Assembly (NCBI GenBank): GCA_008364785.1
Contig: VTTJ01000006.1
Coordinates: 327,387-351,386, forward strand
Length of the DNA: 24,000 nucleotides
Origin: Bacillus sp. BGMRC 2118
Lineage (GTDB): Bacteria; Bacillota; Bacilli; Bacillales; SA4
Reading direction: 5' to 3'
Under the pieces are notes generated by a model. That model was not told the origin of the DNA, did no database searches, and worked only from the letters and a program-made list of their open reading frames with translations. Made by a program: the position numbers and the translations under genes. This document shows positions 1-24,000 of the stretch, piece by piece. How positions within the stretch are numbered: position 1 is the stretch's first letter; every line of letters begins with the position of its first letter.

Positions 1-1154
1 AAACCTCAACAATGATACTCGGAATCATTACGGCAATCATTATTAGTGCATTGTTCTTTATCGATGCTTTTTCAGACTTAGGAATTGATGCGTCAAGAGT
101 ATTTGCTTATTACTTAATTTTCAGCTTAGTCTGTTTAACGTTAATTTTTCAATTGCGTGTTTCTGGAAGAATGTCTAAGGACATGCTTGAAATGCAGCAG
201 CAGACTGAAATATTATTACAACAGCAGAGAGAGCAAGCAGAGCAATTACGTATTGGTTCGGAGACAATCAGTACTAATCTTGCACAAGTTCGTTCGCAAA
301 GTGAAGAGCAATTGCATTCCTTTAACGAAATGGGAATTGCAGTTGGAGAAATTTCATCTGGTATGCAGACTCAAACCGAAACAGCTACTTCAATCACTGA
401 ATCTATTGAAAACTTAAATCATATGGTTGATCAACTTGTAGCAAACGCTGAGTATTTAAGTAAACAATCTACTACGACAAATGAAGCTTCGGAAGCAGGT
501 AGTGAAAAGATTGAGCAATTATTATCTAAGATGACAGAGTTCCAAAGCTCTGTTGAAAATCTTACAGGGACAATGAACAACTTAGCCGAGAAAATTGTTG
601 AAACAAGCGGATTCTCAGATACGATTCGTGACATTGCCTCTCAAACGAATCTACTTGCTTTAAATGCTTCCATAGAGGCAGCGCGTGCAGGAGAAAGTGG
701 GAAGGGATTTGCTGTAGTTGCTGAAGAAATACGAAAGTTATCGGATATTACTTCTAATACAGCGAACCGCATTTCAGAAAATCTAATAGAAGTGAATGAT
801 AATACGAAATCTTCTCAAGCTCAGATGAAAGAGAACGCGATTCGAATGACTGAAAGTGTGGAAATGACGAAGGCGACCATGAATGAGTTCTCTAATATTA
901 ATCAAACAGTGAATGAACTAAATCTAACAATTAATAAGTTTGAACAAATTACGTCAACGATTAATATTTCTTCAAACACAATAGAAACTTCAGTAAATGA
1001 GTTTGCGGCAATTATTGAAGAAACTACTGCATCACTTGAAGAAATTGCAGCTTCTATCGAAAACCATAACCAGCAAAACAGTGACTTAGTTGAGCTTATC
1101 CAACATACTGATGATGCAACAACAAAGTTAATGGAGCTTGCTGGGGATAAATAA
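1..1154 (+). CDS. methyl-accepting chemotaxis protein, probably 5'-truncated by the window edge
   Basis: Contains the MCP signalling-domain signature [37 protein letters not shown]. Two hydrophobic helices lie at the visible N-terminus. The frame is open from nt 3 and there is no SD before the ATG at 12, so the gene likely starts upstream of the window. Confidence 0.85.
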
Positions 1155-1155
1155 G

Positions 1156-1190
1156 AAAAGAAGGATTCCATCAAGGAATCCTTCTTTTAC
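1156..1190. terminator. bidirectional intrinsic terminator between the convergent MCP and sortase genes
   Basis: Stem AGAAGGATTCC (1159-1169) pairs with GGAATCCTTCT (1175-1185) around a 5-nt loop (1170-1174). The hairpin is flanked by an A-run and a T-run, so it can terminate in both directions. Confidence 0.75.
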
Positions 1191-1289
1191 TTTGGCTTTT
1201 TTCGCTAGCATGTTTTCTTCAGAATGAATTGTACTTTTCTATTAAAGATGACGCGATTAGTAACAGCCACATATTAGTGTAAAGTGCTA

Positions 1290-1847
1290 TTAGTTTTGTG
1301 TCGGTCTCTTCAAAAGCTTGGCAGAAATAATAAAACGCTCCGGTGCATTCCCAATGTATTGAAACGGATAGCATGTGATAAGTGTTAATGTTTCTACAGG
1401 CTTTTCTACAAGTATCGTTCGGTCATCTTGATCTACAATGTTGATTTTATTGATTTTGTACTGATATGTACCATTTTTCATTTCAATCCATATCAATTCA
1501 TCTTTTTTAATATGTTCCAGCTTTCTAAAAATTGTATCTCGATGACCAGTTAGCACAATGTGTCGATTCTCTCCAGGCAAGCCACTTTTCATATAGTGGC
1601 CAACACCTTTCCTCAGTTCATTCTCTGAAGATCCATAGAAAATAGGAACACTAAAATCTAGAGAGGGGATGGTTAGATTTCCGATTACATCTCCTTCATT
1701 CGGTCTAGTAGCTGCAAAAACTTTTTCATCATCAATAATTGGAGAAAGATCATCCTTTTCAGCAACTAAGCCGATATAAAAGGAATAACCATTAGGAACT
1801 GTAAGGAATAAACCAATAATTCCTAATAAGATAGCGAACTTTTTCAT
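1290..1847 (-). CDS. sortase (class D-like)
   Basis: N-terminal membrane anchor, catalytic His motif LTGHRDT and the TLITC active-site Cys motif. The start overlaps the upstream gene's stop (ATGA). Confidence 0.88.
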   Translation of the reverse strand: MKKFAILLGIIGLFLTVPNGYSFYIGLVAEKDDLSPIIDDEKVFAATRPNEGDVIGNLTIPSLDFSVPIFYGSSENELRKGVGHYMKSGLPGENRHIVLTGHRDTIFRKLEHIKKDELIWIEMKNGTYQYKINKINIVDQDDRTILVEKPVETLTLITCYPFQYIGNAPERFIISAKLLKRPTQN

Positions 1848-2815
1848 TGTTTCTTCAACTGTTCTCTTGAGGCAAGTAACATGAATAGGGTGCTAATAAA
1901 AAGTAAAAATAACCCGACAGCTAGTTTCAATGGATACTTGGATGCGGTAACTGGTAATGGATCTCCATTCATGAGTGAACCTTTAGTAATAGCCAGTTGT
2001 CCAACATTCAGGAGCTGTTCACTTGCTTGTAAAGCAAAATCAGAGTGAAGCATCTCTGAGGAAAAGCTAAGGTCTGCAATTGAATGGCCAGAGTCAGATT
2101 GTAACGATACTTCTATGACGTTCCCGTTTTTCGGAGTTAATTCCATCAATTTATTTAATGGAAGGGATTGCGGAAACCCATCTACCTCTCCTATAACAAA
2201 AAGAGAAGGTTTCAACTTATAAGCCATGAACACATCCTCTAGAATTGACAACAGTTCCTCTTGTTTATTATCTTGTAAGCTCCCACTTTCATCAATCTTA
2301 CCTATCATCTCAATTCGTTTATTAATGGCTTGAAGGTTAGATACAAACTCATCTTGATCAAGTGATACAATGTGAGTCATTAAATCGGAAACCTCCTCAT
2401 CATTCATACCAATATAGGCAAGGAAGTCAGTCATGCTTGTTAAGGCTTCGCTGTGGTGTGTAAAAAAGCTTACTGCGAATTCCAAATCTTCTATGAATGT
2501 ATAATCATCGGTTGATTCACCAAACTGTTCTAAAAGGTCATCTAAGTCTTCCGATGAAAGATTATACTTCTTCAGTAATGGTTGAATATTGGAGTCATTT
2601 AAGGGTGTTCCTAATACACTAATTAAATCATCTATCGTATCAAATTGTTCAATCGTTAAATTCTTCGTGGCCAAATAGCTTGTCAAATCATCCATTGTCC
2701 AGTCTAATTTTTCTAAGTAAGGAATTAACTCATCACTAGGTGGTGCCGCTAAACTCAAAGATGGTAAAAACAGTACCATAATCATGATACTAACAAAAAA
2801 GCGTGTCCTTTTCAT
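1844..2815 (-). CDS. acidic surface protein with an LPXTA sortase sorting signal (processed acidic surface protein family)
   Basis: Signal peptide (MKRTRFFVSIMIMVLFLPSLSLAAP) and a very D/E-rich body. The C-terminus is LPVTAS followed by a hydrophobic helix and a basic tail (REQLKKQ). I use the second ATG (2815) because GGAGG sits 7 nt upstream of it and only 1 nt from the ATG at 2821. Confidence 0.8.
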   Translation of the reverse strand: MKRTRFFVSIMIMVLFLPSLSLAAPPSDELIPYLEKLDWTMDDLTSYLATKNLTIEQFDTIDDLISVLGTPLNDSNIQPLLKKYNLSSEDLDDLLEQFGESTDDYTFIEDLEFAVSFFTHHSEALTSMTDFLAYIGMNDEEVSDLMTHIVSLDQDEFVSNLQAINKRIEMIGKIDESGSLQDNKQEELLSILEDVFMAYKLKPSLFVIGEVDGFPQSLPLNKLMELTPKNGNVIEVSLQSDSGHSIADLSFSSEMLHSDFALQASEQLLNVGQLAITKGSLMNGDPLPVTASKYPLKLAVGLFLLFISTLFMLLASREQLKKQ

Positions 2816-2885
2816 ACACATGCCTCCAGTTATGATCTATATACTGGTATTATTTGTAGTGAGCAGAGAATCATGTATGAAATAG

Positions 2886-2921
2886 AAAAACGTTAAGGAA
2901 AGTAACTACCTTAACGTTTTT
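2886..2921 (-). terminator. intrinsic terminator downstream of the IDEAL-domain gene
   Basis: AAAAACGTTAAGG (2886-2898) pairs with CCTTAACGTTTTT (2909-2921), giving a perfect 13-bp stem that includes its A and T runs. Confidence 0.7.
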
Positions 2922-2924
2922 GTC

Positions 2925-3149
2925 TTATGCATGCTTCATTAATTCGTGATATTCAAGTGCTAGTTTGTAAAATAATTGATCATCCCGTTTATCTAGAGCA
3001 TGATCAATTTCAATACCTAACTTTTTTACTTTCGCGGTAAATATTATTTCATCGACAATCATTTGTACATAAATATTTTCAGTTACTTCTTTGTTTCCTT
3101 TCATTGCTTCTTTTTTCATCAGTTCAGAATAGGATGGCCGTTTTTTCAT
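2925..3149 (-). CDS. IDEAL domain-containing small protein (YhzC-like position next to comK)
   Basis: The sequence IEIDHALDKRDDQLFYKLALEY matches the IDEAL-domain pattern (ID.ALD...D...F..L). The protein is 74 aa and lies upstream of comK on the opposite strand. Confidence 0.7.
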   Translation of the reverse strand: MKKRPSYSELMKKEAMKGNKEVTENIYVQMIVDEIIFTAKVKKLGIEIDHALDKRDDQLFYKLALEYHELMKHA

Positions 3150-3274
3150 GATTGATCACTCCTGTCAGTGTTTAGAAGTTCTCGTGTAACGGTTTGTTTA
3201 ATGATAGTGGTCTCCCCATTATAATCAATAACAAATTAATTTTCAATAATATTCTGAATATTTAATCTTCTAAT

Positions 3275-3283
3275 TGTTATAAT
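3275..3283 (+). promoter_or_regulatory. candidate extended -10 promoter for the 3356 gene
   Basis: TGTTATAAT (TGnTATAAT) sits about 70 nt upstream of the start codon. The -35 region is weak. Confidence 0.35.
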
Positions 3284-3355
3284 AATAGAAAGTGGTCTTT
3301 TTTCGTGGATAAGATAGCTTTTTTAGGAGCATCCTAATAAGGGAGGTGTAAGTAA

Positions 3356-3559
3356 ATGTCAGAAGAAAATGTAAATAATCCGAAAAAGAATGAAATTCCG
3401 TTTAGCACACCTTTGAACCCACAAATGACTGTAACGTCAGGATTCAATCACTTTAGCGGATCAAATGTAGGTGATTCTGTTGATGAACACATATCAGTGG
3501 AAGAAGGTAATGAATATATTGCAGAGAAGGAAATCTCCCAAGTATTTAACAATTCGTAG
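3356..3559 (+). CDS. hypothetical small acidic protein (67 aa)
   Basis: Strong RBS GGGAGGTG 8 nt before the ATG, and a terminator follows. I do not recognise a family. Confidence 0.6.
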   Translation: MSEENVNNPKKNEIPFSTPLNPQMTVTSGFNHFSGSNVGDSVDEHISVEEGNEYIAEKEISQVFNNS

Positions 3560-3573
3560 GAAGAGCCCATAAA

Positions 3574-3607
3574 ACGGTTTTCTCTAAGAGAAGGCTGTTT
3601 TTTATTT
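3574..3607 (+). terminator. intrinsic terminator after the 3356-3559 gene
   Basis: Stem CGGTTTTCTC / GAGAAGGCTG, including G-U pairs, followed by TTTTTTATTT. Confidence 0.55.
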
Positions 3608-3775
3608 GGCTGTTTTCGTATAGCGTGTTGTTTTTCTAAAAATCCCAAAACCTTAGTATTTAGATACTTCTATAGATTTGCTCTTTTCTACCCATCCTCA
3701 ATTTGCATCTAAAACTGGTGTACACCCGGAATAATTGTACTAAAAGCAACAAAGTTTTAGTATGGAGCCTTTTAT
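3606..3775 (+). repeat. dispersed intergenic repeat, copy A
   Basis: Aligns by eye, at roughly 75-80% identity, to the reverse complement of 7315-7507. Two blocks are perfect: TAGTATTTAGATACTTCTA (3654-3672) and ATAATTGTACTAAAAGCAACAA (3731-3752). Confidence 0.75.
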
Positions 3776-3915
3776 TTCTAGTAGCATTGTAAATTACATT
3801 GAAGGATGTTAGTAAGATTGTTTTTTGATTATTCAAGAAAAAGATTTAAAAAACTATTTCCTTTTGTCAGGATTTGTCTTATTATAGGATTGTAAAAATG
3901 AAAGGAGTTGTATAA

Positions 3916-4446
3916 ATGAGTAGTACATATTTAGAAGAATATGAGATTAGCCCTTACACAATGGCCATTCTTCCAGAGGTAACAGAGGAGGGATTATATT
4001 CTCGGGTTATGGAACTTGAATACGAGTACATTGTAAGAGCAAAGCCAATCCAAATTATTGAAAAGAGCTGCCGTTTCTTTGGAAGTAGCCTCCAAGGTAG
4101 AAAAGAAGGTACGCGCGAGATTATGGGTGTCACCCACAAAGCCCCTATTGTCATTGATCCTACAAATTCCATCTATTTTTTCCCTACAACCTCACCTACA
4201 AGACAACAATGTTCCTGGATTTCTCATTCATTTGTTAAACAATTAGTTAATAGTGATTATGACAAAACAACGATTATTTTTTCAAATAGTAAAGAAGTTA
4301 CATTTTCAATCTCAAGAGGTTCTTTAGAAAACCAGCTTTATCGCACTGCGCAGCTTCGTACAACACTATCGAGTCGTATATCTTCAGAAAACAGAAAGAC
4401 GTCCTTCTTAATGACTCCTCATTATAATGCTAAAGAAATGAGCTAA
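3916..4446 (+). CDS. comK: competence transcription factor ComK
   Basis: CRFFGSSLQGRKEGT, HKAPIVIDP, FFPTTSPTRQQCSWISH and ENQLYRTAQLRT match recalled B. subtilis ComK (CRFFGSSYAGRKAGT, HKPPIMVDP, LFPTLSSTRPQCGWISH, ENQVYRTAWLRT). RBS AAAGGAG. Confidence 0.93.
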   Translation: MSSTYLEEYEISPYTMAILPEVTEEGLYSRVMELEYEYIVRAKPIQIIEKSCRFFGSSLQGRKEGTREIMGVTHKAPIVIDPTNSIYFFPTTSPTRQQCSWISHSFVKQLVNSDYDKTTIIFSNSKEVTFSISRGSLENQLYRTAQLRTTLSSRISSENRKTSFLMTPHYNAKEMS

Positions 4447-4535
4447 AGAAACATATTAAGCATTACAGTAGTGAGAATGAGTACGAAATCAATAAAGCTT
4501 TACAGAATGACGTGACAAAGGTGCTTTAAAAAACG

Positions 4536-4568
4536 AGATCCAAATTTTTTCTTTGGATCTTTTGTATT
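4536..4568. terminator. bidirectional terminator between comK and the convergent 4573 gene
   Basis: AGATCCAAA (4536-4544) pairs with TTTGGATCT (4552-4560). T-rich sequence follows on the + strand, and CGTTTTTT follows on the - strand. Confidence 0.75.
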
Positions 4569-4572
4569 GTAT

Positions 4573-4941
4573 TTATGTTCGTGTTTGCAGTAAATATTTC
4601 TCCATTACTTCCTGTACATAATGCTTAATGCGTGGATTGAAGTAATTATGATGTTCTTCATAGCCTTTATAGATAAATAAAAAAGATGTAAATGTATCAT
4701 CTCTTTGCACTTCTTGTGCCTTCATTTTCTTTCTTTTCATTTCTTGTTTAATAATAGATAAATCGCGTTGTATATGATTCATTGACTGTTCAATGCATCG
4801 GATATAAGGTTGTTTTAATTTAAAGGGGGCTCGCTCAATAATAGATAAATCTCTTTCGAAGATGGTTAAGGCCATAGGTAAAAAGAGAGACTGTTCATAT
4901 AACGTACGATCTTCATCTGGTATACGCGTCAATTTGATCAC
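4573..4941 (-). CDS. hypothetical protein, 122 aa (positionally like B. subtilis yhjD)
   Basis: Clean ORF with a GTG start (or an in-frame TTG 9 nt downstream). The family was not recognised from sequence; the yhjD analogy rests only on recalled gene order. Confidence 0.55.
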   Translation of the reverse strand: MIKLTRIPDEDRTLYEQSLFLPMALTIFERDLSIIERAPFKLKQPYIRCIEQSMNHIQRDLSIIKQEMKRKKMKAQEVQRDDTFTSFLFIYKGYEEHHNYFNPRIKHYVQEVMEKYLLQTRT

Positions 4942-5253
4942 TATCCTTTTTAGAACATTTGTTCGTATTTAAATAATAATAAGTCTCTATAAAAAAATCA
5001 AGTGAAATTTAATTGATAAAGAAGGAAAATTATTTCAGATGACGAAATAAAGATTAAGTAAGGAACTGTTGAAAATTGATATAGTTTTGACACTTCTGCT
5101 CGTGGGATTAAGGTTTTGGGCTCTTTATGTGAAAGGAATGAGTCATTCACCTGAACTCAAGGTTTGAGGAATCACCCTCCACTAGCTGACGTCAGTATAT
5201 TCTATTCAATGATAACAACAGCCAAAGACAAAAAAGGATGTGTATCTGTCATT

Positions 5254-7233
5254 ATGAGCCAAAAAAGAGGTATTCAATCACGAGACTTATACAAACTGAA
5301 ATCGGTAAATCAACCCCAATTTTCACCAGATGGTAAACAGTATTTGTTTGTTCAAACAGAGATGGATGAAAGTAATCAGGAGTATATGTCTCATGTATTT
5401 GTATCCGATTTACATGGAGAGAGAGCTAGACAGTATACATATGGAAAAGTCCGTGATCAACAAGCTAGATGGTCACCAGATGGAGGGCTAATTGCATTCT
5501 TATCAAATCGCTCTGGTAAAACGCAGCTATATATTTTAGACCCAACTGGTGGAGAACCACGTCAACTAACGGATATAAAAAATGGTATTTCGCAATATAT
5601 GTGGTCATTTGACAGTAAATATATCTTTCTTAACACATCACTTGGGACGGATGAAGATCTGATACACAATCAGGAGAAACCAAAAGAGGAAAAAGTAGAA
5701 CCAATGGTTGTTGACAAACTCTTTTACAAATCAGATGCAAGTGGTTTCTTTAATCATAAATACAATCAAATTGTATCAGTGGAAGTTGAAACAGGGAAAC
5801 TGACTGTATTAACAGACGGTTTGTATGATTATTCTCTAGGAAGTCCGTCACCAGATGGGAAAATGATTGCACTCCTTGGGAACCCATCAGATGAAGCTGA
5901 CTATGAACTGAATAGTAATGTGTTCTTGCTGAATATTGAAGATCAGTCATTACAACAAGTGACATCATCTGGAAGTTTCAATAACATAAGCTGGTCACCA
6001 TGTGGAACGTATCTTAGTTTCATTGGTCATGAAAAGGAATACCGTTCAGCCACGTTATCTAGAATTTGGTTATACGAAGTTGAAACCAAACAAATACAAT
6101 GCTTAACCTCTAATTGGGATGTTCAAGTGGGAGATGTGGCAATTGGCGATTTTCAACTTGGTCATATATCAGAAGGACTAGTCTGGACTGAGGACAGCAA
6201 TGGATTTTATTTTTTAGCAAGTGACCAGGGGAGTACAAATGTATATTATGGAGACATCGAGGGACTTGTATACCCAGTCACGTTAGACGATCACCACGTA
6301 TACTCCTTCGCAGTAGATGGAAAAACACATAAAATAATTTGCGGAATCAGCACACCTACAGAACCAGGTGAATTATATCTGATTGACTTACAATCAGGTG
6401 AGAAAAAACAACTTACGAACGTAAATGCAGCGTTTCTTTCCGATATTGAACTTTCACCTGCAGAGGCTATATCCTTCAATGCAAAGGATGGATTAGAAAT
6501 TCATGGATGGCTTATGAAGCCGGTGGGGTTTGAGGCAGGACAAAAAGTTCCGTTAATTGTAGAAATTCATGGTGGACCTCACATGATGTATGCAAACTCG
6601 TATTTCCATGAGTTTCAAGTGTTGGCTGCAAAAGGGTATGCCGTTCTCTTTACAAACCCTCGTGGCAGTCATGGCTATGGTCAAGACTTTGTTGATAAGG
6701 TAAGAGGCGATTATGGTGGGAATGATTATTTAGATATCATGTCGGCAGTTGACTTTGTACTAGAAAATTACAATTTCATTGATGAAAACAGACTTGGTGT
6801 TACAGGAGGAAGTTATGGTGGCTTTATGACAAACTGGATTGTCGGGCATACAAACCGATTTAAAGCTGCGGTTACACAACGAAGTATTTCCAATTGGATC
6901 AGCTTCTATGGAGTGAGTGATATTGGCTATTTCTTCACAGATTGGGAAGTTCTCAGAGGAGAAAGCTTCGACCCTGAAAAGCTATGGAATCACTCTCCGC
7001 TAAAGTATGTGAATCATATTGAAACACCTTTACTTATTTTACATGGAGAAAAGGATTATCGTTGTCCAATTGAACAGGCAGAGCAGCTTTATGTAACATT
7101 AAAGCATAATAAAAAGGAAACAATGTTTGTCCGCTTCCCTGAGGCAAATCATGAATTATCGAGAAGTGGTCATCTAAACTTACGTATTCACCGTTTAGAT
7201 CATATTGCAGGATGGTTTGATAAATATTTATAA
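5254..7233 (+). CDS. S9 family serine peptidase (acylaminoacyl-peptidase / prolyl oligopeptidase family, YuxL-like)
   Basis: N-terminal beta-propeller PD40-type repeats (FSPDGKQYLF, WSPDGGLIAF, PSPDGKMIAL, WSPCGTYLSF). C-terminal alpha/beta hydrolase with the nucleophile motif GGSYGGFM. I place the start at ATG 5254 (MSQKRG...); the TTG at 5164 in the ORF track has no RBS. Confidence 0.88.
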   Translation: MSQKRGIQSRDLYKLKSVNQPQFSPDGKQYLFVQTEMDESNQEYMSHVFVSDLHGERARQYTYGKVRDQQARWSPDGGLIAFLSNRSGKTQLYILDPTGGEPRQLTDIKNGISQYMWSFDSKYIFLNTSLGTDEDLIHNQEKPKEEKVEPMVVDKLFYKSDASGFFNHKYNQIVSVEVETGKLTVLTDGLYDYSLGSPSPDGKMIALLGNPSDEADYELNSNVFLLNIEDQSLQQVTSSGSFNNISWSPCGTYLSFIGHEKEYRSATLSRIWLYEVETKQIQCLTSNWDVQVGDVAIGDFQLGHISEGLVWTEDSNGFYFLASDQGSTNVYYGDIEGLVYPVTLDDHHVYSFAVDGKTHKIICGISTPTEPGELYLIDLQSGEKKQLTNVNAAFLSDIELSPAEAISFNAKDGLEIHGWLMKPVGFEAGQKVPLIVEIHGGPHMMYANSYFHEFQVLAAKGYAVLFTNPRGSHGYGQDFVDKVRGDYGGNDYLDIMSAVDFVLENYNFIDENRLGVTGGSYGGFMTNWIVGHTNRFKAAVTQRSISNWISFYGVSDIGYFFTDWEVLRGESFDPEKLWNHSPLKYVNHIETPLLILHGEKDYRCPIEQAEQLYVTLKHNKKETMFVRFPEANHELSRSGHLNLRIHRLDHIAGWFDKYL

Positions 7234-7261
7234 GTACTAGAGAAAAGAAGCATGTATGATA

Positions 7262-7292
7262 AATAAGTAGAAACTTAGAAGTTCTACTTATT
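7262..7292 (+). terminator. hairpin after the peptidase gene (weak terminator)
   Basis: AATAAGTAGAA (7262-7272) pairs with TTCTACTTATT (7282-7292). There is no clear U-tract. Confidence 0.4.
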
Positions 7293-7314
7293 ATCAGATA
7301 TATACATCTTCTTT

Positions 7315-7507
7315 TCTTTTGGCTCTTTTCTAAAAATTGTTGCTTTTAGTACAATTATGCTGGGTGGATAACCAGTTTTTAGAAGAAAATTGAGGCTTTA
7401 GACAAGAGCAACTCTCTTTATTTTTAGAAGTATCTAAATACTACGGTAAAAATCTAGCTTTTGGGACTTTACTCATAGCAACAACCTCTTGCGAAAACAA
7501 CCTTTCT
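7315..7507 (-). repeat. dispersed intergenic repeat, copy B (inverted relative to copy A)
   Basis: The reverse complement aligns to 3606-3775. Perfect blocks are TTGTTGCTTTTAGTACAATTAT (7337-7358) and TAGAAGTATCTAAATACTA (7425-7443). Confidence 0.75.
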
Positions 7508-7572
7508 TTTTGTTTTACGGTCGAATTGTGTACAATAGACATATTACTTATATTTTTAGGAGAATACAGTTC

Positions 7573-8229
7573 ATGGATATTGAATCATCACAACATTTAT
7601 GGTCTAATTTGCAGTCATGGTTTACGCTTGAAAATATCCAAAATCTAATGGATGAATACCGTGATTTAGGTATTATTCCGGGGATTGTCCTGCCAATGCT
7701 GGAAGCCGTGTTTCCATTTTTACCATTAGTGGTGTTTGTTGTTGCAAATGCTGCTGCGTTTGGCCTGTGGCTAGGCTTTCTTGTTTCATGGATTGGTGCC
7801 TGTTTAGGAGCTATCCTCGTTTTCTTAGTTGTTAGAAGGTTAGGAGAGAAACGATTTTTTAAATGGATCAGGAAAAGAAAACAAGTGATGAAATTAACAG
7901 GTTGGCTAGAACGTCATGGCTTTGGTCCATTGTTCCTGCTATTATGTTTTCCGTTCTCTCCTTCAGCAATTATCAACGTAGTGGCCGGCTTATCACGAGT
8001 TAGCTTATGGCAGTTTATACTTGCTGTTCTATCAGGTAAAATGGTCATGATTTTTATGATCAGCTTCGTAGGATATGATATTCGTTCACTAGTGACACAG
8101 CCAATAAGGACAGGCATTGTGGCCCTGTTTATTTTCATTTTATGGTATGTTGGGAAGAGGATTGAACTATATTTAAGTACAAAAGAGAAAAATAGTAAAC
8201 TAGGGGAGGTAGGGAAGCAACATGAATAA
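7573..8229 (+). CDS. TVP38/TMEM64 (DedA-type) family membrane protein, YhjE-like
   Basis: Multi-pass hydrophobic protein with typical segments VFPFLPLVVFVVANAAAFG and CFPFSPSAIINVVAGLS. I choose ATG 7573 because AGGAG lies 10 nt upstream; the 7489 extension runs into the repeat element. Confidence 0.8.
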   Translation: MDIESSQHLWSNLQSWFTLENIQNLMDEYRDLGIIPGIVLPMLEAVFPFLPLVVFVVANAAAFGLWLGFLVSWIGACLGAILVFLVVRRLGEKRFFKWIRKRKQVMKLTGWLERHGFGPLFLLLCFPFSPSAIINVVAGLSRVSLWQFILAVLSGKMVMIFMISFVGYDIRSLVTQPIRTGIVALFIFILWYVGKRIELYLSTKEKNSKLGEVGKQHE

Positions 8230-8776
8230 AGAAGCCAACTCGAAATGGCTAAACATAGGGAAACCAATTCTTACCGGTCTAGTCATAGCGTTTATTATTC
8301 GTACGTTTTTCTTTTCAAGCTATGTGGTAGAAGGAAGCTCGATGAAGCCTACACTTCAAGATGGAAATCTTCTCGTCATTAATAAAATCGGTTATGAATA
8401 TGGTAATCTTGAGCGATTTGATGTAATTGTCTTTCATGCTAACAAAAAAGAAGATTATGTGAAGCGGATCATCGGTTTACCTGGTGATAAAATATCGTAC
8501 CAAGGCGGGGATCTCTATATTAATGGAGTTCAAGTGGATGAACCGTATTTAAGTACATACAAGGAAGCATTTGTTGGTGAGCAGTTCACAGAAGATTTCA
8601 CGTTAGAAGAGAAAACCGGTGAAGAAATTGTCCCTGAAGGAAAATTGTTTGTAATCGGTGATAACCGACTTGGAAGCTATGATAGTAGACACTTTGGTTT
8701 TATTGATGTAGAGCAGGTGGTAGGGAAGGTAAATCTAAGGTATTACCCTCTTAGGCAAGTAGATATTACATTTTAA
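8222..8776 (+). CDS. lepB: signal peptidase I (Sip/LepB type)
   Basis: Catalytic Ser box SSMKPTL, Lys box YVKRIIGLPGD and GDNRLGSYDSRHFGFI. It overlaps the upstream gene by 8 nt. Confidence 0.92.
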   Translation: MNKEANSKWLNIGKPILTGLVIAFIIRTFFFSSYVVEGSSMKPTLQDGNLLVINKIGYEYGNLERFDVIVFHANKKEDYVKRIIGLPGDKISYQGGDLYINGVQVDEPYLSTYKEAFVGEQFTEDFTLEEKTGEEIVPEGKLFVIGDNRLGSYDSRHFGFIDVEQVVGKVNLRYYPLRQVDITF

Positions 8777-8812
8777 CTCTCGAACTATTGCGAGGGTTAT
8801 TTTTTTTTATTT
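8774..8812 (+). terminator. intrinsic terminator after signal peptidase I
   Basis: TAACTCTCG (8774-8782) pairs with CGAGGGTTA (8791-8799), followed by a run of 10 T. Confidence 0.8.
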
Positions 8813-8986
8813 TTACTAGCTTTATCCCTGGTGAAGAATGACATGCTATGACGAAAAAGTGCCATACCATTCAGTACGGTATTCTATTTCTACATTTCTC
8901 AACCAAATTAGGAAATATATACCTATACAGCTCATATATGTTAAAATAATTAGAAAAGTTAAAAAATATAAAATGGATGTGATGGT

Positions 8987-11900
8987 ATGTCCTCCTCTTC
9001 TATTCTTCATACGAAATTAATTCCACCAAGTATAAAAGATGATATATTACGCAGACCCACCTTGACGAAGAAGCTGCATTCTATCACTACAGTACCGTTA
9101 ACGATTGTACACTCTGGTCCAGGCTATGGGAAAAGTACAGCTGTCTCCACCTTTTTATCTGATTTACGAAAAACGTACTGCTGGTATAGTATATCAAGCT
9201 ATGATGACGAGCTAATCCCCTTTTTGACCTACTTCATTTATGCGATTAAAGGACAGTTTTCAGGATTTGGTGATGAGTTAATCCACTACATAAATAAGAT
9301 GAACCGATATGGAAGAGATGAAGAAATTCGTAGCTTGAGTGCCTTATTAGTAAATGAAATTATGGAGCTTAACTCTGAATTCATAATGATTATAGACGAT
9401 TTGCATCTTGTCCAACATTCAAATCAAATTGACGAGTGGTTAGTATGGTTTATTGAAAATATTCCGCACAATCTAAGGATGGTATTTATCAGTAGAAATC
9501 GTCCTCAATGGGGGATTATGAGTTCGTTGAAGCTGAAAGGTCTTTTACTAGAAATAGGTGAGAAGGATCTGGCATTTTCTCAAGAAGACATTGAAGCATG
9601 GTTTACAGACGTTTATAGCATGGAGCTGGACGAAAAAGAAATACAGCAGATTTATCAGCTAACCGAAGGGTGGATTATTGCCCTGCAAATGATCATCCAA
9701 CAGTTAGGTCACCACCGTGATATCTCAAAGCTGTTAAAAAATAAATATACGTCTATGGAAGACCTGTTTCATTTCTTGGCAATGGAGGTTCTTGTTAAGC
9801 AAGCTCCGATGGTTCAGCAGTTTTTAGAGCAAACGTGTATTTTCGATGAAATAACACCGCAACTTTGTGATGAGGTATTAGGAATCTCAGGTTCTAGGGA
9901 TATGCTGGAATTATTGCAGCAAAAGAACTTATTTTTACAATCAATCGGTCAAAATCAGTATCGGTATCATGCACTTTTTAAAGAGTTTCTAGAACGACAG
10001 CTCGTTCTCCAACAAGATAAATATAAACAGTTACACAGGAGAGCCTCTGATTATTATCGCAGAAGAAGTCATGTAGAGCTGGCCATTTACCACTTAGAGA
10101 AATTAGAAAAACATGATGAAGTAGCCTACTTATTAAATGAATATGGAGAAACGTTAATTCAGAATGGAAAGCTTGAGAGTTTATTGGAACGCCTAAGAAA
10201 AGTGTCAGATGATCAGAAGCAGGTGTTTTATCGACTGTATTATTTACAAGGTGAAGTACTTCGTTATCAATGCCTGTACAAGGAGTCAGAAGAAAATTAT
10301 CAAAAAGCATCGATGCTCGCAAATAGAAGAGGTGATCATGAGGGAGAATTAAAAGCACTTCAAGGGCAGGCATACATATACTTAGACACAATTTCCCCAG
10401 GTAAGGCAGATCGCCTACTTCAACGAGCAATTGAAATTATGGAAAAAAATGAAAGCGCTTTAGAAATAGAAAAGGCCCGGCTTTATTGCCTAATGGCCGA
10501 AAACTTAGTAAATGCAGGGCAAGCAAAAAAAGCGGAAAAGTGGTTTGAGAAAGCAATAGAACATGATTTGTTGGAGGATATCGGAAATTTAGAAGCAAGG
10601 TTAAAACTGAGGACAGGACAATTAAGTGAAGCAAAACGAATATTATTTAATAAGAAAAACTTTGAGCTTCAGGAAACGCATTCACACTTGCAACAATCAC
10701 ATCGAGAAACGAATCTTCTATTGTCATTAATTGAATGCTTCGTTGGGAAGCCAGAATCGGCAAAGGAATTAGCTGAGATCGGGATTCAAGATGGTATTCG
10801 CTATAAAGCCCCTTTTGTAGAGGCGTGTGGTTGGATTCGTATGGGGCATGCTGTCCAACTAATCGGACGATATGATTCTAACTTAGCAAAAAAATGCTAT
10901 GATACAGCTCTTCATATGATGGATGATTTAGATGTGCCGCGTGGGAAGGCTGAGCCGTTAATGGGACTCTCGATTGTGTATGGCGCTGATGGGGCTTATG
11001 AAAAGGCAATGGAATTCGGAAAGCATGCCCTTGCTGAAACAGAAAGAGTGAATGATTCATGGCTTTCTGCATGTATTAAATTATGCATTGCTATAACATG
11101 CTCCTATGCCAGTAAAATAGACGAAACAGAAGATTGGCTACATAAGGCAAACGATCAATTCCACTTCTGCGGGGACCAATATGGCATTTGTATTACAATG
11201 CTCTGGAAGTCCATTCATTATTACCAACTTGAAAAATGGACACCATTTCAAGAAGCATTTACTAGCTTCTTAAATTATGTTCAAATTGGAAACTATGAAT
11301 ATATTCTTACTCAGCAGACAATCTTTGGCCCAAGAGACTTACAATCTATCACACCATTACTGATTGAAGCGCAGGCTCAAGGGATACAACGGCAATATGT
11401 AACCTATTTATTAAATGAGCTTGGACTTCATGATGTTGAAAGTCATCCTGGTTATACGCTTAGAGTCCAAACATTAGGGAGATTTAGAGTGTGGATTGGT
11501 GATAAAGAGGTACGTGAAAAGGATTGGCAACGAGGAAAGGCAAAGGAACTATTTGAGTTATTCATTACAAAGCGGCATCAGTATTTCCAAAAAGATACCC
11601 TTTACCAACTACTATGGGCAGATGTAGACGAAAAGGCTGCATCAAGAGATTTTAAAGTGGCGTTTAATGCACTTCATAATGCGATAGAACCTCAGCGTAA
11701 AGCAAGAACGAATCCATTCTTCTTTAAACGTGAAGGCCAGTCATATGGGGTAAATCCGAAAGCGAGTATGTATTTAGATGCGGAGGAGTTTGAACGCTGG
11801 ATCCGAGCTGGTTTAAAAGAGAAGGATAATGAAAAAGCCTTCAATTTCTTATCTAAAGGATTAGAACTATATGATGGAGACTACTTACCCGAACGTCGGT

Positions 11901-12214
11901 ATGAAGAGTGGTGCATAGCTGAGCGAGAACGGTTACTCGTCTATTACTTGAGAGGAGCAGAAAAGCTAGCGCAACTTTCAGTCCAAAAGTCGCAATACGA
12001 TGAAGCCATACACTGGTGTGAAAATATTTTAGAAAAAGATAATACGTGGGAAGAAGCGTATCGATTATTGATGTATTGCTTTTATCAAAAAAATAACAGA
12101 CCCCTGGCAATCAGGTGGTATAAAAAGTGCTGCAATAGCTTAGAAAATGAGCTAGGTGTAGCACCTATGGAACCGACAAAACAAATGTTTGAAATGATCA
12201 CGAAGATGGGGTAG
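8987..12214 (+). CDS. large transcriptional regulator: N-terminal MalT-like STAND/AAA ATPase, central TPR-like helical repeats, C-terminal SARP module (OmpR-type winged helix plus BTAD)
   Basis: MalT-like N-terminus (LHTKLIPPS...RRPTL), Walker A GPGYGKST (aa 44-51), Walker B IMIIDDLH and LTEGWIIALQM. The C-terminus has YTLRVQTLGRFRVWIGDKEV...WQRGKAKELFELF (wHTH) followed by GDYLPERRYEEWCIAERERL...AIRWYKKCCNSLENELGVAPMEPT (BTAD). Confidence 0.85.
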   Translation: MSSSSILHTKLIPPSIKDDILRRPTLTKKLHSITTVPLTIVHSGPGYGKSTAVSTFLSDLRKTYCWYSISSYDDELIPFLTYFIYAIKGQFSGFGDELIHYINKMNRYGRDEEIRSLSALLVNEIMELNSEFIMIIDDLHLVQHSNQIDEWLVWFIENIPHNLRMVFISRNRPQWGIMSSLKLKGLLLEIGEKDLAFSQEDIEAWFTDVYSMELDEKEIQQIYQLTEGWIIALQMIIQQLGHHRDISKLLKNKYTSMEDLFHFLAMEVLVKQAPMVQQFLEQTCIFDEITPQLCDEVLGISGSRDMLELLQQKNLFLQSIGQNQYRYHALFKEFLERQLVLQQDKYKQLHRRASDYYRRRSHVELAIYHLEKLEKHDEVAYLLNEYGETLIQNGKLESLLERLRKVSDDQKQVFYRLYYLQGEVLRYQCLYKESEENYQKASMLANRRGDHEGELKALQGQAYIYLDTISPGKADRLLQRAIEIMEKNESALEIEKARLYCLMAENLVNAGQAKKAEKWFEKAIEHDLLEDIGNLEARLKLRTGQLSEAKRILFNKKNFELQETHSHLQQSHRETNLLLSLIECFVGKPESAKELAEIGIQDGIRYKAPFVEACGWIRMGHAVQLIGRYDSNLAKKCYDTALHMMDDLDVPRGKAEPLMGLSIVYGADGAYEKAMEFGKHALAETERVNDSWLSACIKLCIAITCSYASKIDETEDWLHKANDQFHFCGDQYGICITMLWKSIHYYQLEKWTPFQEAFTSFLNYVQIGNYEYILTQQTIFGPRDLQSITPLLIEAQAQGIQRQYVTYLLNELGLHDVESHPGYTLRVQTLGRFRVWIGDKEVREKDWQRGKAKELFELFITKRHQYFQKDTLYQLLWADVDEKAASRDFKVAFNALHNAIEPQRKARTNPFFFKREGQSYGVNPKASMYLDAEEFERWIRAGLKEKDNEKAFNFLSKGLELYDGDYLPERRYEEWCIAERERLLVYYLRGAEKLAQLSVQKSQYDEAIHWCENILEKDNTWEEAYRLLMYCFYQKNNRPLAIRWYKKCCNSLENELGVAPMEPTKQMFEMITKMG

Positions 12215-12299
12215 GCAGAAGTAGCTACGAGGTTATTAGTTTTCGGAGGAGTAGCTGATTTATTGGTATTATCACTGAAAAGAGGGGGGAGATAGGTGA

Positions 12300-12590
12300 T
12301 AGGACTCGCCAATGACTGAGTTGGATTCGCCAATTAGGAGTCGAGAATCGCTAATAAAAGAGTAGATTTCGCTAATGAGAAGTCAGAACTCGCTAATAAA
12401 AGAGTAGATTTCGCTAATGAGAAGTCAGAACTCGCCAATAAAAGGGTAGATGTCGCTAATAAGAAGTCAGAACTCGCCAATAAAAGGGTAGATTTCGCTA
12501 TTAAAATAGTAAAATTCGCCAGTAACTAGGCTAATTTCGATGATAGCAGTATCGGTTGGCTGATATATGACTAATTTCGCTAATCAAATA
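12300..12590 (+). repeat. phased tandem array: 21-bp unit (core TCGCTAAT/TCGCCAAT), 42-bp higher-order unit, about 14 copies
   Basis: Cores start at 12306, 12327, 12348, 12369, 12390, 12411, 12432, 12453, 12474, 12495, 12516 and 12537, each exactly 21 bp after the last. Degenerate copies follow near 12557 and 12577. 12348-12389 and 12390-12431 are identical 42-mers. Confidence 0.95.
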
Positions 12591-12658
12591 CTTTTAAGAA
12601 AAGCAATATCAAAGTAATTACTTCTAGTCTAACAGAAATTCATTAAGTAAAAGCTATA

Positions 12659-12705
12659 ACGCAGGTGCAGTCATGCTAGAGACAAGAGCACTTGCGTTTT
12701 TTTTT
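12659..12705 (+). terminator. intrinsic terminator downstream of the repeat array
   Basis: ACGCAGGTGC (12659-12668) pairs with GCACTTGCGT (12688-12697), with one G-U pair, followed by 9 T. Confidence 0.8.
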
Positions 12706-12740
12706 AAAGCAAAAGGAAGGACATCATAGTACTTATTTAT

Positions 12741-12781
12741 ATTTGTAACTCATTTGTAACCACTACCGATTACGATACAAT
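12741..12781 (+). promoter_or_regulatory. operon promoter with a direct-repeat operator (ATTTGTAAC x2, 11-bp spacing)
   Basis: ATTTGTAAC occurs at 12741-12749 and 12752-12760. -10 candidates are TACGAT (12771-12776) and TACAAT (12776-12781). The same 20-nt motif is found at 21855-21874. Confidence 0.6.
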
Positions 12782-12825
12782 CAACGTTTCCACGTTAGGA
12801 GATGTAACGAAAAGGGGGAAGTGAC

Positions 12826-14055
12826 ATGGGTAAGAAAAAATGGCATCGTAGTTTATCTTTATTAATGCTAGCATTTGTTCTTCTTTTATCAGCATGTTCC
12901 GGCACAACGACAACAGATGAGGGAAATGGAGATTCTGAGGAAAGCAAGAAACCAATAAAGGTTGGTGTTTTGGCATCTATGACAGGTCCTCTTGAAGCAT
13001 ATGGCAAACAATCCATTCAAGGATTTGAGCTGGGCTTGGATTATGCAACAGATGGAACGAGAGAGGTAAACGGTCAAAAAATTGAATTTATCGTAGAAGA
13101 TACGGAAACAAAGCCAGAGGTTGCAATTCAAAAAGCAACAAAGTTATTAGAGGAAGATGAAGTTGATTTCTTAGTTGGATCTTCAAGTTCAGGTGACACA
13201 TTGGCTGTACTACCGCTTGCTGAAGAGTATGAAAAAATCATGGTGGTTGAACCGGCTGTAGCTGATAGTATCACAGGTTCAGAGTTTAATAAGTATATTT
13301 TTAGAACTTCTCGTAACTCTTCACAAGATGCGGTAGCAGGAGCAGCTGCCATTGCAGATAAAGGGGTGAAAATTGCAACCTTTGCTCCAGATTCATCGTT
13401 CGGTCAAGACGGGATCGCTGCATTTAAAGAAGCCGCATTAGATCTTGGTGCGGAAATCGTACATGAAGAGTATGCAGATCCTGCTGCTACTGACTTCACT
13501 TCTAACATTCAAAAGATTATTGAAGCAAAACCTGATTACTTATTTGTTGTTTGGGCAGGGGCAAATTCTCCTTGGAACCAGATTTCAGATATGAAGGTAC
13601 AAGACAAAGGGATTAAAATCTCAACAGGTGCTCCTGACATTGCGGCACTATCTACCATGAATGCTTTAGTAGGGATGGAAGGGTTCACCGTATATTATCA
13701 TGACCTACCACAAAACGATATTAATAAATGGTTAGTAGAAGAGCATAAGAAGCGATTTGACGGAACAGTCCCAGATCTGTTTACTCCTGGTGGAATGAGT
13801 GCAGCCATTGCAATTGTAGAAGCAATCAAGGAAACAAAAGGAGATACAGATGCTGAAACGTTAATTGAAGCGATGGAAGGAATGAGCTTCGAAACGCCTA
13901 AAGGGAAGATGACTTTTAGACCCGAAGATCACCAGGCCCTTCAATCACTATATGCGATTCGTTTAGAAAAGAAAGACGGCGTTGACTATCCGGTTCCTGT
14001 ATTGATTCGTGAACTCACACCAGAAGAAACAGCACCACCAATTCGTAATAAGTAA
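12826..14055 (+). CDS. ABC transporter substrate-binding lipoprotein, LivK / branched-chain amino acid (type I PBP) family
   Basis: Lipobox LLLSAC, then KVGVLASMTGPLEAYGKQSIQGFELGLDYA, which is typical of Peripla_BP_6/LivK-type binding proteins. RBS AAGGGGGA. Confidence 0.88.
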   Translation: MGKKKWHRSLSLLMLAFVLLLSACSGTTTTDEGNGDSEESKKPIKVGVLASMTGPLEAYGKQSIQGFELGLDYATDGTREVNGQKIEFIVEDTETKPEVAIQKATKLLEEDEVDFLVGSSSSGDTLAVLPLAEEYEKIMVVEPAVADSITGSEFNKYIFRTSRNSSQDAVAGAAAIADKGVKIATFAPDSSFGQDGIAAFKEAALDLGAEIVHEEYADPAATDFTSNIQKIIEAKPDYLFVVWAGANSPWNQISDMKVQDKGIKISTGAPDIAALSTMNALVGMEGFTVYYHDLPQNDINKWLVEEHKKRFDGTVPDLFTPGGMSAAIAIVEAIKETKGDTDAETLIEAMEGMSFETPKGKMTFRPEDHQALQSLYAIRLEKKDGVDYPVPVLIRELTPEETAPPIRNK

Positions 14056-14066
14056 TGAGCCATTCA

Positions 14067-14100
14067 AAAAGGAACTTATGGTAAAACGTAAGTTCCTTTT
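14067..14100 (+). terminator. intra-operon hairpin after the binding-protein gene (partial terminator or mRNA stabiliser)
   Basis: AAAAGGAACTTA (14067-14078) pairs with TAAGTTCCTTTT (14089-14100), a perfect 12-bp stem. Only 4 U are present and they lie within the stem. Confidence 0.5.
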
Positions 14101-14177
14101 CGCTAATAAAACGTATTTAACATCTTTTGCCTGGTTCTCACGGAGAGGATCTAATTCTATATAAGTAGGTGAATCAT

Positions 14178-14939
14178 ATGAGTAACATTATTGAAACGAA
14201 GGATTTAACCATTTCATTTGGTGCGCATACCGCAGTAGACCAAGTGAACTTTTCAGTGCCGTCTCAACATTTTAAGTCTATTATTGGGCCAAACGGTGCA
14301 GGAAAAACAACGTTTTTCAATTTATTAAGTGGGCAACTGTCTCCAACAAAAGGTGAAGTTTTTCTTAAAGGGGAAAATATAACGAAGCTGTCACCTACGG
14401 AACGTACTCGGAAAGGAATTGGTCGTTCTTTTCAAATCACAAATGTATTTCCGAATTTAACAGTACTTGAAAATGTAAGACTTGCAGTGCAGTCGAAGCA
14501 CGGAGTTCGATATAACTTTTTATCTCATTTTCAGAGCTTCCGGGGACATGAAGAAGAATCACATGAGTTACTTCGAAAAGTACTACTTGATTCTAAAGCA
14601 CATTCACTCGCAAAAAACTTAGCTCATGGTGAAAAACGCAAACTGGAAATTGCGATGTTATTAGCATTAGAAACAGAAGTGATTCTCCTTGATGAACCAA
14701 CAGCTGGCATGTCAATTGAGGAAGTTCCAACCATTCTTGAAGTGATTAAACAAATAAAAGAGGAAGGATCGAGAACAATCATTCTAATCGAACACAAAAT
14801 GGATATGATTTTAGATTTATCTGATTCAGTTACTGTTTTATTTAATGGCACGTTGTTAGCAGACGGGACACCACAAGAGATTATGGATAATGAAACGGTA
14901 CAAAAAGCATATTTAGGGGGCTTATACGATGCTTCTTAG
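14178..14939 (+). CDS. ABC transporter ATP-binding protein, LivG-like
   Basis: Walker A GPNGAGKTT, signature-like HGEKRKLEIA and Walker B ILLDEPTAG. I prefer ATG 14178 (AGGTG 6 nt upstream) over GTG 14169. Confidence 0.9.
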   Translation: MSNIIETKDLTISFGAHTAVDQVNFSVPSQHFKSIIGPNGAGKTTFFNLLSGQLSPTKGEVFLKGENITKLSPTERTRKGIGRSFQITNVFPNLTVLENVRLAVQSKHGVRYNFLSHFQSFRGHEEESHELLRKVLLDSKAHSLAKNLAHGEKRKLEIAMLLALETEVILLDEPTAGMSIEEVPTILEVIKQIKEEGSRTIILIEHKMDMILDLSDSVTVLFNGTLLADGTPQEIMDNETVQKAYLGGLYDAS

Positions 14940-15630
14940 GGTAGAACATATCGAAACGTACATTGAACAGTATCATATTTTACAAGGAGTTTCCATCGTT
15001 GCCAACAAGGGTGAAGTAACTGTGCTACTTGGTAGAAATGGAGCAGGAAAAACAACAACACTTCGTTCCATTATGGGGCTTAATCCGGCAGCAAAAGGAA
15101 AGATTTTATATAAGGAAAAAGAGATACAAAACCTTCCAACCTATGAAATTGCAAAACTGGGAATTGGTTATGTACCAGAAAACCAAGGGATATTTGCCGA
15201 TCTCACAGTAGAAGAAAATATGAAGGTTGCCATTCGAAAGCAGGATGGTGAAACGATGAAACGACTTGATTGGATTTTAGAATTGTTTCCAGATTTAAAG
15301 AAGTTTTGGAAAAAGGCTGGCGGAACATTAAGCGGAGGTCAGAAGCAGATGCTCTCTATCTCCAGAGCGTTTATCGGAAATAATGAATTGTTGCTTATTG
15401 ACGAACCAAGCAAGGGACTTGCGCCAATCGTTGTAGAAAGCGTCATGAATGCGATTCAAGAATTAAAAAAGGAAGCGACAATCATATTAGTGGAACAAAA
15501 CTTCATGATGGCTAGCAACATTGGTGATTACTTTTACATCGTAGATGATGGACGGAGTGTACTTGATGGAAAGATGGAACTATTAAAGAAAGATGAAATA
15601 CTACGTAAAAAATACTTAGGGATTGCGTAA
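14929..15630 (+). CDS. ABC transporter ATP-binding protein, LivF-like
   Basis: Walker A GRNGAGKTT, signature LSGGQKQML and Walker B LLLIDEPSKGL. It overlaps the upstream gene by 11 nt. Confidence 0.9.
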   Translation: MLLRVEHIETYIEQYHILQGVSIVANKGEVTVLLGRNGAGKTTTLRSIMGLNPAAKGKILYKEKEIQNLPTYEIAKLGIGYVPENQGIFADLTVEENMKVAIRKQDGETMKRLDWILELFPDLKKFWKKAGGTLSGGQKQMLSISRAFIGNNELLLIDEPSKGLAPIVVESVMNAIQELKKEATIILVEQNFMMASNIGDYFYIVDDGRSVLDGKMELLKKDEILRKKYLGIA

Positions 15631-15646
15631 GAGAGGAGGAAGCCTT

Positions 15647-16510
15647 GTGGAAGTATTGGTTAATTTGCTTATAAACGGTTTAGCGACAGGGATGTTAATT
15701 TTCTTACTGGCAGCAGGATTAACACTTATATTCGGATTAATGGACGTCCTGAATTTTGCTCATGGTGGATTGTTTGCTTGGGGAGCGTATGCGGGAGTAT
15801 GGTCTTATGGAGTAACAGACAGCTTCTTAGTCGGTATTATATGTGCAATCGCAGTCGGACTTGTTTTAGGCTTGTTAATGGAAAAGTTTATAATCGGGCC
15901 AGTATATGGAAATCATGTACAACAAATCTTAATCACTCTCGGCGTCATGCTTGTTTTAGGGGAAATGTTGAAGGTAGTTTGGGGACCGAACCAGTTAAGC
16001 GCGAAAACACCTGAGTGGTTAACGGGAAGCTGGGAATGGGGAGACATTATCCTTATTAAATACCGTTTATTTATAATCATTGTAGGATTTTTAGTTTTCC
16101 TTGCCGTACATCTTCTCCTTACAAAAACAAAGCTAGGATTAGTTGTGAGAGCAGGAGTTATGGATAAAGAGATGGTGCAAGCGTTAGGAATTAACATTAA
16201 GCGAGTATTTATGTATGTGTTTATGATTGGTTCTGCAATGGCCGCACTTGGTGGAGTATTACTCGGACCCTATTCTGGTGTCATCTATGCAGAAATGGGG
16301 ATGGAATTTGCAATTCTGGCCTTCATCGTTGTTGTAATAGGTGGAATGGGAAGTATTACGGGTTCAGTTATGGCAGCGATTTTAGTTGGAGTAACTGGTT
16401 CTCTAATGGCGTATTTCGTTCCCGAGTTATCACTTGCAGTTAACATGATGTTAATGATGATTGTATTAATTTTTAGACCTCAAGGGTTATTTCAATTGAA
16501 AAAGGGGTGA
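15647..16510 (+). CDS. branched-chain amino acid-type ABC permease, LivH-like
   Basis: Polytopic membrane protein beginning (M)EVLVNLLINGLATGMLIFLLAAGLTLIFG, which is typical of LivH. GTG 15647 has AGGAGGA 6 nt upstream. Confidence 0.85.
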   Translation: MEVLVNLLINGLATGMLIFLLAAGLTLIFGLMDVLNFAHGGLFAWGAYAGVWSYGVTDSFLVGIICAIAVGLVLGLLMEKFIIGPVYGNHVQQILITLGVMLVLGEMLKVVWGPNQLSAKTPEWLTGSWEWGDIILIKYRLFIIIVGFLVFLAVHLLLTKTKLGLVVRAGVMDKEMVQALGINIKRVFMYVFMIGSAMAALGGVLLGPYSGVIYAEMGMEFAILAFIVVVIGGMGSITGSVMAAILVGVTGSLMAYFVPELSLAVNMMLMMIVLIFRPQGLFQLKKG

Positions 16511-17535
16511 GGGTATTGGATAGATTTCGGAAAAGTTATCAAAAACCATTGTTCTATTACATCATCATCGGGATACTGTTAGTCCTTTTTCCTTTTATCA
16601 ATGATGAACGGGCAATGCTTATATTATTTACTCAGATCTTTATATTTGCGGTTTTAGCGATGAGCTATGATTTATTACTTGGATACACTGGTATCGTATC
16701 ATTTGGCCATGCGATGTTCTTTGGTATCGGTGCCTATTCAACAGGTATCTTTCTAGACCGTATGGATGGGTCGATTCTAGCTTTAGTAATAGGATTACTT
16801 GTTGGGGCGGTACTTTCGGCAGTCGTTAGCTTCGTTGTAGGAATTCTCTCCTTACGGTTGAAGAGCCACTTTTATGCAATGCTGACAATGGCATTTGCCG
16901 GATTGTTTTTAGTACTAGCGCAGAAATGGCGTTCTGTCACACATGGAAATGATGGCTTTACATTTAGTATTCCTGATGCATTTAAAGAAAGGGAAGTGCT
17001 ATATTTCACATCTCTATTCCTTATGATTCTAGTATTTTTTGGATTAAGACGTTTTACATCCTCACCGGTAGGAAAGGTGCTGCAGGCAATAAGAGAAAAT
17101 GAATCGAGAACAGAATCTCTAGGTTTTCATATTCTTCACTACAAAGTAATTGCTAGTGTAATAGCGGGTGTAATAGCGAGTTTTGCCGGATCTTTTTATG
17201 TACTCACTCTTCGTTTCGTCAATACTTCTGTTTTCACGATGGATATTACATTGGACGCATTATTAATGACGATTATTGGAGGAGTTGGAACGCTTGCAGG
17301 TGCGATTTTAGGTGCTGGGATTATTGAATTTGCTCATCACTGGTTAACAGGTCTGGCGAAGGTACATTGGATTTTCGAGAGATGGATTATTTTATTCGGA
17401 ATCGTTTATATTCTGTCTGTTATGTTCTTTCCAAAAGGAATTGTTGGAACAAGTAAGCATTGGTTTGAAAAACGTAAATATGCCAGGGTCAATGAAGGGC
17501 AATTAACAGACAAAAATGCGGATGTCATGAGGTAG
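16507..17535 (+). CDS. branched-chain amino acid-type ABC permease, LivM-like
   Basis: Polytopic protein containing LLLGYTGIVSFGHAMFFGIGAY, which is typical of LivM. The start is GTG 16507, or TTG 16516 which has better RBS spacing. Confidence 0.85.
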   Translation: MRVLDRFRKSYQKPLFYYIIIGILLVLFPFINDERAMLILFTQIFIFAVLAMSYDLLLGYTGIVSFGHAMFFGIGAYSTGIFLDRMDGSILALVIGLLVGAVLSAVVSFVVGILSLRLKSHFYAMLTMAFAGLFLVLAQKWRSVTHGNDGFTFSIPDAFKEREVLYFTSLFLMILVFFGLRRFTSSPVGKVLQAIRENESRTESLGFHILHYKVIASVIAGVIASFAGSFYVLTLRFVNTSVFTMDITLDALLMTIIGGVGTLAGAILGAGIIEFAHHWLTGLAKVHWIFERWIILFGIVYILSVMFFPKGIVGTSKHWFEKRKYARVNEGQLTDKNADVMR

Positions 17536-17547
17536 GAGGAAGTTAAA

Positions 17548-17733
17548 ATGATGGAAGATACCCTTCAACACATTACTTCCTTCGTGATCAGGTGTACGTG
17601 CATTGATGTACAAGAATTGACTGGAGAAAAGGTGTGGAGAATTAAAGTAAAGCATGTACAAGGAGAAGAAGAAATCTCTGTACAGAGCCTTGACGATATG
17701 ATGGTTTACTTGAAAAGAGTACTTGGGGAGTGA
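17548..17733 (+). CDS. hypothetical 61-aa protein, translationally coupled on both sides
   Basis: AGGAGGA lies 7 nt before the ATG. The stop overlaps the start of the FabH-like gene. No family recognised. Confidence 0.55.
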   Translation: MMEDTLQHITSFVIRCTCIDVQELTGEKVWRIKVKHVQGEEEISVQSLDDMMVYLKRVLGE

Positions 17734-18764
17734 ATGAGTTGGTTTCAATTGGGATTAGGAGTACGGGCATCTATTTACCAAAATCTGTGATGACTAGCGA
17801 AGAACTAGCAGGAATATCAGGTATACCTAAAGAAATAGTAGAAAATAAGCTTGGTATTAAACAAAAACCAATACCTGGACCAGATGATCATACATGTCAT
17901 ATGGGGGTACTTGCCGCAAAGGAAGCAATAGATAATGCAGGCATAGATCCGCTTGATATTGATCTAGTTATTTATATTGGAGAAGAACATAAAGAGTATC
18001 CTCTTTGGACAGCAGGGATAAAACTCCAACAAGAAGTAGGAGCACTTAACGCATGGGCTTATGATGTAGCACTTAGGTGTGGAACGACTGTTATGGCGCT
18101 AAAAGTGGCGAAAGACATGATGAAAGCCGATGATTCAATACGTACAGTGTTGTTGGCAGGAGGTTACCGGAATGTTGACTTCATAGACTATAAGAATGCT
18201 AGAACAAGATTTATGTATAACTTGTCTGCAGGTGGTGGAGCAATTATTTTAGAAAAAGCGTATGGAGAGAACGAATTACTAGAAAGTCATATAATGACAG
18301 ACGGTTCGTTCTCTGAGGATGTAGTTGTAGTGGCAGGTGGGACGAAGGAACCAATTACACCAGAAGCCATAAGGCTCAATCGAAATATGCTGGATGTACT
18401 TGATCCTCAGGGAATGAAACAACGCTTAGAGGAAAAGTCGATGGTCAACTTCTTAACCGTGATTCGTAAATCGTTGGAGAAAAGTGGGTATTCTGAGCAA
18501 GACATTGACTTCATCGGGATCTTACATATGAAGAAGTCAGCACATGATTATGTATTAAAAGAACTTGGATTACGTGAGGAACAATCCATCTATTTGGAGG
18601 ACTATGGACATATCGGTCAAATTGATCAAATATTATCTCTGCAATTAGCTGAGCAAGAAGGTAAGTTGAAAAGTGGGGATATTGTTGTACTTGTAAGCGC
18701 AGGTATAGGATATGCCTGGGGAGCAACGACCATCAGGTGGGGTGAATGTTTAGTAGATTCATAA
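17730..18764 (+). CDS. FabH-like (KAS III / thiolase-superfamily) condensing enzyme
   Basis: Aligns by eye along its full length to recalled E. coli FabH: DVALRCGTT vs DVAAACAGF (Cys), LSAGGGAIIL vs FGDGAGAAVL, ILHMKK vs VPHQAN (His), and DYGHIGQID vs RHGNTSAAS (Asn replaced by His). The start may be TTG 17739. Confidence 0.8.
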   Translation: MNELVSIGIRSTGIYLPKSVMTSEELAGISGIPKEIVENKLGIKQKPIPGPDDHTCHMGVLAAKEAIDNAGIDPLDIDLVIYIGEEHKEYPLWTAGIKLQQEVGALNAWAYDVALRCGTTVMALKVAKDMMKADDSIRTVLLAGGYRNVDFIDYKNARTRFMYNLSAGGGAIILEKAYGENELLESHIMTDGSFSEDVVVVAGGTKEPITPEAIRLNRNMLDVLDPQGMKQRLEEKSMVNFLTVIRKSLEKSGYSEQDIDFIGILHMKKSAHDYVLKELGLREEQSIYLEDYGHIGQIDQILSLQLAEQEGKLKSGDIVVLVSAGIGYAWGATTIRWGECLVDS

Positions 18765-18853
18765 CTACCATATTGAGTGTATAAAGAAACAAACTGCAAT
18801 GAAAGTCATTTTTTTCTGAAACCGTTTACAGGAAAAAAGGAGGAATATTGTCG

Positions 18854-19768
18854 ATGAGTATCCAATTAAATAAAGTAGAATTATCGAATGGTGAAACATT
18901 AGGTTACCGGTTACGTGAAGGACAGGGCAAGACATTACTTTTAGTACATGGAAATATGACATCCTCTAAACATTGGGATTTACTAATTGAAGCCTTACCA
19001 AAGGACTATCATATTATTGCAGTTGATCTTCGTGGATTTGGTGAATCGACTTATCACAAGCCGATTACGAGTATTAAAGAATTTACAGATGATGTAAAGC
19101 TTTTTGTCGATGCTCTTGGATTAAAGGATTTTGCCATGATGGGCTGGTCAACTGGTGGGGGAGTCGTCATGCAATTTCAGGTAGATTATCCTGGCTATGC
19201 AACCGAACTAATTCTATTAGCTTCTGTTTCTACGAGAGGTTACCCATTTTATGGTGTGAACGAACAAGGACAAATTGATCTCACCAAACGCTATCGATCA
19301 CTAGAAGAAATTAAGCAGGACCCAGTTCGGACCATTCCTATTCAAGGAGCTTATAACTCGGGGAACCGGGAATTATTACGTATGATTTGGAATGCAACAA
19401 TATATGACCAAAACCAGCCAACACCGGAAAAGTATGAAGAATACATCGATGATATGCTTACGCAGCGTAATTTAGCAGAAGTGTATCATGCATTAAATAC
19501 ATTTAATATAAGTAAACATCATAACGGTGTGACAGAAGGAACGAATCTAGTGACGAAAATCACCATTCCAACCTTAGTGTTAAACGGGGAACGTGACAAA
19601 GTTGTTCTTAAGATAATGACTGATGAAATTGCAGCAGATTTAAACGAATCAATAGTGACGGTTGTTGAACTAAAAGGCTGTGGTCATTCAGCATTAATAG
19701 ATGATGTAACCCAATTAGTAGATGTTGTAACCGCATTTCTTGGAAAGAAAGTAGGGGAAACACAGTGA
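18854..19768 (+). CDS. alpha/beta fold hydrolase
   Basis: Oxyanion region LLLVHGNMTSS, nucleophile elbow GWSTGG and C-terminal His in GCGHSALID. ATG 18854 lies 10 nt after AAGGAGG; TTG 18848 is an alternative. Confidence 0.85.
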   Translation: MSIQLNKVELSNGETLGYRLREGQGKTLLLVHGNMTSSKHWDLLIEALPKDYHIIAVDLRGFGESTYHKPITSIKEFTDDVKLFVDALGLKDFAMMGWSTGGGVVMQFQVDYPGYATELILLASVSTRGYPFYGVNEQGQIDLTKRYRSLEEIKQDPVRTIPIQGAYNSGNRELLRMIWNATIYDQNQPTPEKYEEYIDDMLTQRNLAEVYHALNTFNISKHHNGVTEGTNLVTKITIPTLVLNGERDKVVLKIMTDEIAADLNESIVTVVELKGCGHSALIDDVTQLVDVVTAFLGKKVGETQ

Positions 19769-20505
19769 GATTAGAAAATAGAGTTGCCGTTGTTACAGGA
19801 GCCGCAAATGGAATTGGATTAGAGGCTGCAAAACTTTTTGCTCTAGAAGGGGCAAAAGTAGTGTTAGCTGATTATAACGAAGAACAAGGGGCAAAGCATG
19901 CGGAAGAACTTCGTGCCACGGGAGCTGACGTATTATTTGTTCAAGTTAACGTTGCAGATCGTGAAAGCGTTGATAACATGGTGGCTAAAACGATTAATAC
20001 GTATGGCCAAATCGACATATTAATTAACAATGCGGGCATAACGAGGGATGCAATGCTGACGAAAATGACACCTGAAAACTTTAGTCAGGTAATTGATGTT
20101 AACTTGACAGGGGTTTTTCATTGTACACAAGCGGTTGTGCCGTACATGATACAAGCCGGTAAAGGAAAGATTGTTGTCACCTCTTCTGTTTCTGGTGTGT
20201 ATGGAAATGTTGGTCAAACCAATTATGCTGCTGCTAAAGCAGGAGTAATTGGAATGGTGAAATCATGGGCAAAGGAATTAGGACGTAAAGGAATAAATGT
20301 AAATGCTGTTGCACCTGGATTTACAAATACAGCTATGGTTCAAACTGTCCCGGAAAAAGTCATTCAGCAGCTCGTTGCTACGATACCACTGCAACGACTA
20401 GGACAACCAGAAGATATTGCAAAAGCATATTTATACTTAGCTTCAGACGATTCAGACTATGTAACAGGAACAGTATTGCATGTAGATGGTGGAATCATGA
20501 TGTAA
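19765..20505 (+). CDS. SDR family oxidoreductase, FabG-like 3-oxoacyl reductase
   Basis: Cofactor motif TGAANGIG, plus NNAG, catalytic YAAAKAG and GINVNAVAPGF. The GTG start overlaps the upstream stop. Confidence 0.9.
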   Translation: MRLENRVAVVTGAANGIGLEAAKLFALEGAKVVLADYNEEQGAKHAEELRATGADVLFVQVNVADRESVDNMVAKTINTYGQIDILINNAGITRDAMLTKMTPENFSQVIDVNLTGVFHCTQAVVPYMIQAGKGKIVVTSSVSGVYGNVGQTNYAAAKAGVIGMVKSWAKELGRKGINVNAVAPGFTNTAMVQTVPEKVIQQLVATIPLQRLGQPEDIAKAYLYLASDDSDYVTGTVLHVDGGIMM

Positions 20506-20539
20506 GATTACTGTCTACCAATCAAGGAGGAACAAAATT

Positions 20540-21715
20540 ATGAGAAATGTAGTCATTACTTCAGCAGTACGTTCACCAATTGGTGATTTTGGTGGTGTCT
20601 TCAAAGACTTGCTGCCAACTGATTTAATTGTGCCAGTTTTAAAGGAGGCAGTATCAAGAAGTAACCTCGGAAACGATGAGATAAATGAGGTTATTTTAGG
20701 TCATTGTATTCAAAGAACGGACCAGCCAAACACAGCTAGAACGGCTGCATTACTTGCCGGTTTATCCGATGAAACTACAGGTTATACCATCCAGCGTCAA
20801 TGTGCTTCGGGTATGCAAGCAGTTATATCGGCTGCATTGCAAATTCAATCTGGGTTATCAGATGTAGTGGTGGCTGGTGGCGTTGAGGCTATGAGTTCAA
20901 GTCCATATTTATTAAAACAGCATCGCTGGGGAGCTAGAATGCAGCACAGCCAAGTAACAGATACAGTTTGGGAGATCTTAGAGGATCCTATCCATCATAT
21001 TATGATGGGAGAGACAGCTGAAAATTTAGCGGATATCCACAACATTACACGTGAAGAGCAGGATGAAATCGCCCTGCTTAGTCACCAACGAGCCGCAAAG
21101 GCAATCGAACAAGGTTACTTTGATTCTCAAATTGTACCCATTACGTTAAAGTTCCGAAAAGGGGAAACAGTCGTAACAAAGGATGAGCATCCACGTCCAA
21201 CTTTAACAAAAGAAGATTTGGCAAAATTAAAAACTGTTTTCCGCAAGGACGGTACCGTAACTGCAGGTAATGCTTCCGGCTTAAATGATGGAGCAGCTGC
21301 ATTAGTCTTAATGGATGAAGAAACCGCATTACAAAAGGGGATTAAGCCTCTAGCTAGAATTGTAGGCTTCCAAGTTTCAGGAGTCGATCCAAAGGTAATG
21401 GGAAGAGGACCAGTTCCTAGTATTCAGCGAGGATTAGAGAGAGTAGGCTGGTCGTTAGAAGATGCCGACTTAATTGAAGTGAACGAGGCATTCGCAGCAC
21501 AATACTTGGCTGTTGAAAAGGAACTTGGATTAAATCGTGATATTGTAAATGTTAATGGCAGTGGGATCAGCTTAGGACACCCCATTGGTTGTACAGGCGC
21601 AAGAATTATAACAAGTCTTGTCCATGAGCTTCACCGTAGAGAAGTAAATAAAGGTATTGCCTCATTATGTGTTGGTGGAGGAATGGGAGCAGCTGTATTT
21701 ATTGAGAGAGTATAA
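20540..21715 (+). CDS. thiolase (acetyl-CoA C-acetyltransferase family)
   Basis: Nucleophile region QRQCASGMQAV, plus NEAFAAQ, GHPIGCTGARI and SLCVGGGMGAA. RBS AAGGAGG. Confidence 0.92.
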   Translation: MRNVVITSAVRSPIGDFGGVFKDLLPTDLIVPVLKEAVSRSNLGNDEINEVILGHCIQRTDQPNTARTAALLAGLSDETTGYTIQRQCASGMQAVISAALQIQSGLSDVVVAGGVEAMSSSPYLLKQHRWGARMQHSQVTDTVWEILEDPIHHIMMGETAENLADIHNITREEQDEIALLSHQRAAKAIEQGYFDSQIVPITLKFRKGETVVTKDEHPRPTLTKEDLAKLKTVFRKDGTVTAGNASGLNDGAAALVLMDEETALQKGIKPLARIVGFQVSGVDPKVMGRGPVPSIQRGLERVGWSLEDADLIEVNEAFAAQYLAVEKELGLNRDIVNVNGSGISLGHPIGCTGARIITSLVHELHRREVNKGIASLCVGGGMGAAVFIERV

Positions 21716-21724
21716 GGTTAGTAG

Positions 21725-21750
21725 AAGGGGTCCTTAACGGGTCCCTTTTT
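21725..21750 (+). terminator. intrinsic terminator ending the transporter/acyl-processing operon
   Basis: AAGGGGTCC (21725-21733) pairs with GGGTCCCTT (21739-21747), including two G-U pairs, followed by a T-run. Confidence 0.6.
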
Positions 21751-21854
21751 GTTGTATTCATGGATAAATGATACATATAAAGTAAATGTTGATACAAATA
21801 TTTAAAATGTGGTGCATATGTGAAAGAAATTGATGCATACACAAATCCCTATTC

Positions 21855-21890
21855 AATTGTAACTCATTTGCAACTACAGTTCCTTATAGT
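21855..21890 (+). promoter_or_regulatory. second copy of the direct-repeat operator plus a -10-like hexamer
   Basis: AATTGTAAC (21855-21863) and ATTTGCAAC (21866-21874) are spaced 11 bp apart. TATAGT (21885-21890) lies 10 nt downstream, the same geometry as at 12741-12776. Confidence 0.6.
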
Positions 21891-21927
21891 AAATCATATG
21901 AATATGTATGAAAAAGGAGAGAGTGCT

Positions 21928-23421
21928 GTGAGATGGGATTTGGATTGGGTTGAGAAGCGTTCACAGCTAACGCCAGATAAGGTTGCCATCATTGATGGAG
22001 AAAATAATAACCAGTATACCTACAAAGAATTAGCCAATCGTGCCCATTCGTTTGCTACCTATTTGAAAAGTAAAGGTGTAACTAAAGGGGATCGTGTTGC
22101 TCTTCTTTGCCCTAACGACATATGCTATTTTGATTTTCTATTTGCATGTATGAAGATTGGTGCCATTTTTGTTCCGATTAATTGGCGATTATCACAGGTT
22201 GAAATACAAGCTATTCACGAAGACTGTACACCAAGTCTAATTGGCTATCACTCCCGTTTTGCAAACTTACTTCCGCCTGCAGACAAAATAATTCAGGTGG
22301 ATTGTGAACACTATGAATCTATTTTTAACAATAACTATACCGCTCTGATGGACTCAACCTTAACTGAGAATGATCCACTTACAATTATTTATACCGGAGG
22401 GACCACTGGGAAATCAAAAGGAGTGGTGCTCACACATTCGAACATAGGCTGGAATGCTATAAATACAATAGTGAGCTGGAGCCTGACAGAGTCTGATATT
22501 ACATTAACATACTTGCCTCTATTTCATACAGGAGGTTTAAATGCTTTAACGCTTCCGATTTTACTTATGGGTGGAACCGTGTTAATTGCAAGGGATTTTA
22601 ATCCAGAATATACGATAGATTTAATAGAAAAAGAGAAATGCACCATTTTACTAATGGTACCAACGATGTATCATTTGATCACTTTATCGAAATCCTTTCA
22701 GCATGCTAAATTTGAGAGTATGCGAACATTCTTATCCGGTGGTGCACCCTGTCCGTTAACCATCTACGAAGCGTTTATGGAAAAAGGAATTGATTTTAAA
22801 GAGGGGTATGGACTCACGGAAGCAGGACCTAATAATTTTTACATTGATCCCAAGTTATCAATGAAGAAAAAAGGTTCAATTGGCATGCCAATGATGTTTA
22901 ATAAGGCAAAAATCATGAAACACGATGGAACTCTTGCGAAAGTCAATGAAGTTGGAGAACTTTTGTTATTCGGGAATCATGTGTTTGATCATTATTGGAA
23001 TAATCCGGAAGCCACAAGGAAAGCAATCAAAAACGGCTGGCTACACACGGGCGACTTGGCAAGATATGATGAAGACGGTTATTACTATATTGTTGGACGT
23101 AAAAAGGAAATGATTATTACTGGTGGAGAAAACGTCTATCCACTAGAAGTCGAACAATGTATACAAAATCATGCTTCTGTCGCTGAAGTAGCAGTAGTCG
23201 GTTTGCCACATGAGAAATGGGGAGAAGTAGTTACTGCATTTGTATCGCTATATCCTGGACATACCGCAACAGAACAAGAGTTGAAGAATATTTGTCTACA
23301 GGAACTGGGCAGCTACAAGGTACCAAAATACTTTTGGATTATTGAAGAGCTGCCGAAAACGCACGTCGGAAAAATTGATAAGAAACAATTACAAACACAA
23401 TATGAATGTTTCATTAGTTAA
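21928..23421 (+). CDS. acyl-CoA synthetase (AMP-forming, ANL superfamily)
   Basis: AMP-binding motifs YTGGTTGKSKG, GYGLTEAG, TGDLARYDEDGYYYIVGRKKEMIITGGENVYP and GKIDKKQL. I choose GTG 21928 (AAGGAGAG 9 nt upstream), because the ORF-track start at 21820 would make the operator/promoter coding. Confidence 0.88.
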   Translation: MRWDLDWVEKRSQLTPDKVAIIDGENNNQYTYKELANRAHSFATYLKSKGVTKGDRVALLCPNDICYFDFLFACMKIGAIFVPINWRLSQVEIQAIHEDCTPSLIGYHSRFANLLPPADKIIQVDCEHYESIFNNNYTALMDSTLTENDPLTIIYTGGTTGKSKGVVLTHSNIGWNAINTIVSWSLTESDITLTYLPLFHTGGLNALTLPILLMGGTVLIARDFNPEYTIDLIEKEKCTILLMVPTMYHLITLSKSFQHAKFESMRTFLSGGAPCPLTIYEAFMEKGIDFKEGYGLTEAGPNNFYIDPKLSMKKKGSIGMPMMFNKAKIMKHDGTLAKVNEVGELLLFGNHVFDHYWNNPEATRKAIKNGWLHTGDLARYDEDGYYYIVGRKKEMIITGGENVYPLEVEQCIQNHASVAEVAVVGLPHEKWGEVVTAFVSLYPGHTATEQELKNICLQELGSYKVPKYFWIIEELPKTHVGKIDKKQLQTQYECFIS

Positions 23422-23481
23422 TTCTTCCAAATTCTTGTTCCCTCTTATACAATTAAAGTAGATACATAAGGGGGGAAATGA

Positions 23482-24000
23482 ATGATTCGCTTTTCATTAT
23501 TAAGAGGAGACTATGTATACTTAGATCGTTTTAAGGTGAAAGATGTTCCTACAATTACCAACTGGTACCGAGAAGAGGAGTTTACACGTAATATGGATGC
23601 ACTTCTTGCTCTACCGAAGCGGGAAAAAGATATTCAAAAAATGGTAGAATTAGAGTCAGAGAAGGACTATTTATTTGCAGTTCGGAAAAATGAGACAGAT
23701 GAGATTGTGGGAATTGTTGGATTAGATGGGATCCTATGGAACCATCGAACAGCCTGGGTATCTATTGGAATTGGAAGTAATAACCGACAAAAAGGCATTG
23801 GCAAGGAAGCACTGCGTTTAGCAATGGACCTTGCATTCCAGGAATTTAACTTGTACCGTCTTCAGTTAACAGTATTTGAATACAATACACGAGCAATTGC
23901 ATTATACGAATCTTTAGGATTTCAAAAAGAAGGTACCTATCGCTCCTTTTTAGAAAGAGATAACCTTCGTTACGATATGCTGCTATATGGAATACTCAGA
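23482..24000 (+). CDS. GNAT family N-acetyltransferase (RimJ/RimL-like), 3'-truncated by the window
   Basis: My own translation from ATG 23482 gives MIRFSLLRGDYVYLDRF...IGIGSNNRQKGIGKEALRLAMDLAF...LTVFEYNTRAIALYESLGFQKEG. The Q/RxxGxG/A acetyl-CoA motif is present and the frame stays open to the window end. RBS AAGGGGGGA. Confidence 0.8.
   Translation, partial: MIRFSLLRGDYVYLDRFKVKDVPTITNWYREEEFTRNMDALLALPKREKDIQKMVELESEKDYLFAVRKNETDEIVGIVGLDGILWNHRTAWVSIGIGSNNRQKGIGKEALRLAMDLAFQEFNLYRLQLTVFEYNTRAIALYESLGFQKEGTYRSFLERDNLRYDMLLYGILR

Follow-up and report, generated by a model that had tools for sequence, protein, structure and literature searches.

The window, that is, the whole 24-kb stretch of DNA that was analysed, carries on its forward strand a regulator gene (8987–12214), a phased tandem array (12306–12557), a terminator-like hairpin (12658–12706) and a Liv-type ABC transporter operon (12826–17535). 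The regulator gene encodes a protein of 1075 aa with a MalT-like STAND NTPase, TPR repeats and a C-terminal SARP module, as assigned from Pfam, profile searches and a structure model, and the protein is 100% identical to an annotated 'transcriptional regulator' of Bacillus sp. BGMRC 2118. The scan of the window genes found the STAND NTPase, the TPR repeats and a C-terminal BTAD domain, and a profile of 16 homologues matched the N-terminus to the nucleotide-binding oligomerisation domain (NOD) of MalT with E = 3e-55. The SARP module, a winged helix followed by BTAD, occupies residues about 820–1075. It was missed in a single-sequence PDB search with the C-terminus, which returned TPR proteins only, and came to light with a profile search and a structure model. 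In the profile search the last 275 residues matched the SARP module of AfsR, and the AlphaFold model of the same residues (pLDDT 87) gave TM scores of 0.72–0.79 against AfsR and EmbR over about 255 columns. The MalT NOD profile and the SARP model thus agree with the initial annotation, which had described the gene upstream of the array as an oligomerising STAND regulator with an OmpR-type winged helix. Regulators of this MalT-NOD/SARP hybrid type are widespread in Bacillaceae.

The hairpin lies 3′ of the array and 5′ of the operon promoter, and has an 11-bp stem, a T9 run and a minimum free energy of −19.1 kcal/mol (z −2.3). It is followed by a promoter-like site at 12754–12781 and by the operon, for which Pfam gives a binding protein, two ATPases and two permeases; the first gene encodes the Peripla_BP_6 binding protein. 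In Pfam scans of the window genes, no rep, par, transposase or Cas families were found.

The array starts 92 bp after the regulator stop codon (12212–12214). It was delineated by TRF, by printing the sequence in a 21-bp register and by a shuffle count, and consists of twelve 21-bp units, each made of the core TCGCYAAT, or a degenerate form of it, and a 13-nt spacer. The cores start at 12306, 12327, 12348, 12369, 12390, 12411, 12432, 12453, 12474, 12495, 12516 and 12537, and the interval of exactly 21 bp that had been claimed for them holds throughout. The printed register shows an exact TCGC(T/C)AAT in nine of the twelve, the last three being degenerate (12495, TCGCTATT; 12516, TCGCCAGT; 12537, TCGATGAT). 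As for the two degenerate trailing copies that had been reported, the one at 12577–12584 (forward strand) is real but is a perfect core, TCGCTAAT, placed 2 bp off the register, while the candidate near 12557 amounts to GGCTGATA only. In the whole 24-kb window the motif TCGCYAAT was counted 13 times, where 1.3 occurrences are expected, and none of 100 shuffles reached 13.

The dominant period is that of a dimer. TRF returned a 42-bp period with 4.7 copies, 88% matches and a score of 273, in addition to weaker periods of 21 and 84 bp. The regular part, in which TRF and the register print both place a 42-bp higher-order unit, extends from 12348 to 12494 on the forward strand; here the spacers alternate between AAAAGAGTAGATT and GAGAAGTCAGAAC with point variants. 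The alternation described earlier for the array as a whole is absent in the first two units and in the last few. Two adjacent 42-mers, 12348–12389 and 12390–12431, are identical, as had been noted, and together with the 84-bp period they point to a recent amplification of the extra units of this array.

Little else was found in the array or at its edges. Relics of the repeat had been suspected toward the regulator stop codon, and two inverted partial cores, CTAATAAC and CCAATAAA, can be read from the sequence at 12219–12262 on the reverse strand; they are weak, and an inverted-repeat search with a seed of 7 yielded nothing in their support and no inverted repeats in the array units. The array folds about as well as shuffled sequence (z −0.21), no promoter-like site was found in it or just 3′ of it, and Rfam gave no match overlapping any array in the window or in eight related loci.

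Relatives of the array were sought with a pattern of three TCGCYAAT cores at 21-bp spacing in one genome per species. At least 120 blocks matched, where by our own estimate about 0.03 would be expected by chance. Most of the listed matches outside Bacillaceae are 7-nt microsatellites, (TCGCYAA)n, which fit the 21-bp pattern because 3 × 7 = 21, and these were discarded as trivial. About 28 blocks among the matches listed are genuine arrays with variable spacers and 3 to about 30 units; unrelated intergenic sites with such arrays number about 25. Among the matches listed, their hosts are Neobacillus (mesonae, rhizophilus, citreus, novalis, drentensis, paridis, soli and vireti), Mesobacillus, Bacillus sp. 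ISL-55 and ISL-37, and Peribacillus. Several arrays may occur in a single genome, with at least three loci in N. mesonae and at least six blocks in N. rhizophilus. The array-bearing genomes also hold many other tandem arrays, of 52-bp, 126-bp and other 21-bp types.

The family consensus is AATTCGCYAATARA, centred on the quasi-dyad ATTnGCnAAT, with a core of about 13–14 bp and about 7–8 unconstrained bases. In a logo of 149 units, A(−2) and T(−1) precede the fixed core, A, R and A are conserved after it, and the remaining positions carry about 0.1 bit each, so the logo reads (A/T)AAT-TCGCYAAT-A(R)A with the other 7–8 positions essentially random. The interval from core to core is 20 or 21 bp, and both values are mixed inside single arrays. 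The core type varies with the species: the Y is only T in some Neobacillus and only C in others, and the core is YTTGCRA in B. pinisoli. The Mesobacillus-type arrays L004 and L120 start with a clear inverted copy of the core.

The arrays are intergenic or intercistronic and usually lie tens of bases 3′ of a stop codon, next to genes that are unrelated to each other, for example those for a thiolase-like enzyme, an M42 peptidase, a xanthine permease, an ATP sulfurylase, a NERD protein, a histidine kinase, an enoyl-CoA hydratase, AtuA and homogentisate dioxygenase. Some arrays are situated within operons or in the interval from a stop codon to a terminator, places in which it is hard to see what an array bound as DNA would do. 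In the flanks examined there were no mobile-element genes, and no gene family that could encode a reader recurs beside the arrays, only scattered two-component genes and acyl-CoA enzymes being seen. No homologue of the window regulator was found in the 8-kb blocks around the listed arrays. One array lies upstream of sat: the order is cysP-array-sat in N. mesonae and cysH-array-sat in two soil metagenome contigs, with diverged spacers. These two contigs were the only matches to the family pattern in the metagenome scan, and a scan with the 42-mer of the window, made for copy-number variants, gave no match. Blastn of the array against plasmid and phage collections gave none either, a pattern scan of viral sequences found only coding repeats with identical spacers, and no description of such arrays was found in the literature on the core sequences and on 21-bp Bacillus repeats. 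The view that this is no described element stands, as neither Rfam, nor the plasmid and phage collections, nor the literature offered a counterpart.

Orthologous arrays allow core and spacer to be compared within one locus, using alignments anchored on the cores themselves. At one locus shared by four Neobacillus species, with five 12-bp cores, the identity is 96% for the cores, 55% for the spacers and 61% for the left flank. For N. rhizophilus and N. drentensis, where the array lies between a stop codon and a shared terminator, the corresponding values are 91%, 24% and 63%. The pair N. soli and N. novalis (100%, 81% and 97%) is too closely related to inform. Homogenisation of whole units cannot give conserved cores with diverged spacers, and the cores therefore appear to be under purifying selection as a recognition sequence.

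The regulator-to-ABC locus itself was compared in eight other species, the regulators of which are 49–76% identical. Regulator and ABC operon are syntenic in all nine species examined, although the contig of the P0003 species stops before the operon. None of the eight orthologous loci carries a TCGCYAAT array, each having at most two scattered TCGCYAAT, so the conservation that an operator reading had called for is not found. Between the regulator stop codon and the operon there are only 90–174 bp without any repeat array in the P0005 species, the P0006 species, N. mesonae and N. soli; about 400 bp with two copies of a ~126-bp element in B. mesophilus; and about 740 bp of unrelated sequence in B. 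timonensis. In the spacer of about 1090 bp of B. pinisoli there are nine YTTGCRA cores at 19–21-bp intervals, and the P0003 species has three YTTGCRA cores, of which two lie at a 21-bp interval, before its contig stops early. An array of 21-bp type but with a different core is thus present in two of the eight loci, and six have no array. The genomes of N. mesonae and N. soli contain TCGCTAAT arrays elsewhere, and none at this locus. Evidently, the array is dispensable at the regulator-to-ABC locus.

What these loci do share is a second motif. SARP sites consist of heptameric direct repeats in 11-bp units, which overlap with the −35 region and stop about 8 bp short of the −10 box (PMC10972967, PMC11301090). 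In the window a candidate operator and promoter with this geometry, TGTAACT-catt-TGTAACC followed after 9 nt by TACGAT, is located at 12744–12776 on the forward strand, with TACAAT (12776–12781) as an alternative −10 for the operon promoter. A pattern search detected a second copy, TGTAACT-catt-TGCAACT-N9-TATAGT, at 21858–21890 on the forward strand, 5′ of an acyl-CoA synthetase gene. The 17-mer TGTAACY-N4-TGYAACY thus occurs twice in the window, 9 kb apart, against zero expected; each of seven orthologous loci has it once, and the 128 unrelated loci that were scanned lack it. The full arrangement, with exactly 9 nt before TAnnnT, is kept in the window and in every orthologous locus that extends to the ABC promoter, seven in number. 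Given its SARP-type position and its conservation in the loci with an ABC promoter, TGTAACY-N4-TGYAACY in the −35 region of the ABC operon promoter is the likely operator of the regulator. The sites at 12744 and 21858 would then define a small predicted regulon of this MalT-NOD/SARP hybrid regulator.

With this motif at hand, the proposal of the initial annotation that the adjacent STAND/SARP regulator oligomerises on the array, as an operator or a titration platform, and thereby controls the downstream ABC operon finds no support and seems very improbable to us. Much of the arrangement invites it: the regulator combines a MalT-type oligomerising NTPase with a SARP winged-helix/BTAD module and is encoded next door, the array occupies the interval from its gene to the operon, a 21-bp array is also seen at that site in B. 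pinisoli and one relative, and the array shares with SARP operators direct repeats at whole helical turns on one helix face, its 8-nt core and 13-nt spacer adding up to 21 bp. The spacer also falls within the 4–15 nt found between direct repeats bound by SARPs (PMC10972967). However, SARP operators have two or three units and overlap the −35 region, whereas the array has twelve or more and lies more than 200 bp from the operon promoter (12744–12781), with the terminator-like hairpin in between. The array core is unlike the TGTAACY heptamer, and it is the latter that keeps the classical SARP position in the window and the seven orthologous loci. Moreover, the array is missing from six of the eight orthologous loci and has a different core in the other two despite regulators that are 76% identical, arrays with the same core are dispersed through other genera without a regulator homologue in the 8-kb blocks, and N. 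mesonae and N. soli have them elsewhere in the genome but not at the regulator locus. The neighbouring MalT-like/SARP regulator therefore does not need the array and probably does not read it, and an assay for binding of the regulator to the array would probably fail. A neutral or selfish minisatellite, in which the window copy is functionless, arose by slippage or unequal exchange and is tolerated at a 3′ intergenic site, is a more serious contender, though on balance we consider it improbable as the whole explanation. It accounts well for the very recent amplification seen in the identical 42-mers and the 84-bp higher-order period, for the dispensability of the array in the orthologous loci, for copy numbers from 3 to about 30 units across the family and for the company of the many other tandem arrays in these genomes. 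It leaves unexplained the return of a single core at many loci and genera, the constant spacing of 20–21 bp, and the fact that in two of the three comparisons of orthologous arrays the cores are 91–96% identical and the spacers 24–55%. Nevertheless, a neutral reading of the extra copies in the window can be compatible with a functional family.

In a reading at the RNA level, the repeats would act in 3′ UTRs or between cistrons and offer many binding places at once to an RNA-binding protein or a small RNA. The positions speak for it, since the arrays usually come tens of bases after a stop codon, several precede a terminator or separate genes of an operon, and the window array itself lies between the regulator stop codon and the terminator-like hairpin; of 22 independent loci, about 18 have the core on the strand of the gene upstream. 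Yet the arrays L010, L019 and L020 are antisense to both flanking genes, one conserved Neobacillus array lies 5′ of a −10 box with its last core 14 nt before TATAAT, the window array has neither secondary structure (z −0.21) nor an Rfam match, and the strict spacing of 20–21 nt is what helical phasing of DNA predicts, so we regard this reading as unlikely. An orientation relative to replication was also considered: GC skew and gene strand are confounded here, and at least seven arrays oppose both. Another origin would be in a mobile or replicative element, with the array as a partition centromere, as the iterons of a replicon that has integrated, or as transposase sites of a Tn7-like or Mu-like end; periods of 20–22 bp are typical of iterons and of the end sites of TnsB and MuA. 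The inverted core copy at the start of the Mesobacillus-type arrays recalls iteron origins, and some of their units, such as CCAATAAAGTTGTAAACT, presumably resemble the TnsB sites of the Tn7 right end. Against this, there are no rep, par or transposase genes in the window or beside any array examined, no plasmid or phage match was obtained and the viral matches are coding repeats, arrays in housekeeping contexts have stable orthologues in different species, and no transposon end fits arrays of up to 30 units; we give this origin very little credence. Least credible of all, to the point of being negligible, is that the array once encoded, or still cryptically encodes, a peptide with heptad repeats (…FANKRVD/FANEKSEL…). 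A forward frame does run through the window array without a stop for 63 codons, and the variable Y would be the third position of an Ala codon, but open frames are expected by chance and are uninformative, because a frame that has no stop in one 21-bp unit remains open through all the copies. The forward frame has no start codon, the sole ORF called in the array is a 48-aa, TTG-start one on the opposite strand, related arrays have in-frame stops, and the mixing of 20- and 21-bp intervals inside one array excludes a codon-based reading.

Dispersed intergenic repeat families are well represented by the REP/BIME elements of enterobacteria, the MIRU minisatellites of mycobacteria and the STAR elements of Staphylococcus aureus. 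The array family has much in common with them: many unlinked sites between genes or cistrons, frequently a short way past a stop codon, unrelated flanking genes, a copy number that differs by locus and a consensus that differs by species; with STAR elements it further shares a conserved core interspersed with variable sequence. The differences lie in the unit. REP units are palindromic hairpins, whereas the array units have no inverted repeats and fold like shuffled sequence; MIRU units measure 40–100 bp and STAR elements are spaced by 40–60 bp, whereas the array has a helically phased period of 20–21 bp; small ORFs span the MIRU units and none spans the array. In contrast to all three, the array cores are demonstrably more conserved than the spacers in orthologous arrays. 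We rate the array family as similar to such dispersed bacterial repeat families but with a distinctive phased core-plus-spacer architecture.

Among binding sites, those of LytTR regulators (AgrA, ComE, PlnC, YpdB/BtsR) consist of 9–10-bp direct repeats with 11–13-bp spacers at a period of about 21 bp. They match the array in the two-turn period and in the combination of a short core with a non-conserved spacer, but they are pairs just 5′ of a promoter, whereas the arrays have 4–30 units at gene ends. Apart from the conserved Neobacillus locus with its last core 14 nt before TATAAT, most arrays, including that of the window, abut no promoter; a LytTR gene is not consistently near the arrays, and no cognate LytTR protein was identified. 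The gene that follows L004 was read by eye as lytS, which was treated as a coincidence. The LytTR-type response-regulator family is mentioned, together with BldC, in PMC5859096, where BldC is described as binding variable numbers of direct repeats as head-to-tail multimers. With BldC sites the array shares the variable number of direct repeats and the AT-rich sequence with fixed G/C, and BldC is a small protein that reads its sites by oligomerising along the DNA; its units, however, are contiguous and of 9 bp, not 21 bp, and it is a Streptomyces protein.

Plasmid iterons and type II partition centromeres, such as pSK41 parC with its 20-bp repeats, are tandem repeats of 20–22 bp that are bound cooperatively. 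The arrays have the same kind of period, and some have an inverted copy of the repeat beside them, but they are chromosomal, with many loci per genome and conserved synteny at the window locus, and have neither rep or par genes nor plasmid or phage homology. Type III toxin–antitoxin loci of ToxI type combine pseudoknotted repeats and a terminator with a gene for a ToxN-type endoribonuclease; the window array has the terminator-like hairpin, but its repeats are unstructured and the next gene encodes the Peripla_BP_6 protein. In the case of CRISPR, repeats of at least 23 nt alternate with spacers that are each unique and at least about 26 nt long, whereas the whole period of the array is 21 bp and Pfam finds no Cas families in the window genes. 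Each known system compared has at least one defining feature that the array fails to show. As to known regulator motifs, the Spo0A box TGNCGAA was compared by eye; the C-type core fits it and the T-type does not, and the variation between species argues against it. The motifs of CodY, CcpA (cre), the ARG boxes, SinR, sigma-D, sigma-54 and ComK gave no convincing match by eye.

Our best guess, which has in our judgement about an even chance of being right, is that the window array is a lineage-specific expansion, a recently amplified member of a dispersed and helically phased family whose cores serve as sites for a sequence-specific DNA-binding protein. The members of the family are phased direct-repeat arrays that lie between genes or cistrons of Neobacillus, Mesobacillus, Peribacillus and related 'Bacillus' species. 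As a unit of 20–21 bp makes two helical turns, all cores would be presented on one face of the DNA, and the putative reader protein could load side by side along that face in a cooperative manner. The cores are probable protein recognition sites because they are constant while the spacers diverge and because the spacing is helical and not codon-based; it is from these sequence features that we infer protein binding, action on DNA rather than on RNA, and cooperativity. A phased layout suited to cooperative binding on one face had been proposed from the beginning, and with a 20–21-bp spacing, cores that are kept and spacers that drift it remains the best reading, the neighbouring STAND/SARP protein being dropped as the binder. 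The window copy may have reached 12–14 units by duplication of the 42-bp dimer, in the 3′ region of the regulator gene ahead of the terminator-like hairpin, and its near-identical units could be a neutral expansion.

Several observations weigh against this explanation: no gene family recurs beside the arrays, some arrays lie in places without an evident use for binding to DNA, and the strand tends to be that of the upstream gene, as a role in RNA would predict as well. In addition, the core differs between species, which means that the reader would be fast-evolving or species-specific and co-evolving with its site, or else that the families are independent. A broader proposal, that Neobacillus- and Mesobacillus-type bacilli carry phased arrays genome-wide that are read by an undescribed protein co-evolving with the core, is put forward tentatively, as a possibility that may well prove wrong. 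If true, the arrays would constitute a chromosomal system akin to REP-RAYT or to the site clusters of nucleoid-associated proteins, and might work at gene ends and within operons as a nucleoprotein roadblock, an insulator or an organiser. If there is no reader, one has to ask how a 13-bp core is kept constant. Through the putative reader, a new system of chromosomal DNA binding could come to light in soil bacilli.

Among the matches listed for three TCGCYAAT cores at 21-bp spacing (genome blocks L001-L120, one genome per species), (TCGCCAA)n and (TCGCTAA)n heptanucleotide microsatellites, reminiscent of the cyanobacterial STRR repeats, span very diverse phyla and occur far above chance expectation. 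They constitute most of the non-Bacillaceae loci (for example L012, L014, L100 and L116) and were found in Planctomycetota, Chloroflexota, Acidobacteriota, cyanobacteria, Vibrio, Shewanella and Saccharibacteria.

Within the bacilli, arrays of the Mesobacillus type open with an inverted repeat, ATTGGCGAACTGGAAA…TTTCCAGTTCGCCAAT, the right arm of which is the first core. This start was observed in the blocks L004 (3148-3192 and 3305-3340), L120 (about 5525-5478, minus strand), L050, L067 and L082. The two modules of L004 lie in tandem just 5′ of a gene read by eye as lytS, and their cores differ, TCGCCAATAAA being followed by TCGCTATAAAA. On the 3′ side of the conserved five-core array of Neobacillus, a TATAAT box is followed by a non-coding stretch of about 130 nt that is well conserved and has a T-run at its end (L009 380-580, L034, L115 and L027; columns 205-340 of the four-species alignment A1). 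This segment may be a small RNA or a leader, with a promoter that would use the last core as a −35 substitute.

More arrays of 21-bp period were found with other cores, TACCGGYSACTTTC, TTGCAGATA and TTCGCCGATAAA, at L075 6616-6783, L091 5951-6124, L044 6922-7012, L009 2194-2303 and L010 3707-3801. In L010, a gene read by eye as MaoC-like is bracketed by two 21-bp-period arrays in inverted orientation. As arrays with other cores share it, the 21-bp period seems to characterise the repeat arrays of these genomes in general. A distinct class of 52-bp tandem arrays, with 3-6 copies and 83-91% matches, recurs in the intergenic DNA of Neobacillus and Mesobacillus (L044 1-192, L050 9-272, L075 5299-5556, L091 7663-7986 and L030 7521-7696).

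At the position orthologous to the array in the window, B. pinisoli (L123 9299-9470) and one relative (L135 6318-6372) carry phased 19-21-bp arrays built on another core, (A/T)YTTGCRAsTTT; their unit is similar to the Peribacillus unit TTTACTCGCCAATTTGG. Between regulator and ABC operon, an element of ~126 bp is present in 6.4 tandem copies in B. pinisoli (L123 9480-10295) and in 2 in B. mesophilus (L121 9250-9530), which indicates that this intergenic site gathers differing repeat families by species. The B. mesophilus element matches the Bacillaceae-1 RNA family of Rfam (RF01690, 80.9 bits; L121 9342-9408, minus strand), and another Rfam match lies at L121 522-588.

In eight species, a SARP-type promoter, TGTAACY-N4-TGYAACY-N9-TAnnnT, is kept 5′ of the Liv-type ABC operon (window 12744-12776; orthologous loci L121 9555, L123 10295, L133 6254, L134 6243, L125 7880, L124 7324 and L126 7268). 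The MalT-NOD/SARP regulator probably uses it as its operator. Between this promoter and the ribosome-binding site, the operon leader holds a conserved dyad, AACGTTTCC(A)ACGT (window about 12783-12800, with equivalent positions in L121, L123, L133 and L134), which may serve as an additional operator or form a hairpin in the leader.

The window has a second copy of the promoter at 21858-21890, 5′ of the acyl-CoA synthetase gene. Within window 21820-21930, the mechanical ORF start of that gene, GTG at 21820, overlaps the operator/promoter, and translation probably begins instead at the GTG near 21927, which follows AAAGGAGAG. If the operator reading is true, the copies at both promoters define a two-promoter regulon for the MalT-NOD/SARP regulator.

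Follow-up and report, generated by a model that had tools for sequence, protein, structure and literature searches.

The afs box, at which AfsR acts, spans 22 bp from -40 to -19 and consists of two 11-bp direct repeats; conservation and protein contacts are confined to the first 8 bp of each repeat and do not extend to the final 3. The promoter has its -10 element at -12 to -7, and region 4 of sigma sits on the SARP dimer, not in the groove of the -35 region (PMC10936776). The characterised SARP domains all activate transcription from this register (PMC10936776, PMC10972967), and in a 2024 review SARPs were described as exclusive to actinobacteria and as carrying the SARP domain N-terminally (PMC10972967). 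For the OmpR-family regulator WalR/VicR, a consensus of TGTWAH-N5-TGTWAH was reported (PMC4168254), and WalRK is a system characterised in Firmicutes (PMC9210968).

The locus analysed here lies in a window (that is, the whole 24,000-nucleotide stretch of DNA) from Bacillus sp. BGMRC 2118 and shares features with each of these systems. (i) Like AfsR and the other SARPs, its regulator is predicted to combine a winged helix with a BTA helical bundle (TM 0.77 to AfsR), and as in the 'large' SARPs this module is joined to a STAND NTPase and a TPR sensor. The putative operators are direct repeats, as are the SARP boxes (the afs box and the heptamer repeats of ActII-ORF4, DnrI and PimR), with the 11-bp period and the conserved first 8 bp of the afs box; they stop 6 bp short of the -10 element, and the -35 element, as at SARP promoters, is either poor or missing. 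The differences from SARPs are that the domain is C-terminal, following a MalT-like NOD (aa 815-1075 of 1075), and not N-terminal; that the hosts are Bacillaceae, with a sister group in Chloroflexi, and not actinobacteria; that the repeat is TGTAACY and not TCGAG-like; and that the predicted targets are an importer and a catabolic or PHA-related operon instead of an antibiotic cluster. (ii) With MalT of E. coli and GutR of B. subtilis, the regulator shares an N-terminal part of 520 residues that aligns with the MalT model, including Walker motifs, a MalT-type winged helix and a helical-repeat sensor, and a MalT-type logic would be expected, in which inducer and ATP together turn on a regulon for catabolism or uptake. 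However, the output of MalT is a LuxR-type HTH, whereas the regulator here carries a SARP module, and its match to the MalT model reaches 255 bits versus a cut-off of 537. (iii) The pho box of PhoB and the WalR/VicR box are likewise hexamer or heptamer direct repeats that start with TGT at 11-bp phasing, and in the pho box, too, the repeats stand in for the -35 element, some 10 bp ahead of the -10 element. Unlike OmpR-family response regulators, the regulator here has no receiver domain, is not phosphorylation-controlled and carries a BTA bundle plus a STAND ATPase; moreover, the consensus of the WalR box is looser than that of the Bacillus box.

The regulator and its putative target genes

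The regulator gene is followed by an operon and by an acyl-CoA ligase gene, whose promoters are designated P1 and P2, respectively. The features of the locus are as follows.

8987-12214, + strand: regulator gene (1075 aa), with an N-terminal MalT-like STAND NTPase, a winged-helix/TPR sensor region and a C-terminal SARP domain
11429-12214, + strand: SARP domain (aa 815-1075), with an OmpR-type winged helix and a BTA helical bundle
12658-12706, + strand: stem-loop and U-run (-18.8 kcal/mol, z -2.6), a probable terminator insulating P1 from the regulator gene
12743-12764, + strand: P1 operator box, 22 bp, two 11-bp direct repeats (12743-12753 and 12754-12764), from the window sequence and the comparison
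12744-12749 and 12755-12760, + strand: TGTAAC cores of P1, invariant in 76/76 orthologous promoters
12771-12776, + strand: -10 hexamer of P1, TACGAT, starting 10 nt past the second TGTAAC
12782-12783, + strand: predicted transcription start of P1, cA (A at 12783), 7 nt past the -10 hexamer, at the conserved c40/A41
12826-21715, + strand: putative target operon (from ORFs, Pfam and NCBIfam)
21723-21749, + strand: intrinsic terminator after the thiolase gene and upstream of P2 (11-bp stem with 5 GC pairs, T-run)
21857-21878, + strand: P2 operator box, with cores TGTAAC (21858-21863) and TGCAAC (21869-21874)
21885-21890, + strand: -10 hexamer of P2, TATAGT, starting 10 nt past the second half-site
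21928-23421, + strand: acyl-CoA ligase gene, FadD-like, GTG start at 21928 with AAAGGAGAG ahead of it

The regulator is 100% identical to a protein of Bacillus sp. BGMRC 2118. In its sequence, Pfam matches to NPHP3_N/AAA_16, TPR_12 and BTAD were found, the last of these at residues 930-1071 (E 3e-19), and a MalT-type winged-helix domain (PF25873) is present in the precomputed annotation. Residues 7-522 matched the NCBIfam model of MalT (E 1e-75) at 255 bits, under the cut-off of 537, and both the Walker A residues (G46, G48, K49 and T51) and the Walker B residues (D137 and D138) were invariant in a 25-member family alignment. When its C terminus was compared as a single sequence with the sequences in PDB, designed TPR proteins were the only matches, apart from a marginal one to AfsR (E 0.21); the family profile and the predicted fold were needed to see the SARP domain. 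With a 17-member profile of the last 261 residues, the SARP domain of AfsR (8hvr_I) was matched over its full length (~250 residues, E 7e-5), and the same profile gave a weak match to the DNA-binding domain of PhoB. The AlphaFold2 model of the C terminus (mean pLDDT 91.7) had as its best Foldseek matches AfsR in the transcription initiation complexes 8K60/8HVR (TM 0.74-0.77, E 4e-12) and EmbR (2FEZ), at a sequence identity to AfsR of ~19-20%. The presumed recognition helix of the domain is RDFKVAFNALHNAIEP, and residues F75, K76, V77, A78, E87, P88, R90 and R93 (FKVA...EP.R..R) are invariant across the Bacillaceae and Chloroflexi members. Thus, profile, predicted fold, MalT alignment and Walker motifs together identify the regulator, at the level of sequence and model, as a MalT-like STAND switch with a SARP module as its predicted C-terminal output domain. 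The databases already tag these Bacillus proteins as members of the BTAD or SARP family. Among the ORFs of the window and their Pfam matches, the regulator is the only gene product near the operon in which a DNA-binding regulator domain was recognised.

The operon encodes a LivJ-type binding protein with two ABC ATPases and two permeases, and further a FabH-like enzyme, an alpha/beta hydrolase, an SDR and a thiolase. The hydrolase scored 440 bits against the NCBIfam equivalog NF050089 (cut-off 300), which represents intracellular scl-PHA depolymerase; the SDR fell among the FabG/acetoacetyl-CoA-reductase models and the thiolase among BktB-like models of NCBIfam. A role of the operon in PHA metabolism is suggested by this one equivalog-level match plus the gene context. 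An Ole-type (olefin/beta-lactone) reading of the FabH-like enzyme, the hydrolase, the SDR and the AMP-ligase was dropped because of these NCBIfam assignments of hydrolase (PHA depolymerase equivalog), SDR (FabG-like) and thiolase (BktB-like). For the ligase gene, the GTG at 21928 was taken as the true start, since the listed ORF start at 21820 would place P2 inside the gene.

Elsewhere in the window, a tandem array at 12304-12525, between the stop codon of the regulator and the terminator ahead of P1, consists of 4.7 copies of a 42-bp unit with a 21-bp sub-period (ACTCGCCAATAAAAGAGTAGATTTCGCTAATGAGAAGTCAGA). The TCGCYAAT word of the array is missing from the corresponding intergenic region of L004, a 93%-identical relative, and of six further ones, and the array looks like a strain-specific expansion. 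A 176-aa ORF at 3916-4446 (MSSTYLEEYEISPYTMAIL...CRFFGSS...) has a product that we take to resemble the competence regulator ComK of B. subtilis.

Two putative operator boxes and their conservation in Bacillaceae

TTGTAACTCATTTGTAAC at 12743-12760 and TTGTAACTCATTTGCAAC at 21857-21874 are the sole two matches in the window: the 18-mer TTGTAACTCATTTGYAAC, searched with up to 3 mismatches on both strands, occurred at 2 places in the 24 kb, versus 0.05 expected, and 2 matches were reached in none of 100 shuffles. At P1, ATTTGTAAC is present twice (12741-12749 and 12752-12760) with TC between the copies; downstream, the hexamer TACGAT (12771-12776) overlaps a second one, TACAAT (12776-12781). At P2, AATTGTAACTCATTTGCAAC (21855-21874) is followed after 10 nt by TATAGT (21885-21890).

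Via a 25-member alignment of the regulator family, 80 loci were collected from distinct Bacillaceae genomes, with regulators 48-93% identical, and the comparison overall took in about 90 other genomes. Across the 80 loci, the box reads TGTAACY-N4-TGTAACY-N9-TAnnAT, with variable spacer and flanks. It is located upstream of 76 of the 76 orthologues of the binding-protein gene and of 31 of the 32 orthologues of the acyl-CoA ligase gene, always on the coding strand, at 57-75 nt from the start of the former and 35-54 nt from that of the latter; these distances hold also in 14 loci where 3-6 kb of unrelated genes lie between regulator and operon. A scan of the 80 loci with TTGTAAC-N4-TTGTAAC at 0, 1 and 2 mismatches found 34, 46 and 41 matches, respectively, on the strand of the regulator, yet only 0, 0 and 7 on the opposite strand. 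The co-occurrence of box and regulator is one-directional in this set of 80, as the loci were chosen through homology of the regulator.

Circularity in the motif was avoided by locating both genes through homology alone and counting the 6-mers in the 170 nt upstream of each. TGTAAC was the most widely shared one (76/76 and 32/32), above the ribosome-binding site, and the full pattern TGTAAC-N5-TGYAAC-N10-TAnnnT was found in 76/76 upstream regions of the binding-protein gene and in 31/32 of those of the ligase gene. The logo of the 107 orthologous sites (76 plus 31), in which position 1 corresponds to 12743 of the window, has the following features.

Positions 2-7 and 13-18: TGTAAC, invariant apart from a rare C in the second half-site (2/76 and 1/31)
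Position 8: T in 88-97% of sites
Position 19: always a pyrimidine
Positions 9-11 and 20-28: variable
Positions 29, 30 and 34: T, A and T, invariant
Position 33: A in ~85% (76 sites)
Positions 40-41: cA, conserved in both promoter classes

The logo reads ACTnnn, not a -35 element, 16-18 bp ahead of the -10 hexamer; moreover, in the consensus of the 107 sites neither a -35 element at any allowed spacing nor an extended -10 TG was found. The conservation of TAnnAT at a fixed distance from the repeats indicates that the -10 element of P1 is TACGAT and not the better-looking TACAAT. A12783 is probably the start of the P1 transcript, judging from the conservation of cA in both promoter classes. In P2, the second half-site is TGCAAC (21869-21874); its C is found at few sites of the family (2/76 and 1/31), and binding of the regulator may therefore be weaker at this strain's ligase promoter than at P1.

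Measured on the box itself, the conserved positions are (1)2-8 and (12)13-19, the gap to the -10 hexamer is 6 bp and a conserved A follows 7 nt past that hexamer. With the start site predicted in this way, the 22-bp box is positioned from about -40 to -19, the register of the afs box of AfsR, which supports the view that it would work like a SARP box. The SARP-like geometry put forward in the original prediction therefore agrees with the conserved sites, as do several of its other elements: the two sites are instances of one shared operator, conserved at 76/76 binding-protein and 31/32 ligase promoters; repeats, TC spacer and the 10 nt to the hexamer are all as it described them; the proposed location at the -35 position, in place of a -35 consensus, was borne out by the invariant distance to the TAnnAT hexamer; and the SARP-type domain that it assigned to the adjacent regulator was recovered by profile and predicted fold. 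Its repeat unit, ATTTGTAAC, needs trimming: the direct repeats are real, but the unit conserved in the 107 sites is TGTAACY, and conservation of the ATT prefix is limited to close relatives.

Additional elements were seen around the box. Directly past the predicted start of P1 lies an inverted repeat (AACGTTTCCACGTT, 12784-12797), which reads CAAAGCTTGTGGGCTTTG in Mesobacillus loci and is also noted for related loci such as L020, L023, L026 and L029, and a CAAAGC-like word is conserved at positions 40-45 in most loci. A conserved leader hairpin at 12784-12797 was rejected, as the mean folding energy of 76 leaders was -3.7 kcal/mol versus -3.8 kcal/mol after shuffling; the element is clade-specific. 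In a few loci, the box precedes other members of the gene set, namely the SDR (L052, 21554), the FabH-like enzyme (L199, 5379) and an alpha/beta hydrolase (L082, 3768). The regulon seems to have been rewired by moving the box, not the genes.

Occurrence beyond Bacillaceae and candidate binding proteins

A metagenome scan with TGTAACT-N4-TGTAACT-N9-TAnnAT returned at least 120 loci. Among the metagenome matches listed, at least about twenty represent this system, with regulators that are more distant (34-52% identity). In at least 4 loci, stand-alone proteins of ~260 aa that are 38-41% identical to the C terminus of the regulator end 7-75 nt before the box. Such small SARPs form a family of more than 1100 members, in which those with a name belong to Anaerolineae/Chloroflexi. 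Four Chloroflexi loci (L201-L204) were picked by protein identity only, and each of the four (50-65% GC) carries on its coding strand TGTAAC-N5-TGTAAC without a mismatch and, 10 nt further on, TAnnAT. The box thus travels with the SARP domain into an unrelated phylum. One of these loci (L202, 4845-4872) has three phased repeats before its -10 element (TGTATC, TGTAAC and TGTAAC, in 11-bp steps), as at some Streptomyces SARP sites, and in another (L203, 722-8834) the small SARP is directly preceded by a gene for a 1075-aa MalT-WHD/TPR/BTAD protein. The Chloroflexi neighbours include PhaC (L203), a faint PhaE (L202), SDR and CBS proteins and sub-threshold phasin-like proteins.

The same box was also found in operons of two other types. 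In metagenome contigs of ~28% GC, it lies 60-80 nt upstream of a pstB-phoU-like operon that also encodes an OmpR-family response regulator (L139, 5494; L190, 9117), a type that also occurs in L095, L155, L156, L184 and L195 among the matches listed; with its genes named by eye, the box at these operons would be Pho-box-like, with the same core as the Bacillus box. In contigs of 24-27% GC (L104, 1038; L182, 5315), the box and a perfect TATAAT precede genes for an ABC ATPase and a ~850-aa permease of the FtsX type, together with genes for an OmpR-type response regulator and a histidine kinase. Among the matches listed, this Bce-like type is also represented by L085, L133, L141, L144, L148, L168 and L193; in such a Bce-like detoxification module, the cognate regulator of the box is presumably the response regulator of the module. 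As box and -10 geometry are the same at these response-regulator operons, the DNA pattern alone does not identify the protein, and several winged-helix regulators appear to converge on the sequence. Judged by these sequence occurrences, the box is a recurrent solution for tandem dimers of winged-helix proteins and not the signature of one protein.

The main rival to the SARP-type regulator as the protein that binds the box is accordingly an OmpR-family response regulator encoded elsewhere, with the essential WalR as the obvious candidate in Bacillota, and with the SARP neighbour using another site or competing for this one; we consider it unlikely. TGTAAC-N5-TGTAAC fits the WalR consensus perfectly, with the exception of the P2 half-site TGCAAC, which breaks the W position, and the operons in L104, L182, L139 and L190 show the same box and spacing in front of their own OmpR-type response regulators. 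However, that consensus is degenerate, whereas the sixth base of the repeat is fixed here as C and the seventh as T/C. WalR regulons concern cell-wall turnover, whereas the operon here is for acid uptake and PHA depolymerase. Furthermore, the box lies beside SARP-domain genes in Chloroflexi, a phylum in which, to our knowledge, WalRK has not been described. There is also no response-regulator gene among the ORFs and Pfam matches of the window, and wherever the box does not vary, the residues of the recognition helix in the SARP domain are invariant as well. Genomic association likewise favours the SARP-domain protein over WalR.

Were the SARP-type regulator itself to bind the box as a repressor, it would block the -35/spacer region until removed by the inducer. 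Such a role is compatible with the overlap between the box and the core promoter (about -40 to -19), where many proteins repress, and with a TTGTAA-N16-TACAAT promoter at P1 (9/12 sigma-70-like) that overlaps the box. This promoter, offered as an alternative in the original prediction, was rejected: TTGTAA/TACAAT is unconserved and has no counterpart at P2, where it is impossible because the spacer would be 11 bp. From the same register, the characterised SARP domains all activate (PMC10936776, PMC10972967), and the combined logic of a MalT-like and an AfsR-like NOD is that inducer plus ATP leads to activation. A consensus with neither a -35 element nor an extended -10 TG is typical of activator-dependent promoters and makes repression decidedly unlikely.

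The weakest candidate reads TGTAAC as the -35 element of an ECF sigma promoter (sigma-X/sigma-W type) with an incidental duplication and has next to no probability: Bacillus ECF promoters do have -35 elements such as TGTAAC or TGAAAC, which the repeat resembles, but they need a CGAC/CGTA-type -10 element 16-17 nt downstream, and the conserved geometry contradicts this, with nothing conserved 16-17 nt past either repeat (positions 24-28 and 35-39), a sigma-A-type TAnnAT as the conserved hexamer 10 nt past the second repeat, and both repeats invariant with strict 11-bp phasing in 107 sites.

A predicted SARP-type switch and its implications

The preferred reading, to which we assign a probability of roughly 0.8, is that P1 and P2 are activator-dependent sigma-A promoters, at which the paired TGTAACY repeats are the predicted operator of the adjacent STAND-SARP regulator and a pair of SARP domains replaces recognition of a -35 element. 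The box, its conservation and geometry, the predicted fold and the co-occurrence were observed; that the regulator binds the box, activates instead of repressing, contacts sigma and answers to an inducer is inferred. In this mechanism, an inducer (probably a 3-hydroxyacid or a PHA-related metabolite) together with ATP would lift the autoinhibition of the regulator. Two SARP domains would then sit head-to-tail, one on each 11-bp repeat, and the pair would cover the region from about -40 to -19 at promoters where a usable -10 element (TAnnAT) is not accompanied by a -35 element. The SARP dimer would present a docking surface for region 4 of sigma-A and RNA polymerase in place of -35 recognition, a step equivalent to the 'sigma adaptation' shown for AfsR. 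As a result, P1 would be switched on for the operon of ABC importer, FabH-like enzyme, PHA depolymerase, SDR and thiolase, and P2 for the acyl-CoA ligase gene. In the literature, no description was found of this operator or regulon, of a SARP/BTAD regulator in Bacillus, of a link between SARPs and PHA, or of a TGTAAC direct-repeat operator of this kind.

A broader reading, which we put forward tentatively and to which we give somewhat less than even odds, is that a hitherto uncharacterised SARP subfamily outside Actinobacteria, STAND-fused in Bacillaceae and free-standing in Chloroflexi, uses the TGTAACY box and AfsR-type sigma adaptation to control the mobilisation and re-use of storage polyester, and would thereby be the missing switch of PHA turnover in these organisms. 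The PHA gene set on which this reading draws comprises depolymerase, thiolase, reductase, CoA ligase and a dedicated importer, plus the phasin-like proteins and PhaC in Chloroflexi.

For the annotation of regulatory sites, the system would caution that matches to the WalR consensus need not be WalR sites. If the proposed mechanism is true, the system would offer an operator that is well defined and easy to mutate (TGTAACY-N4-TGTAACY, 10 nt before TAnnAT) with a two-promoter regulon, which would make the inducer of the STAND sensor experimentally tractable, and it would provide a compact pair of inducible promoter and activator for the engineering of Bacillus. Moreover, the SARP module would be seen to work as the C-terminal output of a MalT-type STAND switch, and the SARP mode of activation, with direct repeats replacing the -35 element, would reach beyond the antibiotic clusters of actinobacteria into the primary carbon-storage metabolism of Bacillota and Chloroflexota.
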